Assembly: GCA_965197525.1 (NCBI GenBank)
Contig: OZ240211.1
Location: 1,632,001-1,696,000, forward strand
Source of the DNA: Nitrosopumilus sp.
GTDB lineage: Archaea > Thermoproteota > Nitrososphaeria > Nitrososphaerales > Nitrosopumilaceae
Direction: 5' to 3'
DNA: 64,000 nt
The position numbers and the translations under genes are program-made. Positions 1 through 64,000 of this stretch are shown piece by piece (within the stretch, counting starts at the first letter, position 1; each line of letters starts with the position of its first letter). Below the pieces are notes generated by a model. That model saw only the letters and a list, made by a program, of their open reading frames with translations, was not told where the DNA came from and searched no databases.

Positions 1-126
1 GATGCAAAGGATATTTTCAACAAATATAACAAAATATGTAACGGCATCTTGGACTGTTATTTGTACCAGTGGGATGCCATGCCATTACTGTCTGTCTTGT
101 CGCGGAAGTAATCAACCATTTTTTTT

Positions 127-270
127 ATGATGAAAATGAATGCAGAATTATGTAGATTTTGTGGATGTCAAGTTCGAGAGTTTGACAAATGTTCAAAATG
201 TGGGTTGGTGATCCTCACTGTGTGTAAATGCTGTAGCCAGATTCGAAGCGTACAGACACATCTTCACTGA
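127..270 (+). CDS. small Cys-rich zinc-binding protein (47 aa)
   Basis: Manual translation MMKMNAELCRFCGCQVREFDKCSKCGLVILTVCKCCSQIRSVQTHLH*; three CxxC pairs; below ORF-track cutoff. Confidence 0.5.
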   Translation: MMKMNAELCRFCGCQVREFDKCSKCGLVILTVCKCCSQIRSVQTHLH

Positions 271-496
271 ATACTGATCGTATAGTGCCTCATCATATCT
301 CCAAAATCTAACATAAGCATGATATTGTGAAGATCTTTAAATCAAAAAGATGATAATGTAATTCATCATACAGGAGAAACTCTAGGCATAGTTACGTATG
401 TTTTAACCTTTGATCTAATTTTTCAGCTAATCTTATTCTATATTACATTTGTATGATAGACTGAAGATTTTTAACGATCTGTTCTTAGATTTAACC

Positions 497-706
497 ATGG
501 CCGGAATTTTCGATTCTATACCTGCTATTACTCTAATTATGTTTGTAGTTGGCATAGTTGGCATATTTGCTTATGAAAAATTACGATCTCAAGATTCTGA
601 AAAACCACAGGATTCTGAAAAACCACAACACTCTGATTCTAAAACACATTACCCCAAGAATTTGAAAAAACATCGCTCTAAAAAATCCAAAAAATCAAAT
701 TCCTGA
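497..706 (+). CDS. small single-pass membrane protein with basic tail
   Basis: ORF track 449..706, likely start ATG 497; N-terminal hydrophobic helix then Ser/Lys-rich tail. Confidence 0.55.
   Translation: MAGIFDSIPAITLIMFVVGIVGIFAYEKLRSQDSEKPQDSEKPQHSDSKTHYPKNLKKHRSKKSKKSNS
593..628 (+). repeat. 18-bp in-frame tandem duplication (DSEKPQ x2)
   Basis: GATTCTGAAAAACCACA(G/A) twice. Confidence 0.8.
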
Positions 707-903
707 GTCTTTCCAAGTCAAATCTAATTACTAAAATATCTGTATTTAGACATCAAAAAACCATCATTTTGAAACAATTCTACTAAGACTTGACACTATT
801 TCAAAATATTGTTGCTGTTCTAATCCACCTGCAATCATATCTAATTACTATCTGTCATATGTTTTTGTAGATGTGAATTAACAAAAAATATGAACAATTA
901 TGT

Positions 904-2619
904 TTAGTTTTTACTTAGCAAATAATTTCCAATCGCAAGATGTTTTAACCCTGATTTTTTTAGAGTATAAATCGCATTTGCCGGAGTGCACACAATTGGA
1001 TATCCGTGTAAGTTAAATGAAGTATTAAGCAATGCTGGAATTCCTGTATGTTTTTCAAAACTTTTAATTAAATTATAGTATGCTGGATTGTATTCTTTTT
1101 CAAGAAGTTGAGGCCTTGCCGTAAAATCGTAAGAATGGATTGCAGCTGCTAGCTCTGTCTGAGCTCTCTTTTTTGTATGAAAACCCATTACCATATATGG
1201 CGCTTTGATTCCCTTTGGATTCTCAATATACTTGTGCTGTTCCTCTGCAATAATTGATGGTGCAAATGGCATCCAAAAATCTCGTTGTTTGATTGCTAAA
1301 TTAATATCTCTAATCTTGTCAAAACTACTTGGATCTGCTAGAATACTTCTATTTCCCAACGAGCGTGCTCCCCATTCCATTCTGTCTTTAAATCTTGCAA
1401 CGATCTCTCCTTCTGCTAATAGTTCTGCTATGTGATCTTGATTATCCTCATTGTATTGAATTGAAAATTCTTTCTCTGGTCCTACATATTTTTTGATCTC
1501 CTCTTCAATCTCCGAATCTGAAAATTCCATGCCCAGATAAATTTGACCTAACGGTTCCAAACATATCTTTTCACCTGTCTCCTCAAGAATGCTAGAGTAT
1601 GCATACATTGCTGCACCTATCGCAAGCGATTCATCTCCTCCGCTTGGAAAAATAAAAATCTCATCAACAAGATCCAATTCTGAAATCTGCATGTTTGCCT
1701 TGACATTCATAAACACGCCTCCTGCGCAAACAATTCTTTTACAACCTGTTTTTCTTACAGCATTAACTACCCATTTTTTTAAAAGCTCTTCAGTTAACTG
1801 TTGAATTCCACCTGCAATCCAATCAAATCGATGATTTTCTAATCTTGTTTTTAAAAAATTATAACTATAATTCATGGATAATTTTGATTTCATGCTAAAC
1901 TCTAAACTTGATTCTTTTACTTCCAGCATTTCATCCAAAACTTTTTTTGATTTTGCAACCCCTGTCTCATCAGCATATGGGGCTAACCCCATAATCTTGT
2001 ATTCGTGTTCCCAAGGCCTCATTCCTAAAAGTAGTGTAACTCTAGAATAGATCTTACCTAACGATGCACTATTCTTAGTCTGTGATATTTTTGTAATTCT
2101 TCCACTCTTGCCAATATTTACAGTAGCGCATATTCCATCACCTGAACCATCACAAGTGAGAATCAAAACTTCGTCTTCATTTATCCATGATGATGCTAGA
2201 TATGCTGATGCAGCATGTGCTAGGTGATGTTCTACAACCAATATTTTCTTTTCATCAATTTTGAGATGGTTAATGATGGCCTTCTTTCTATCATTTAATC
2301 TACTTTCAAAATCAATTTTGCTATCTTTATTTTGTTCTTCTTTTAACTGATCCTCATAACCAACTTTATACCAATCCCAGTTTGAATAGAATTTTTTTTC
2401 ATGACTAAATTTTCCAGCTAATGCAATCAGTTGAATCTCTTCGGGGGTTACATTTGATAATTGAAGAATCTTTTCAATGGCCAGTTTTGGATATCCTGCT
2501 TCATTTTTGTTTCTTGTTATTCTTTCTTCTGAAATTGCATATTCTATTTTCCCATTTCTAAAAAGACATGCGCCTGCTGCGTGACCATCAGTAATGCCTA
2601 ATATCAGAATATCGTTCAA
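904..2619 (-). CDS. carbamoyltransferase, NodU/CmcH family
   Basis: GITDGH, EER.TR.K, HHLAHAASA, DGSGD, EYKIMGLAPY, GGVFMNVKAN, GARSLGNRSILADP, RDFWMPFAP, LLNTSFNLHG motifs. Confidence 0.92.
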   Translation of the reverse strand: MNDILILGITDGHAAGACLFRNGKIEYAISEERITRNKNEAGYPKLAIEKILQLSNVTPEEIQLIALAGKFSHEKKFYSNWDWYKVGYEDQLKEEQNKDSKIDFESRLNDRKKAIINHLKIDEKKILVVEHHLAHAASAYLASSWINEDEVLILTCDGSGDGICATVNIGKSGRITKISQTKNSASLGKIYSRVTLLLGMRPWEHEYKIMGLAPYADETGVAKSKKVLDEMLEVKESSLEFSMKSKLSMNYSYNFLKTRLENHRFDWIAGGIQQLTEELLKKWVVNAVRKTGCKRIVCAGGVFMNVKANMQISELDLVDEIFIFPSGGDESLAIGAAMYAYSSILEETGEKICLEPLGQIYLGMEFSDSEIEEEIKKYVGPEKEFSIQYNEDNQDHIAELLAEGEIVARFKDRMEWGARSLGNRSILADPSSFDKIRDINLAIKQRDFWMPFAPSIIAEEQHKYIENPKGIKAPYMVMGFHTKKRAQTELAAAIHSYDFTARPQLLEKEYNPAYYNLIKSFEKHTGIPALLNTSFNLHGYPIVCTPANAIYTLKKSGLKHLAIGNYLLSKN

Positions 2620-2697
2620 AACTTTAAATAAATCGCACTTTAAATAAATTTCTGACTATCCCATATAATCTTTAATTGATTTTAAAATTTTTCAAAG

Positions 2698-2770
2698 TAG
2701 CCCGGCCCAGACTCGAACTGGGGTCAAAGGCTCCAAAGGCCTCCATGCTTGACCGCTACACTACCGGGCT
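2698..2770 (-). tRNA. tRNA-Gln(TTG)
   Basis: Cloverleaf AGCCCGG...CCGGGCT-A, anticodon arm GAGGC-CTTTGGA-GCCTT, T-loop TTCGAGT. Confidence 0.95.
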
Positions 2771-2843
2771 GCTCAAATTTTTCTATTTTAATTTCCATTA
2801 AAATGTTATTCATCAAACTCTCTTAAAACCAATTCAAGTTTTT

Positions 2844-3848
2844 CTAATGGAAACTCTCCATCTTTTTCAATTCATCTCTTGCGCGTTTTTTAATCGTATC
2901 TCGCTTTTTATGCAACATCTCTAAAACTAATTTATCAATATCATTGATTTTATCAGCCCTTGTCACTAATTTTTTCTCAACTAGGTACTCTTCTATGATA
3001 TTTGGAACTGCATTATATGATATTGTTGGAATTCCTCTTAGAGCCGATTCAGCAGTCATCGTGCCACCAGATCCTACAAAGACATCAGTCATTGCTAAGA
3101 TTTCTCTACTATCCACAGATTTTTTTAATACAATAATACGATTATCTAAATTCTTTTTTAGTTGGTCTATTTCTTTGGAATATCTTCCCAGCACCATTAC
3201 GTTGACATCTTTAATCTCTGCAAGTTTATTGATTATTTTTGCAATGTTGACATCCTTTTTTGTATACGATGCGTATGATTCGTATGTTCTAAACAAAATA
3301 TTTCTTTTACCTTTTCTGTTAATTTTTGGAACTGTTTTTTTGTTTCTTCTTTGCCTTTGTTTTATTATAAAACCTGCATCTATTGCTTTGTAACTAATAA
3401 CATTTTTTGCAGCAATTCCATACTTTGTAAACTCTTTTTTTGGAATTACCCATGGGGCCAATAATTTCTGAATTAGAGGAATGGTTAGGTTCATCACAGC
3501 CTCGCCATGAGGTGTATCGGAAAAAGCTACATGTTTAATCTGCAACCCATATGAAATTCTTGCAGCATCTGGTGAACAAGAACTAATTGTTATATCGGGC
3601 TTAAAATTCTCAATAATTGGCATCAATTTTTTCATCCTGTTAATATTTGCCTTTAGTTTTTCTGATTTTTCTATCCCTCCATGTTTTCCTATAACTAACA
3701 CATTTGATCGGCCCATTTTTATTAAATGATTTACCTCTCGATAGTTTCTTGTTGTACACAGAACCTGATGTTTTTTTCTTAATCTTTCTGCCATTGGCTC
3801 AAAAAACAATAGTTGTTTTGGCGTAAGAATATCTATCCATATTTTCAA
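2844..3848 (-). CDS. DUF354 family protein (GT-B glycosyltransferase-like)
   Basis: MKIWIDILTPKQ start, SGGTMTAESALRGIPTIS C-terminal motif. Confidence 0.75.
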   Translation of the reverse strand: MKIWIDILTPKQLLFFEPMAERLRKKHQVLCTTRNYREVNHLIKMGRSNVLVIGKHGGIEKSEKLKANINRMKKLMPIIENFKPDITISSCSPDAARISYGLQIKHVAFSDTPHGEAVMNLTIPLIQKLLAPWVIPKKEFTKYGIAAKNVISYKAIDAGFIIKQRQRRNKKTVPKINRKGKRNILFRTYESYASYTKKDVNIAKIINKLAEIKDVNVMVLGRYSKEIDQLKKNLDNRIIVLKKSVDSREILAMTDVFVGSGGTMTAESALRGIPTISYNAVPNIIEEYLVEKKLVTRADKINDIDKLVLEMLHKKRDTIKKRARDELKKMESFH

Positions 3849-4196
3849 GTATTTTTTTTTGGCGTATCATATATAATAAATTTTATTATCTTACTATGTA
3901 TTTATTTTGTACAAGGTGATTCTTCTCCTAAATTACAAGATCAAATTTCTTGAAGAAGAAGAAGAAGAAAAGATCGATCTGATGTTGAATAGAACCAAAG
4001 ATGTGTGTGGGAAATTAAATGTCACCGGATCAGTTTGATGATAAAAACAGACGTTCATAATCTTGAATAAATACTCTGAGGATTCATGTTTAGCCCTTGC
4101 TGAAATGCAGTTGTCTCGTTAATCTTTCATCTGTCATATGGTTTACCGAGCTTACGTAACCGTAGGAGTGTATAGAAAATGAAAAGGTTGGGTTTT

Positions 4197-4766
4197 TTAG
4201 ATCACTTGCCAGGGTCGTGTTGCAAACGTAATAACATATCCAACACCGATAATTATTGATTGATATGCGATGTTAACATATGGAATAGGTTTGATAATTG
4301 GATCTCCTTCAACAACTACTGTTTGACCTGGACCGAGTCCTGGACCAACTTGTGCAACATTGAGCTGTGTGTGTACATGATATACACCGGCTTCAAGTGC
4401 TTTAGCTGATAGTGAATATGAGACTATACCGTTTCCTTCGATGTCAAAGACATTACCTGGTGGATCTCTTGCTAACATCTCCCATCTATTGCCTGCATTG
4501 GTTGACTCTGTGAAAATAGATAGCCATCCTCTCAGATCTCTTTCTACTAGACTGATTAGTGTTCCCTGAACTGTCAAGGTTTCACCTGTCTGTAGAGAGC
4601 CTCTGTTGAAGGTTTCATCTTCAATTCTGATGAAACGACTCTGGAGTTGTGCTTGGACACCGTGTGCATCTGCTGCCGGAAGCACGAATTCAACCCAGTT
4701 GAAACCTAACGTTCCTAGCGCAAGTACTACAGCAAGTCCAAATACGAAAATTCTTTTTTCGACCAT
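4197..4766 (-). CDS. amoB: ammonia monooxygenase subunit B (archaeal)
   Basis: Signal peptide then AHGVQAQLQSRFIRIEDETF; 189 aa from ATG 4766. Confidence 0.97.
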   Translation of the reverse strand: MVEKRIFVFGLAVVLALGTLGFNWVEFVLPAADAHGVQAQLQSRFIRIEDETFNRGSLQTGETLTVQGTLISLVERDLRGWLSIFTESTNAGNRWEMLARDPPGNVFDIEGNGIVSYSLSAKALEAGVYHVHTQLNVAQVGPGLGPGQTVVVEGDPIIKPIPYVNIAYQSIIIGVGYVITFATRPWQVI

Positions 4767-4986
4767 AGTTATCCCTATTATTGAGGAAATAACAGACATC
4801 GTTATATGTTTTACCTTTAGCGTGATTATAATCTATAATTATGTTTATCATCGATGTTATACATCAAATCGTCTAAAAAAACAATTAAATTATTATACTT
4901 TAAATCTGAAATCTTATAAATATTTCAATATTTAAATTAAATAATGATAAATATAATAAAACATCTAATGTTTATCTAACTCTTAC

Positions 4987-4994
4987 TTTATATT
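4987..4994 (+). promoter_or_regulatory. TATA box of amoC (probably leaderless transcript)
   Basis: TTTATATT ending 22 bp before ATG 5017. Confidence 0.5.
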
Positions 4995-5016
4995 TAGAAT
5001 TAACAGTACTATTAAT

Positions 5017-5580
5017 ATGGCACAGATGCCCGCATTAATCCCAAAAGAAGTTGAGATTCAGAGACTTAAAAAAATCTGGCTCATCGTTATTGCAATGGGT
5101 TCTACTGCAGCATCAGTCGAAGTAGATAACTTCGTTGATGGTTCTCTACATCAAACCTCTATCAGAGACAGTGCATTTACACCAGCACACTGGTGGCTTT
5201 ATTCCCACTTTGTGGCATTACCACTTGGATGGGGAGCAGCTGCAATCTATGATAGAAAAGTTCCAGTTCTTAGAGGTCCTAATAATTCAATGAACACTGG
5301 TTTAAAGATGACTATTCTTGGTTACCTTGCAACTATGTTTACAATTGGGGTCAACGAGATGTGGCACTTTTGGTTTGTAGAAGAAATCTTTGCCGTTCCA
5401 AATCACTGGATGTTTAACATGGGTGTGGTAGTAGCATTCATGGGTGCACTTGCTTATGTGGTAAGAGTATACGCTCGCCTCGTAGAATTGGGTGCAGAAA
5501 CTCCAGGTGAGAATCCATATGTTGCAGAAATGTACAAGATGGCACTGGAAGGCAAATTATACAGTAGATCAATTCCATAG
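5017..5580 (+). CDS. amoC: ammonia monooxygenase subunit C
   Basis: MAQMPALIPKEVEIQRLKK..., DGSLHQTSIRDSAFTPAHWW, NEMWH...PNHW. Confidence 0.98.
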   Translation: MAQMPALIPKEVEIQRLKKIWLIVIAMGSTAASVEVDNFVDGSLHQTSIRDSAFTPAHWWLYSHFVALPLGWGAAAIYDRKVPVLRGPNNSMNTGLKMTILGYLATMFTIGVNEMWHFWFVEEIFAVPNHWMFNMGVVVAFMGALAYVVRVYARLVELGAETPGENPYVAEMYKMALEGKLYSRSIP

Positions 5581-5960
5581 ATAAAATGTGCGTAACGCAC
5601 TTTTTTTTTCTTTATTATTTTCAAAACAACATCCTAGTGGTATAGCTCTTTGTCTTTGACTGAAATTATTTACCAGTTATTAGTTATTCATATAAAATGA
5701 TTTTATTATTATATGAATTTTAAATCATAATATCCCAAGTTCTGTTTTTTGCTATATGTTGTTTTATCGCCTCAAACTCGCCTTGGTGTTTCTGTGTTGT
5801 TTGATTTTTGGAGATGTTGTTACAGAGTTTTAGACGTAGATGTTATTTTGCATATGGCTTGACAGTACTTTTGATTTTTCCAATCATTATCACCATGACG
5901 GTTTTTAATCGATAATATTCTAGATTAAACTAAACTGTTTTTAAGATTGTATATACCTGT

Positions 5961-6088
5961 CAATCTCAATTTTAAGAAAAACCTGATCAGCATTATAACC
6001 TTAATTTGAAAAAATCTAGATTCTACTATGATGGTTTGTGATACTAGATAGCACAATCTCAATTTTAAGAAAAACCTGATCAGCATTA
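5961..6088 (+). repeat. 35-bp perfect direct repeat x2 (5961-5995, 6054-6088)
   Basis: CAATCTCAATTTTAAGAAAAACCTGATCAGCATTA twice, 58-bp spacer. Confidence 0.9.
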
Positions 6089-6532
6089 CGATTTTAGCTT
6101 GTAAAAAAAAAGTCATAGATGCTGTCGCAGTGGTTTATGTCACTAGTTTTGATTCTTGTGTAAATTATGCTAATAGAGCCGCCAACCCAAATTTAGTCAA
6201 ATAGAGTTTTATTTGGACCATCTTACCTGTTGTACATTTCTTTTATAGGTACAAATCACAACTCATTAGCTGACTAGTATCTGGATTTCCTGCCGTGTCT
6301 CAAATTTGATTTATTCTATCTTCGGTAGTAGTCTTCCATACTGATATCTTTTTGATAGTATAATAACACGATATGGTATCTTAATCTGGCAATTATTTCT
6401 GAGACTATCTCACAGCAGTGATGCACTCTTGTACTGCCATTTTACAATTAATTTTGTTAAAATATCATATAAACAGCCTTTTGGGTCAGATTAAGAAAGA
6501 CTTAAAAGAATCTGATTTAGAATAATTCTAGA

Positions 6533-6895
6533 ATGACTCTTCCTAAAGGATTTGGTTCTGGCGGCGCTGGTGGTTCATCAAGCGCTGACGTAGAACGAAT
6601 GATTGGAAAACGCGTTGAAAACATGACTGGTATGATAACAATTTCATTCTGGGCAGCATGGTTAGCAACTTTTGGTGGTACTGCAGCAGGATATTTCTAT
6701 TATCCATGGGCATATCCAACACCTAGTGGTCACTTTGCATTCATCGTATTAACAATCATTGAGGCAATAGGTTACATCTTCTGTGTTAAAGTCATGGAAG
6801 AAGGTTCCAACAAGAATAGTAATGGTATCGTTGGCGGTAGCGTTGCTGCAGTTGCAGCCGGTACAGTACTCATATCACTATACGTTGGTAACTAG
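6533..6895 (+). CDS. amoX: ammonia monooxygenase accessory subunit X
   Basis: MTLPKGFGSGG..., YFYYPWAYPTPSGHFAF; directly upstream of amoA. Confidence 0.92.
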   Translation: MTLPKGFGSGGAGGSSSADVERMIGKRVENMTGMITISFWAAWLATFGGTAAGYFYYPWAYPTPSGHFAFIVLTIIEAIGYIFCVKVMEEGSNKNSNGIVGGSVAAVAAGTVLISLYVGN

Positions 6896-6969
6896 AAGGA
6901 AATTCCTTCAGACACTTCTTTTTAATTTTGATTTTAGTTAAAAATCAGCAATATTTGTAATTCTAAAAT

Positions 6970-6977
6970 TTTATATA
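6970..6977 (+). promoter_or_regulatory. TATA box of amoA
   Basis: TTTATATA ending 22 bp before ATG 7000. Confidence 0.5.
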
Positions 6978-6999
6978 CTGACCGGTTTATCAAATTTAC

Positions 7000-7650
7000 A
7001 TGGTCTGGTTAAGACGATGTACCCACTACTTGTTCATAGTAGTAGTTGCAGTTAACTCAACACTGTTAACGATTAACGCAGGAGACTACATCTTCTACAC
7101 TGACTGGGCTTGGACTTCGTACACGGTATTCTCAATATCGCAAACGTTGATGCTTATTGTAGGTGCTACATATTACCTTACATTTACAGGCGTTCCAGGC
7201 ACAGCGACGTACTACGCCCTAATTATGACAGTATACACATGGATAGCTAAAGGCGCATGGTTTGCACTTGGATATCCATATGACTTCATTGTAACTCCAG
7301 TTTGGTTACCATCAGCAATGCTGTTGGACCTGGTCTACTGGGCGACAAAGAAGAACAAACATTCTTTGATACTGTTCGGCGGTGTACTAGTAGGAATGTC
7401 GTTACCGTTGTTCAACATGGTAAACCTGATAACAGTCGCAGACCCACTAGAAACGGCGTTTAAATATCCAAGGCCAACGTTACCACCTTACATGACACCG
7501 ATAGAGCCGCAGGTCGGCAAATTCTATAATAGTCCGGTAGCACTTGGTGCTGGCGCTGGTGCTGTATTGGCGTGTACGTTTGCAGCGTTAGGTTGTAAGC
7601 TTAATACTTGGACATACCGATGGATGGCCGCTTGGTCAAAGTGGGATTAA
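7000..7650 (+). CDS. amoA: ammonia monooxygenase subunit A
   Basis: MVWLRRCTHYLFIVVVAVNSTLLTINAGDYIFYTDWAW...WMAAWSKWD, 216 aa. Confidence 0.99.
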   Translation: MVWLRRCTHYLFIVVVAVNSTLLTINAGDYIFYTDWAWTSYTVFSISQTLMLIVGATYYLTFTGVPGTATYYALIMTVYTWIAKGAWFALGYPYDFIVTPVWLPSAMLLDLVYWATKKNKHSLILFGGVLVGMSLPLFNMVNLITVADPLETAFKYPRPTLPPYMTPIEPQVGKFYNSPVALGAGAGAVLACTFAALGCKLNTWTYRWMAAWSKWD

Positions 7651-7762
7651 AAAAAATCCAACCTTTTTCATTTTATTATACGTCTTTAGATGATTCTATA
7701 CAGTTTTAGCAATATCTTGAATCAGTTGCATATTTTTATTGTACGCATTTTTGTATTATTGT

Positions 7763-8629
7763 ATGCAAGATCATTTTAAATCAGGTAAAACCAACTTGTC
7801 TCCAAAACCTTTTGTAAAATGGGCAGGTGGAAAACGTCAATTAATTCCAACTATAAGTAAGTGTTTGCCTGCAAAATTCAATACTTTTTTTGAACCATTC
7901 TTGGGAGGAGGTGCATTGTTTTTTTATATGTTAGATAAATATGATGATCCAAAATGCAATGTATCTGATCTAAACTCTGATCTTATCTTGTCTTATGTCA
8001 CTATTCGTGATCACATTGATAGTTTGATTGACTCTTTGCGCAACCATAAAGAACAGTACGACAAAGATTCTAAAACATACTACTACTCTACTAGAGATGA
8101 CGATCCCTCTGACCCCATTGAAAAGACTTCTAGGCTGATTTTTTTAAATAGGACATGTTTTAACGGATTGTATAGAGTGAACAGTAAAGGCAAATTCAAT
8201 GTTCCTTTAGGCTCATATGTTAACCCAAATATCGTAGGTGAGGAAAATCTTCGCTTGGTAAGTGCTAGGTTACAGTCAAGTAAGGCAGTCATCGCCTGCC
8301 GTGATTTTGATGATGTGTTGAAATATGCCACACGTAACGATTTTGTATATTTTGATCCTCCATATCAGCCAGTCAGTGACACTGCGCATTTTACCAGTTA
8401 TACAAAACAAGATTTTACATCAGATGACTTGGATAGATTGGCAGATGTTTGCAACAAATTAGACTCAAAAGGCTGTATGATTCTTTTATCAAATTCTTAC
8501 TCTAAGAAAGTCGAAGATATGTTTTCAGATATGCCTTGGAAAACATCAAAAATCACCGCAAATCGTTTTATCAATTCTAATTCTAAGAATCGAACTGGGC
8601 ATTATGAGTTATTGATCCAAAATTATTAA
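7763..8629 (+). CDS. dam: Dam-family N6-adenine DNA methyltransferase (orphan)
   Basis: KWAGGKRQL, EPFLGGGA, FNGLYRVNSKGKFNVP, DPPY; no adjacent endonuclease. Confidence 0.92.
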   Translation: MQDHFKSGKTNLSPKPFVKWAGGKRQLIPTISKCLPAKFNTFFEPFLGGGALFFYMLDKYDDPKCNVSDLNSDLILSYVTIRDHIDSLIDSLRNHKEQYDKDSKTYYYSTRDDDPSDPIEKTSRLIFLNRTCFNGLYRVNSKGKFNVPLGSYVNPNIVGEENLRLVSARLQSSKAVIACRDFDDVLKYATRNDFVYFDPPYQPVSDTAHFTSYTKQDFTSDDLDRLADVCNKLDSKGCMILLSNSYSKKVEDMFSDMPWKTSKITANRFINSNSKNRTGHYELLIQNY

Positions 8630-8632
8630 AAA

Positions 8633-8706
8633 AGCTTCGAACGGGATCTGAACCCGTGACCTTTACATTACCAATGTAACGCTCTACCAGACTGAGCTAC
8701 CGAAGC
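8633..8706 (-). tRNA. tRNA-Thr(GGT)
   Basis: GCTTCGG...TCGAAGC-T, anticodon arm TTACA-TTGGTAA-TGTAA. Confidence 0.93.
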
Positions 8707-8797
8707 ACAAATTCTCTCTATAGAAAATCCTTATAATTCTTCATTTTGAGCGAATCCGTCCTAAACTGTTAAATTTCACTCATATTTTTATCCTTTT

Positions 8798-8918
8798 GGA
8801 GGAGTAATCAAGCCTGGCCAAAGTAAGCATTTTTGCTTTTGGACATGCAGGACTTAAGATCAAATAATGGGTGATCCTGTCTCTCAGGAGTTCGTGGGTT
8901 CAAATCCCACCTCCTCCA
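8798..8918 (+). tRNA. tRNA-Leu(TAA) with two introns (8824-8844 D-arm; 8859-8873 canonical 37/38)
   Basis: GGAGGAG...CTCCTCC-A acceptor stem, CAGGA/TCCTG anticodon stem, variable arm; both inserts fold as BHB motifs. Confidence 0.9.
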
Positions 8919-8925
8919 CTAACCG

Positions 8926-9312
8926 CTATCTTGGATTTTTAATCCCTCTAGCGTTTAGTACTTCATAAACATCAGGCAGTGAGAAGACAAAACCAATATG
9001 TACACATGTTTTCTCATCACATAACTGACAGAATAATTCACCTTTCTGAATTGCAACTTCTGCAATTCTATTTTTTATATTGTCCCTTAGAATAACACGA
9101 TCATCATCTACTGAAATTTTTTCAATCATTGGGGCATATCTTGCAAACGTCTCATCTTTTTGCATCATCTCCTCTAACATGTATGTAACATATCCTGCAA
9201 AACTGTTAACACCCTTCATCGTTAGGTCGTTTTTGTTATTCTGATAGATCTCATGAAACTTGTCATAGACAGTCTCTGAAACAGTGATTGATTTGAATCC
9301 GGCTTTTGGCAT
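8926..9312 (-). CDS. conserved thaumarchaeal protein, N-terminal ribbon-helix-helix-like, C-terminal Cys/His cluster
   Basis: KSITVSETVYDKF RHH-like start; CQLCDEKTCVH. Confidence 0.65.
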   Translation of the reverse strand: MPKAGFKSITVSETVYDKFHEIYQNNKNDLTMKGVNSFAGYVTYMLEEMMQKDETFARYAPMIEKISVDDDRVILRDNIKNRIAEVAIQKGELFCQLCDEKTCVHIGFVFSLPDVYEVLNARGIKNPR

Positions 9313-9590
9313 TTTACTTTTCCTTACCGTACATTAAAGTACTCTAGTATATATTGTTTTATTCTCATCGTTTGTAAAAGGTTAGGCCCCATGCCTGCAA
9401 ACCCAATAACTCGTGTTCAACCTACCTTTTACCATCGCTTTTGTCCGACTGTCAACCAATTTTACCACCTTTGATCATATTCTTTAAAATAACTATTGCA
9501 AGTCGCAAACGGCGTTAAAAAATCTTGAAAAATGTTTTCTATATATGCCCAAAAATTAGTCTTTATAGAATACCCTTGCCAATAATTACC

Positions 9591-10484
9591 ATGGGCAAAG
9601 GTTATTCTACTGAAGAGATTCGTCAAAAACTAATCTCTGTCCTTGATGGTGATGCTTCTGGAATGTCAGGCATTGAGATCTCTCAAAAAATCGGTACAAG
9701 CAGAATAACTATGGCAAAATATCTCAAGATTTTTGCAGCAGAAGGAATGCTACGACAAAAAAATATCGGAAATATCACTTTGTGGTTTTTAGAACCCGGT
9801 CAAGAATCTTTTGATTTTCCATCTGATTATTTTAAAGTCGTTCCACGGTATCTTGAGTGTTTAACAAAAGGTACAGAGGACCAAATCTATTCTTTAATTC
9901 GTAACTGCTTGCATTCAGGAGGCACGGTTAGTAATCTGATCTTTGAAGTAATTTTACCCTCCATTTACCATGTCAAGAAATTATACGACGATGGCAAAAT
10001 TGGTACATCTGAGCAACGTCTTCTCATGACAACTATTTCAAAATCTCTTCAAATCTTTAATCAGATCCAAGTAACCCCTAACCCAAAAAAGAACGTTGTT
10101 GTTATTGCAGCTGATGCTCAAAGTATATTGGATTCTGAAGCCGCATCTGCAGCATATCATTCGCATGGTTGGAATGTTTCTCATCTAGGCGATATGTCTC
10201 TGGCAATCGATGTATTGTTTGATCTTGATTTTCAAAAACTTGTAACTAAAATATGGAAACGAAAACCAGGTGTTTTACTAGTAGTAGTATTTTCTCAATC
10301 TGATGAGGGGCTGAACTTTTTTGCAAATTCTATAAATCCTATTATAGAAAAATTGGGAAATCGTATGAGGTTGATACTTTGTGGAAAAATATCCAAAAAA
10401 TCCAAAATTAAATATGATATGACATCTGATAAAATTCCAGATATTTTGCAATGGTCGCAAACAGTATCTCACAATTTAGAATAA
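9591..10484 (+). CDS. HTH regulator with B12-binding-like cap and Rossmann domain
   Basis: N-terminal HTH (SGIEISQKIGTSRITMAKYL), cap motif VILPSIYHVKKLYDDGKIGTSEQ, GWNVSHLGD; likely start ATG 9591. Confidence 0.7.
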   Translation: MGKGYSTEEIRQKLISVLDGDASGMSGIEISQKIGTSRITMAKYLKIFAAEGMLRQKNIGNITLWFLEPGQESFDFPSDYFKVVPRYLECLTKGTEDQIYSLIRNCLHSGGTVSNLIFEVILPSIYHVKKLYDDGKIGTSEQRLLMTTISKSLQIFNQIQVTPNPKKNVVVIAADAQSILDSEAASAAYHSHGWNVSHLGDMSLAIDVLFDLDFQKLVTKIWKRKPGVLLVVVFSQSDEGLNFFANSINPIIEKLGNRMRLILCGKISKKSKIKYDMTSDKIPDILQWSQTVSHNLE

Positions 10485-10489
10485 ACAAG

Positions 10490-10564
10490 TGGGCCCGATG
10501 TGATTCGAACACATGACCTTTCGATTATCAGTCGAACGCTCCAGCCAAGCTGAGCTACGAGCCC
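10490..10564 (-). tRNA. tRNA-Ile(GAT)
   Basis: GGGCTCG...CGGGCCC-A, TTCGA-CTGATAA-TCGAA. Confidence 0.95.
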
Positions 10565-10685
10565 ACACACAAATCTCAAGGTAAGAGTCATTTAAGTTTA
10601 ATTTGACTTAAATTCTGACACCACATCTACTTTAGCAGTTTTTATTTCAAGATTTTATGTGTTAATTAAGTTGCATAGAATATAT

Positions 10686-11243
10686 CTAGTAATCCTCTTT
10701 CCATTTTATTGAACATCCAATTGATGGGTCAAAATCTTTTGGAATATTTTCACCTGATAGTAATCTTTGAATGTTATTGATCATTGTTTTTTCCGTGATT
10801 ACATCGTCTGGATTCATAGCATCATCTAACTTTCCATGAAATACTAATCGTCTCTGGCTATCAAACAGAAATGGGTCAGGAGTGCACATTGCACCGTATC
10901 TCTTTGCAACTTCCTGTGTCTCATCTATCAAATAATCAAACTCGAACCCTTTCTCTTTTGCCGTTTGTTTCATAGAATCAAAACTGTCTTCAGGGTAGTT
11001 AGTTGCATCATTACTGTTAATACCTATCATTGCTATCTTGTTTCCGCATTTTTTATATATCTCATTTAATGTATCTATCTTTGCTTTGACATACGGGCAA
11101 TGATTACACATGAATATTATCAAAATTCCGTCATACTTGTCATAGTCTTTTAATGCGTGTTTTTTATCATCTATTCCCAGTAATTCAAAATCAGGCGCAA
11201 TATCTCCTGTTTTTAATTTTGTTTGTGACTCTAATAATACCAT
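10686..11243 (-). CDS. thioredoxin-fold AhpC/TSA (redoxin) family protein
   Basis: GDIAPDFEL, FMCNHCPYV, GAMCTPDPFLFD, SIGCSIKW. Confidence 0.88.
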   Translation of the reverse strand: MVLLESQTKLKTGDIAPDFELLGIDDKKHALKDYDKYDGILIIFMCNHCPYVKAKIDTLNEIYKKCGNKIAMIGINSNDATNYPEDSFDSMKQTAKEKGFEFDYLIDETQEVAKRYGAMCTPDPFLFDSQRRLVFHGKLDDAMNPDDVITEKTMINNIQRLLSGENIPKDFDPSIGCSIKWKEDY

Positions 11244-11362
11244 ACTATACCATACACTTTATCTCTTTAAATAAAATTCTTCCTAAGCAGGGAATGGGAG
11301 AACCTGAAGACATCACTGCCATCTACGATATCCTTATAACTCTACATCATTTTAGTTGTATA

Positions 11363-13234
11363 ATGTTAAAACTCGTGTCTGGTTTATCGGCAATCTTTCT
11401 ATTGTTATCATTATCATCATCTATTGATACCTTGTATGTATTTGCACAAGAAGATCCCGATGATGAAATGATGACGTCTGATCTACCTGAAATGATCCAA
11501 ATAGGAGCACTGCTTCCATCTACGGGTGATTTGTCATCGTACGGTCAGGACAACAATATTGGTATGCAATTGGCCATAACTGATTTTAATAATTATCTTG
11601 AGTCGATTGGTGCACATTGGAGTATATCTATGGTAGTAGAAGACACACAAACAGATCCAATTATTGCGCTAGAAAAACTACAATCATTAAATTCCAAAGG
11701 CATCAAATTTGTTCTAGGTCCTATATCAAGTTCAGAAATACGCAACATCAAATCTTATGCTGATTCCAATGACATGGTGCTAATCAGTCCAGCATCCATG
11801 TCTCCAGCTCTGGCAATTGAGGATGATAATATTTTCCGTCTGATAACTGACGATACCCAGACTGGTAAAGTACTTGCAAAATTATTTGAAGAAGAAGGTA
11901 TCAAAGCAGTTATTCCAGTGTATCGTGGAGATTCCTGGGGTGACGGTCTATACGAATCTACTAGAGAAAACTTTGAATCATTAGGCGGTGTGATGGATGA
12001 TGGCATACGCTATTCTCCGGATGTAACTGTCTATTCTGCTGAAATGAACCTGTTATCAAGCCTTGTAGACCAATATGTTGCAGAATACTCTCAAGATGAA
12101 GTCGCAGTATTACTATTGACTTTTTCAGAATTGGTACACATATTGAACTTTGCAGACTCTTATGAGAATCTACATGAGATAGCATGGTTTGGTTCTGATG
12201 CTTCATCACATGAAAGTATCATATCCAAGGATCCAATATCTTCTGCATTTATTGAAGATGTCGGACTTATCAGTGCCAAATTTTCAGCATCTAAAAATGA
12301 TGTCTATGCATATGTAAGAGATTACTTCCTTGACTTTCACGGTTCTACACCTAATGTTTATACTTATCCATCACATGATAGCGTATGGGTTTTAGGTAAG
12401 ACCATATTGGAGACTCAATCAGCTGATCCTCTAGTGGTTAGAGACTCACTTAGAGAGGTGGCCGCAACACATACTGGTGCAATCGGTACTGTAAATCTAA
12501 ACAAAGCAGGCGACTTGACAGTAGCCAACTATGATCTTTGGAGCTACAAAAATAGTGAATGGTATCTATATGGTCATTATAATGCAAATACTGAAGCATT
12601 TGAGTATACATCAGATTCAGCGATGATGGACGATAAAGATATGATGATGGACGATAAAGATATGATGATGGACGATAAAGATATGATGATGGACGATAAA
12701 GATATGATGATGGACGATAAAGATATGATGATGGACGATAAAGATATGATGATGGACGATAAAGATATGATAGACGACCCAAGTATGGACGACTCTGAAA
12801 CCACTAGTGACGGTGGAGGTTGTTTAATTGCGACTGCTGCATATGGATCTGAACTAGCACCACAAGTTCAATTACTCCGAGAGATACGTAGTGATACCCT
12901 TTTGGTTAATGATGCTGGTTCCTCATTTATGACTGGCTTTAACCAGTTTTACTATACGTTCTCACCTACAATGGCAGACCTTCAACGTAGCAACATTGTA
13001 TTTGGTGATGCGGTAAGAAATCTGATTACACCTGGAATTTATACACTAGGCGTAATCATGGGCTTTGCTGACGCTAGTAATGAATCAGTTATTCTATTTG
13101 GTGTGTTATCTATTGTTGCACTGCTTGGAATCTATGTCGTAGGTCCAATATTTACAGTATTTAGCGCTAGAATATTATTTAGAAAGATTCAATCTAAATA
13201 TCAAAACAACGAGCTGTCTCTAGTAAAAAATTAG
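11363..13234 (+). CDS. Leu/Ile/Val-family ABC solute-binding protein with Met/Asp linker and CFI-box-CTERM anchor
   Basis: IGALLPSTGDLSSYG, EDTQTDP, GPISS, GGCLIATAAYGSELAPQVQLLREIR; likely start ATG 11363. Confidence 0.85.
   Translation: MLKLVSGLSAIFLLLSLSSSIDTLYVFAQEDPDDEMMTSDLPEMIQIGALLPSTGDLSSYGQDNNIGMQLAITDFNNYLESIGAHWSISMVVEDTQTDPIIALEKLQSLNSKGIKFVLGPISSSEIRNIKSYADSNDMVLISPASMSPALAIEDDNIFRLITDDTQTGKVLAKLFEEEGIKAVIPVYRGDSWGDGLYESTRENFESLGGVMDDGIRYSPDVTVYSAEMNLLSSLVDQYVAEYSQDEVAVLLLTFSELVHILNFADSYENLHEIAWFGSDASSHESIISKDPISSAFIEDVGLISAKFSASKNDVYAYVRDYFLDFHGSTPNVYTYPSHDSVWVLGKTILETQSADPLVVRDSLREVAATHTGAIGTVNLNKAGDLTVANYDLWSYKNSEWYLYGHYNANTEAFEYTSDSAMMDDKDMMMDDKDMMMDDKDMMMDDKDMMMDDKDMMMDDKDMMMDDKDMIDDPSMDDSETTSDGGGCLIATAAYGSELAPQVQLLREIRSDTLLVNDAGSSFMTGFNQFYYTFSPTMADLQRSNIVFGDAVRNLITPGIYTLGVIMGFADASNESVILFGVLSIVALLGIYVVGPIFTVFSARILFRKIQSKYQNNELSLVKN
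12623..12766 (+). repeat. perfect 21-bp tandem repeat encoding (M)MMDDKD x7
   Basis: ATGATGATGGACGATAAAGAT units identical at DNA level. Confidence 0.97.
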
Positions 13235-13260
13235 TTTTTTGTAATTGGTCACACCATACT

Positions 13261-13485
13261 TTAATCTGTCTCTATACGATCCGCATCTATTTGTCCATAG
13301 GTACGAATCAAGAGGATACATGAACATTTACCAAATCCATATTGGAAAATTACACAATCAAAGTTTGCATCTTCTAATGATAAAAACGCAGATCTTGTAA
13401 ATATGAACAAAAGAAAAGACGCAAAATTCAAATTTTCAGCTAGTATGATACAAGGGATTACAATTTTGAGGTTTGTTTTTGGCAT
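13261..13485 (-). CDS. hypothetical protein
   Basis: 74-aa ORF filling gap between SBP and tRNA-Ala; no recognised family. Confidence 0.4.
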   Translation of the reverse strand: MPKTNLKIVIPCIILAENLNFASFLLFIFTRSAFLSLEDANFDCVIFQYGFGKCSCILLIRTYGQIDADRIETD

Positions 13486-13616
13486 ATCTTATCTGAAATG
13501 TGTTGGAATGATAGAAAAACAGATGACTTGATTGTTATGCTTTGATTTCAGCGCACATTTACGAAAACTGTCAAGAAGACAACAATTAAAATCCACTGTC
13601 TTTTGATCTCTTACGT

Positions 13617-13690
13617 GGGCCGGTAGTATAGCCTGGTAGTATACCCGCCTTGCACGCGGGGGGTCACGGATTCAAATTCCGTCCGGTCCA
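13617..13690 (+). tRNA. tRNA-Ala(TGC)
   Basis: GGGCCGG...CCGGTCC-A, CCCGC-CTTGCAC-GCGGG. Confidence 0.94.
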
Positions 13691-13767
13691 CTTTCTGGTT
13701 TGTCTATATACGTGCTGAAATCCGTACTGCTGGATGGATTTAAATAGGATAACTTTCGATTCATACT

Positions 13768-13869
13768 ATGGCAAATGTAGTAGATGGTTGGCCTGTATGG
13801 ATACCTCTTATCGTTGGTTTAGCTCCGGGTTTAATATACTGGTTAGCAATTACAGCAAAGAAAAAATAA
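13768..13869 (+). CDS. 33-aa membrane peptide
   Basis: MANVVDGWPVWIPLIVGLAPGLIYWLAITAKKK*; TTTAAATA box at 13739-13746, T-rich tract after stop. Confidence 0.7.
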   Translation: MANVVDGWPVWIPLIVGLAPGLIYWLAITAKKK

Positions 13870-13996
13870 AACTTACATCTATTTTAATTTCTTTTTATTC
13901 TTTGTAGTTACTAGTGTAAACTAGATAAAATATTGTTGTCTCTTTTGTTTATTATTTGTTATATCATATAGGATTAATGACTAGTTTTAAGATAAT

Positions 13997-15067
13997 GTGA
14001 TGTTGAAGGTTATTTTCTGTGCTTTTCTGGTATTCTTTTTGATTCCTGTGTCGCAGGCTTCTTCACAAGAGTATGTTGATAACGAACCAACTCTAACTGC
14101 ATCTTTAGAGTATGATCAACCATTTGTTTATCATGATCGTCGCGGATATAGTGTTGTAGTTGGGACTGTTCAAAATAATGATCAATCAACCTATATCACC
14201 AATGTTCAAATCCAAGTACGATTTTTTGACGATCGTACTCCAGATCCATTAGAAGTGGTACAAGGAACCACTACACTTGAAGTAATCGCTCCTAATGGTC
14301 AATCCACATATTCTATCCGCTCTTCTTTTCCAAACCCTGACATAACTCAGGCATCTGTATCCATCTTAGGATTTGATTCTTCAGCAGAAAAACAACAGGG
14401 TCTTACAGTGTCATCTACTGATGTAGTTGTTGATACCTCCTTTAAATTTTCAGGCTTATTACGAAATATTGGTGCTCCAAGTAATAATACAAGTGTATAT
14501 ATTGCGTTTTACGATAATTTTCAACCGCCACGAATACTGGAAGTGTCTACAATCCATCTTGGATTTGTACCATCAGATGCTGATATTACGTTTGGATTCA
14601 ATGATGTGATTGATACACGTACTGCTGGATTTTTCTTGTTTGCCGAATCTGATATTTTTTCTTCTAATTTAGTTGATGTCCCAATTTCTCATCCTCCATT
14701 ATCTGACAAGCTAGTGACAATTTCTGATGTCTATGTGGAGGATTCTAATGAAAATCGATTGTCGGAACTTCAGCTTGGTCTAGAAGTTCATATACAAAGT
14801 ACCACATCCATCCAATCTCCAAATATACAAGAAGATGATGAAACCAGTTACACTTACTATGTTCAGATAAAGGAATCTGGCTCAGTCCCATACATTGTAT
14901 ATATTGGGAAATTTGACGGCCAGTTTACTGGAACTACTCCTGAGACTCAAACTATAGATTGGACTCCTCAAAAACCTGGATTGTTCTTCATTGAAACATT
15001 TGTCTGGGATGAAAATAACGTCCCAATCGCAGAACAGGGTCCGTTTGTTCTAGTAGTTGTCAAATAG
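13997..15067 (+). CDS. secreted beta-rich protein (FxLYD/Ig-like repeats)
   Basis: Signal peptide, VVGTVQNN and IETFVWD motifs typical of thaumarchaeal surface proteins. Confidence 0.65.
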   Translation: MMLKVIFCAFLVFFLIPVSQASSQEYVDNEPTLTASLEYDQPFVYHDRRGYSVVVGTVQNNDQSTYITNVQIQVRFFDDRTPDPLEVVQGTTTLEVIAPNGQSTYSIRSSFPNPDITQASVSILGFDSSAEKQQGLTVSSTDVVVDTSFKFSGLLRNIGAPSNNTSVYIAFYDNFQPPRILEVSTIHLGFVPSDADITFGFNDVIDTRTAGFFLFAESDIFSSNLVDVPISHPPLSDKLVTISDVYVEDSNENRLSELQLGLEVHIQSTTSIQSPNIQEDDETSYTYYVQIKESGSVPYIVYIGKFDGQFTGTTPETQTIDWTPQKPGLFFIETFVWDENNVPIAEQGPFVLVVVK

Positions 15068-15083
15068 TATCCTGATGACTCCT

Positions 15084-15215
15084 TTGTCTTACATGCCTAA
15101 ATATTCAAAAAACAGCTGCTGTACCAAGTTACTTTTGGATCTTTTTAGTACTATTATGTACTAACTGGTAGATTTATTTTTAAAGAATATTATTGTCTTA
15201 CATGCCTAAATATTC
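15084..15215 (+). repeat. 23-bp direct repeat (15084-15106, 15193-15215) duplicating the coaD start
   Basis: TTGTCTTACATGCCTAAATATTC twice, 109-bp period. Confidence 0.85.
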
Positions 15216-15678
15216 TCTTGTTGCTTTGGGTGGCACTTTTGATATTATCCATAAAGGTCATCTGACTTTACTCTTAAATGCGTCCGTCCTATCTGATAAA
15301 GTGATTATTGGTATAACTAGCGACGAATTCGCTATCAGAAAAGGTAAAATTCTACTAAACAAGTATGACGCGCGTCTACAAAATTTAACATCGGTTATAT
15401 CAAAAGAATTTCCTAGCACTATATTCCAAATTAGTAAATTAGAAAATGATTTCGGCCCTGCTGTTTTGGAAAAAGATGTTCAAGCTCTAATTGTAAGTGA
15501 TGAAACAAGCAATCAAGGACGTGCACTAAATGAATTGCGTGCCAAGAAAGATCTTGCACCGGTTGAAATTATTACTGTTCCAATGTTTCTAGCGCAGGAT
15601 GGTAAGAGAATATCTACTACTAGAATCAAAAATTTAGAGATTGATGCTGATGGCAACTTGCTATCAATTGACAAGTAG
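15193..15678 (+). CDS. coaD: phosphopantetheine adenylyltransferase (archaeal type)
   Basis: GGTFDIIHKGH, FGPAV, ISTTRI. Confidence 0.88.
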   Translation: MSYMPKYSLVALGGTFDIIHKGHLTLLLNASVLSDKVIIGITSDEFAIRKGKILLNKYDARLQNLTSVISKEFPSTIFQISKLENDFGPAVLEKDVQALIVSDETSNQGRALNELRAKKDLAPVEIITVPMFLAQDGKRISTTRIKNLEIDADGNLLSIDK

Positions 15679-15730
15679 CTTATCAAACTTTGAGTAGAGC
15701 CAATAAAACATTTTTCGGTAATAAATATTC

Positions 15731-16060
15731 ATGACGATTATTGGACACATGATGAAAAAAATCGATACTGACGTATCAAATATACAGCAAGGACTACAGC
15801 CCCAAAATCTCTCATATTGGTATGATAAAATTATCAAAGAAACAATTGATATGGTTCCTCCTTGGCTTGAGGATAAGATCAAAGTTCACCAGGATCCAAT
15901 TCTTCCAATGAAATTTAATCTTGATATCTCAAAACGTGCTGTTAGATATTTTATGATCGTCGTTGATAATAACTTGGATGCTATGCCTTACTCTACAAAG
16001 CTCTATTTTCTCAAAGTACAGGAAATAATGTCAACTGAGATGGATAAATCCCTAGTTTAG
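15731..16060 (+). CDS. conserved hypothetical protein
   Basis: 109-aa ORF, typical codon usage. Confidence 0.65.
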   Translation: MTIIGHMMKKIDTDVSNIQQGLQPQNLSYWYDKIIKETIDMVPPWLEDKIKVHQDPILPMKFNLDISKRAVRYFMIVVDNNLDAMPYSTKLYFLKVQEIMSTEMDKSLV

Positions 16061-16129
16061 TCTGGTTTACATATGGGTGTAATCAAACTCAAACTATCTA
16101 TATCCAATAAATCCTCAATTCATTGCAAC

Positions 16130-17014
16130 ATGGAATTTTACAAATCAAGAAATCTAGATAAAAAAACATCCAAGAGATACCCCAAGAGTGATAGAAGGCC
16201 TACTCGTTCCTTTAGAAATTCAAGAGATGACAAGCCTTCTAGCTATTCTCGTAATCATAACCGCACTGAACAATCCACAACCGTAGTCTGTTCTGATTGT
16301 GGTATAACGTGCAATGTTCCCTTTATTCCAAGAAATAGCAAACCTATCTACTGCAATGACTGTTTTAAACAAGATAGATTCAACGATTCCGATGACTCCC
16401 GCCACTCACGCGACAATAACAGCTCTAGGCATCGTAGTTATAACCGCACTGAACAATCCACAACCGTAGTCTGTTCTGATTGTGGTACGAAATGCAATGT
16501 TCCCTTTATTCCAAGAAATAACAAACCTATCTACTGCAATGACTGTTTTAAACAAGATAGATTCAACGATTCCGATGACTCCCGCCACTCACGCGACAAT
16601 AACAGCTCCCGCCACTCACACAAAAACGAATCAAGTAGTAGGTCCAAATCTAAGAAATTAACTGATAAATCTTTACAAAAACGGGAGCGTTTTTTTTCTA
16701 ACGGATCAGATAAATTCTATAAAACCATCCAAGAAAAATTATTTGAAATTTTGGGTGGTAAAATATGTTCTAATTGCGGCTTTAGAGATGAACGAGCTTT
16801 GAAAATTAGTTCCATATATGGCGATACACTAGATGACGACAACAACAAGCGTGGAACATTTGCATCTTCTCTAGGTAAATACATCTCTGACCCCAAGACT
16901 GCCAGAGATGAATTAAAGGTATTATGCTTGAATTGTAATCAAATCCGAGAACCTTTATCAAAACCAGATAAAGGCCATATAAAACCGAAAAAGAGTAAAT
17001 ATTTTCCTAGATGA
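16130..17014 (+). CDS. CxxC-x17-CxxC domain protein (two copies) with C-terminal zinc ribbon
   Basis: CSDC-x17-CNDC twice, Arg/Ser/Asp low complexity, CSNC...CLNC; likely start ATG 16130. Confidence 0.8.
   Translation: MEFYKSRNLDKKTSKRYPKSDRRPTRSFRNSRDDKPSSYSRNHNRTEQSTTVVCSDCGITCNVPFIPRNSKPIYCNDCFKQDRFNDSDDSRHSRDNNSSRHRSYNRTEQSTTVVCSDCGTKCNVPFIPRNNKPIYCNDCFKQDRFNDSDDSRHSRDNNSSRHSHKNESSSRSKSKKLTDKSLQKRERFFSNGSDKFYKTIQEKLFEILGGKICSNCGFRDERALKISSIYGDTLDDDNNKRGTFASSLGKYISDPKTARDELKVLCLNCNQIREPLSKPDKGHIKPKKSKYFPR
16257..16608 (+). repeat. near-identical 183-bp-period in-frame tandem duplication
   Basis: 16257-16425 vs 16440-16608, few substitutions. Confidence 0.95.
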
Positions 17015-17073
17015 TATGTAAAATTTATCGAACATGTGTTAACATTTTAATGTCATTATTTTAAAACTAAATT

Positions 17074-17157
17074 ATGAATGATGACTTTAAGGCAATTGGT
17101 GTATCTCTGATTATCATGGTTGGAGCTGTAACGTTATACGCTATGCTTGGTCTATAG
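17074..17157 (+). CDS. 27-aa membrane peptide
   Basis: MNDDFKAIGVSLIIMVGAVTLYAMLGL*; TTAAAA box upstream. Confidence 0.45.
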   Translation: MNDDFKAIGVSLIIMVGAVTLYAMLGL

Positions 17158-17167
17158 ATTTATTCTT

Positions 17168-17191
17168 GGTTCTGTGTAAACATCGGGACTT
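17168..17191 (+). repeat. terminal inverted repeat (tnpB-distal end)
   Basis: GGTTCTGTGTAAACATCGGGACTT. Confidence 0.92.
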
Positions 17192-17208
17192 ATTTTTAAC
17201 ATAAAAAA

Positions 17209-18525
17209 TTAAACCGCCAATGTTGACTTTGACATATCGACTATTTGGATTACCGTTCTGCTGGGTTCCAACATCGTTGACTCAAAAGTATCAAACTTTG
17301 CTTCACTTATGTCACCTTTACTATCCATAAACCTAGGGGACAGCTTGTTTTTTATATTTATGGGGGCTACTACATCCCTATCCATAAATAATCCACAATT
17401 ATCACACGACTTTTTACGACTGTATTGAACCTTGTCCTCTTGGAGTTTCTTTCCGCATTTTGGACAGTCCGTGCTCGTGTTTTTTGGATCTACGTTGTAT
17501 ACAGGAATACCATACCACTTGGCTTTGTACTCTACTTGTCTTTGGAATTCGTATTGTTGCCAACCGTTCATTTTACTTCTGTATTTTTTGCCTGTATTTT
17601 TGTATTTTTCATTGCCTTTGCTTTTTTTGTTTTTATTTTTTGTGTTGTTGTTTTCGTAGTTGTTTTTCTTTTTGTCTTTTGTAATATTTTTCCATTTTTT
17701 ACCTTTTGTGTTTTCTTTTGTATATCTTTTTTTTATTCCTCTTAGATCCTCTAATACTATAATTGTTTTATTTTTAACCGCTTCTTTTACAATATGATTT
17801 GATATTCTATGTGTTGATTGATTTGTTCTATTATACATTCTTTTATTTTTTTCTTCCCAAAAGTCACCTTTTACTCTACGATCATTTCTTCTAAATCCAG
17901 ATCTGGCTTGTATTGTATTTTTTTTAATTGATAATATTTTTTTAGTCTTGTAAAATACAACTTTTTTCTCATTTCCACAAGTTACATTTCTAAGGTTTCT
18001 GTCTATTCCTACTATATCAATACATTCTATTTCTTCTACTTGTTTTGATATACAAAAACTAATTGATTTATTATTCATTGAAAAAGATTGTACTTTTATA
18101 GTATCATTAGATAATATTTTTTGTGTATATTCTGCTAATAACACATTAATTGGATTTCTATTCTTATATGGAACTGTCATTAAACAACCATTATGTTTTA
18201 TGCCATAACAGTTTGTAATGAATGGTTTTTTTACAAATGGGTCTTTAACCTTAACACCTCTTTTTATTGATTGTTTTCTATTTGATAGTATACCTGCCGC
18301 CCTTGATATTGCATTTATTTTATATGAACCTAAAATATCATAGTGACGTAATTCATGATAACATAAATAAGATAATCGTTTCATATTATGTGTGTTTTCT
18401 TTTAGTCCTACTTTAATACAATAATTGACCATTTTTGTAAATATGTTCATTATTTCTTTCAAGTCTTCATTTGGTGTGTATTCTTGTTTAATTGATTTTA
18501 ATGCTTTATATTTTTTATTTTTCAT
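17209..18525 (-). CDS. tnpB: TnpB RNA-guided endonuclease (IS200/IS605 OrfB family)
   Basis: RuvC-I GIDRNL, RuvC-II VLEDL, QVEYKA..GIPV..V.P..TS, Zn finger CPKC/CDNC, RuvC-III DRD; D-E-D triad intact. Confidence 0.93.
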   Translation of the reverse strand: MKNKKYKALKSIKQEYTPNEDLKEIMNIFTKMVNYCIKVGLKENTHNMKRLSYLCYHELRHYDILGSYKINAISRAAGILSNRKQSIKRGVKVKDPFVKKPFITNCYGIKHNGCLMTVPYKNRNPINVLLAEYTQKILSNDTIKVQSFSMNNKSISFCISKQVEEIECIDIVGIDRNLRNVTCGNEKKVVFYKTKKILSIKKNTIQARSGFRRNDRRVKGDFWEEKNKRMYNRTNQSTHRISNHIVKEAVKNKTIIVLEDLRGIKKRYTKENTKGKKWKNITKDKKKNNYENNNTKNKNKKSKGNEKYKNTGKKYRSKMNGWQQYEFQRQVEYKAKWYGIPVYNVDPKNTSTDCPKCGKKLQEDKVQYSRKKSCDNCGLFMDRDVVAPINIKNKLSPRFMDSKGDISEAKFDTFESTMLEPSRTVIQIVDMSKSTLAV

Positions 18526-18585
18526 TTTATTATATTACTAAGATATTTTTTATTTAAACTCTTTTTTAGTAAATTATATCTGATA

Positions 18586-18609
18586 AAGTCCCGAAGATTA
18601 CACAGAACC
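18586..18609 (-). repeat. terminal inverted repeat (tnpB-promoter end)
   Basis: minus strand GGTTCTGTGTAATCTTCGGGACTT. Confidence 0.92.
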
Positions 18610-18891
18610 TTATTCTTTAACCATTTCTACAACATTACCAATAATTGTAGTTGAAGTTAGTTTATGCTCTTTATCAGTTACTGATTGAATAAAATCAGCA
18701 AATATCTCTACTTCTTGTTCATTTTTCAGTAAAATACTATGAGCTGATTTATCTTTTAAAGAAATAATTAGTTCATTTTTTACTACGTTTAAAATTCCTA
18801 CAACATACGTCTCTTTTCCATCTTTAATGAATGTCAAACTTGCCAATTTTTGAGCTTCATATTTATCATCACATGTGATGCTAACCTTCAT
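18610..18891 (-). CDS. conserved hypothetical protein
   Basis: 93-aa ORF directly downstream of trpS; its stop codon lies inside the TSD. Confidence 0.7.
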   Translation of the reverse strand: MKVSITCDDKYEAQKLASLTFIKDGKETYVVGILNVVKNELIISLKDKSAHSILLKNEQEVEIFADFIQSVTDKEHKLTSTTIIGNVVEMVKE

Positions 18892-18893
18892 TT

Positions 18894-20003
18894 TTATTTA
18901 TTCTCCAAAAGAAACTGTTCTATCTGTTCTTTTGCCTTTTCTCTTCTCTCTTGATGCACTGCAAGAAATTTGTTGATCTTTTCAATTAGGATGGCTTTTA
19001 TCTCACCTGAGAGTAATTTTCCTGACTTGTAGTCGTCATAAATTGTTCTCAATTTATTGTCATCTGGTTCGAAGAATATTCTTAGATACTGATAAGATAC
19101 ATCTATGTCTGGATTCCCACCAAGTTTTCTATGCTGTGTAATATCCTGCTGCCCTCCTGAGAATGCATTATTGATCTTCCTTTTTACCATATTAGGTGTA
19201 TCAGTTGTGTAAATTGTACCTTTTTGATCAGACGCTGACATCTTTCCTCCGGGTCTCTCCAATCCTGGGATCATTATATTGTGAATTAGTGCAGGTTTTT
19301 GCCTTCCAATCTTCGGTGCAATATCTCTTGTTAATCTAAAATGTGGATCTTGATCAACTCCCAATGGAATTAGAACTGGGTTATTCTCAATAAAGCATGG
19401 AGCAGACTGCAGTGATGTATAAAAGATCATTCCTAGATTCGTCTCATTCGTAAACCCAAACGTTGCTTTTGTATTTGAAAAGTTAATCTTCTTTGCCACT
19501 TGAGCTGCAATTGGATAAAGTGTTTGTATATTTTTTGTATCGATAATAATTTTTGTTTTTTCAGGTTTGAAACCTAGTGCAATAAAATCCAACGCATTCT
19601 CATATGCAAATTGTCTTGTATCTTCCAAAGTAAGATCAGGTTTTGAATAAAACTTTTCATCATCTGTTAATTGAAAATACATATTGACATCAAATTTTTC
19701 TTGTAGCCATCTTGCAAATACCCATGGTACTAGATGGCCAATATGTGTATGTCCTGAAGGCCCTCTTCCTGTATATAAAAAGAATTTACTACCTTTCTCG
19801 TATTCATCAATGATTCTATTCAACTCTCTGTGAGAAAAAAATACGCCTCTTTTGAGCATAAAATGGCCTTCTCCTGTAATTTTATTGATTCTTTTTAGTA
19901 GATCTGGCGATATTTTTTCAGTACCAAACCTTTTGATTAGTTTATCATAGTCAATATCGCCCTCAACGTGCCAAGGCGTAACAATAAAATCATCTGACGG
20001 CAT
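18894..20003 (-). CDS. trpS: tryptophanyl-tRNA synthetase
   Basis: YTGRGPSGHTHIGH, GVDQDPHFRLTRD, KMSAS. Confidence 0.97.
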   Translation of the reverse strand: MPSDDFIVTPWHVEGDIDYDKLIKRFGTEKISPDLLKRINKITGEGHFMLKRGVFFSHRELNRIIDEYEKGSKFFLYTGRGPSGHTHIGHLVPWVFARWLQEKFDVNMYFQLTDDEKFYSKPDLTLEDTRQFAYENALDFIALGFKPEKTKIIIDTKNIQTLYPIAAQVAKKINFSNTKATFGFTNETNLGMIFYTSLQSAPCFIENNPVLIPLGVDQDPHFRLTRDIAPKIGRQKPALIHNIMIPGLERPGGKMSASDQKGTIYTTDTPNMVKRKINNAFSGGQQDITQHRKLGGNPDIDVSYQYLRIFFEPDDNKLRTIYDDYKSGKLLSGEIKAILIEKINKFLAVHQERREKAKEQIEQFLLENK

Positions 20004-20048
20004 TTATCTTGACTTGGGTTAAGGTTTAAAAAGTCTTTTTCAGATTCT

Positions 20049-21446
20049 TTGCTATTGCCGCAAGTTTTTCATGAAATTGAAAAAAAAATCATCACCTCCC
20101 TACGAGCAAATCAAGAGCAAACCCCGGATCAATTAGAATCATCTACTGGATTCTCTGCTGATCAAATTAGACGAGGTATTGAATGGCTAAAACTAAAGGA
20201 TTTAGCAGATGTAACTGAGACTACAACAAAGAAATTACGTTTAGGTAAAAACGGTCTTGAATCCTTTCAAAAAGGACTACCTGAAAGAAGGTTATTGCGT
20301 TTACTTGAGAATGGACCAAAAACTTTATCTGATTTACAACGAGAACTAGGTTCTGTATTTGGCCCATCAATTGGATTATCTAGAAAGAATAACTGGATTA
20401 CTACATCCTCTTCCTCCTCTAATCAAGTTTCTCTGACCGACCCTCCTTTGGTTCTTCCGGGCGAGCAAGCCCTTAAACACATTGGAGAAGGTTCTCTGGA
20501 AAAAATTAGTAGCGATGATCTCTCAGTCCTCTTACAAAGACCGGATTTCGTTATTGAGGATATCCTAACGACTAAAAAGATTACCTTGTCTAAAGCGGGA
20601 AAACTAGTACAGCTCTCTGATTCTTCTGGCGAGATTGATGTTGAAGCAAAGGTTCCAGAAATTTTCATTGCAAGAACTCATCCATTAAAAGATATCATTG
20701 ATGAGATTCGTGAAATATTCGTTACATTGGGTTTTTCAGAAGTTTTCGGAAATCTCACTCAATCAAGCTTTTGGAATTTTGATGCTTTGTTTACTCCTCA
20801 AGATCATCCTGCAAGAGAGTTACAAGACACGTTTTATCTAGATGGACTCTATGATAAAAAAATCGCAACTACGCAGCAGATTAAAAATGTCTCTGACTCT
20901 CACAAGTCTCATTGGCATTATTTGTGGGATGTTAACGAAGCTCAAAAAATGGTTTTACGAACTCATACTACCTGTGTTACGATTAAACATCTATCTGAAT
21001 CCAAATCTGATGAAGCACGAATCTTCTCACTAGGACGCGTATTTCGTAATGAAAAGGTTAGCTACAAACATCTTGTAGAGTTTAATCAGATTGAAGGCGT
21101 TGTCATTGGAAAAGATGCATCCTTGCGGAATTTAATGGGTATACAGAGAGAGTTTTACAAACGAATTGGGATCACTAAAATAAAATTTTGGCCTACATTC
21201 TTTCCTTATACTGAACCATCTCTTCAGACAATGGTTTACAACGAATCATTGGGAAAATGGATTGAGCTATTTGGAATGGGTATATTCAGACCTGAGGTAA
21301 CCAAACCTCTTGGTATCACCAAACCTGTTTTAGCTTGGGGTGGAGGCATTGAAAGAATCGCCATGCTCAAATACGGTCTTAATGATGTACGAGAGTTTTA
21401 TAACAATAATCTTGATTGGTTGAGGAGTGCAACAAAATGCCAGTAG
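20049..21446 (+). CDS. pheS: phenylalanyl-tRNA synthetase alpha subunit
   Basis: FWNFDALFTPQDHPARELQDTF, LRTHTT, FPYTEPS, GMGIFRPEV. Confidence 0.97.
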   Translation: MLLPQVFHEIEKKIITSLRANQEQTPDQLESSTGFSADQIRRGIEWLKLKDLADVTETTTKKLRLGKNGLESFQKGLPERRLLRLLENGPKTLSDLQRELGSVFGPSIGLSRKNNWITTSSSSSNQVSLTDPPLVLPGEQALKHIGEGSLEKISSDDLSVLLQRPDFVIEDILTTKKITLSKAGKLVQLSDSSGEIDVEAKVPEIFIARTHPLKDIIDEIREIFVTLGFSEVFGNLTQSSFWNFDALFTPQDHPARELQDTFYLDGLYDKKIATTQQIKNVSDSHKSHWHYLWDVNEAQKMVLRTHTTCVTIKHLSESKSDEARIFSLGRVFRNEKVSYKHLVEFNQIEGVVIGKDASLRNLMGIQREFYKRIGITKIKFWPTFFPYTEPSLQTMVYNESLGKWIELFGMGIFRPEVTKPLGITKPVLAWGGGIERIAMLKYGLNDVREFYNNNLDWLRSATKCQ

Positions 21447-23116
21447 TTACACTATCTTACGATATTCTTTTAGATTTAATCTATGGTCCTAAATCCTCTA
21501 GAGACGTTTCCAATGACGCCAAGCGCAAGCAAGACATTTCTGATACGTTGCCATTTCTTGGATTGGATATTGAATCTGATGACAAGTCTGACAATGTTCG
21601 AATCGAATACAGCCCAAACAGACCTGATTATTCAGTAGAATACGGTGTTGCACTTGGTTTACAAGGACTACTTGGTATTAAAACCGGTTTAGTCAAGTTT
21701 GATATTAAACAATATGACAAATATTCGATATCAGTTAACCCTAACATATCTCCCATCCGTCCTTTTATCACTAGTATAGTTGCAAAGAATGGAATAGTCG
21801 ATGATAGGTTAATTGAACAGTTAATGGCCATGCAAGAAGATCTTCATCTCGGACTTGGACGAAGAAGAAAAAAGTTATCTATTGGAATTCACGACTTGAA
21901 CAAGATCTCTTTCCCTCTAGTCTATGCTGCAACTACCAAAGATCACAAATTCGTACCGCTACACTCTCAAGAAGAACTTACAATCTCTGAAATTCTAACT
22001 GATACAAAAATAGGAATCGAACATGCTTCTATTTTGGGGCAATCACCGCTAGTACCTATAATTCTAGATGCAAATCAAAACACAGTTTCATTTCCTCCAA
22101 TAATTAATGGTACAGTTACAACTGTAACTCCTGCAACGAAAGATCTCTTCGTTGATATAACTGGAATGACTAAAAAAGACATTGAGGATGCATTATCAAT
22201 CATTTCCATTATCTTGCAAACTGCAGGATTTACTTTGGAATCAGTTGAGATATCGGGAGCTGGAAACTCTACTCCAAAATTTGAACAAAGAATGATGACT
22301 GTTGATGTTAAAACTATTAATGAAACTCTCGGACTGAGTCTTGATGCTGAAAAGATTCTCTCTTGTTTGCAAAAATCTCGATTAGATGCGTCATCTCAAG
22401 GGGCCGATATTGTTTGTACAATTCCTGCATACCGGTTTGATATCTTTGGACCCATGGATCTAGTTGAAGAGGTTGCTTTGGGGTATGGGATTAATAATCT
22501 TGAGCCCGTACTACTTCCATCCCAAACTCTTGGTCAAGCAAATCCTGTATCGATACAGCTACGATCTCTTGATAGAATAATGACTGGACTTGGATACTTG
22601 GAGGCTCTGAATTCAAGTCTTACTAGTAAACGAGTTCTCTATGATATGGTTAATTGTGATGATTCCAACCTTGTCTCTGTACTTGATTCAAAGAGCAAAG
22701 AACATACCATACTACGTGATTCATTGTTACCTGGGCTGTTGGAGAATTTGTCAAGAAACATTCACGAACAATACCCTCAAAAAATGTTTGAAACTGGTAC
22801 GGTCTTTATTGTTGATAATGCAATCAATGAAAAAATCCACTTCTCTTGTATCAGTGCTCACAAAGATGCACATTTTACTGAAATCAAATCTGTCTTACAA
22901 TCTGCACTAAATATTGGATTTGGAATTAAAGTTGAAACAAAGACCATGTCGCATTCTATCTTTGAGAAAGGTCATTGTGCTGACATCGTTTTCAATGGCA
23001 GGTCCATTGGTATTATTGGAAAAATTGATTCAAAGATTATCGAAAGCTATAGAATTCGTGTACCTGTTGTAGGTTTTGAAATATCTTTATCTGATTCCGT
23101 CTTGGATAATCTTTGA
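21437..23116 (+). CDS. pheT: phenylalanyl-tRNA synthetase beta subunit
   Basis: EYSPNRPD, SFPPIING, YRFDIFGPMDLVEEVA, LRDSLLPGLL. Confidence 0.96.
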   Translation: MPVVTLSYDILLDLIYGPKSSRDVSNDAKRKQDISDTLPFLGLDIESDDKSDNVRIEYSPNRPDYSVEYGVALGLQGLLGIKTGLVKFDIKQYDKYSISVNPNISPIRPFITSIVAKNGIVDDRLIEQLMAMQEDLHLGLGRRRKKLSIGIHDLNKISFPLVYAATTKDHKFVPLHSQEELTISEILTDTKIGIEHASILGQSPLVPIILDANQNTVSFPPIINGTVTTVTPATKDLFVDITGMTKKDIEDALSIISIILQTAGFTLESVEISGAGNSTPKFEQRMMTVDVKTINETLGLSLDAEKILSCLQKSRLDASSQGADIVCTIPAYRFDIFGPMDLVEEVALGYGINNLEPVLLPSQTLGQANPVSIQLRSLDRIMTGLGYLEALNSSLTSKRVLYDMVNCDDSNLVSVLDSKSKEHTILRDSLLPGLLENLSRNIHEQYPQKMFETGTVFIVDNAINEKIHFSCISAHKDAHFTEIKSVLQSALNIGFGIKVETKTMSHSIFEKGHCADIVFNGRSIGIIGKIDSKIIESYRIRVPVVGFEISLSDSVLDNL

Positions 23117-23777
23117 TCTCTATTCGTATCATAAATATATGTACATATTTATCTATTATTTGTTTTTGACTTGAAATATTATATTAAGAATCTTGACTAA
23201 TATTATATTACATGGATTTTAATAATGCAAGAAAATTTTGTACTAGGTTTGATACTGGTTGTCAATAATATGAGTATTATCATCATCATCAGATGTTCGA
23301 TGAGCAAAAAACTGCTCTGCTGACTGCTAATTTGTAATACAACAACTCGACAAAAATATAACAATCGCGTAAAAACAAAGTCGTAATTTTTTATAAAACA
23401 AGATTAATACTTTTTTTTATTAGTTTATCATCTTTTTGATAATTTCTATCATGTACAGGTATGGTACGTTATAAACAATCTTTGGTATCTTGCCATGATT
23501 TTTTTATATGTGATATGATAGACGATAAATGGTTTTTAGTAGGATAGTTTTACCATTAAATGCCCAAGAGCAAGCATGCAGACGGATTAGGATGATGGTA
23601 ACGATCGTCATGATGTAGATGATTTCTAATTCACCCAGGCATGCTACATTATGGGCAACCCCGATTAGAAAACCCAAGGAGGTTTTGGCTAAAATACCGA
23701 TGAGATTGTGCGAGTCAGAATCGGGGAACATCACTTACTTTAAAAACCATATGCGCTGACTGTAACACAGAGTTAAG

Positions 23778-24197
23778 ATGGTAAACTACTGGCTGGCAAA
23801 ACAGGAACCTAGCGGTCCACGAGGCTATGACTTTGAGCAACTAAAAAAAGACAAAACGACTGTATGGGACGGGGTTCATAACAACTTGGCATTAAAGCAT
23901 ATGAGGGAGATGCAGCCTGGAGATCTGGTCTTCTTTTATCATACAGGTGATCAAAGACAGATAGTAGGAATCATGCAGGTTACCTCTAAACCTTACCCAA
24001 ATCCCAAAGAAGACGTAAAACGATTCATTGTAGTGGATGTAAAATATAAAAAATCCTTAAAACGGTCTGTAACCCTTGATGAAATAAAAAATGATGCTCA
24101 GTTTAGTGATTGGGATCTTGTAAAAATCTCAAGATTATCAGTAATGCCAGTGCCTAAACCTATTTGGAATACGATTTTAACTATATCTCAAAATTAA
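23778..24197 (+). CDS. EVE domain protein
   Basis: YWLAKQEP, WDGVHNNLA, FFYHTG, RLSVMPV. Confidence 0.9.
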   Translation: MVNYWLAKQEPSGPRGYDFEQLKKDKTTVWDGVHNNLALKHMREMQPGDLVFFYHTGDQRQIVGIMQVTSKPYPNPKEDVKRFIVVDVKYKKSLKRSVTLDEIKNDAQFSDWDLVKISRLSVMPVPKPIWNTILTISQN

Positions 24198-24240
24198 TTG
24201 CGATCGCTTTATTGATATAGCCGGTTTATTTAATTGATTT

Positions 24241-24480
24241 ATGGCAACAGCTTATGTTTTAATAAACTGTGAACTGGGTTCTGAGGAAGCTATTATTCAG
24301 CAGCTAAAGGGCTTGGAAGGTGTTAAAGAAGTTCATGGAACTTTTGGTGCATACGATATTTTGGCCAAGATCGAATCTGATACCGTTGAAAAACTTAGAG
24401 AAACAATTACTTGGAAGATTAGAAAAATCGAAAAGATTCGTTCAACTCTAACCTTGATGGGTATTGAAGGCCAAACATAA
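24241..24480 (+). CDS. Lrp/AsnC ligand-binding domain protein
   Basis: AYVLINCELG, GAYDILAKIE, IRSTLTL. Confidence 0.9.
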   Translation: MATAYVLINCELGSEEAIIQQLKGLEGVKEVHGTFGAYDILAKIESDTVEKLRETITWKIRKIEKIRSTLTLMGIEGQT

Positions 24481-24495
24481 CCTTTTTTTCTTATT

Positions 24496-25062
24496 ATGAT
24501 CCTACACTTTATTTTTGTTGTAAAGCAAGAAGATCGTCTGAGGCGAAAATTTGAGTTCGAGTATGTCAAAAAAATGAGCCAATTTTTTAAAAGTTGGATT
24601 AAAGACAAGTTTGACTTGGATTACGAAATTAAATGTGATGAAATGATCACAACTCCGAGGAGTATTTTACAACGTCTTGATACTTATACCTTATTACGTG
24701 ATCATCAACAAAGAGGCAAGGACATTTATCATTTCTATCTTACACATTTCAGACCTTGGTGGACTGATTGTACTTGTGAGGGGTACCATGCTGAAAACTT
24801 TGGAATGATACTGTGGCAAGCTCCAAAGGGATCTGATGATACCTTGTTTCTTGCAGAAAAAAATTGCACTACCGTATCTCACGAACTACTTCACGAGTTA
24901 TTAAGAATTACCGGCCACAAAAAATTTATCCAAACAGTTCATGATGTATGGACTAGACATCTATTTGAACAACTAGAGTTTGAACAGTACGGTGTCGATT
25001 TTAAAAAGACGGATGACAAACCTCTGTTTTTAACAATGAATACCGAACAGTTGCATATGTAA
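24496..25062 (+). CDS. conserved protein with HExxH zinc-metallopeptidase-like motif
   Basis: VSHELLHELLR. Confidence 0.65.
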   Translation: MILHFIFVVKQEDRLRRKFEFEYVKKMSQFFKSWIKDKFDLDYEIKCDEMITTPRSILQRLDTYTLLRDHQQRGKDIYHFYLTHFRPWWTDCTCEGYHAENFGMILWQAPKGSDDTLFLAEKNCTTVSHELLHELLRITGHKKFIQTVHDVWTRHLFEQLEFEQYGVDFKKTDDKPLFLTMNTEQLHM

Positions 25063-25068
25063 TAATTT

Positions 25069-25701
25069 TTAACACTTTGTTACTGAATAGATATTGTTCT
25101 CAAAGTTCACTGTTTTGAAATCTAATCTGTTCTCAGGATCGTCAGGTCTTGACTTACTTAGTCTCTCTAATTCTACTAATGCATCTCCTCTGAATCCTAC
25201 CGAAGAACCATAAATTCCATCAGTTAGCATTGTTCCATGATCTCCTCTTTTAATATCATCAACCAAATCATAAAATCTAGCTAATTCTTTTTTATTTACA
25301 GGGTTTCCGGTTGCTTTGTTGTATGCAATTGCAGTATACATCCCGTTGTTTTTTATTGCTATTGGAATTTTATGGTTTTTATCTGAGATTCCTGGAACTA
25401 GATCATTAATTATAACCTCGCATTTGTGGTACATACTTGAAACATATGCAAAGAATCGATACTGGGCGTATTTGCCGGCAGCATCTTCTTCACAGTTGAC
25501 GAAGATCTTGTGTAATAGTTCCAAAGCATCGTCGTTCATACTTTGTAGTCTGTCATCAATTCTGCCTCTTTCAAGTAATTCTGATTTGCACTCTTTGGCA
25601 ACTAAAACAAGGATGAAATCTGGTAAATTATAATTTTTAAGTGCTGCTACAAATGCCCCTGCTTGTGACATGCCAAATTTTGGAAATCCTTTATTGACCA
25701 T
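25069..25701 (-). CDS. conserved thaumarchaeal hypothetical protein
   Basis: 210-aa ORF, normal codon usage. Confidence 0.7.
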   Translation of the reverse strand: MVNKGFPKFGMSQAGAFVAALKNYNLPDFILVLVAKECKSELLERGRIDDRLQSMNDDALELLHKIFVNCEEDAAGKYAQYRFFAYVSSMYHKCEVIINDLVPGISDKNHKIPIAIKNNGMYTAIAYNKATGNPVNKKELARFYDLVDDIKRGDHGTMLTDGIYGSSVGFRGDALVELERLSKSRPDDPENRLDFKTVNFENNIYSVTKC

Positions 25702-26775
25702 GATGGCTATCTCCTAATTTTGATAAATTATAATTCTTTGGCATTGCCTTTGAAATAGTGTATTGATCTTATAATTGTTGAGAATTTTTATAAATTATTT
25801 ACAAAGACATCTGTCATCGATACATATTGTATTGTTGGGACTCAAGCCAACTATGTTCAATCATGAAATTACGTTCTCTTTCTTCTCCTTTGGAATCATA
25901 CCTAGTCATAATCAGGCATTAAGTGTATATAGTATCTCGTAAACAGAATTTACTTTTCAAGAGCATCTTAACGACAGTGTAGTGTAAAATAATTAAAATG
26001 GTAGTTTTTTGAATACCTGTGATTAAAAATGGTGCCACTAGTTAACATATGCCATTATTACAATCATCTTGTTTGCAACATGATTTAATACAATAGTATG
26101 ATTACTTTCATGTCTTTGTTTGATTCACTTGTAAATGGTTTTCATCATGTTATTATGATGTATAGCAATATTGACTATCTGAATTATGTTACAATCCGTT
26201 CTTCTGTCTGAATCTTTTTTCATTCTTTCATTGGTGCAACAAATACAAAAGGCACCGAAAATGCGGTCGAATAGTTTGCATATGGTAAGGGAATGGTAAG
26301 AGAGATGCAATTTCAAACCATTTCATAAACTCTAGAAATGATTGCAGAGTTTACTTTGGTCATAAAAAACAAGATGCAATAAAATCTTTACAATTCCCAC
26401 AAATTTAAACAAACAATGTTCAAGCGTTTGACTAGAACTGTTGTTACCGTTGAGTGGTATAGACTGTATTCAGGAATTATGAGACCAAGCGATCACTAAT
26501 CACTAGTAAAAAAGAATCAGTACGCGTATTGTTATTATTTTTTCTACTATTTCTGGACAATATATGTACACTTGTATTGTTTTTGTATGAAGAGATAAAG
26601 TCTATCAATCCTAATATATGCATTATTGGTAGAGTGTCTTATCTTGTTAGTTTACGAATCTGGTACTCGGACAATATTTTGACTGTGATCTTCGTTTTAT
26701 ACAAAACATTTTCTTTGTTTCATGTGTCTAAAATAACACCCAACAGTTCCCTAACTACACACCAAGTGACAAGTT

Positions 26776-27099
26776 TTAACAAGCAGGAATTGATTCTCGT
26801 ATCGCTTTCTTCATAGATTGCTTCCCAAGCTCGTTATCTAGATCTTTGAACTTTTGGATAAGTGTGGAATCTGGATTTAATGCATACAGTTGTGCCTTAC
26901 CATACTTTCTTGTAGTTTTTAGATATTCAAATTCTAAAATTCCATCCCAGACTTTGTAAAATGTAGTTTTAGAAATACCTGTGTACTCTATAATCTCTTT
27001 TTTAGAATAGTCACTCTCTTTATTATCCAGAAAAAAGTCTATTATTCTGAGTTTAGGAGTGTCTCCCATATACTGTATGAGTAGTGATTGGTCTTTCAT
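26776..27099 (-). CDS. winged-helix HTH protein
   Basis: LRIIDFFL...YSKKEIIEYTGISKTTFYKVW...GKAQLYALN. Confidence 0.75.
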   Translation of the reverse strand: MKDQSLLIQYMGDTPKLRIIDFFLDNKESDYSKKEIIEYTGISKTTFYKVWDGILEFEYLKTTRKYGKAQLYALNPDSTLIQKFKDLDNELGKQSMKKAIRESIPAC

Positions 27100-27113
27100 A
27101 GCAATACTATGAT

Positions 27114-27129
27114 TTTAAATATATTTAAA
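27114..27129. promoter_or_regulatory. 16-bp perfect palindrome in divergent promoter
   Basis: TTTAAATATATTTAAA. Confidence 0.6.
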
Positions 27130-27161
27130 TGTGAACCAACAAAGGTACTATAAGTGAACAC

Positions 27162-27431
27162 ATGCTAACAGATGATGAAATTAAAGGTAGAATCATACGA
27201 AAACTCTTCAGACGTGGAAATTGGGGTGCTAGTCACGCCTCGTTTGAGAATCTCAAGAAAGGATTCACACAAAGAGATACTGGAAAACAGGGTTCCAAAA
27301 AAGTAGACAAAATGGGAGAATCTCTGATCAAAGAGAATTTAATTTTATCAAAACCCACAGGATATGGATTAGAAATCAGTTTGAATCCAAAAATGATTGA
27401 CAGGATTCAAGAATATTTGGATGATCAATGA
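27162..27431 (+). CDS. small basic hypothetical protein (wHTH-like or toxin-like)
   Basis: 89 aa, GNWGASHASFENLKKG; divergent from HTH gene. Confidence 0.6.
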   Translation: MLTDDEIKGRIIRKLFRRGNWGASHASFENLKKGFTQRDTGKQGSKKVDKMGESLIKENLILSKPTGYGLEISLNPKMIDRIQEYLDDQ

Positions 27432-27670
27432 TTTGCTTGATAAAAAAACTAGCCAATAAGGTTCTGTGTCAAGTTAGCGGGTGTTGGAAGCGGTATCTTT
27501 CTGTGGCATCAAGGTATAGTCGAATTTACCATCATTATTATTTGTGTCAAATCCATGACTGCCTAGACGGTAACATTTGGCGTATCAAAAGATAGACATT
27601 CAAGCATTAACTTGAATGCGTACCATGTCATTTTTTAAATATTTAATTTACGGTAAATCTGTTGCATATC

Positions 27671-29941
27671 ATGGAAATTGATAGCACTGCAGAACTTGTT
27701 GCAGCAGTTTATCTGAAATTACAAGAGAATATTCCAAAATATCGGAGTATTGCTAAAAGGCCATTAACACTAACTGAGAAAATCTTATCTGGGCATCTTG
27801 ATCAAATTCCTGTCAAAGGTTTCATCGGAGGTACTGATTATGTCTTTTTGAGACCTGACAGAGTAGCTCTACAAGATGTTACCGGACAGATGGTAATGCT
27901 ACAATTTATGCAAGCCGGGCTCCAAAAAACATCTCTACCCACAACAGTCCACTGTGATCATCTTATTCGTGCTCAAATCCAAGGAGATATAGACATGAAG
28001 GTCTCCCTTGATGCCAATAACGAAGTCTTTGAATTTTTACAATCTGCTTGCGCCAAATACGGATGTGGTTTTTGGAAACCTGGTGCAGGAATCATTCATC
28101 AGGTTGTTCTTGAGAATTACGCCTTTCCCGGCGGATTGATGATAGGTACTGACTCTCATACTCCAAATGCAGGAGGTCTTGGAATGATTGCAATAGGTGT
28201 AGGAGGATTGGACGCTGCTGAAACTATGGCAGGGTTGCCCTGGGAATTACTATATCCTAAAAAGATAGGCGTCAAGCTGACTGGGAAATTAAATGGATGG
28301 ACAGCTCCTAAAGATATCATATTAAAAGTTGCAGAAAAATTAACAGTCTCTGGAGGGACAAATGCAATCCTTGAATATTTTGGTCCCGGCGTGCAAACTA
28401 TAAGCTGTACTGGAAAGGCCACCATCACTAATATGGGCGCAGAGATTGGCGCCACATGTTCAATCTTTCCGTATGATGTAAGAATGGAAACTTTTCTAAA
28501 ATGTACCAACAGAGGTGATATTGCCGAATTGGCAAATCAGAATAAAGAGTTACTAGTTGCAGACCCTCAAGTTGAAGAACATCCTGAAGATTTCTTCGAT
28601 AAGGTAATTGAGATTGATCTCTCTGCATTGGAACCGCATATAGTCGGACCTCACACTCCTGACTTGGCAAGAACCATATCTGATTTATCTGATGACGTAG
28701 AGTCAAATGATTACACTGATCTGATCTCTGTTGCATTAATTGGCAGCTGTACAAACTCCTCTTACGAGGATATGTCCCGGGCTGCAAGTTTGGCAGAACA
28801 AGCAAAGACCAGAGGAATTAAATCCAAAATCCCGTTACTGGTAACTCCTGGTTCAGAACAGATCAGGGGAACCATTGAGCGAGATGGGCAAATGAGCTCT
28901 TTGACAGATATTGGCGCCACGGTTCTTGCAAATGCATGCGGTCCTTGTATTGGTCAATGGGATAGGCCCGAACTACAAAAGGATCAACAGAACACAATAG
29001 TTACGACATTTAACAGAAACTTTCCAGGACGCAATGACGGCCGTCGCAGTACTCTGAACTTTATTGGGAGTCCTGAGATGATAATTGCTTTAGCACTAGG
29101 TGGCAGACTCTCTTTTAATCCTCTCAAAGATTACCTGGTAGCATCTGACGGTACAAGATTCAAATTAGAACCCCCAGAACCTGCGCCTGAGATCCCTGAA
29201 AGTGGTTTTATCAAACCTGAAGGCATCTATATTGCACCTCCTCGTGAAAACTCTGATGACGTTCAGGTTTTAATTGATTCTCAAAGTAAGCGACTACAAC
29301 GTTTAGAGCCTTTTCCTAGATGGAGTGGTAAAGATTTTGAAGATCTCCCAATTATGGTAAAGACCAAAGGAAAATGTACTACTGATCACATATCTCCTGC
29401 AGGTGCCTGGCTATCATTGCGTGGACATTTAGATAATCTTAGTGATAACATGCTTTTGGGTGCAGTTAATGCATTTAATGGTAAAATAGGCCAGGGTAAG
29501 AATATTCTCAACTGCAAACTCGAATCATTTTCAAGCATCGCACGACAGTACAAGGAAAAGCAGATCAGTTGGATAATCATTGGTGATAGTAACTACGGTG
29601 AGGGCAGTAGCAGAGAACATGCTGCTATGACTCCGCGTTATTTGGGATGTGTTGCAGTTATTACAAAAAGTTTGGCAAGAATTCATGAGACTAATTTGAA
29701 AAAACAGGGCGTCCTGGCATTAACCTTTAGTAATACTGGTGATTATGACAAGATACTAGAGGACGATAAAATCAGCCTGATAGGCTTGAACATGTTAGAG
29801 CCTAACAAACAAGTCAAGTGTATTATCTCACATGCTGACAAGAGCACTGATGAAATTTTCTTAAATCATTCTTACAACAAATCTCAGATAGAATGGTTCC
29901 GTTCTGGTTCTGCATTAAATGTATTACGTGACAATCAATAG
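27671..29941 (+). CDS. acnA: aconitate hydratase
   Basis: LQDVTGQM, HCDH, GTDSHTPN, GSCTNSSYED, NACGPCIGQW, CTTDHIS, NYGEGSSREHA. Confidence 0.95.
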   Translation: MEIDSTAELVAAVYLKLQENIPKYRSIAKRPLTLTEKILSGHLDQIPVKGFIGGTDYVFLRPDRVALQDVTGQMVMLQFMQAGLQKTSLPTTVHCDHLIRAQIQGDIDMKVSLDANNEVFEFLQSACAKYGCGFWKPGAGIIHQVVLENYAFPGGLMIGTDSHTPNAGGLGMIAIGVGGLDAAETMAGLPWELLYPKKIGVKLTGKLNGWTAPKDIILKVAEKLTVSGGTNAILEYFGPGVQTISCTGKATITNMGAEIGATCSIFPYDVRMETFLKCTNRGDIAELANQNKELLVADPQVEEHPEDFFDKVIEIDLSALEPHIVGPHTPDLARTISDLSDDVESNDYTDLISVALIGSCTNSSYEDMSRAASLAEQAKTRGIKSKIPLLVTPGSEQIRGTIERDGQMSSLTDIGATVLANACGPCIGQWDRPELQKDQQNTIVTTFNRNFPGRNDGRRSTLNFIGSPEMIIALALGGRLSFNPLKDYLVASDGTRFKLEPPEPAPEIPESGFIKPEGIYIAPPRENSDDVQVLIDSQSKRLQRLEPFPRWSGKDFEDLPIMVKTKGKCTTDHISPAGAWLSLRGHLDNLSDNMLLGAVNAFNGKIGQGKNILNCKLESFSSIARQYKEKQISWIIIGDSNYGEGSSREHAAMTPRYLGCVAVITKSLARIHETNLKKQGVLALTFSNTGDYDKILEDDKISLIGLNMLEPNKQVKCIISHADKSTDEIFLNHSYNKSQIEWFRSGSALNVLRDNQ

Positions 29942-30016
29942 TAAAGTGTTTTAACCATTTTATCAGAATGGTCATTAAAGTGCCCATGTAATGAATTATG
30001 ATTATCTGGTTGCAAA

Positions 30017-30073
30017 AACAACAACGATAACAATAACAACAACGTTAACAATAACAACAACAATAACTGCAAC
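30017..30073 (+). repeat. imperfect (AAC/AAT)n microsatellite
   Basis: AACAACAACGATAACAATAACAACAACGTTAACAATAACAACAACAATAACTGCAAC. Confidence 0.8.
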
Positions 30074-30115
30074 GCCTTTACAATTTTTTTTTGCTAACTA
30101 TCAATAAAATTGACG

Positions 30116-30268
30116 TGGGGCCGACCGGAATCGAACCGGCGACCTACGGGTCACTACAGCTCCAAACTTACATCATCCGTGAGTCAGTTTAGCTTAGTTA
30201 CCTCTGGAGCCCTTAGCGGTGATCTTATTCGTAGACACTGTCGCCCTACCAGGCTAGGCTACGACCCC
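30116..30268 (-). tRNA. tRNA-Trp(CCA) with two introns (27 nt at 30213-30239; 52 nt at 30152-30203)
   Basis: Removing both inserts gives a 74-nt cloverleaf GGGGTCG...CGGCCCC-A with ACGGG-CTCCAGA-CCCGT. Confidence 0.9.
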
Positions 30269-30358
30269 ACTAACAACTCTGAAATAGACTTGAATTTTAA
30301 GTTATTTTTAATCAAGATTTATTTGTCATGTCTACCTAACTGTACATGTTAATCAATT

Positions 30359-30895
30359 ATGGTAAAACCCATTTACTTGATACTTGGCGCAATTCCTGTA
30401 ATTGCGGCTCTATTGCTTGTTACCCCACTACTCTTAAAAAATGAAATTCCTACATCTGCTGCAAACTATACTGACGACATTGAAATAGAGTACACCAAAC
30501 ATCAGCTCAAAAAGATCTCATACGGTATTACTGAACGAGTTGGAGCTGAAAAAACCGAGATTCTTTACATAAAAAACGACGGTGATCTAAAGTATTCTAT
30601 ATCCACTTCAGGCTATTTAGAGCCTGATGTTCGCTCAAAACTAGACACGCCAACACTTGATAGAATCAAAGCGCTAATCAAAGAGACCGGTTTTATTGAG
30701 ATACCCTCAGAATCTTTTACAGTTTTAGATAATGTCACCGAGTATCAAAAATCAAATGTCAAAGTCACCCTTAATGGGCGTGTCAATCAAATTCACTGGC
30801 CAGAGCAAAATGCAACTGCAGATTTTATTCCACCAATAATTACCATGGTTGAGTCAGAACTTGATCAGATTATTATATCTGAATTTCGTGAATAG
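30359..30895 (+). CDS. membrane-anchored hypothetical protein
   Basis: N-terminal TM helix, soluble domain. Confidence 0.65.
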   Translation: MVKPIYLILGAIPVIAALLLVTPLLLKNEIPTSAANYTDDIEIEYTKHQLKKISYGITERVGAEKTEILYIKNDGDLKYSISTSGYLEPDVRSKLDTPTLDRIKALIKETGFIEIPSESFTVLDNVTEYQKSNVKVTLNGRVNQIHWPEQNATADFIPPIITMVESELDQIIISEFRE

Positions 30896-30925
30896 ATACA
30901 AATAACCTTTTGGTAAAAATAAACC

Positions 30926-31894
30926 ATGCTTTCGTTATCTGGTCAACGATTAGATGCTCCAGGAATTATTTCTGATAAGATGAATTCTGTTGATACTTTG
31001 CGTGGCTCATCCACTCTTAAACGCGGTTTTGCCCACATGTTAAAAAATGGTGTTGTCATGGATGTTACAACTGTGGAACAAGCTCAAATTGCTGAAAAAG
31101 CGGGAGCAGTCTCTGTCATGGTATTGGATAAACTTCCATCTGATGTTAGAAAAGCTGGAGGAGTTGCACGAACTGCAAGTATCAGGATTATTGAGGATAT
31201 CATGGACTCTGTAACAATTCCAGTAATGGCAAAGTGTAGAATTGGTCATGTTAATGAAGCACTAGTACTCCAAGAGACTGATGTTGATATGATAGATGAA
31301 TCTGAGGTATTAACTCCCGCAGACGAGTTTCATCATGTATGGAAATGGGATCTCACTACTCCTGTTGTTAATGGCGCAAGATCTCTTGCAGAAGCCCTGA
31401 GACGAATTGAAGAGGGAGCATCAATGATTCGAACAAAAGGTGAACCTGGAACAGGAAATGTTGCAGAAGCCGTAACTCACATCAAAAAGGTTAATGATGA
31501 GCTGCGAACAATAAAGGCAATCTATGATTCCGGTGATAACCAAGATTTAGTCAGAGTTGCACGAGAGTTCAAAGTATCGTTTGATATAGTAAAACAGACT
31601 GCGCAATTAGGACGACTGCCTGTTGTAAATTTTGCAGCAGGCGGTATTGCGACTCCTGCTGATGCAGCATATCTGATGTCTTTGGGCTGTGATGGTATCT
31701 TTGTAGGTTCTGGAATATTCAATGCCGATGATGCACAAGAGAGAGCAAACGCCATAGTTTTGGCCACTACATTTTGGAATGAATCTAACACAGTCAAAGA
31801 GGCCCAAAAGATGATTGATGAGAGACAGTCTATGTTGGGGCTAGATGTCAATACACTAGAATTACGCATGCAAGATCGTGGTGGTTCCTCATGA
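30926..31894 (+). CDS. pdxS: pyridoxal 5'-phosphate synthase lyase subunit
   Basis: [49 protein letters not shown]. Confidence 0.96.
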
Positions 31895-32499
31895 GTCTTA
31901 ATGTTGGTATCTTGTCTATACAGGGCGATGTTGAAGAAAATTTCCTAGCCCTTGGAACTGCACTTGAGCAGTTAAAGATAGACGGTAAAGTAACACGTGT
32001 AAAGACGCTAGATGACATAAAGCAGTTGGATGCTCTGGTAATACCTGGCGGTGAGAGTACCACTATTGGCAAGCTCTCATTGGCAAATGATTCTCTGCAG
32101 GTCTTGAAGCAAAAGATTGAATCTGGAATGCCAGTCCTTGGAATCTGCGCTGGTATGATACTGTTATCAAATACAGTAAATGACCGTATAGTTGGAAAGA
32201 CTGATCAACCCCTTTTGAATATCTTGGATGTCACATTGGAGAGGAATTCATTTGGACGACAACGAGAATCCTTTGAGGCTGATATATCGATGGATTCTAT
32301 TGGCATCCCAAAATTCAACGGTGTGTTTATTCGGGCTCCTTCTATCTCTAGTGTTGGCTCTAACGTGACTATCTTGTCAAAACTTGGTGACAGAGTCGTT
32401 GCAGTCAAACAGGGTAACATTATTGGTACCTCATTTCATCCTGAACTCACAGAGGATGTCTCTTTACACAAATATTTTCTTAACCTTTTGAACTCTTGA
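31891..32499 (+). CDS. pdxT: PLP synthase glutaminase subunit
   Basis: [31 protein letters not shown]. Confidence 0.96.
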
Positions 32500-32663
32500 T
32501 CATCTGCTAACGCATCAAAAATTTCTTACAATTGGCGACTCGTTAATTAATTGGAATTGCTCTTGTCATCCATTAATCTGGTCCAACTACAATCCACATC
32601 GTTCTGCACATAGGCACGAATCAATAGGTTGTATGCGAATACAAAAAAGATAAGTAATGATAT

Positions 32664-32858
32664 ATGCACATTAAAAATATGGGATTGAGGGACAGCCTAC
32701 TCATGTACGATGAATGGTCAGAATCAACCAACAGAAATGCTCAATTTGAAACTCAACACATAGGTAGTGTTATCAGGCATATAACAAATGTAGATGATAT
32801 ATACAGCTATGCCGATATTGTAAAAAACAGCAATACAAGAGAATGTTGGGGAGAATGA
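32664..32858 (+). CDS. hypothetical protein (first gene of accessory module)
   Basis: 64-aa ORF ending 7 bp before next gene. Confidence 0.4.
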   Translation: MHIKNMGLRDSLLMYDEWSESTNRNAQFETQHIGSVIRHITNVDDIYSYADIVKNSNTRECWGE

Positions 32859-32865
32859 TATAAAG

Positions 32866-33408
32866 TTGGATGTGGTAGAGAAATACATAATTCTTTTGTT
32901 GGGTGTAAAAACCGAACCACTACCGTCATTCTGGCATCTACAAAAAGAAATATTTGTGTTATCCAAGGCTATACCAAAGATTAGTGAGAATTTTAAATTT
33001 GAAGATCATTATAATGGACCATACTGCGATGAGATCTCTGATGCTATCAATTATCCATTTATCTATGATAATGCCTACAGAATATCTAATGGAAAAATAA
33101 TTTTAACTGATAAAGGCAAGAAAATTTTTGAAGATTTAAAAATTCAATATGCAGAGGACAAAAGATTCTGCATAATGATAAAAATCATGAGACTTGTGAG
33201 AGATCTTTATGATAAGCTTACAAAAGAAGAACTGTTGTTCTTGATATATCAGACATATCCAGAATACGCTAGCGGATCAAATATCTATGACAAGTATGTG
33301 TTGGATGAGACAATGCGTAAGAAAATTGCAAAGTCGCTTTTAGACAAATCAATTACAAAAGAGAGATATGAAGAGGTATTGAACATTGCGCAAAATAGTG
33401 ATAGCTGA
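32866..33408 (+). CDS. YwgA/SocA(Panacea)-like putative antitoxin
   Basis: LQKEIF...F..H.NGPY and LLFLIYQTYPEY motifs. Confidence 0.6.
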   Translation: MDVVEKYIILLLGVKTEPLPSFWHLQKEIFVLSKAIPKISENFKFEDHYNGPYCDEISDAINYPFIYDNAYRISNGKIILTDKGKKIFEDLKIQYAEDKRFCIMIKIMRLVRDLYDKLTKEELLFLIYQTYPEYASGSNIYDKYVLDETMRKKIAKSLLDKSITKERYEEVLNIAQNSDS

Positions 33409-33928
33409 TAGCAGTTTTTACATATGCTTTCTTGAGGATATCAACAAGCCATCTTTCATTTGCTCGTTGTTTTCACACTCTTTCAAATTTTATATTTCAA
33501 CAATAATCCATGACGAAATATCCAAATCAGGAAATTTTAGACATATTAAGGATGGTCTGAATATACAAACTAATCTCGACTATAAAATAGATGAAATTTT
33601 AAAACCTTTTTTTGGAAAAAACGAAGTCAGACGTGGAGAACATGAAGCAATTGCGCTGGCCTTTTTATATTACGAACACAAAGTAGATTTTAACATCATT
33701 TTTGATGATATGGAAGTACGTAAATTTATTCAAAAAAATATCCCAAAATTGGAAATTTCCATGATAGGAACTCTGGGATTTATTGCAAGATGTAAATGCA
33801 AGTATGATATACTATCAGAAAGCGTTGCCGTATGTACCATAAACAATATAAAAAATTCAAAATTTCGTGCTTCTGACAATCTCATAAAATCCATATTACA
33901 ACAGATTAAGGAATGTCATAATGACTAG
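33386..33928 (+). CDS. PIN-domain ribonuclease
   Basis: IADSSF, GEHEAIALA, IFDDMEVR, GTLG acidic tetrad. Confidence 0.8.
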   Translation: MRKIVIADSSFYICFLEDINKPSFICSLFSHSFKFYISTIIHDEISKSGNFRHIKDGLNIQTNLDYKIDEILKPFFGKNEVRRGEHEAIALAFLYYEHKVDFNIIFDDMEVRKFIQKNIPKLEISMIGTLGFIARCKCKYDILSESVAVCTINNIKNSKFRASDNLIKSILQQIKECHND

Positions 33929-35022
33929 TATTCATATTAAGGAAGTGATCGAAGATAAGAACACCCTATTCAATATCAAACGGTTTAAAATATCAAATAC
34001 TGATTTCAACGAACCTGTCAAAACATTGGATGTAAAGGGCATAACAGGAAAAGCAAACCATATTCGCAAAAAAACAGACTTTCAATTAAAAGAAGTGTCG
34101 AAAAAAGTAGATGCTGGAAGAATACAAAAAATTATTGATACTAGTGATGATGGTAAGCTCAATAGCTACTTTGAACAAAAACCCACATTAGGCATATCTC
34201 CTGATACAGTTAATTTGACATTTACGTTTAATCCTTACAATCATTTTTCCAGTGTGGAAAAAATAAGTGGGTTTTTTGATCTGTACTATGAACATTCACG
34301 TACCCTTCTCACTATTCCCAATATCCGGATGAAAACAAGTAATAAACCCATTATCTCAATTCCTGACTATCTAGAGTTTGTAGACTCGGTGTTTACTATA
34401 CTAAATACCAAAAATCATAAACCAATATTTGTCCCAATTTCACTTAAAACATCACTAAAAAATATTGAAGAAATTTGTAAACATTATTTGAAAAACGAAT
34501 ACTTTAATTTTTGGATTGATTTTGATGGTAGTGCAGTAAGTAAAAATACACTTGCTAGATTGAGATATTTGTTTAGGATTTTAAAGGATGAGGAACGATT
34601 TAATGACACTATGTTATTTTACAAACATCAAACGTGAAATATCGTCGAATGCAAAAAAAGATAAAAGTCCTGCATCTGATATACTAGCTGCAGTCGCAGG
34701 CGCAAATATTATAGGTGTAAATAGAGAACCAATGGCTCCATTCAATTCCAAAAGTCGTCAAGAATTTGTTCAGCACAAAAGTAGAGTTTTAGACAGAAAC
34801 ACGTACTATTATAGTAAAACAGATAATATTGTGGCAAAAGACGTTAATGTTACTCAAAATTCAATGGAGATCAAAAACGAACTCAAAAAACAAACCGAGG
34901 CTATCTTAAATGGAGGAACAGTGGTTGAATATCTAAAAAATAAACCCATGTTAAGAGAAAAAGCCGATATCATGAAATCACTAACTGTAACACAACTTAC
35001 AAAAATCGATAAGTGGTTTTAG
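33921..35022 (+). pseudogene. frameshifted large enzyme-like protein (possibly TIM-barrel/TGT-like), break at ~34615
   Basis: ORFs 33921..34637 and 34588..35022 join as ...NDTML/YFTNIKREI... across ATGTTATTTTACA. Confidence 0.6.
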
Positions 35023-35324
35023 ACTAGTACTCTAACACAATTCTTCACAAATTACAGATTTTTTTGTTTTAGAGTCTAAATGATTTGTGCTTATTTTTTA
35101 ATAGTCCTATCATAAAATCTTTGTAATTTGTAAAAAACAGAAATGTTTGCAGCTTGAAATATTTATAATTAATCATGTAAGAACAGTATAAAGACTTCAT
35201 GTCTGTATACCAAGAATAATCATACCCAAATCCCAAAGAGCTGATACAGTATTTGTTTAGAAAACTAATTACCAAGACTCTATGATGTTACTATGTACAC
35301 TGTTCTCTTGCTATTACTCTACAT

Positions 35325-37679
35325 CTATTCCAACAAGTTATGCATAGATGTTAGATCCTTCTTGAACGGTTCTAAATTTTCAGGAATTGATATCTTGATT
35401 GAATCCTTTAATGAAAGATTTTGAGATTTTTTCTCATTCCAAACTTTAGAGTTAAACTCTGTTATGTTCGCTGTGATCTTGCTTTGATCCTCGGTACTTC
35501 TTCTTACCTCTCCTTCTTTTACCACTCTGACGTGCATTTCTTTATGAATACTATCTTTTGAATACAGAACTCTCCAGAGATGTTCTGTGATAAATGGAGT
35601 TATTGGGGCCAATAATTTTAAAATCGTTGATAATACCTTGTGCAATGTGAATACGGCCCCGTCTCTTTGTTCGTCAGAAAAACCTATACCGTATGCTCGC
35701 ACCTTGACCATCTCGATATAATGAGCTGCAAACAGGTTCCACGTAAACTCTCTGATTGCAATTGCAGGTATGAAGAAGTTATACTCGTCATACCCTCCTC
35801 TCTGACACTCTATTACCAGCTTGTCCAGCTCTGATAAAATCCATTTATCTGCAGGTTCTAACATACTACTGCTCTCTGACTCTATTACTGGAAAACTAGA
35901 CAAGAATCTTGACACATTCCACAACTTGCTGAGGAACTTTCTAGTAGATTCAATCTTTTGCTCATTGCATCTAAAATCTTGGCCGTGGTTAATCTCACTT
36001 GCACTCCAAAATCTAAAGGTGTCTGCCCCCAACCTCTCAATTACTGGTAGCGGGTCTATGGCATTTCCCTTGCTCTTGCTCATCTTTAATCCCTTCTCGT
36101 CTAGACCGTAACCCATAATCCACGCCTCAGACCATGGTTTCTCTCCTGTTAGTTGTTCACATCTCAACAGCGTATAGTATAGCCATGTCCTGACGATATC
36201 TTTTGCCTGGGGTCTGATTGAGGCAGGATACACTTTGTTGAAAAATTCATCGTCTTTGCCAAATCTGCCAATAAACAACGGAGATATGCTAGAATCCATC
36301 CACGTATCAAATGTCCTCTCTTCTCCTACAAACTCAGTACCATTACATCTAGTACAATTACTGATGGGACATTTCTCGCTCCAAGGCCTGTAATACCTTC
36401 CTGGTTCAGGAACGTGTACCTCTGAGCAGTCTTTACAGTACCAAATTGGAATCTCAGTCCCATAGTACCTTCTTCTAGATATTGGCCAATCAATGTTAAT
36501 TGACTCTAGCCAGTTCATCAGAATCTGCTTGTGCATGGCAGGATGAAACGTTATCTCTTCTCCTAGCCTCTTGATCGTTTTAACTGCATCTTTTTGTTTT
36601 AGATAATATTCTTCCATTGGGATTATCTCAATTGGAATCCTGCTTCTCTCTGATACTGGCGTTCTGTGAACGATATCCTCGATCTTTTCTACAAATCCCT
36701 GTGTCTGCAAGTCCTCTATTATCTTTGTTCTTGCTTGTTTTGGTTTTAGTCCTGTATACTGCTCTCCTGCAGCTTTTGTCATCCTTCCATCCAATCCAAT
36801 TGCTACAGCCTCCTCCAAACCCAACTCTCTGAACAGTGCCACGTCGTTTTGATCACCATAACTACATACCATGACTGCCCCTGAACCGAACTCCTGTTGG
36901 GCAGAATGATGCGTTTGCAGTTTCACCTCTGCACTAGTAATTGGCACAATCACCTCTTTTCCAATATACTGTGTATATCTCTCATCTTCGGGATTTACGA
37001 TAATAGTTTTGCAGGCGCAGAGCAGCTCTGGTCTTGTACTTGCAATGATTATATCTTTGTCCGTATCTTTGATTCTGAATTTCATGTACACCAACTGTGT
37101 TGACAAATCTTCATAGACGATCTCTGCATCTGCAATGGTTGTACCTGATACCCAGTCGTAGTTGTTGGGCCTGTTTGCCTGGTACACCTTTCCTTTCTTC
37201 CATAATTCTATGAATGTAGATTGTGTAAGTGCCCTGTACTCTTGCGAGTCTGTCCTATAGTAATCTGTAAAATTCCCGCTGATGCCCAAATTCTTCATGA
37301 TGAGAATCATCTCTGCTTCCAAGTCGTCTAGTGCATCCTTGCACAGATTCAGGAATTCTCCCCTCTCAGTCTCCCTCATTCTGATCTTGTGCTTTTTTTC
37401 AGTGTACAGCTCGACTGGAAGTCCGTTTCTGTCTATTCCTATTGGAAAGTACACGTTCTTTCCTGCCATCCTTGCAGTGCGTGCGATCATGTCAATTTGT
37501 GCGTAATGTGCTGCAGCCCCAATGTGCCACGGCCTGCCTGACGGATACGGAGGAGGTGTATCTATGGTATAGTTGTCATCTTGTGGGACAAACTCGTAAG
37601 TCTTCTCTTCTTCCCACAGTCTCTGAATGTCTTTTTCTAACTGGGGATTCCATGCTTTTTCTGATATTTTAGGTTCCAT
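35325..37679 (-). CDS. valS: valyl-tRNA synthetase
   Basis: DTPPPYPSG..HIGA, DWPISRRRYYGT, FDTWMDSS, KMSKSKGN. Confidence 0.95.
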   Translation of the reverse strand: MEPKISEKAWNPQLEKDIQRLWEEEKTYEFVPQDDNYTIDTPPPYPSGRPWHIGAAAHYAQIDMIARTARMAGKNVYFPIGIDRNGLPVELYTEKKHKIRMRETERGEFLNLCKDALDDLEAEMILIMKNLGISGNFTDYYRTDSQEYRALTQSTFIELWKKGKVYQANRPNNYDWVSGTTIADAEIVYEDLSTQLVYMKFRIKDTDKDIIIASTRPELLCACKTIIVNPEDERYTQYIGKEVIVPITSAEVKLQTHHSAQQEFGSGAVMVCSYGDQNDVALFRELGLEEAVAIGLDGRMTKAAGEQYTGLKPKQARTKIIEDLQTQGFVEKIEDIVHRTPVSERSRIPIEIIPMEEYYLKQKDAVKTIKRLGEEITFHPAMHKQILMNWLESINIDWPISRRRYYGTEIPIWYCKDCSEVHVPEPGRYYRPWSEKCPISNCTRCNGTEFVGEERTFDTWMDSSISPLFIGRFGKDDEFFNKVYPASIRPQAKDIVRTWLYYTLLRCEQLTGEKPWSEAWIMGYGLDEKGLKMSKSKGNAIDPLPVIERLGADTFRFWSASEINHGQDFRCNEQKIESTRKFLSKLWNVSRFLSSFPVIESESSSMLEPADKWILSELDKLVIECQRGGYDEYNFFIPAIAIREFTWNLFAAHYIEMVKVRAYGIGFSDEQRDGAVFTLHKVLSTILKLLAPITPFITEHLWRVLYSKDSIHKEMHVRVVKEGEVRRSTEDQSKITANITEFNSKVWNEKKSQNLSLKDSIKISIPENLEPFKKDLTSMHNLLE

Positions 37680-38500
37680 TACTCCTCTCTTGAAATATTT
37701 GAAATTATGTGAGACCCCTTGTTGTAGCCCTCATAGATGTAGACTCCTACTGCCTCTACGTTTGATGGCATCTTTGGCGCCAGCAATTTAATAATTTCAC
37801 TTGAAAGATTCTCAACTGTAGCCTCTCCCTCAAGCAGATAAGTCGTATCTTTTGGAACCTGCAGTTCAAACATCCCTCTTGGCCCTTCAAACTTGATGTG
37901 GTAGTGCGCATCATCTTCCCGGTCTAGATATTTTCTATTGATGAAAAATTTATGATCAAATACGTCTATCACACTTTTGATAATCTTTTTGGCCTCTCCA
38001 AAGTCCAGCAACAAGTTGTTCTTCATCTGTCCTATCAATTCTACCATTACTGATGATGTATGACCGTGTAATATGGAGCATTTCTCAACTAGTGGGAGTA
38101 TATGTGCATAGTCATACGAAAATGACGCATCCTCTAAAAATATGGAACCTGTTTGTGGTGCCTTGTCATAGAACACGATATCTTGCAGCTCGCTAATTTG
38201 CGCAACGTATTTTGCATGTCCTATTGCCATTACCTTTTCTTGCGGAAAATCTTCTTTGATGCGTTTGTATTTTTCAATGTCCGCATCAGTGTCTATTACT
38301 TCGATTAGTCCCTTTGCTGTCTTAAAATCAACTGTAACCTCTTCTCCATTATTTAACGTAATTTTGTGATTGTATTGGTACTCTTCTTGAAGAAACGTAA
38401 GCATTTGTGCTACTGTCAACTCTGTCCTGGTCTTAAACAGGTTGCCTTTTCTGTCGATATATCGAAGATCTGAATCTAGGATTGAAGAGCTTGATACCAT
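37679..38500 (-). CDS. queD: 6-carboxytetrahydropterin synthase (QueD/PTPS) with extra N-terminal domain
   Basis: DYAHILP..EKCSILHGH, FDHKF, ATVENLS. Confidence 0.8.
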   Translation of the reverse strand: MVSSSSILDSDLRYIDRKGNLFKTRTELTVAQMLTFLQEEYQYNHKITLNNGEEVTVDFKTAKGLIEVIDTDADIEKYKRIKEDFPQEKVMAIGHAKYVAQISELQDIVFYDKAPQTGSIFLEDASFSYDYAHILPLVEKCSILHGHTSSVMVELIGQMKNNLLLDFGEAKKIIKSVIDVFDHKFFINRKYLDREDDAHYHIKFEGPRGMFELQVPKDTTYLLEGEATVENLSSEIIKLLAPKMPSNVEAVGVYIYEGYNKGSHIISNISREE

Positions 38501-38574
38501 AACGTCAGCTGACTTTGGTTATAATATAAATTCTGATTATATTTGATACTTGAGAGAGCGATCCTACTAGACCT

Positions 38575-38850
38575 CTATAGCGAATTTAGAATTTTAGCTA
38601 GATTGATATCATTTCTTGTAATGCCGCCTGCATCATGGGTTGTCAAATCTACTGTTATCTTGTTGTATACATTATACCACTCTGGATGGTGGTTCATCTT
38701 TTCAATCTCCATTGCAGCCCTTGTCATAAAGCCAAACGCCTGATTGAAGCTCTCAAATTGGAACTCTTTGTGCAGCTTTTCATTTGTAATGCTCCATCCA
38801 TCAAGGCTCTCTAATTCTGTATCAATCTCCGTCTTTGATAGTTTTATCAT
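38575..38850 (-). CDS. pterin-4a-carbinolamine dehydratase
   Basis: [22 protein letters not shown]. Confidence 0.93.
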
Positions 38851-38922
38851 TGTTATACCATATGTAGTGGTAAATTAATAGTTAGAGGTTTTAACCTGTA
38901 ATCATACAAAACGTGATGTATA

Positions 38923-39678
38923 ATGGACCAAATCAAAAAACAACTACTCAATAATATCTCAGAATCAATCTCAGAGTCTGTCTCCCAGAAAAATATTGGA
39001 GTTGCCTTCTCAGGAGGTGTTGATAGCACGCTAATCTCCAAGATATGCCATGACATGGGGTATGACATCACCCTCCTGACAATTGGTTTTTCAGACTCTC
39101 ATGACATCTTGTTTGCAAACCAAATTAACGAATATCTCAAATATCCACATCATGTCTTGGAGATTGATTCTGATACGTTCTCTTCTGTCTGCTCTGATAT
39201 CCATGAGAAGATAAAGACAGACAATCTGTCATGGAATGAGAACTGTATTGCGTTTTACTATGTGTCTCAACTAGCTCGTAACCTGAACATTGATACTGTG
39301 GTTACTGCAAATGGTATGGACGAACTGTTTTGTGGATATAATGCATATCGAGAGGCATTTGCTGGCGGAGAGTCTGAAATTCACAAAGTAATGGACTCTA
39401 AACTTGACAACGAACTACACATGATGCAAGCAGTTAATCTTGTGGCATCTGGGTTCGGTGTTAGCATCTTACAGCCATTACTGACCCCAAGATTCATCAA
39501 TTATGCTAAAACCATACCAGTATCTGAAAAAATTCACAGCTCAGATGACATATATCGCAAGCATATAATTCGAGAGTTAGCTTGCGAGATCAAGGTACCT
39601 GAACTCTCTTGCACAAAACGAAAAAAAGCGTTACAGTACGGCTCTAAAATCCACAAATCTCTGCTAAAACTTAGGTGA
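38923..39678 (+). CDS. asparagine synthase C-terminal (PP-loop) domain protein
   Basis: AFSGGVDS, ANGMDELFCGY, RKKKALQYGS; no glutaminase domain. Confidence 0.85.
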   Translation: MDQIKKQLLNNISESISESVSQKNIGVAFSGGVDSTLISKICHDMGYDITLLTIGFSDSHDILFANQINEYLKYPHHVLEIDSDTFSSVCSDIHEKIKTDNLSWNENCIAFYYVSQLARNLNIDTVVTANGMDELFCGYNAYREAFAGGESEIHKVMDSKLDNELHMMQAVNLVASGFGVSILQPLLTPRFINYAKTIPVSEKIHSSDDIYRKHIIRELACEIKVPELSCTKRKKALQYGSKIHKSLLKLR

Positions 39679-41035
39679 TGAATCTCTTTATGGTCTTTTG
39701 AACGGTTCTCTCTACATTGCGTATAATTTGGCGTGATGCTCCCAAGTGTTTTTCTGGTAGGAATATTGAGTCAATTTCAGTACTAGTTAACCTGGATGAG
39801 AATGCCTTGTCCCCTTTGATTGCATCTATGTATTGAGCCCCATCGTGGTTTGCCTCAAATGCCACCCTTTGAACGTCTTTGTATGCTACAAATCTTGGCA
39901 CTCTTTTCTTTATCAGTGCCTCTAAGACAAATTCTGCGAAGATCTGACCTCGTGTGATATACAAGTTCTCTACAATTCGTTTCTTGTTTACCATCAAGTT
40001 TGAGATGATTCTAGTCATGGTCTCTAGCATCTCATCTACTAAAATTGATACAGTTGGAATTACAAATCTCTCGTTGGCAGAGTTTGAGAGATCTCGCTCG
40101 TGCCACAACGGAATATTCTCAAACGATACTCCGACTTGGCTTCTTACCAGTTTTGATAATGATGATACCCGTTCACTCTTTATTGGATTTCTTTTTACTG
40201 GAACTGCACTACTTCCCATCTGTCCTTTTTTGAACTGTTCTGCAACTTCTCCTATCTCCGTTCTCTGCAGGTTTCTAATCTCTATTGCCATCTTTTCAAG
40301 ACTAGTACCAATCAATGCTAATTCAAAGACGTATTCTGCATATCTCTCTCTTGGAACTACTTGTGTTGTAACTTCTGCCGGAAATAGTCCTAGTCGTTTG
40401 GCCACTTTTTTTTGTACCACAAGCGCTTTTGCACCCATTAACGAACCCGTACCCACAACACCCAACGTCTTGCAGATTAGGATTCTCTTCTTTATCTCCT
40501 CAATTCTCTCTACATGTTTTGCCATCTCTGCTGCCCAATTTGCAAATTTTAATCCAAATGAGATGATGCTTGCGTGTTGTCCATGTGTTCTCCCAACTGC
40601 TGGCACGTCTTTGTATTTTACTGCCTGTTTTACAAGTATTGATGCCATCTTTGCAACTTTGGGTTCAATAATTTGTAATGCATCTCGCATCTGCATGGAG
40701 TTGCTTGTATCAACTAGGTCGTTGCTTGTAAGACCGTAATGTATCCATGGTCTAGCATTTTTTGTGCATCTCTCGCTTAGTGACTCTACTAGTGCTGCAG
40801 TGTCATGATCGCTTTTTGCCTCCAACTGCTTGATTCTCTTTGCAGTAATTTTTTTACCTGTTGCCACTCTGAATATTTCTCTTCCTGCCTTTTTTGATAT
40901 CATGCCTATCTCACTTTGAGATATGGCAGTTGCGCCTTCAATCTCCAACTGATAGTTTACTTTTTGCTGCTCACCAAATATTCTCATCATCTCTTTTGTA
41001 CCATAACGACCGGTATCAATTGGTAGAATTGCCAT
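39671..41035 (-). CDS. purB: adenylosuccinate lyase
   Basis: HYGLTSND, GRTHGQHA, GSSAVPVKRNP, WHERDLSN. Confidence 0.96.
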   Translation of the reverse strand: MAILPIDTGRYGTKEMMRIFGEQQKVNYQLEIEGATAISQSEIGMISKKAGREIFRVATGKKITAKRIKQLEAKSDHDTAALVESLSERCTKNARPWIHYGLTSNDLVDTSNSMQMRDALQIIEPKVAKMASILVKQAVKYKDVPAVGRTHGQHASIISFGLKFANWAAEMAKHVERIEEIKKRILICKTLGVVGTGSLMGAKALVVQKKVAKRLGLFPAEVTTQVVPRERYAEYVFELALIGTSLEKMAIEIRNLQRTEIGEVAEQFKKGQMGSSAVPVKRNPIKSERVSSLSKLVRSQVGVSFENIPLWHERDLSNSANERFVIPTVSILVDEMLETMTRIISNLMVNKKRIVENLYITRGQIFAEFVLEALIKKRVPRFVAYKDVQRVAFEANHDGAQYIDAIKGDKAFSSRLTSTEIDSIFLPEKHLGASRQIIRNVERTVQKTIKRFIT

Positions 41036-41329
41036 ATGTTTGGTCATTATACATTAAAAATAAATCTACTCATGACCGTCAATTTTATCTCTACTACACG
41101 CAACATTAGACTACGTGTTCATGTATCCAAAGTAATCAGTCGTCGTCGTCGTCATATCCTATTTTTACTCATTATGCAACACAGAATACACCATTGTGAT
41201 TTTCAAGCTTTTCAGCAGAAAAGATATTAGAATTTATGCACTATTTCCCACAACTTTCACTGAATTTAGAATTATTTCCTGCTTCTCTGATGGTTTAAAT
41301 TGGCAAAAAAGCAATTTACACCCATACAT

Positions 41330-42772
41330 ATGTCTGCTACAAGAAAAATCGGTGATAATCAATACCAGATTGACGCTGACTCTAATCTCGGAATGAAGGT
41401 TCCTGTAAGAATTTACGCAGATGAACCCCTACTACAAAAGATGCTCTCCGATAGGACAATCATGCAGGCACGAAACGTTGCTTCCATCCCAGGAATAGTC
41501 GGGTACAGCGTAGTCCTGCCTGACGGTCATGAGGGTTACGGTTTTCCTGTAGGCGGGGTGGCTGCCATGGATGCCCAAGAGGGAATGATAAGTCCGGGCG
41601 GCGTAGGATATGACATCAACTGTGGCGTAAGACTGATACGTTCCAACTTGACTGAGCAAGCCGTCCGCCTAAAACTCAAAGAGCTAGTCACTGATCTGTT
41701 CGGTTCTATCCCTTCAGGTGTCGGCTCAAAGGGTGCAGTCAAACTCACAAATTCTGAACTAGATGAAGTTCTAGTCCGAGGTGTCAACTGGGCAATTGAT
41801 CATGGTTATGGCTCATCAGATGACTCTGATGTATGTGAAGAAAATGGAAGTATTGCAAACGCCGATCCAAACAAAGTTTCTGACAAAGCAAGAAAACGGG
41901 GTGCGCCCCAACTGGGAAGTCTGGGTTCGGGAAACCATTTTCTAGAGGTACAAAAAGTTTCAGAGGTTCACAACAAAGAGGCAGCAGACAAAATGGGATT
42001 AAAAGAGGGAACAATAACAGTTTTAATTCACTGCGGTTCTCGCGGCTTTGGACACCAAGTGTGTAGTGACTATCTTCGCGTTTCAGAGCAGGCGATGGCA
42101 AAATACAATATACATCTACCTGACAGAGAGCTTGCATGCGTTCCAAATAACTCTGATGAGGGCGACTCGTATAGACGAGCCATGTTTGCAGCACTAAATT
42201 TTGCGTGGAGTAACAGACAGATGATCACTCATTGGACCCGGAATTCGTTTCAACGTGTATTTAATCAGACAGAATCTGATCTTGATATGAAACTAGTCTA
42301 CGATGTTGCTCATAATATTGCCAAGATAGAAAGACACAATGTTGATGGCTCTAGCCGCGACTTGGTAGTTCACAGGAAAGGCGCTACAAGGGCATTTCCT
42401 GCAAATCGTGATGAGATACCATCCAGGTATCGTAATCTTGGACAACCTGTTCTGGTTCCAGGTTCTATGGGAACTGCCAGTTGGATTTTGCTTGGGCAGC
42501 CAAATTCAATGAACCTGAGTTTTGGTTCTACTGCCCACGGTGCAGGAAGAACCATGTCACGCTCAAAGGCCAGACGAAACTACACTGAGGCAGATGTGAA
42601 AAAATCTCTTAATGCAAACGGCATATTCATAAAATCGTTGACTAGAGACGGTGTTGTAGAGGAGGCTCCTCAGGCATACAAAGATGTGGATGCCGTAGTT
42701 GATGTATCTCATAATCTTGGCATTGCAACTAAAGTAGCAAAGCTGGTACCTATAGGGGTGATAAAAGGTTGA
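41330..42772 (+). CDS. rtcB: RtcB tRNA-splicing RNA ligase
   Basis: PDGHEGYGFPVGG, DINCG, GSLGSGNHF, HCGSRG, HRKGAT, HGAGR; no intein. Confidence 0.96.
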   Translation: MSATRKIGDNQYQIDADSNLGMKVPVRIYADEPLLQKMLSDRTIMQARNVASIPGIVGYSVVLPDGHEGYGFPVGGVAAMDAQEGMISPGGVGYDINCGVRLIRSNLTEQAVRLKLKELVTDLFGSIPSGVGSKGAVKLTNSELDEVLVRGVNWAIDHGYGSSDDSDVCEENGSIANADPNKVSDKARKRGAPQLGSLGSGNHFLEVQKVSEVHNKEAADKMGLKEGTITVLIHCGSRGFGHQVCSDYLRVSEQAMAKYNIHLPDRELACVPNNSDEGDSYRRAMFAALNFAWSNRQMITHWTRNSFQRVFNQTESDLDMKLVYDVAHNIAKIERHNVDGSSRDLVVHRKGATRAFPANRDEIPSRYRNLGQPVLVPGSMGTASWILLGQPNSMNLSFGSTAHGAGRTMSRSKARRNYTEADVKKSLNANGIFIKSLTRDGVVEEAPQAYKDVDAVVDVSHNLGIATKVAKLVPIGVIKG

Positions 42773-43200
42773 GCGATGAGGATATAGAACTAGAGCGACT
42801 AAAGGCAAAACGTTTTGCTGAGATGCAAAAGAACCTGTCTGTAAAACAAAAGAAGGTTGAATCTGAACCAAAACCCAAAACCAGTGACAAGACTCCTGGG
42901 GATTCTAGGTCCATACTAGTCCCAATACTTGGTTTTAGAGGCCTTGAGGTTCTAGAGCATGCCGAATCTCAATTTCCTCACCAGACTCCTATAATCATAA
43001 AGAAACTATCCGAGTTGATAAAGACTGGTGAGATCAACGAAGTTATTGACGGTGGAAAATTACTAACATTGTTTCGAGCAATAGGATTGAATATTCGAAT
43101 GGAGACTAAAATCAATATCGAACAGGATGGCAAATTCGTATCATTGAGTGATAAACTCAGTAATCATTCCTCCATTGATGATGTTGATGATGAACCATGA
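42769..43200 (+). CDS. PDCD5-like dsDNA-binding protein
   Basis: DIELERLKAKRFAEMQ start; overlaps rtcB stop. Confidence 0.6.
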   Translation: MSDEDIELERLKAKRFAEMQKNLSVKQKKVESEPKPKTSDKTPGDSRSILVPILGFRGLEVLEHAESQFPHQTPIIIKKLSELIKTGEINEVIDGGKLLTLFRAIGLNIRMETKINIEQDGKFVSLSDKLSNHSSIDDVDDEP

Positions 43201-43514
43201 CTATAATTTTAGAGATTGGCTCCAAAAACTATGCTGATGATTCACTGTCAATCAAGATGGCATTGTCTCATCTAGAGAGTCTTGTAGGTTGCTACAACGG
43301 ATATGTTAAAAGTGAACCGTCATCAAAGTTTGGATGGACATTTTTTAGATTGGTCTTTAAACCTGATCTTCAATGCGGGATAGAAGAAAAATTCTTTGAT
43401 ATGATAACAAGATATCCTGGTAATGACAATTCGCAAAAGTTTGCTAAATTTATGAGCGATTACTTTATGTCGAAAAGATGTAATGGTATTACCGTAAAAC
43501 TTGTTACTGATTAG
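43197..43514 (+). CDS. conserved hypothetical protein
   Basis: ATGA-coupled to previous gene. Confidence 0.65.
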
Positions 43515-44101
43515 ACTCTTCTTCCTCTCTTTCCGCCTTTCTTTCTTGTGGTATCATGAGGGATGGGTGTTACATCATCAATACGCCCAATTTTGAATCC
43601 GCCTCTTGCCAGCGCTCTGATTGCAGCTTGTGCACTAGGACCTGGTACTCTGGAACCCACTCCGCCTACTGCCCGAACTCTGATATGAAATCCTGCAAAT
43701 CCTTTGGTTCTTGCAGATTCTAATACCGCATTTGCAGCCTTCATTGCAGCAAATGGCGATGCTTCGTATCTGTCAGCATTAACGTGAATTCCGCCTGAGC
43801 TAATCGATACTGTCTCTGCCCCTGTAAGGTCAGTCATGTGAATGATTGTATTGTTATAACTACTGTAAATATGAGCAATTCCCCATTTTTCTGGACTCTC
43901 TTTCTTTACTTCTGGCTCTATCTTTTTTTCTGTAGCCACACTTGGTTTTGATTTTTCTTGCTCTGCTGGTTTACTGTCTTTTGTATTCTCGGGCGTCTGT
44001 TCTTCTTTTACTATTGTTGCCGGCGTCTCTGCCTCTGGTGCTTGCTCTACTTGCACTTGTTGTTGTTCTGCCTCTGGAGTTATTGTTTCAGTATCTGACA
44101 A
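43511..44101 (-). CDS. rps11: 30S ribosomal protein S11 with acidic N-terminal extension
   Basis: [44 protein letters not shown]. Confidence 0.96.
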
Positions 44102-44221
44102 TATCTAATCACATCTTAAAGGGTTTAAAAAACATTGATTTTTGATATACAGCTCTGATGTCAACTAGTTGCTCAATAATGCCCACAATAACGTTTGGCA
44201 TACTTGGCAATACCTCACATA

Positions 44222-44476
44222 TCAAATGCTTTTCTCAATTTCTTTGATATTTGTAATCGTACCTAGCACAGAGTCCATCTGAACTACTGCTCTCATCTTA
44301 TCAGGCCATCCTAACGCTACATACCAGTCTCCTGCATCATCATGGTATTTTGTCTCTAGTGTATTGATATTGTCAGGATTTACATCGTATTTCTTTGCAA
44401 TACCTGAAACAGCAAGCGATACTGCATCCCTCTCTTTCTCTAATCGTCTCTTCATTAATCCTATACCTGGACTCAT
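44222..44476 (-). CDS. conserved hypothetical protein
   Basis: 84-aa ORF. Confidence 0.6.
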   Translation of the reverse strand: MSPGIGLMKRRLEKERDAVSLAVSGIAKKYDVNPDNINTLETKYHDDAGDWYVALGWPDKMRAVVQMDSVLGTITNIKEIEKSI

Positions 44477-44584
44477 ATCTTACACTACCGTGTATAGTCA
44501 TCTGGTTCTTAAAAAATTGTTTGTTACATCAGCATTTTAACTAACATTATTATATTTCTCATCAGCCTCTTTTAGCTATTTATC

Positions 44585-45178
44585 ATGAGACTAATTCAGA
44601 GACTATCCCACCTCGCACCTGTAAAATCAGCTACGCTAGTATCTATTGTATCAATTCTTGCAGTGGTCGGACCTGTCATTATCGTATCTGCTGGGTTCTG
44701 GGATGCCATATCCCATCTTCAACAAGAGCCTGAATTTTTTTGGAGCCCCTCGCACATTGTGGTATACTTTGGGGTATCTCTGACTAGCTGCGCTGCAGTA
44801 ATTGGTTCCATTCTGCTACTGCGAAGATCAGTCCGTAGATCCTTGAAGACTGGAATCAAACTTGTAATTGCAGGTTCCATACTACAGGTTGTTGCAGGTT
44901 TTGGAGATTCCATATCTCATGATCTCTTTGGTATCGATGGACTAATCTCATGGTCACACCAGCCGCTTGAATTAGGGTTGGTACTTGCATCATTAGGCGC
45001 AGTCTTGATACTAAAAAACAGAGAACATACAAGACTAGGTGTTCTTTTACATTTCTCGATTATCGCATTTTTGTTCTTTACGACTTGGCTTGTCTTTAAT
45101 CTAATCTTGTTTTTTGGACATACCATCCAATGCATTCAAATCTATGAGATATTCTCTTCTGGCTGCTCTATAATGTAA
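44585..45178 (+). CDS. AmoC/PmoC-like integral membrane protein with two D-x3-H-x12-H motifs
   Basis: D40/H44/H57 and D108/H112/H125, ~5 TM helices. Confidence 0.65.
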   Translation: MRLIQRLSHLAPVKSATLVSIVSILAVVGPVIIVSAGFWDAISHLQQEPEFFWSPSHIVVYFGVSLTSCAAVIGSILLLRRSVRRSLKTGIKLVIAGSILQVVAGFGDSISHDLFGIDGLISWSHQPLELGLVLASLGAVLILKNREHTRLGVLLHFSIIAFLFFTTWLVFNLILFFGHTIQCIQIYEIFSSGCSIM

Positions 45179-45633
45179 TTTTTTATCTTAAAGTATGATG
45201 TAATCATAATTGCCAATGCGCCTATCACTACCATTATTCCTGGGGCAAACATCTCTTGGGAATTTGTATCCCCAAACTCTACTTGTAACCCTATCGTACC
45301 CTCAGAAATATTTATGATTCTTGCAGTGTATGTGCCATCTTCATTGAAATCAAAATACCCTACTGCCAATTTTGTTTTAATTCTCTCTTCGTTTATTACA
45401 TTGTTGTTGGCATCCAATATCTGAACAAATATCTCCTCCCCTGAGAAATTTGGCATATACATCTTGTAGTATCCTATACCTTGGCTGAACAACTCTTGCT
45501 GCACTTGAAAGGACTCTGTTGGCTTTACCAGTACCACACCTTTTGCCTTTTCAGTCTCGCCAAAAACAATCGAGATCCAAATTGCTCCTATTACCACAAA
45601 TGCCATCCCAATGATAAATGGAGATATCTTCAT
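45142..45633 (-). CDS. membrane protein with GOLD-like beta domain
   Basis: N- and C-terminal TM helices flanking a beta-rich domain. Confidence 0.6.
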   Translation of the reverse strand: MKISPFIIGMAFVVIGAIWISIVFGETEKAKGVVLVKPTESFQVQQELFSQGIGYYKMYMPNFSGEEIFVQILDANNNVINEERIKTKLAVGYFDFNEDGTYTARIINISEGTIGLQVEFGDTNSQEMFAPGIMVVIGALAIMITSYFKIKNYIIEQPEENIS

Positions 45634-45788
45634 TATTATCGACGGTTATTTACCTTGTAAATAATCTATCTGTGCATTTATGGTTCAGATGATCCGGTTT
45701 GCTGTATCTGTTATTCTACCGGTCTGATTGATATACCATTTGATACGGACAATTAACTGAATTTGATATCTACAATAAAAAATATCAA

Positions 45789-45863
45789 GGGACTCGGAGG
45801 GCTTCGATCCCTCGACCTAGCGGTCCGAAGCCGCTTGCACTATCCAGACTATGCAACGAGTCC
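45789..45863 (-). tRNA. tRNA-Arg(TCG), atypical T-loop
   Basis: GGACTCG...CGAGTCC, AGCGG-CTTCGGA-CCGCT; T-loop ATCGAAG. Confidence 0.88.
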
Positions 45864-45907
45864 AAACAAATAAAATATTAACAGGGCTAAATATCTGCCT
45901 AAATACA

Positions 45908-47092
45908 TTGAAAGTCTCCAAAAAAGTAGTGGGCGTAGAGTATGCTATACGGGATATCGTACTTGCAGCACGCGCAGTACAAAAGCGGGGATTGGCAGTA
46001 GATTATCTAAACATAGGCGATCCGGTACAATTTGGTTTTCAGCCACCTGAGAACGTCAAAATAGCTCTAATTGATGCAATTAACAGGGGCGATAACCACT
46101 ATTCCTCCTCTGAAGGTCTCTTGGAGTTAAGAGAGGAGATTGCCAAAAAAGAGAATGCCAAGGGGCTCTCAATAACTGCAGACGATGTTCTGATTACCAA
46201 TGGCGTCTCTGAAGGATTGGATATGATAATGTCCTCAATTGTTGAGGAAGGCGACCAAGTACTGCTACCTGGGCCGTACTATCCGCCCTATGCCTCATAC
46301 GTCAGACTACACGGCGGAGTCCCTGTAGAGTTTGCAGTAGACCTTGAGAACTCTACTCCTGACATTGATGACATCCTCTCAAAGATAACTCCACGGACAG
46401 TAGCAATATGTCTGATTAGCCCAAACAACCCTACAGGTGTAGTCTTTAATGAAAAATCCCTCAAAGATCTAGTTGATATTGCAGATCAAAATGATCTGTA
46501 CGTTATCTGCGATGAAATTTATGATCAGATTGTATTTGATAATAAATTTGTAGGTATAGGAAAGGTTGCATCTGATCTGCCAGTAATTTTGCTTAATGGA
46601 TTCTCAAAGGTCCACTTGATGTCTGGCTGGAGAATTGGCTATCTTGTATTTAATCACTCGCCTAGACTTGATAATCTACGTCAACACCTCCCAAAACTAG
46701 CTCGAGTTCGTATTGCAGCTAATCTTCCAATACAGCACGCTGCTTTGGAGTCATTGCGCGGTCCTCAGGACTACATTACCGATTTTGTCAGCCAGGTCAA
46801 AAAACGCCGTGATTTAGTGGTCAAACGACTAAACGATATACCAGGTCTGTCATGCCCTAATCCTCAGGGCTCTTTTTACGCATTTCCAAAGATTCACAAG
46901 AACCCATTTGACTCTGATAAAGAGTTTGTAGTAAAGTTGCTTGAAACAAAAGGCGTACTTGCAGTACACGGATCAGGATTCGGCGAACAGTACGGCCGTG
47001 ATCATTTCAGGTTGGTATATCTTGCAGATGTTGACGTGTTGGATTCTGCAATGAACAAGATTGAAGAGTTTGTCAGTACTGCCAAACTGTAA
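45908..47092 (+). CDS. PLP-dependent aminotransferase class I/II
   Basis: LNIGDP, ISPNNPTG, DEIYD, NGFSKVHLMSGWRIG; TTG start at 45908 (track start overlaps tRNA). Confidence 0.92.
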   Translation: MKVSKKVVGVEYAIRDIVLAARAVQKRGLAVDYLNIGDPVQFGFQPPENVKIALIDAINRGDNHYSSSEGLLELREEIAKKENAKGLSITADDVLITNGVSEGLDMIMSSIVEEGDQVLLPGPYYPPYASYVRLHGGVPVEFAVDLENSTPDIDDILSKITPRTVAICLISPNNPTGVVFNEKSLKDLVDIADQNDLYVICDEIYDQIVFDNKFVGIGKVASDLPVILLNGFSKVHLMSGWRIGYLVFNHSPRLDNLRQHLPKLARVRIAANLPIQHAALESLRGPQDYITDFVSQVKKRRDLVVKRLNDIPGLSCPNPQGSFYAFPKIHKNPFDSDKEFVVKLLETKGVLAVHGSGFGEQYGRDHFRLVYLADVDVLDSAMNKIEEFVSTAKL

Positions 47093-47480
47093 GTTTTACT
47101 GGTGTTATCTGTATTATACAGTCAGTCTCATCTAGCAATTCTTCTGCTGATTCATTGCCATCAATCTCATCAAAATATCGTAAAAGAATCTGCCGTCCTA
47201 TTCTCTTTACCTTTTGCTTGTCTGCTGTGAGTAACTCTGCTGTTCCCTGTCCTAGAACTCCGTATATGTTCGGTGCATGAACCCCAACATCTACACAAAA
47301 TGAGATTTGAGTGTTCTGTGTTACGTTTTTTGCCTTTTGAGTCTTGGTGTTTGTTCCAACGTAAATCTTTCCTTTTTGGTATTTGTACCAAACCGGCACG
47401 ATATGTGGCATGCCATCCTTTCCTACTGTTGCTAGTCGCAGTATCTTTTGCTCTTTTAGAAATTCATCTCTTTTGTTCAT
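47073..47480 (-). CDS. pyridoxamine 5'-phosphate oxidase-like (PPOX/F420-binding) protein
   Basis: LRLATVGKDGMPHIVPVW, KAKNV. Confidence 0.88.
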   Translation of the reverse strand: MNKRDEFLKEQKILRLATVGKDGMPHIVPVWYKYQKGKIYVGTNTKTQKAKNVTQNTQISFCVDVGVHAPNIYGVLGQGTAELLTADKQKVKRIGRQILLRYFDEIDGNESAEELLDETDCIIQITPVKLTVWQY

Positions 47481-47736
47481 GACTTTCTCCTCTTTTTATT
47501 CCTCCTTCTCCTCTTCCTTTTCTTCTAAGCCCCATCATTATCATAAAAACCCCAAAACCCATCATTGCCATTGAGATCTTTTCATTGGTTAGATTACCGT
47601 CGAATAAAAAATCAGATACAAACTCTGGTCCCACTATGAGCAGTTGTTGGATTAGTACTATACCCGCCATGACGCAAAACAATACACCCATTGCTGTAAA
47701 CCAATTTCTGCCACGTCTATAGTATTCATTACTCAT
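47464..47736 (-). CDS. small two-TM membrane protein
   Basis: two hydrophobic segments; operonic with npdG. Confidence 0.6.
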   Translation of the reverse strand: MSNEYYRRGRNWFTAMGVLFCVMAGIVLIQQLLIVGPEFVSDFLFDGNLTNEKISMAMMGFGVFMIMMGLRRKGRGEGGIKRGESHEQKR

Positions 47737-47743
47737 GATGGTG

Positions 47744-48415
47744 CTATACTATCTTGATACCTGGATTTCTTATCTTGTTTCTAATCATTGCATTTAGCAG
47801 TAGTGGTGTGGATATCTCTGCCATATATGATAGATTGCCAGGCCCTAGATAGATGGGCCTTAGTCCTTTTATCTCGTTGATTAATCCATTTACAATCTGA
47901 ACAGAGTCATCATCGTCACCACACACAAATATATCGTAGTCTAGTTCCAGTTTGGGATTGACTAGCTTTTTCTCTGAGATCACATGAAACGCTGAGATGA
48001 GTTTTGACTTGTCTTTCATGTGTGATGATACAAGCTGATACGAGAACGGCTTGTTCTCTTTTATTGGAATGAACTCAAACCCTACATCTGTCTTTACCAT
48101 TGGAACAATAGGCGATACGACAACGCAGCTATCCTTGATTTCGGGCAATATCTCAGAACATATGGAGTCAATGTTTTCATACGGAATTGATAAAATCAAG
48201 ACATCACTGTCTCTTGCCACTGAGATATTATCCCCCCCTGAAATTTTTCCATTTATCTCTCCGAATGCTTCGTTTGCAAGATTAGTGTACTGTTTGGCTG
48301 ATTCAGATGCTCTTTTGGCATCCCTTGAGCCTATGAGTATTTCGTGATTCTGCGACCAACGTAGTGCAAATCCTTTGCCCATTCCGCCGGTACCTCCGAT
48401 TATTCCAACTCTCAT
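47744..48415 (-). CDS. npdG: F420-dependent NADP+ oxidoreductase
   Basis: GIIGGTGGMGKGFALRW, IGSRD, AFHVIS, CGDD. Confidence 0.88.
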   Translation of the reverse strand: MRVGIIGGTGGMGKGFALRWSQNHEILIGSRDAKRASESAKQYTNLANEAFGEINGKISGGDNISVARDSDVLILSIPYENIDSICSEILPEIKDSCVVVSPIVPMVKTDVGFEFIPIKENKPFSYQLVSSHMKDKSKLISAFHVISEKKLVNPKLELDYDIFVCGDDDDSVQIVNGLINEIKGLRPIYLGPGNLSYMAEISTPLLLNAMIRNKIRNPGIKIV

Positions 48416-48470
48416 AATGATAATAACTATCTGACAATGTTATTATTATCTCTATTTGATTTCGGATTAA

Positions 48471-49091
48471 TTGGGTCAAATAATTTTTCTCAGACACGGT
48501 CAAGCCGAAAATAATGTCAAACGAGTTCTGTCAGGACGAACTCCCGGTGTTCCTTTGACTGATACCGGTGTTAACCAGGCACGTCTTTGTGCTGAATTCT
48601 TAGAAGAGATGAACATATCTGCAATATACTCCAGTCCAATCCAACGAGCCAAGCATACTGCAGATACTGTGGGAGAACATCTGTCACTGGATGTCACAGC
48701 TGATGAACGTTTAACCGAACTTGATATGGGAAAGTTTACTGGAATGCAATACAATGAGATTGTTACCAATCACGGCAACGTCTTTATGAAATTCTACGAC
48801 GGTGAGTTAGAGATTGCACACAATGGTGTAGAAACTTTTGATCAGGTCAAAAAACGAGTAATCAGTATGATTGACGCAGTCTTAAAAAAACATCCAGATG
48901 AAAATGTATTGCTTGTATCTCACATGGATCCCATTAAAGCAATGCTTTCAACAGTGGTGAGTTTTTCTCCTGTAAATTTATTTGAATTGATCATTGCAAA
49001 TGCCTCCTTGACTATATTTGGCGAACACGATCAAAAATTTTCTCTTTTGGGATTAAACGTCATGCATTCATCACGATTTAACTCTGATTGA
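48471..49091 (+). CDS. histidine phosphatase (PGM) family protein
   Basis: RHGQAENN, SSPIQRA, VSH. Confidence 0.92.
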   Translation: MGQIIFLRHGQAENNVKRVLSGRTPGVPLTDTGVNQARLCAEFLEEMNISAIYSSPIQRAKHTADTVGEHLSLDVTADERLTELDMGKFTGMQYNEIVTNHGNVFMKFYDGELEIAHNGVETFDQVKKRVISMIDAVLKKHPDENVLLVSHMDPIKAMLSTVVSFSPVNLFELIIANASLTIFGEHDQKFSLLGLNVMHSSRFNSD

Positions 49092-49984
49092 TAAACTTAC
49101 ATGTGGCGTGTCATTTAGTTCTGAGGTTTTATCATCTTTGATAGTTTGTCATCTTGTAACTGCATTTTTTTAATGCATTAATTCAATAATTAGATGCATC
49201 ATCTACTTGCTCTTAATTCTGTAGAATGCTCTTGTCGTGTATTATTATTATTATTTGTCATATGTTATTATTATTATATCATCATCGTCAATATAATGGA
49301 ATAATACACTTGTTCAATTCTTCAGATTTGTAATTGAGTCTACTATATTAAAAAAATGCATATTAAAATGTCATTTCTCCCAAAAATTTATTCGTGTAGC
49401 GTTGTAAATAGAATTTAACTATCTTTGAATAAAAGACATTATGGTATTTATAGTAAGACTAGTTGTAGTGACATGCAAATTAAGTCTAGGCAAATCTATT
49501 ATTTTACACATGCATACAGTATGCTTTATGCAACTTTGATTCTTGTGCCAGTTGACAGAAAGAAGCCATACTCGAATTTGCAAGAATATCATAGGTGGTG
49601 TGATGTTGCTAATAGCAATAACAAGACAATGATAATAATCCTATATGACCATAATCTGTAACATCAAACTGTTCAACATCTCTATATCCTTTCAACAACA
49701 TCGTTATCTCTATTTTTTTTTATTTCGCCCTCATAAATGACCATATCCTCGCCACCGCCATCAACATGCGTTATGATAATACCGTGTCATTATTTATTTA
49801 TCCAAAATCTGTTTTGTATCATAATAGTAGGAATGCACTCCTTGACCAATCTTAAATCTGCATAACTGTTACTATTTTAGGTACATGAAGAGAAATTGTC
49901 CAAAACTGCAATCTTGTTTGTACTTGATAATATTATCTTGAAAACCCTTAAATAGAAATTATTAACCACAAAATTCAAACTCTA

Positions 49985-50245
49985 ATGATGAAACTATTTG
50001 GATTATTAATGGTGCTAAGTATACTGGTGATAATACCGGCAGCAGATCTAGCATTTGCTGCAGGCGATGAACCAGGCGAATATCTTGATCGCAGGGTAGT
50101 AATCTGGAATCTATTTTACAGAATGATGACTGTTGCATTTACAGTTGGTGCTGTGGTATCAGGGACTATAGTCTGGCAGGTGTGGAGGTTCAGAGAGTCC
50201 CATCCAAAGGCAAAACCAACTCCATATGAGGGCAAGGACTGGTAG
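49985..50245 (+). CDS. heme-copper oxidase small membrane subunit (split subunit II N-terminal part)
   Basis: Signal peptide plus TM helix, 2 bp upstream of coxB. Confidence 0.65.
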   Translation: MMKLFGLLMVLSILVIIPAADLAFAAGDEPGEYLDRRVVIWNLFYRMMTVAFTVGAVVSGTIVWQVWRFRESHPKAKPTPYEGKDW

Positions 50246-50247
50246 TC

Positions 50248-50679
50248 ATGGGTGGACACTCTAATTGGCCAGAATGGGTTTACATCGGAGTAGTAGTGGC
50301 ACTAATGACTTGGGTTGGTGCAGAGGCTTGGGAGGTTGAGCGACTAATTGAGCACGTTCCCGAGGACGCAGAAGTAATCAAGGTTGTAGGTCAACAGTGG
50401 TTCTGGTCATTTGAGCATGAGGATGGCACCAAAGAGATCGGAGAACTACATGTAGAGGCAGGAAAGGCATACAAATTTGAGGTAATGGCAACTGATGTAA
50501 ACCACTCTTTTAATATTCATGACTATGTTGTTTTAATGGATGCAATTCCAGGCAGAGTAAACACAGTATGGTTTGCCCCTGATGCACCCGGCGTTCATGA
50601 CATCCAGTGTAGAGAGTACTGTGGATTAATTCACTATAACATGCGTGGAACGCTTTATGTGGAGGAGCCGTCATCATGA
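50248..50679 (+). CDS. coxB: cytochrome c oxidase subunit II (CuA)
   Basis: GQQWFW, DVNHSF, CREYCGLIHYNM. Confidence 0.93.
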   Translation: MGGHSNWPEWVYIGVVVALMTWVGAEAWEVERLIEHVPEDAEVIKVVGQQWFWSFEHEDGTKEIGELHVEAGKAYKFEVMATDVNHSFNIHDYVVLMDAIPGRVNTVWFAPDAPGVHDIQCREYCGLIHYNMRGTLYVEEPSS

Positions 50680-50737
50680 CTGTGCTTTTATCACAACAAC
50701 CATTCCGCGTGAATAGCAACAAGGAGGTTACTACCTG

Positions 50738-52264
50738 ATGGTTCTAGAATTACAAAAGCCGAGACCTATTTGGCAAATAATGTTCTCTACGCATCATACT
50801 GATATCGGTCTACTCTATCTGATCACCTCTCTTGCCTTCTTATTCTTGGGAGGAACACTTGCACTTGCAATCAGGGCAGAACTGTTCTTACCTGGCGCTC
50901 AGATTATTACAGATTCTATGACCTTTAACAGAATGTTTACCGTACACGGTACAACTCTGATCTTTTTGTTTATCATTCCATTTGCATCAGCAGTTGGTAA
51001 CTATTACGTACCAATCATGGTGCGATACAAAGACATGGCATATCCAAAACTCAATGCAATTGCATTTTGGATGATTCCACCTGCTGGCGCACTCATCTGG
51101 TTGGGATTTGCGGATTTTACGTGGTATGCCACTCCTCCGTATTCCATCATTAGTGCGCCCGGTCCTGCTGCTGATATGTGGATATTTGGCCTGAAGATAC
51201 TGGGCATATCGTCTGTGTTAGGCGCAATAAATTTCGTCGTTACAATTCTCAAATGCAAGCATCCTGACATGTCAATCGGTCAGGTTCCGTTACTTGCATG
51301 GTCATTCCTGTCATCATCTCTGATTATTCTTGTCGCAATCCCAACGTTTGCAGCAGCCTTACTCATGCTACTAACTGATAGACTAGGTGTTAGTGGATTC
51401 TTTAATCCTGCACTGGGCGGTGACCCGATAGCATATGCCCACCTGTTCTGGTTTACATTTCATCCTGAAGTGTACGTGCTAGTCATTCCTGCCATCGGCA
51501 TGATGTATGAGATTATTCCAAGATTCTCTAGAAAACCAATCTACAGCTACAACTCTGGCGTATTTGCATTTGTATTGCTATCAATTGTAGGTTTTTCCTC
51601 TTGGGCGCATCACATGTATGCAACAGGAATGTCATTTACTGAAAAGACTGTCTTTATGGTAGGAACGCTTGCTGCTGTACCTGCATCTGCAATGCATGTC
51701 TTTAATTTTATTGCAACAATGTGGAATGGAAGAATCAAGTTCTCAACCCCGATGATGTGGGCAGTAGGTGGAATTGCATTGTTCTTCTCTGCAGGGGCAG
51801 GCGGTGTAGTTAATAGTGCAATGCCTCTGGACTTTACAACTCACGACACATACTGGGTAGTAGGACACTTCCATCTGTTTGTGATGGGTACAATAGCATT
51901 TGGTTCTATTGGTTATCTATACTACATGTTCCCATACGTCACAGGCAGAATGTACAATGAAACAATGGGTAAGATTCACTTTATCATGTCATTTATTGGA
52001 ACCGTCTTGGTATTCTTCACGCAACACGTTCTTGGTCTGTACGGAATGCCAAGAAGAATATTTGACTATCCGCCAATCCCTGAATGGATTGCTATGAACC
52101 AGATTGCAACTATTGGTGCAATGATAATTGGTGTCAGCATGGCCATATTCTTGGCAAATATGATACACAGTTCTGGAAAAGGAAAACTTGCAAATATTGA
52201 GGATCCATTCGGTCTGGGTGGCAAATACTATTATCCCTTTGGAGCAAAGAATCCATCACACTAG
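50738..52264 (+). CDS. coxA: cytochrome c oxidase subunit I
   Basis: TVHG, WFTFHPEVY, WAHHMY, VVGHFH, GMPRR. Confidence 0.97.
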   Translation: MVLELQKPRPIWQIMFSTHHTDIGLLYLITSLAFLFLGGTLALAIRAELFLPGAQIITDSMTFNRMFTVHGTTLIFLFIIPFASAVGNYYVPIMVRYKDMAYPKLNAIAFWMIPPAGALIWLGFADFTWYATPPYSIISAPGPAADMWIFGLKILGISSVLGAINFVVTILKCKHPDMSIGQVPLLAWSFLSSSLIILVAIPTFAAALLMLLTDRLGVSGFFNPALGGDPIAYAHLFWFTFHPEVYVLVIPAIGMMYEIIPRFSRKPIYSYNSGVFAFVLLSIVGFSSWAHHMYATGMSFTEKTVFMVGTLAAVPASAMHVFNFIATMWNGRIKFSTPMMWAVGGIALFFSAGAGGVVNSAMPLDFTTHDTYWVVGHFHLFVMGTIAFGSIGYLYYMFPYVTGRMYNETMGKIHFIMSFIGTVLVFFTQHVLGLYGMPRRIFDYPPIPEWIAMNQIATIGAMIIGVSMAIFLANMIHSSGKGKLANIEDPFGLGGKYYYPFGAKNPSH

Positions 52265-52276
52265 AGTTGATATGAA

Positions 52277-53236
52277 ATGAGTCACGATAATACCTCCTCT
52301 CAAACAGTTTACAGAACTAGTGCATCTAGAACTGGAAAGATGATGGCCATCATGTTAGGCATATGTATAGTTGGCGGCGCAATATTCTTTGCAATGGGGG
52401 ATTACTGGATATCTGAACCAGCTCCTATAGTTGCGATGATGGCCGGTGAAAGGAATACCGAAGTAGCCGTTCAGACAGGTAAGACTATCACAGAGAATCT
52501 GTCGTTTGTAGAGTCTGACAATCTTTTGGTTTTGGGATTCAATGCTATAATTGGTGAGGAGGACAGCAACCCTACAATCCATGTCAATGTGGGTGATAAG
52601 ATCATATTCAATGTTGATAATGCAGGAAGATCATTTCATGCATTTGGTGTAACTGCAGATACTGAAGGGTTCCAAGGAATAATTCCAAACAGTGAGATTG
52701 CTAGTCCAAACAATCCTTTGACTAAAGGTCAGAGCGGAACATCTGAATTTGTTGCAGGTCAGGAAGGTACGTACTATTACATTTGTACTGTTGCAGGACA
52801 CAGAGAACAGGGAATGGTAGGCGAAATTATCGTAGGCCCCGCAGAGGCTCCCCGAGAGGCTGCACCACCTACAGGCAACTCTGTAGAGTTTAATTTGGAC
52901 TTTGTAGAAGCAGATGACTTCATAACTTTTGGATTTAATGCAGTTGTAGGTGAAGAGGGAAGCAATCCTGACATCCGCGTGAACTCCGGAGATGAGGTAA
53001 CCGTAACTACTGCTAACTTGGGACGGTCATTTCATTCATTTGCAGTTGTCACAAACCCTGAAGATTTTAACAGTATAGTTATGGATTCAGCGATTGGCAG
53101 TCAGCTGAGTCCGTTACGACAAAATGAGAGTGGCTCTGTCACATTTCTTGCAGGAGCTCCTGGGAATTACTATTACATCTGTACTGTCCCCGGACATTCA
53201 TTGCAGGGAATGCAGGGTAACTTTATAGTGGAATAA
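52277..53236 (+). CDS. membrane-anchored tandem blue-copper (cupredoxin) protein
   Basis: Two H...CTVxGHxxxGM type-1 Cu sites. Confidence 0.9.
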   Translation: MSHDNTSSQTVYRTSASRTGKMMAIMLGICIVGGAIFFAMGDYWISEPAPIVAMMAGERNTEVAVQTGKTITENLSFVESDNLLVLGFNAIIGEEDSNPTIHVNVGDKIIFNVDNAGRSFHAFGVTADTEGFQGIIPNSEIASPNNPLTKGQSGTSEFVAGQEGTYYYICTVAGHREQGMVGEIIVGPAEAPREAAPPTGNSVEFNLDFVEADDFITFGFNAVVGEEGSNPDIRVNSGDEVTVTTANLGRSFHSFAVVTNPEDFNSIVMDSAIGSQLSPLRQNESGSVTFLAGAPGNYYYICTVPGHSLQGMQGNFIVE

Positions 53237-53240
53237 GAAG

Positions 53241-53684
53241 TTGGCAATTCAATACCTTGCCTTATCAACTATGATTGTTCTATATTCTCTGATATTTATT
53301 GGAGGGTATATCTCTGCTGCAGGACTGGGTCTGACCTGTCCTGAATGGCCGTTGTGCCCTAATGGTATAATGCCGTCAGAGGAGTATCTCATTGAATGGG
53401 TTCATAGACTGGTTGCAGCAACTACTGGCGGACTTGTAATTGCGACGATGGTTGCTAGTCTGATAAACAAGAACGCCGAATGGAAAATAAAGACAACAAG
53501 TACACTTGCAACTGTGTTTGTTCTAACCCAGATAGGGTTGGGTGCTCTGGTAATTGACTTGAAACTGCATGCCGTATTGGTGGCAATCCACCTGGGAATT
53601 GGGGTATTACTGTTCTCCATGGTATTATTAACTACGGTATTTGCATTTAGATTATCCAAAACTTCAATGTTGTCTAAGGTTTGA
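53241..53684 (+). CDS. COX15/CtaA heme A synthase-like protein (short form)
   Basis: GLTCPEWPLC, IEWVHR, AIH. Confidence 0.85.
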   Translation: MAIQYLALSTMIVLYSLIFIGGYISAAGLGLTCPEWPLCPNGIMPSEEYLIEWVHRLVAATTGGLVIATMVASLINKNAEWKIKTTSTLATVFVLTQIGLGALVIDLKLHAVLVAIHLGIGVLLFSMVLLTTVFAFRLSKTSMLSKV

Positions 53685-54195
53685 CCTTTTTTAGAATTTT
53701 TGGCAAGTAGATGTATGACATTATTCCTGCAAATACAAAGGCTCCCACAGTTATTGCGCCTATGAATATTATTCCAAACGGACTTTGTGTTCCCATGTTA
53801 AATGTATAGGTTAACGTATCAATATCTATACCATCAACGTCATACAAGTCAATCTTTACAATATGATTTCCAATGTTCTTCCAAACATAGTTAAAATCCC
53901 AATGTCCATTTTGTTGCGTTGTTGGTGGGATGGCATCTATCTGCTTGTCATGGTAGAATATCCTGATCCCAATGGTAAATTCTCCGACTTGCTCAAAGTT
54001 TTCATCAGTTACCCTTACGAGAAATTCAGACGGCTCATCAATCTGCGGGAATTCAGGGGCTGTTGCAACTTGAACCCTGTACCCTCCATAGAACTCTTCA
54101 GCAGAGTTAAACATGGAATGGCCGTACGCTAAACTAGAATATGCAGTTGTTGATATAATTAAAACTGAGACTACCATTAGGATTTGGTTTTTCAT
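53674..54195 (-). CDS. secreted/membrane-anchored hypothetical protein
   Basis: Signal peptide, mature N-terminal His (AYGHSM), C-terminal TM. Confidence 0.65.
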   Translation of the reverse strand: MKNQILMVVSVLIISTTAYSSLAYGHSMFNSAEEFYGGYRVQVATAPEFPQIDEPSEFLVRVTDENFEQVGEFTIGIRIFYHDKQIDAIPPTTQQNGHWDFNYVWKNIGNHIVKIDLYDVDGIDIDTLTYTFNMGTQSPFGIIFIGAITVGAFVFAGIMSYIYLPKILKKVKP

Positions 54196-54442
54196 ACGTT
54201 GATTCGGATTTGTATATATTATAAGTTAATTTTATTCTTGAAATTTCTGTACCTTTTGTAAGATGTTACGTATCTGCTAGACAAGTGTAAAAAACAACAT
54301 TGATGAATATACAGTTTTTTAAATTAGAAATACGATAGTGTAGTTTGTCATCATGCAAAAAGATGAAAAAACTCTATGTATGATCTTGGTACATGCCCTA
54401 CAATCTTCAAAACCTTTAAATTCATATCTGAAAGAAATCATA

Positions 54443-55060
54443 ATGTTGACTCTGGTAACTAAATCAATAGATGTGAAGACTCCTGTTGATAACGTCTTTA
54501 CTTACTTTGCAAGACCAGAACATGTCTCTGATCAAATAAAATCTGATGCTGTGGGAATGACAGTAGTTCCTATGGATATCAAAGAAGGGATGGGCGTAGG
54601 TACAACCTTTAGAATAATTGGCGACTTTAGCGGTAAACGCTTGGAATGGGATTGTGAGACAACTGAATTCATTAGAAATGAAAAGATCAGCGCAAAACAG
54701 ATTGAAGGCCCTTTTAAGAGATGGGTAATCACAAACGAGTTCAAAGCGCTAGGTAACAACCTTACTCGAGTAACTATGTCTGTCGATTATGAGATGCCAT
54801 TTGGCCCACTAGGTGCAATTATGGACAAAGCCAAGTTTGCAAAATCTGCTGAACGTGGAATGGAGACTGCACTGTACAATGTTCGTGGTCTGTTAGAGGG
54901 AAATGGTTCAATTCCGGTATACATTACACTTGATGCATACCAAAAACTGTTGGCCGAAAAGAAAAAGATGAACGACGTACCTGTTTCAACTGCATTGACT
55001 GCCATTATAGAAAAGTACAATGAGATTGAGACAGAAGCAACTACAGCACAACAACAATAA
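54443..55060 (+). CDS. SRPBCC (polyketide cyclase-like) domain protein
   Basis: KSIDVKTPVDNVF, EGPF, VDYEMP.GPLG. Confidence 0.85.
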   Translation: MLTLVTKSIDVKTPVDNVFTYFARPEHVSDQIKSDAVGMTVVPMDIKEGMGVGTTFRIIGDFSGKRLEWDCETTEFIRNEKISAKQIEGPFKRWVITNEFKALGNNLTRVTMSVDYEMPFGPLGAIMDKAKFAKSAERGMETALYNVRGLLEGNGSIPVYITLDAYQKLLAEKKKMNDVPVSTALTAIIEKYNEIETEATTAQQQ

Positions 55061-55121
55061 TCTTTTCACATATTTTAAAATCTCAAGATTAATAACAACT
55101 CTGAATTTGTTTATGTTTAGT

Positions 55122-55195
55122 GGGTCTATGGCGCAGCCAGGTAGCGCACCGGACTCTTAATCCGGTTGTCAAGGGTTCGAATCCCTTTAGACCCG
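55122..55195 (+). tRNA. tRNA-Lys(CTT)
   Basis: GGGTCTA...TAGACCC-G, CCGGA-CTCTTAA-TCCGG. Confidence 0.95.
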
Positions 55196-55567
55196 CTTTC
55201 ATTGTGAGGCCTTGGCCTGTCTGTTATTACTGCAATCTTTCCAAAACATCAATGCGTGGACTTGAGAGAGATACTCGACGAATGTTGTTGTTGCTGCATT
55301 GAAGCAATCGTACATCCTGAAAAACGGCCTTTCCCGAAAGGCAAACGCCGAGATTGTACGCGGAAGGCTCGGCCCTGACGACAGACGCTCCATACTGCGG
55401 TGCATCAAAGGCTGCGATGAAACCATCAGCACGGGCGAATTTGCGTCCCGGCCTTGTTCAAATTTGTAGATCTGGCTAAATACAATTCCACAAGCATTGC
55501 TAAATCGTCGAAATTGAGCAGGGCAATCAGAGACGAGTGTCAAATGCATGGATGGTAAATGCAATAA

Positions 55568-56083
55568 TCAATTATCCTTTGTTTGAATGTCTAGGTAAAA
55601 TACATCCCGTTCTTTGTCGTCTTGAGGCACATAAGTAAACCCTCGATTGGTGTAGAAATTTCTGATTTTTAGATCATCTTCTGGGTTTAACACGACTGCC
55701 CTGCATCCGATTCTTTTGGAATGGCGCACGGCTTCTTTAATTGCCCATGCTATGAGATTTGTTCCTACTCCCTTCTTTCAGTCCTTGTGGGTTGCCCGGT
55801 GACCGATCAATAATGCCGGAATGTTCCCGTACCCTTTTCACTGCAGCCGCTCGTCTCTTTCTGGCCTTATGTGAGCCATCGCAATCGTGACAAACCCGAT
55901 CATTTTTTTCTTGTACATGCAACCAAATCTAACCCATCCCCTCTTTCATGTCGCTGAACGCAGTGACGCGATAGTACTCTCAGTGTATGACGGGTTTCTG
56001 CATTCAAATTCTGAATCCTTGGACACGGTCGGGTCTAACATGATAATAGAAACATCTTCGCTAAAATCAATGTCTAGAGTCAA
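55568..56083 (-). pseudogene. GNAT acetyltransferase toxin pseudogene
   Basis: ...IGFVTIAM...*KGYGNIPALLIGHRATHKD*KKGVGTNLIAWA...NFYTNRGF; at least two in-frame TGA plus a frameshift. Confidence 0.75.
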
Positions 56084-56451
56084 TCCGAATAAAAATTACG
56101 CTTCTTTCAATTTGCTGGCAAGTTCTATGGCAGCCTTTACGGTCTTGATGGATTCCTTGGTAGGACCTGCTTTCAAACCTGTTTCCATTGTTTGTCACAT
56201 TGGTTTTACTTCCCTCAAAACCATGTAGCCCGTCCACGCCCATAATAGAAACATCTTCGCTAAAATCAATGTCTAGAGTCATGATCCGAATAAAAATTAC
56301 GCTTCTTTCAATTTGCTGGCAAGTTCTATGGCAGCCTTTACGGTCTTGATGGATTCCTTGGTAGGACCTGCTTTCAACTGGCCGGTCACCTGTTTCCATT
56401 GTTTGTCATTCATTGGTTTTACTTCCCTCAAAACCATGTAGCCCGTCCACG
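56043..56451. repeat. ~200-bp tandem duplication (56043-56238 degraded, 56242-56451 intact)
   Basis: Identical text apart from small deletions (incl. 10 bp) in the first copy. Confidence 0.92.
56297..56437 (-). CDS. 46-aa putative antitoxin upstream of GNAT
   Basis: MVLREVKPMNDKQWKQVTGQLKAGPTKESIKTVKAAIELASKLKEA*. Confidence 0.5.
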   Translation of the reverse strand: MVLREVKPMNDKQWKQVTGQLKAGPTKESIKTVKAAIELASKLKEA

Positions 56452-56644
56452 ATTCTGTCATATAACTTGTACTTACAAAATCCTGATATTTTGTGTCACA
56501 GTAATGGATCGGTATTTCGCTGGTCGTGGGGGAAACATGGCAGAACATATACCAAGAACTAAAATTTCGTGCAATTATCTAATATTTTTGACTTTATGCA
56601 TGTTAGCCTTGGTCTTAGACACATAATCAATTAGATGTAAGACG

Positions 56645-57615
56645 ATGCTAAAGAGATATGCTGCCGAAATTAATGGCAGGATAAAGGATCATATGATGTT
56701 GAACATCAGAATCAAGCGTGACGGCATGGGTACACGCGAGGCTGCCAAAGCCCTTGGGAAATCCGCGTCATAGGGATGCAAGTGGTATGCAAGATACAGA
56801 CAGGTGGGATTCGACAACCTGGATGACCGGCCGCATACAGGCAGGCCACCCAAAGTGGACAGGACTGCCATGAAGAAGATTCGAAGGAATGCCTGCAAAA
56901 AGATCATCTGGACCGGCAGGGATATGCAGGAATATATCTTCAAGAACACATGTACAAAATACGCCATCATACACATCCGTTACCTGCTAAGAAGGTGGGG
57001 CTACGCCCAGAAGGTTACGGTCGGGGTGCACGCAAACAGGAGGATGTCTGCCGAAAAGATCTACACATTTCAAAAAGAGATTGCAGATGTAATAAAAAAA
57101 ACGACGGGAAAGGAATAGTCACCGCAATACGGAACGAATCCATAGTGATTGCAGGGCTCCAGGCACGAAAACGTGGCTATACCAGAAGGAGAGTACGCGC
57201 ATCATAAGTATACACGGGTTCGCACTCAAAGACCATAGTGTTCGGACTGCTTACCACCGACGGCAGAAGGATGTTCAGACAGTACGACAGGTTTGACATG
57301 CACGCCTTTGCCAGGTTCCTCAAGGCTGCAGTACGCAGGTTTGGGAGGATCTGTATTATACTTGACAGAGCCCCGCAGCACCGTGCAAAGATGATATGCC
57401 ATCTTGTCGAGAGGGTGGAGGGCCTGACGCTAAAGTTTCTCCTGACTGCAATTCCTGAGATCAGCGCGATTGAGCCGTACTGGAAGGGACTCAAGCGCAA
57501 GGTGCTTGATGTACCGCACACCAGTCTGACCATGCTGCGCAAGGCAATTACTATATACACAAGGTATGCAAAACCCAACCTTGATGTTGAAACGTTTCTG
57601 TACCGCATCATCTAG
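56645..57615 (+). pseudogene. IS630-family transposase, inactivated
   Basis: HTH with TGRPPK, LLRRWGY, LDRAPQH, PEISAIEPYW; internal stops and first catalytic Asp replaced (RNES). Confidence 0.85.
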
Positions 57616-58419
57616 AGCAACATGTGATTTTATGCAGTACGTATACAGCGTAAGCTGTACACAAGTGTATTGTACAACATGAAACACTGAATCTGTCAAC
57701 TGCACTATCAATGATCAAGACATGCTGAGTGCGTCAGACTGCTACAATTAGGTCGCTGGAAAAATATTCCACTAATTTTTCATCGTTGGTATATTTAGAT
57801 GAGACTGTATTTCTAACCGGTCACAGCATAACCCAAATTCGAGTATCAATACAATGTTAATTGGTAATTAGGCCGATTTTGGGTAATTCTGGGTTAGCTG
57901 ATAAACAGTACTGATCATTCCAGTCAACCCTGGCAGAACTCAAGCCTGCATTACACATGTACGTTAATTCTCAAAGATAAATCAATCTGTTAATAAAACA
58001 AAAAAGCTAAAATGGCTACACATAATATCTTGAAAAACCACTTCAGAAACGTGGCCTGTTACGCTAAATGATCTAACCCTGAATTTTATCATTAAAAATC
58101 AAAGTAGACGATTACACAAAGTACGGACAAACTTGGTCTTCTTGATAAAGGGCAAAGTGCCGAGGTCATATCAAATACAAAATTTTGAGCGATAGTAATT
58201 AAATCGATTGGAGTTGATGCTGTGGCGGCATTGACAGACTTTCAAGAAAGGCCTTTGCTACTAGAAGAAGAAATTGATTGACTCAAAAAAAAAAAAAAAA
58301 AAATTTTTTTTTTGAACTGGATACCAAAATTCAAGATTATACATTCTTGTTCTTCTGAACTTGACCCTTGATGTTTTCTGTAGCTGTATGTTGTATCTGC
58401 AAGAAACTCGTCATCTGCA

Positions 58420-59127
58420 TCAACTGTTACCGGCCTTTTCCATTATCTCCAACAGGTGTGAGTGCCTGTTCTGAATCTCTTCCTTAAAATAATGATTCCC
58501 GCCATGAAACGCACCTTCCTCCTCTGCCAGTGAGGCCTCCAAGACGCCCTTCCAAATCTCCAGATCTTCCATGTCTGCACATAGCTGCTCTAAAACTTTA
58601 TCATAATACACCATAAAGTCTCCAAACACGACCATCGACCAGCCAACCAGATATTTAATATTTTTACACCTCTCCTCGACAGAAAGATCCTGTCCTGCGA
58701 CGCACTTTCCCAAGTTCTCCATGCACTCCTCAAAGAATGGCCAGATATCGCCCATGCTGTCATCCAGGATCTCATAGTGCATCCCTATTGACTCTGTCAT
58801 GCCCTTGTACATCCAGGCAGCTATGTTCAGATATCCTTCCCTCATCATGGCATCAGCGTCACTGCTGTGCGAATAAAAATCTAGATTGTGATAGTCAGGT
58901 ACAACACCGTGTTTCATTTCGCTTGCTATCCTTGTGTCAATCTCAAAGCGAACGTCTCTGCAATCTCCTCTTGCCCACGCCTCAAAACGCTCTTGGGTGT
59001 TGCCGTCAAGTTCATCCTCGTCGCGCAAAAGCAGTCGGATGTTTGCAACAGGCGCCCGTATCATGTGTCTTCCTTTGAGGTGTTTCCAGTCCACCTTGGC
59101 ATTTCGAATCCATTCAGGGTCTACCAT
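58420..59127 (-). CDS. acidic helical hypothetical protein
   Basis: 235-aa ORF, higher GC than host genes. Confidence 0.7.
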   Translation of the reverse strand: MVDPEWIRNAKVDWKHLKGRHMIRAPVANIRLLLRDEDELDGNTQERFEAWARGDCRDVRFEIDTRIASEMKHGVVPDYHNLDFYSHSSDADAMMREGYLNIAAWMYKGMTESIGMHYEILDDSMGDIWPFFEECMENLGKCVAGQDLSVEERCKNIKYLVGWSMVVFGDFMVYYDKVLEQLCADMEDLEIWKGVLEASLAEEEGAFHGGNHYFKEEIQNRHSHLLEIMEKAGNS

Positions 59128-59254
59128 ACAGTATACACCGCCACGACATTCTCATTTCCATGTGGTTTTGCAGGCATGATCTCCATATGGCACATCCGTG
59201 TGAATTCTTTATAAAGATTCCAATCATTATGTTTATGCGTAATAATTGTCTGCA

Positions 59255-59470
59255 TCAACAGGCATCAACTTTTTTGATCAACTCCGACACGTATGAGTGT
59301 CTTTTTCTAACCTCCTCCATAAAATAGGCATCGGTGTCATGAGACGAATATTTCTTCTTCCCCTCTGCCAGTACGGATTCCAAGGCACCCTTCCAAATCT
59401 CCAAGTCTTTTATGTTTACACATAATTTCTCCAGTGCTCTGTCGTAGTGTTTCCATTGGATAATAGCTCA
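59255..59470 (-). pseudogene. 5'-truncated paralog of the 58420..59127 gene
   Basis: HYDRALEKLCVNIKDLEIWKGALESVLAE vs YYDKVLEQLCADMEDLEIWKGVLEASLAE; no start codon. Confidence 0.75.
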
Positions 59471-59799
59471 TTTTGATTTTATTATTTTTGTACATCTCTT
59501 GCATAAATATTAGAGATTATGGGTAATCTAGATTATGCATAATCTATTCAAACCTAGCAGTTGATCAATTTTAGTACCAGGACAAATATGAGTGATCATC
59601 TGATTCTATATCATACTAAACCAGCGTTAGTGCATATCAAATCCATCTGAGATCAAGATGTTGCAAGATGCTCTTGCACAGTCCAAAAGCGAGAACAAAA
59701 GACTAGAGAAGGTTGTAGAGCAAAAGGATAAAGAGATAGAGATGGCCACCAAGGAGCCAAAGAATATCCCAAGTTTATTTTAGAGATCACCAGAGACGG

Positions 59800-60194
59800 G
59801 TAATTTACGACGCAATATCGGATTCGCATCAGTACTTTCTACAGGAAAAAAATTCAACGGTCCGACGTTTCTCAAATTTGTCAAAAAACTGCTGGAACGA
59901 AGTGACAAAGCTGTCATTGCAATGGATGCCGCATCTCAACATAGAGCAAAGGATCTTAGAGAATTTGTAAAAGAGAACAGCCCCATGCTGCGGATAATGT
60001 ACCTTCCCACAGGATGTCCTGAACTCAGCGCAATTAAGGAATGCTGGTACCAGTTAAAGATTCAACCGTTCATGTATGAACATCACGAACAGGTAAGCGG
60101 GCGCGCACGAGCAGCAATGAAATATCTGAGAACTGCCACATTCAGTCAGAATATTGAACAATACCTGTTCAGAAAACTAATTGCAAAGACTTGA
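59800..60194 (+). pseudogene. second IS630-family transposase remnant (C-terminal DDE_3 part)
   Basis: KFNGPTFLKFVKKLL...MDAASQH...LPTGCPELSAIKECW. Confidence 0.8.
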
Positions 60195-60204
60195 TGACGC
60201 CACT

Positions 60205-60375
60205 CTAGGAACTTGAATAAAGAAGAGGCTCGTAGATCGGAGTTGCATCGTCGATGATCTCGATCAATTCCTTTATCTTGCTACTTTGCTCTAACGCGTC
60301 TCTTATTGCATCTGTCTGTTCTATTATCTCTTTGTCCATGTGTCCAAAAACTATTTTAAATCTGTCTTCTGCCAT
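60205..60375 (-). CDS. small acidic protein downstream of SDH_sah protease
   Basis: MAEDRFKIVFGHMDKE..., starts 1 bp after protease stop. Confidence 0.5.
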   Translation of the reverse strand: MAEDRFKIVFGHMDKEIIEQTDAIRDALEQSSKIKELIEIIDDATPIYEPLLYSSS

Positions 60376-60376
60376 T

Positions 60377-61529
60377 TTATTTGACCACCCTTTTTCCAAA
60401 CTGTGATTCTATTTGTTGGCGTAACCGCACCAGATTTATTTTTTCACGGCATTTGGGACAATTAACCGAATCACTCAAAACTGGATATGCTATAGCGCCT
60501 TCTTTTAATTGCATGTTCTTTTCTAGGTTGGCCTGAACTTTAAGGTTATGCTTGCATTTTGTGCATGCAATATCTAATAAAAGACTCTTTTGGTTTTGTG
60601 GTGCAGGTTGCACTGGTGTCATAAAGCGGTAGATCTGCGAATCTGCTGTCTCAAAAATCTTGTATGCCATCGAGCTCTCAAAACTCATTCTCAACAAAAT
60701 GTAATAGCGAGTTATGGCTTCGTTTAACTCTTCATCCTTGCTGTAATCTGTGATTTTTACTTTAAGCTTTTCCAAGTCGTCAATTTTGATCGAACGTCCA
60801 TGTGTAAGCCATCTTGACTGGGAGCAAAGATCTGTCGCAATTTCTTTGGCCCTACTGCACCTTTCTTCTTCTGTAACATCGCGCCCGTCAGAATGCTTGT
60901 TCCAATACTTGAACTTGTACTTGGCAAGCCACTCTGTAACCAAATGCTTAGAAAAATTCTGAATGTTTTCGCAGTTTTGAATCTCTCCGGGCGATGTATT
61001 TTGCAGGATTGGAATGTATGCGGGGTTTAGCTTCTTTGTCTCTTCAACTTCTTTTTTTATTTTTTCGAGTCCTTCTAAGAACGCATCTGCTGAGAAACGT
61101 TTGCCGTTTGCTAGCTGTAGCTGTCCATCTATAGGACCTAAAGCAGATCCTTTGCCCATCAAGATCTCATCTCCTGCAGTAGCTAAAATCGTTCCCGCAC
61201 TTTTTGTGTATCCCGGGATTATCATTCCGACCGTTTCGTACTTTCCACGAATTAGGCTTACGATATCTTCTACAACTTCTCCTAGGCCTCCAGGAGTCTC
61301 CAACACTGTCTATTGCCTTGCCTGACAGGTTTTCTAGCTGGTCTTGAATTGCAAGAAGGTCTGTGTACTCGATTCCTATCGGTGCCCTAGCTTTGGAAAG
61401 GTCTGATGCAAACACCAAAATATCTCTATTGCCTCGAATCTTGGAAATGCTCGAAAGCATCTTTTTCCGTTCTTTTGTGATCTCCTCAAAGTTTTTGAAT
61501 TTTGTAAGATATTGCGCGTATATCCCCAA
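60377..61529 (-). pseudogene. ClpP-fold serine protease (SDH_sah family) with C-terminal zinc ribbon, frameshifted at ~61308
   Basis: LETPGG, KSAGT, SALGPIDGQ, WLTHGRSI, CTKC..CPKC; ORFs 61167..61529 and 60377..61306 join at KAID/..LETPGG. Confidence 0.8.
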
Positions 61530-61808
61530 GCCAAATGATTTATCTATTAAAATACTAATAAATTAACCGATCAAAGATTCTGTAACGTTATCTGGAGCTT
61601 ACATTACATTGGATTTTTCAGGTTCTATATGTCCTCCAGGCAGTTGGTGTAGTTCTGTTCTGCTGACACTGCCATCATTAACATAGCGGAACCTGAAAAT
61701 GCTGCATAATCGGGTCAGATTTGGTATGTTCCGCCCTTTGATCTGTATAAGCCCACCAGTGGCTTTCTACCGTCGTTTTTTCCGCAGACCAGAACTCGCT
61801 AGCGGCTC

Positions 61809-61828
61809 AATACCTTTAGACTCACTTT
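61809..61828 (+). repeat. degenerate att copy of tRNA-Lys 3' end
   Basis: 17/20 match to 55180-55199. Confidence 0.55.
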
Positions 61829-62086
61829 ATTAATTACGTGTGTTGGATTTTACAATTATTCTTGGTATCAGTCATGTGGTATATTCTTTTACTCTGCGAA
61901 TAAAAGTACTGTAGAATAATATGTGTGGATACAGAAAATTAAACAATATTTGAGAATCTATGTTATTTACTGATTTGATTATTATTTTTGTGTGGTATTA
62001 GTTGATATTATTACTGTAGCCCTCATATAATCATAATCATAATAATAATTACCACTACCGCTATTCAAAATCGATTCAAAAGATCA

Positions 62087-62647
62087 TCATACCTTCTTTA
62101 CCAATGTGAACCTAGGCTTATCCGGCTCGATATCCTCATGCATATCCACATTGCTTACAATCTTTACTTTGTAATTCAGCCACTTGCTTTGCATATCCCG
62201 AAATTTACAATACTCATCAATTGGTTTTTCTGCCTGATCAAATCTCTCACAATTCATGATGAATCTACTTGCAACTCTGTGCATCTCTCTGATTCCTAGT
62301 TCTACTGTAGTATCATCCAAATAATTCATCAATCCATGTGTAAAGACAAAATCTATTGCAGAGTCCCCGAATGGTAACTTTGTAATGTCTCCCTTTTTAA
62401 AATTTGCAGACGGTAGGCTATTTTTTGCAATGCCAAGTGCATATTCATTGAGATCAACTCCCTGAACTGTCACACTCTCTTTTGCAATCAATCTCAAATC
62501 AATCCCTGTTCCGCAACCTATCTCTAAAACACTTGTACAACGCAGCCCCCTTACTAGTTCGCTTGTAAACTTTGCAAACTCTTCGTTATACCTTGATTCG
62601 TTTGTATCTGCGTACTCTCTCCAAAATCCTTCGTCATACCCTTTCAT
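62087..62647 (-). CDS. class I SAM-dependent methyltransferase
   Basis: VLEIGCGTG, GVDLN, GDITKLPF. Confidence 0.9.
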   Translation of the reverse strand: MKGYDEGFWREYADTNESRYNEEFAKFTSELVRGLRCTSVLEIGCGTGIDLRLIAKESVTVQGVDLNEYALGIAKNSLPSANFKKGDITKLPFGDSAIDFVFTHGLMNYLDDTTVELGIREMHRVASRFIMNCERFDQAEKPIDEYCKFRDMQSKWLNYKVKIVSNVDMHEDIEPDKPRFTLVKKV

Positions 62648-62679
62648 AACACTATCAAAACGATGCAGTATTTGTGTTA

Positions 62680-62856
62680 TTAATTATCATGTTTGCATTG
62701 ACACGGAATTAACTTTGTACCAAAGGTACAATCATGGGGTCCGTCTGTTTTTTCTTGTGTTGGAATGTCTTTCATACAGTCATCATGACGTCCTTTTCTG
62801 CAAAACCAGCAGATGCTCTTCCTCCTCCCAGTCTCCTCTGTATCATACGTACCCAT
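62680..62856 (-). CDS. 58-aa Cys/His zinc-binding protein
   Basis: MGTYDTEETGRRKSICWFCRKGRHDDCMKDIPTQEKTDGPHDCTFGTKLIPCQCKHDN*; below track cutoff. Confidence 0.65.
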   Translation of the reverse strand: MGTYDTEETGRRKSICWFCRKGRHDDCMKDIPTQEKTDGPHDCTFGTKLIPCQCKHDN

Positions 62857-62903
62857 ACCATTTACCTCTTAATCTTATACCTAAAAAACTAACTAGATGC
62901 CCG

Positions 62904-63818
62904 TCAGATAAATGTCAGCCATGACACAAATCGCTGATCCTTTCCCATCACAGCATCAGTAAATGCCTTTTGCAACTCTTTGGTTCTCTTTCCCATCTTT
63001 CCATCGCCTATCTTTATCTTGTCAATCTGAGTTACAGACTTTACTTCCGCTGCAGTCCCTGTCATAAAGACCTCATCAGCATCATACAGATCATCTCGCT
63101 GCAGGTTCTGCTCTACTACAAACTCTCCGTTCTCTTCTATAATTCTAATAACGCTATCTCTTGTTATCCCCTCTAAACCACCTGCTGACAATGGAGGCGT
63201 TCGAATCACATCATCTTTAACAATAAAAATATTCTCGGCACTGCCTTCTGCAACCATTCCTTGTGCATTTAGCATGATGGCCTCATCATATCCATTCTCC
63301 ATTGCCTCCATCCTGGCAAGTGCTGCATTTCCATAGTTTGATGCAGCCTTTGCCTGTGCGAATTGACATCTTGAGTCAATCTTTATCCAGCTTGAGATTT
63401 TGCATTTTGATCCGGAAAATTTACCTGCCTTTGACTCTCCCATACTCCACTCCCAACATGAGATTGAGACATCCACCTTGTTTTTAGTTGGCGTCAACCC
63501 CATAGAGCCATATCCGTAATACGCTAATGGTCTGATGTATGCCTCTTTTAGTCTGCATGCCTTTACTGTCTGTATAATCGCATCTGATATCTCTTTTTTA
63601 GAATATCGCATCTTCATCGAGTATAATTTTGCTGATTTGAAAAATCTGTTATTATGTTCTGGTAATCTGAAAATTGCTGATCCATTTGGCGTATTATAAC
63701 ATCTTATTCCTTCAAAGATTGATGTTGAATAATGTAGTGCATGAGTCAGTACGTGGACCTTTGCATCTTTGAATGGAACTAGTTTGCCATTCATCCATAT
63801 CTTGCCTACCTCCTTCAT
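62904..63818 (-). CDS. ilvE: branched-chain amino acid aminotransferase
   Basis: HALHYSTSIFEGIRCY, YIRPLAY, AEGSAENIF, LEGITR, FMTGTAAEV. Confidence 0.95.
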   Translation of the reverse strand: MKEVGKIWMNGKLVPFKDAKVHVLTHALHYSTSIFEGIRCYNTPNGSAIFRLPEHNNRFFKSAKLYSMKMRYSKKEISDAIIQTVKACRLKEAYIRPLAYYGYGSMGLTPTKNKVDVSISCWEWSMGESKAGKFSGSKCKISSWIKIDSRCQFAQAKAASNYGNAALARMEAMENGYDEAIMLNAQGMVAEGSAENIFIVKDDVIRTPPLSAGGLEGITRDSVIRIIEENGEFVVEQNLQRDDLYDADEVFMTGTAAEVKSVTQIDKIKIGDGKMGKRTKELQKAFTDAVMGKDQRFVSWLTFI

Positions 63819-64000
63819 AGGCAATCGAAAAAACATATCTAATTTAAATAATTACATTTAGCTTTGGGCTTTACAGTATTTTGCATGCAGACCCGACACT
63901 TTCCAAAATCTTTCCATGATTCCACAACACCCATTTACATAAGTACATATCATAATAATTCTATAAAGCTGTATGGATTGGAATCTAGGTCTTGTGGCAA

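Follow-up and report, generated by a model that had tools for sequence, protein, structure and literature searches.

The window analysed here, a 64,000-nucleotide stretch of contig OZ240211.1, carries at 17160-18617 a 1.44-kb mobile element of a Nitrosopumilus-type archaeon, the cargo of which consists solely of tnpB and a predicted guide-RNA scaffold. The element is bounded by two 24-nt terminal inverted repeats (TIRs), one at 17168-17191 and its mate on the minus strand at 18586-18609, which differ at two positions (22/24 identical). In the inverted-repeat listing of the window this pair (I3) is 92% complementary with a spacing of 1394 nt, and a search for a TIR mate in shuffled sequence gave no shuffle out of 100 with any match. 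An exact 8-bp target site duplication (TSD), TTATTCTT, abuts the tips of both TIRs at 17160-17167 and 18610-18617. The only long open reading frame within the element is tnpB itself (17209-18525, minus strand, 438 aa), and no space is left for a transposase. An earlier note on this DNA had described tnpB as the sole gene between 24-bp inverted repeats, with an exact 8-bp duplication on both flanks and no transposase inside, and our analysis reproduced all of these observations.

Read along the tnpB (minus) strand, on which all of the following features lie, a TAM-like TTR motif (TTA in this copy; 18618-18620, positions -11 to -9 from the left end) precedes the left-end-side TSD copy (18610-18617), which holds the stop codon of an adjoining 93-aa ORF. 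The left-end, tnpB-proximal TIR (18586-18609) shares its first 18 nt with the TIR of an autonomous IS6-like element. Downstream, a conserved omega-RNA-like scaffold, delineated by alignment and RNAalifold (17228-17344), overlaps the 3' end of tnpB, and is followed by a predicted terminal hairpin (17176-17227; MFE -13.0 kcal/mol) made up of an arm 3' of the conserved scaffold and the interior of the right TIR. The right-end, tnpB-distal TIR (17168-17191) has a tip, ACAGAACC, which is single-stranded in the predicted fold. Beyond it lies the right-end-side TSD copy (17160-17167; AAGAATAA on the tnpB strand), an 8-mer that relatives with the empty site possess just once. We infer that the putative guide starts with these 8 nt.

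In nine congeneric genomes the flanks of the element are contiguous around one TTATTCTT-like 8-mer, showing that the insertion is real and supplying the clean empty site that the earlier note had proposed to look for. The contigs of four DNA runs from one study, probably of the source sample, bridged both junctions and contained no empty-site joint, and so were uninformative on mobility.

The 438-aa product matched Pfam Cas12f1-like_TNB (PF07282) at 9e-21 (74 bits, above the cut-off of 26) and NCBIfam guided_TnpB at 9e-25 with 88 bits, below the cut-off of 100. A PDB profile search found Cas12f and TnpB to be the closest solved sequences, with 9nzq and 7wju at 1e-12 to 1e-13. Cas12 descends from TnpB, which is itself a compact nuclease for genome editing. 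In an alignment with seven relatives the RuvC residues D175, E259 and D384, previously read as intact from the single sequence, were invariant, as were C354, C357, C374 and C377 of the CxxC...CxxC zinc finger. Alignment with relatives also confined a Lys/Asn-rich insertion of about 37 aa to the window copy (17593-17703, minus strand; alignment columns 275-311), where it lies between RuvC-II and the zinc finger, and this low-complexity stretch might impair the TnpB of this copy. The window copy could then be a decaying passenger, its TnpB inactivated by the insertion though the family is active overall. It is the sole copy of its lineage in the genome, with 67-69% identity to the other TnpB copies, and its TIRs match at 22 of 24 positions, both of which speak for decay. 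However, the ORF is intact with all catalytic and zinc residues kept, the two TSD copies match exactly, pairing in the right-end hairpin makes up for the TIR differences and TTA stands at the TAM position, and we regard this explanation as rather unlikely.

The element is one of many. The 2.2-Mb genome carries 35 full-length tnpB-only elements and about nine miniature derivatives of 259-497 bp, which retain scaffold and TIRs; taken together, most of these elements have unique 8-bp TSDs. Of the tnpB elements, 33 could be delimited at both ends; 21 of these have a perfect and unique 8-bp TSD and 12 have none, so that the further TIR-bounded copies with different TSDs sought by the earlier note are plentiful. 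All copies have TIRs of 24-26 nt, with subfamily tips beginning GGTTCTGT or GGCTCTGT, or in one subfamily GGTTCTGTTGCA. Copies of family A are near-identical, implying a recent expansion. As to traces of replicative, cointegrate-forming transposition, no reciprocal-flank pairs were found among the 33 copies, and no reciprocal TSD halves among the 12 that lack a TSD. The same layout is present in five other Nitrosopumilales genomes (Nitrosopumilus MAG OZ245003.1, a sponge-type Thaumarchaeota MAG, N. ureiphilus CP026995.1 with its element at about 1.4106-1.4134 Mb, a Nitrosotenuis MAG and a Nitrosotalea MAG), with TnpB identities of 44-68% and, in the Nitrosotalea copy, a TIR tip of GGCACTGT. 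A single reciprocal-flank pair occurs in OZ245003.1 (L046/L047), and homologous recombination accounts for this pair equally well.

These copies bear on another account, namely that an ordinary IS200/IS605-type tnpB element inserted into a pre-existing IS6-derived MITE and that the TIRs and tnpB are unrelated. We found nothing specific in its favour. The same ends occur on 33/33 located elements and on the copies in the five other genomes, the tnpB stop lies 12-58 nt from the element tip, and the scaffold pairs with the TIR. Furthermore, no copy with IS605-type ends, which the earlier note had singled out as the sign of such an event, was found in this genome or the five others, and this account is effectively refuted.

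The genome also holds a second TnpB family, which encodes a 522-aa TnpB in elements of 1,637 bp that have GGGAATTA TIRs and make an 8-bp TSD; the seven left ends examined in that family, too few to yield a motif of its own, had no TTR at -11 to -9.

With respect to the transposase, the TIRs are short and begin GG(T/C)(T/A)CTG, in line with the IS26 and IS257 tips, and the TSD is 8 bp, both as in IS6-like elements. An autonomous element (G000, 746475-748444) has a TIR identical to that of the window copy over the first 18 nt, the agreement being limited to this stretch, and an 8-bp TSD, CTATTGTG. Its 378-aa transposase (746963-748099), which has extra N-terminal zinc-binding domains, scored 42 bits against Pfam DDE_Tnp_IS240 (cut-off 27). 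Among NCBIfam models IS6 was best at 2e-29, compared with 1e-16 for IS1, with a score of 103 bits that is below the IS6 cut-off of 125. This is the one intact autonomous partner with clear ends documented in this genome; for four more distant IS6-like transposase genes of this genome (28-43% identity to the partner) no ends were identified, whether inverted repeats were sought with a GGTTCTGT anchor or in general. The family-A TIR is found on autonomous elements in two congeners (L089 and L099).

The assignment of the ends and the 8-bp TSD to IS6 in the earlier note thus agrees with both the tips and the best-matching models of the partner, and the autonomous transposase with the same ends that it had called for is present. 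Its proposal that a DDE-mobilised element captured an RNA-guided nuclease is supported, an IS6-like partner with the same ends being available in trans. It does not stand as a single capture, since the association extends across the Nitrosopumilales: the pairing of TnpB with IS6-like ends is an old, family-wide association.

The flanks of the elements, oriented by tnpB, exhibit a motif lying directly 5' of the TSD and exclusively on the left-end side. Among 33 elements the left flank has T at -11 in 26, T at -10 in 30 and A or G at -9 in 31, and the mirrored motif is absent from the right flank. All 37 TSD-bearing elements of the six genomes have T at -10 and A or G at -9, mostly with T at -11. 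W-T-R is found in 25/25 perfect-TSD elements of this genome (chance about 3e-21), in 8/8 elements of Nitrosopumilus MAG OZ245003.1, and likewise in the sponge-type Thaumarchaeota, N. ureiphilus CP026995.1, Nitrosotenuis and Nitrosotalea genomes. The tnpB-free miniatures carry TTR as well. In contrast, autonomous IS6-like elements show T-R on 1/14 sides (Fisher p = 4e-11) in a control of seven elements, 23 of 30 IS6-like loci in relatives being without a clear TIR by simple search. The placement of TTR fits the geometry expected of a TAM if the guide is right-flank DNA, making this 3-nt motif a candidate TAM; the PAMs of Cas12f, for comparison, read NTTR or TTTR.

A TTR enrichment of nearly 100% is not readily obtained if elements insert at random and are then weakly retained. 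It is conceivable instead that TTR is imposed at insertion, with TnpB on the right end or its RNA, or an asymmetry of the ends, steering the IS6-like transposase to a position directly 3' of TTR in one orientation. This would account for T-R in 37/37 elements even in the recently expanded family A, for which retention alone is hardly sufficient, and for a motif that is orientation-specific and missing from autonomous copies. On the other hand, integration 0-8 bp from the TAM would overlap the site occupied by the nuclease, and the TTR of tnpB-free miniatures would require TnpB to act in trans. We also counted against it that we know of no IS6 or TnpB mechanism that does so, and consider steering at insertion improbable.

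RNAalifold of the scaffold gave 39 pairs, 10 of them with compensatory changes, and 97% of the cells were paired as opposed to 28-41% in shifted controls; conservation of the scaffold sequence as such is confounded by the overlapping coding sequence. No Rfam family was found at E <= 1 in 16800-19000. The arm of the terminal hairpin pairs with the right-TIR interior, a design shared by 10/12 subfamilies, and this hairpin also pairs both bases at which the left TIR departs from the right one. Duplexes of the internal arm with the right TIR had energies of -13.1 kcal/mol for the element's own pair and -9.0 kcal/mol for cross pairs, the own pair ranking first or second in 7/15; owing to the sequence common to the TIRs this comparison discriminates only moderately, and it lends weak support. 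The putative 16-nt guides are each found at one place in the genome, following ACC, so that the elements would not target themselves.

Conservation among subfamilies ends 35-100 nt short of the right tip, and the stretch that follows resembles the TIR interior. Alternatively, the guide might be fixed within the element as this subfamily-specific stretch after the scaffold, with TnpB targeting TIR-like DNA or domesticated and the flank motif unrelated. However, the stretch forms a hairpin with the right TIR in the same 10/12 subfamilies, and this explains the resemblance. The stretch is also preceded by AAG rather than TTR and departs from the left TIR within its first 7 positions, and a fixed guide leaves unexplained why TTR should stand on one side only, at precisely one TSD length from the left end. 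We therefore view an in-element guide as very unlikely.

The observed anatomy, multiple copies, empty site, partner transposase and one-sided TTR can be brought together in a model in which TnpB and its omega-RNA form a module carried by a non-autonomous transposon that has the ends of an IS6-like DDE insertion sequence of archaea. Insertion of the element, with the 8-bp duplication, would be the work of an IS6-like transposase from another locus of the genome. An omega-RNA would be transcribed from the tnpB 3' end and close with a stem formed by the right TIR. Its guide would be the DNA directly outside the right end, that is the TSD copy and the adjoining flank. In an unoccupied site the TTR, which otherwise lies 8 bp outside the left end, would fall directly 5' of the guide-matching sequence. 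Given that this juxtaposition arises only when the site is unoccupied, TnpB would cut the empty site and spare the occupied one, and repair off an occupied copy would restore or spread the element, a presumed route to the enrichment of TTR. As judged from sequence, a one-sided TTR exactly 8 bp from the left end suggests a nuclease wired to re-cut the empty landing site, and we consider the model as a whole probable. Against it counts that IS6/IS26 elements canonically transpose by replication, without vacating the donor site, and that the TTR enrichment is so nearly complete. The shortness of the motif, the restriction of the shared TIR sequence to 18 nt, the IS6 score below the NCBIfam cut-off and the 12 elements that lack a TSD speak against it as well.

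Stated more broadly, it appears about evenly balanced whether TnpB and its omega-RNA are coupled to the IS6-like transposon via a TAM set off from the left end by the length of the TSD (8 bp), either because vacated sites are re-cut and refilled, with only TTR-adjacent insertions persisting as permanent sources, or because TnpB helps to choose the integration site. If true, this would be the first natural evidence of an RNA-guided nuclease cooperating with a DDE transposase in prokaryotes, and would account for how an archaeal genome of 2.2 Mb came by a burst of over 35 copies. TnpB elements can evidently attain high copy number in streamlined archaeal genomes. The 37 TSD-bearing elements in six genomes provide natural replicates, N. 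ureiphilus offers a cultured host, and the short predicted TAM (TTR) is attractive for editing.

Amongst known systems, the family resembles the IS1341-type members and PATEs of IS200/IS605 in being tnpB-only, non-autonomous and multi-copy, with an omega-RNA-like scaffold overlapping the tnpB 3' end and RNA-only miniatures. IS200/IS605 elements, however, have subterminal hairpin ends in place of TIRs, make no TSD and integrate immediately 3' of the TAM; the present elements, with TTR as the candidate TAM, differ in all three respects. To our knowledge IS605 and IS607, elements that excise without a scar and insert beside their TAM, are the only ones for which the natural role of TnpB is established. 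With IS6/IS26 elements (IS26, IS257/IS431 and archaeal IS6-like) the family shares tips of GGTTCTGT or GGCTCTGT, an 8-bp TSD and a DDE_Tnp_IS240-type partner transposase, but it lacks a transposase of its own, and we know of no IS6 element that carries TnpB or shows a one-sided target motif. Cas12f (type V-F) is close in the solved sequences and has a 5' T-rich PAM akin to TTR, whereas here there is no CRISPR array and the putative guide comes from the transposon flank.

As with Fanzor, the eukaryotic homologue of TnpB, in DDE transposons, an RNA-guided RuvC nuclease is the cargo of an element that has TIRs and makes a TSD. In Fanzors a fixed-sequence 5' TSD (TA or TTAA) forms part of the TAM and the 3' TSD part of the scaffold (PMC13565253), whereas the present elements have an 8-bp TSD of variable sequence, preceded by the conserved motif, and putatively use this TSD as the first 8 nt of the guide. 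The same review considers why TnpB-DDE associations are rare (PMC13565253). As to what TnpB offers a DDE transposon that duplicates a variable target, this family would give a concrete answer: a TAM shifted outward by the TSD length and a guide that opens with the TSD.

Six branches of TnpB associated with DDE transposases (DDE-1 to DDE-6), their elements bounded by inverted terminal repeats, were described by Altae-Tran et al. 2023 (PMC10691335) together with solo TnpBs that are mobilised in trans, so that the view in the earlier note that prokaryotic TnpB normally sits in Y1 or serine elements without TIRs is out of date. Like DDE-1 to DDE-6, the present TnpBs lie within inverted-terminal-repeat elements with the tnpB 3' end near the transposon end, and like the solo TnpBs they have the ends of transposase-bearing elements. 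The partners named in these two papers are IS630 (PMC10691335) and ISL2, IS630 and IS1031 (PMC13565253), as opposed to an IS6-like partner here; the whole word "IS6" does not occur in the main text of PMC10691335, and we found no paper naming an IS6 partner for TnpB or a TSD-length TAM offset. That study notes that TnpB clusters above 30 copies are lacking, compared with the 35 full-length elements of this 2.2-Mb genome, and it does not describe a TAM displaced by the TSD length as proposed here. DDE-associated TnpBs with TIRs were thus already published in 2023 (PMC10691335), and what is new here is the one-sided TTR at -11 to -9.

The element at 17160-18617 of the window has the anatomy that the earlier note had ascribed to it. 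A 24-nt arm at the right, tnpB-distal end (17168-17191) has a minus-strand mate with two mismatches at the left, tnpB-proximal end (18586-18609), giving the claimed 22/24 identity between the TIRs; this mate is the only one within the 64-kb window, and 100 shuffles gave 0 matches. An exact 8-bp TSD, TTATTCTT, adjoins both TIR tips (17160-17167 and 18610-18617), and tnpB (17209-18525, minus strand, 438 aa) is the sole long ORF inside the element. The encoded protein matches Pfam Cas12f1-like_TNB with a score over threshold as well as the TnpB and Cas12f models of NCBIfam, and its closest solved relatives in a PDB profile search are Cas12f and ISDra2-type TnpB. In an alignment with seven relatives the RuvC D-E-D residues (D175, E259 and D384), read earlier as intact, and four zinc-finger cysteines are invariant; a 37-aa Lys/Asn-rich insertion is exclusive to the window TnpB.

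The insertion in the window is real. The 4.3-kb surroundings of the element were used to query 30 related genomes for the empty site. In many congeners there is an overlap of exactly 8 bp between the alignments of the two flanks, and the reconstructed empty site (flanks plus one TSD copy) can be aligned over its full length with nine of these genomes, which have one single TTATTCTT-like 8-mer each, that is, the clean site that the earlier note proposed to look for. Convergent genes lie on either side of the element, whose neighbourhood is of the housekeeping kind and includes an adjacent class-I tRNA synthetase; DNA contigs showed the occupied form alone. Insertion took place at the stop codon of a 93-aa ORF; owing to the duplication this codon is preserved. 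A 27-aa hydrophobic ORF (17074-17157, plus strand), conserved in sequence in the aligned relatives, ends 3 bp ahead of the TSD copy at 17160-17167.

In the source genome (complete, 2.21 Mb, 39.6% GC) tnpB occurs 35 times at full length and about 14 times as a C-terminal fragment, the window copy being a singleton lineage with 67-69% identity to the remaining copies. A search for further TIR-bounded copies, as the earlier note had suggested, found both ends for 33, all of them tnpB-only units of 1.28-1.44 kb with 24-26-nt TIRs starting GGTTCTGT or a one-base variant, and 21 of these have perfect 8-bp TSDs, each different. Several TIR subfamilies are present, with an 8-nt tip and a CG(G/A)G core as common features. 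In nine miniature derivatives (259-497 bp) the TIRs are retained along with the 3' region of tnpB; three of the nine have perfect TSDs. Genome-wide, tnpB remnants are nearly all C-terminal, the 3' scaffold-bearing part being preferentially kept, also in these miniatures.

The autonomous transposase with the same ends, likewise sought, lies in a 1,970-bp element at 746475-748444 of this genome, with TIRs matching at 29/30, the TSD CTATTGTG and a 378-aa protein; the first 18 nt of its TIRs are identical to the window tnpB-proximal TIR. IS6 gives the best family matches: the protein hits Pfam DDE_Tnp_IS240 at 42 bits (cut-off 27) and NCBIfam IS6 at 2e-29, under that model's strict cut-off, with IS1 next at 1e-16. 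It has additional N-terminal zinc-binding domains. Two more copies of the element in the source genome are interrupted or truncated. In a second copy of the autonomous element (G000:C1:1956395-1960520; 4,126 bp, TSD TTTAATAG) the transposase gene is split, and other ORFs take up roughly 2 kb of the interior. At G000:C1:918000-921500 a 1.3-kb segment lies between two outward-facing GGTTCTGTGTAATCTTCGGGTGCT tips, with a truncated IS6-like transposase end and two partial or full DNA-methyltransferase-like gene copies as flanks, which looks like a rearrangement mediated by these elements. Partner-type transposases are present in 27/120 sampled congeners; in two (L089 and L099) the TIRs of autonomous elements match that of the main tnpB subfamily, family A, over about 20 nt.

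The exact scaffold motif was found in 4/120 sampled congeners, a lower bound as the motif drifts, with 18 matches in the Nitrosopumilus sp. MAG OZ245003.1; elements are also present in the Thaumarchaeota MAG RHO2_bin_25. In OZ245003.1 two inverted copies (L046 and L047, at 1.3247 and 1.4511 Mb) have swapped reciprocal 8-bp flanks, TAGAAACT/TTATGTTA, which indicates a ~126-kb inversion by inter-copy recombination or intramolecular replicative transposition. A protein search returned 864 TnpB homologues at E <= 1e-20, the named ones overwhelmingly Nitrosopumilales, and four were looked up for TIRs and TSD. Perfect 8 bp TSDs accompany GGTTCTGT type TIRs in N. ureiphilus CP026995.1 (TnpB 53% identical to the window copy), GGCTCTGT/GGTTCTGT type TIRs in a Nitrosotenuis MAG (46%) and the TIR tip GGCACTGT in a Nitrosotalea MAG (44%); a metagenome copy (65%) has TIRs and no clean TSD. 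The association of TnpB with IS6-like ends is therefore old and clade-wide rather than a recent capture.

When all elements were oriented by tnpB, the left-end flank directly 5' of the TSD showed T at -11 in 26/33 (otherwise A), T at -10 in 30/33 and A or G at -9 in 31/33, with no mirrored TTR signal in the right flank of the 33 elements. All 25 perfect-TSD elements of the source genome, miniatures included, read W-T-R (19 TTR, 6 ATR); the chance probability of T-R alone in 25/25 is about 3e-21. T-R was also found in 8/8 TSD-bearing elements of OZ245003.1 and in one element each of RHO2_bin_25, N. ureiphilus, Nitrosotenuis and Nitrosotalea, hence in 37/37 across six genomes. As a control, T-R was scored in seven autonomous IS6-like elements whose ends are clear; it is present on 1/14 sides, which is the chance level (Fisher p = 4e-11). 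A second, unrelated TnpB family of the source genome with 8-bp TSDs has no TTR at -11 to -9 (n = 7 left ends); its proteins are about 522 aa and its 1,637-bp elements have GGGAATTA... TIRs (G000:C1:545581-547217, 874687-876323, 879513-881149, 1029182-1030818 and others).

The distance from tnpB stop to right tip is 12-58 nt in most copies (extremes -1 and 92 nt). Cross-subfamily conservation extends to a common motif ending ...GTCGATATGTCAAAGTC, beyond which a stretch of 35-100 nt is specific to the subfamily. When 17 diverse tails were folded with RNAalifold, 39 pairs resulted, 10 with compensatory changes (2-4 in shifted controls); 97.3% of cells are paired, against 28-41% with shifted partners and at most 94.4% in 500 column shuffles. 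The subfamily-specific stretch folds onto the right-TIR interior in 10/12 subfamilies, leaving ACAGAACC single-stranded, and the two positions at which the TIRs of the window copy differ are precisely right-end bases that pair with the internal arm; an energy test of this cross-pairing gave moderate support only.

A putative guide would begin at the first base beyond the right tip and comprise the TSD and right flank. At the empty site, the guide-matching sequence would then be directly preceded by TTR, the arrangement that is canonical for the 5' TAM of TnpB and Cas12. In an occupied site ACC stands ahead of the right junction, and at the left junction only 8 nt agree with the putative guide. 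No putative 16-nt guide occurs more than once in the genome, and the host copy would therefore be protected. The TTA beside the window insertion (18618-18620, minus strand) owes its origin to a synonymous Val codon (GTT) in the 93-aa ORF. At this position the nine empty-site congeners (L030-L038) read TCA (five), TAA (two) or else TGA or CAA, so their empty sites would be without a TAM-like motif. One possible origin of the near-universal TTR is retention, with non-TTR sites vacated and TTR sites refilled after re-cutting; canonical IS6, however, replicates without excision, an objection that would lapse if this archaeal clade departed from the canonical behaviour, or if TSD-mediated deletion or DNA exchange produced empty sites. 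Another possibility is that TnpB biases integration.

Collectively our data support the overall interpretation of a DDE-type, IS6-like-ended element carrying TnpB. Among the papers searched, none links TnpB to the 'IS6 family' in the sense meant here, and none links it to Nitrosopumilus. TnpB inside DDE/TIR elements is already a known kind: Altae-Tran et al. 2023 (PMC10691335) described six DDE-associated branches of TnpB, which have inverted terminal repeats, together with solo TnpBs that share these ends. The main text of that paper does not mention IS6, and a 2026 review gives ISL2, IS630 and IS1031 as TnpB partners (PMC13565253). In Fanzors the fixed 5' TSD belongs to the TAM and the 3' TSD to the scaffold (PMC13565253). 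What is new here is that the partner is IS6-like, that the copy number is high and that the TAM-like motif is displaced by the TSD, and the mechanism that this motif suggests is directly testable.
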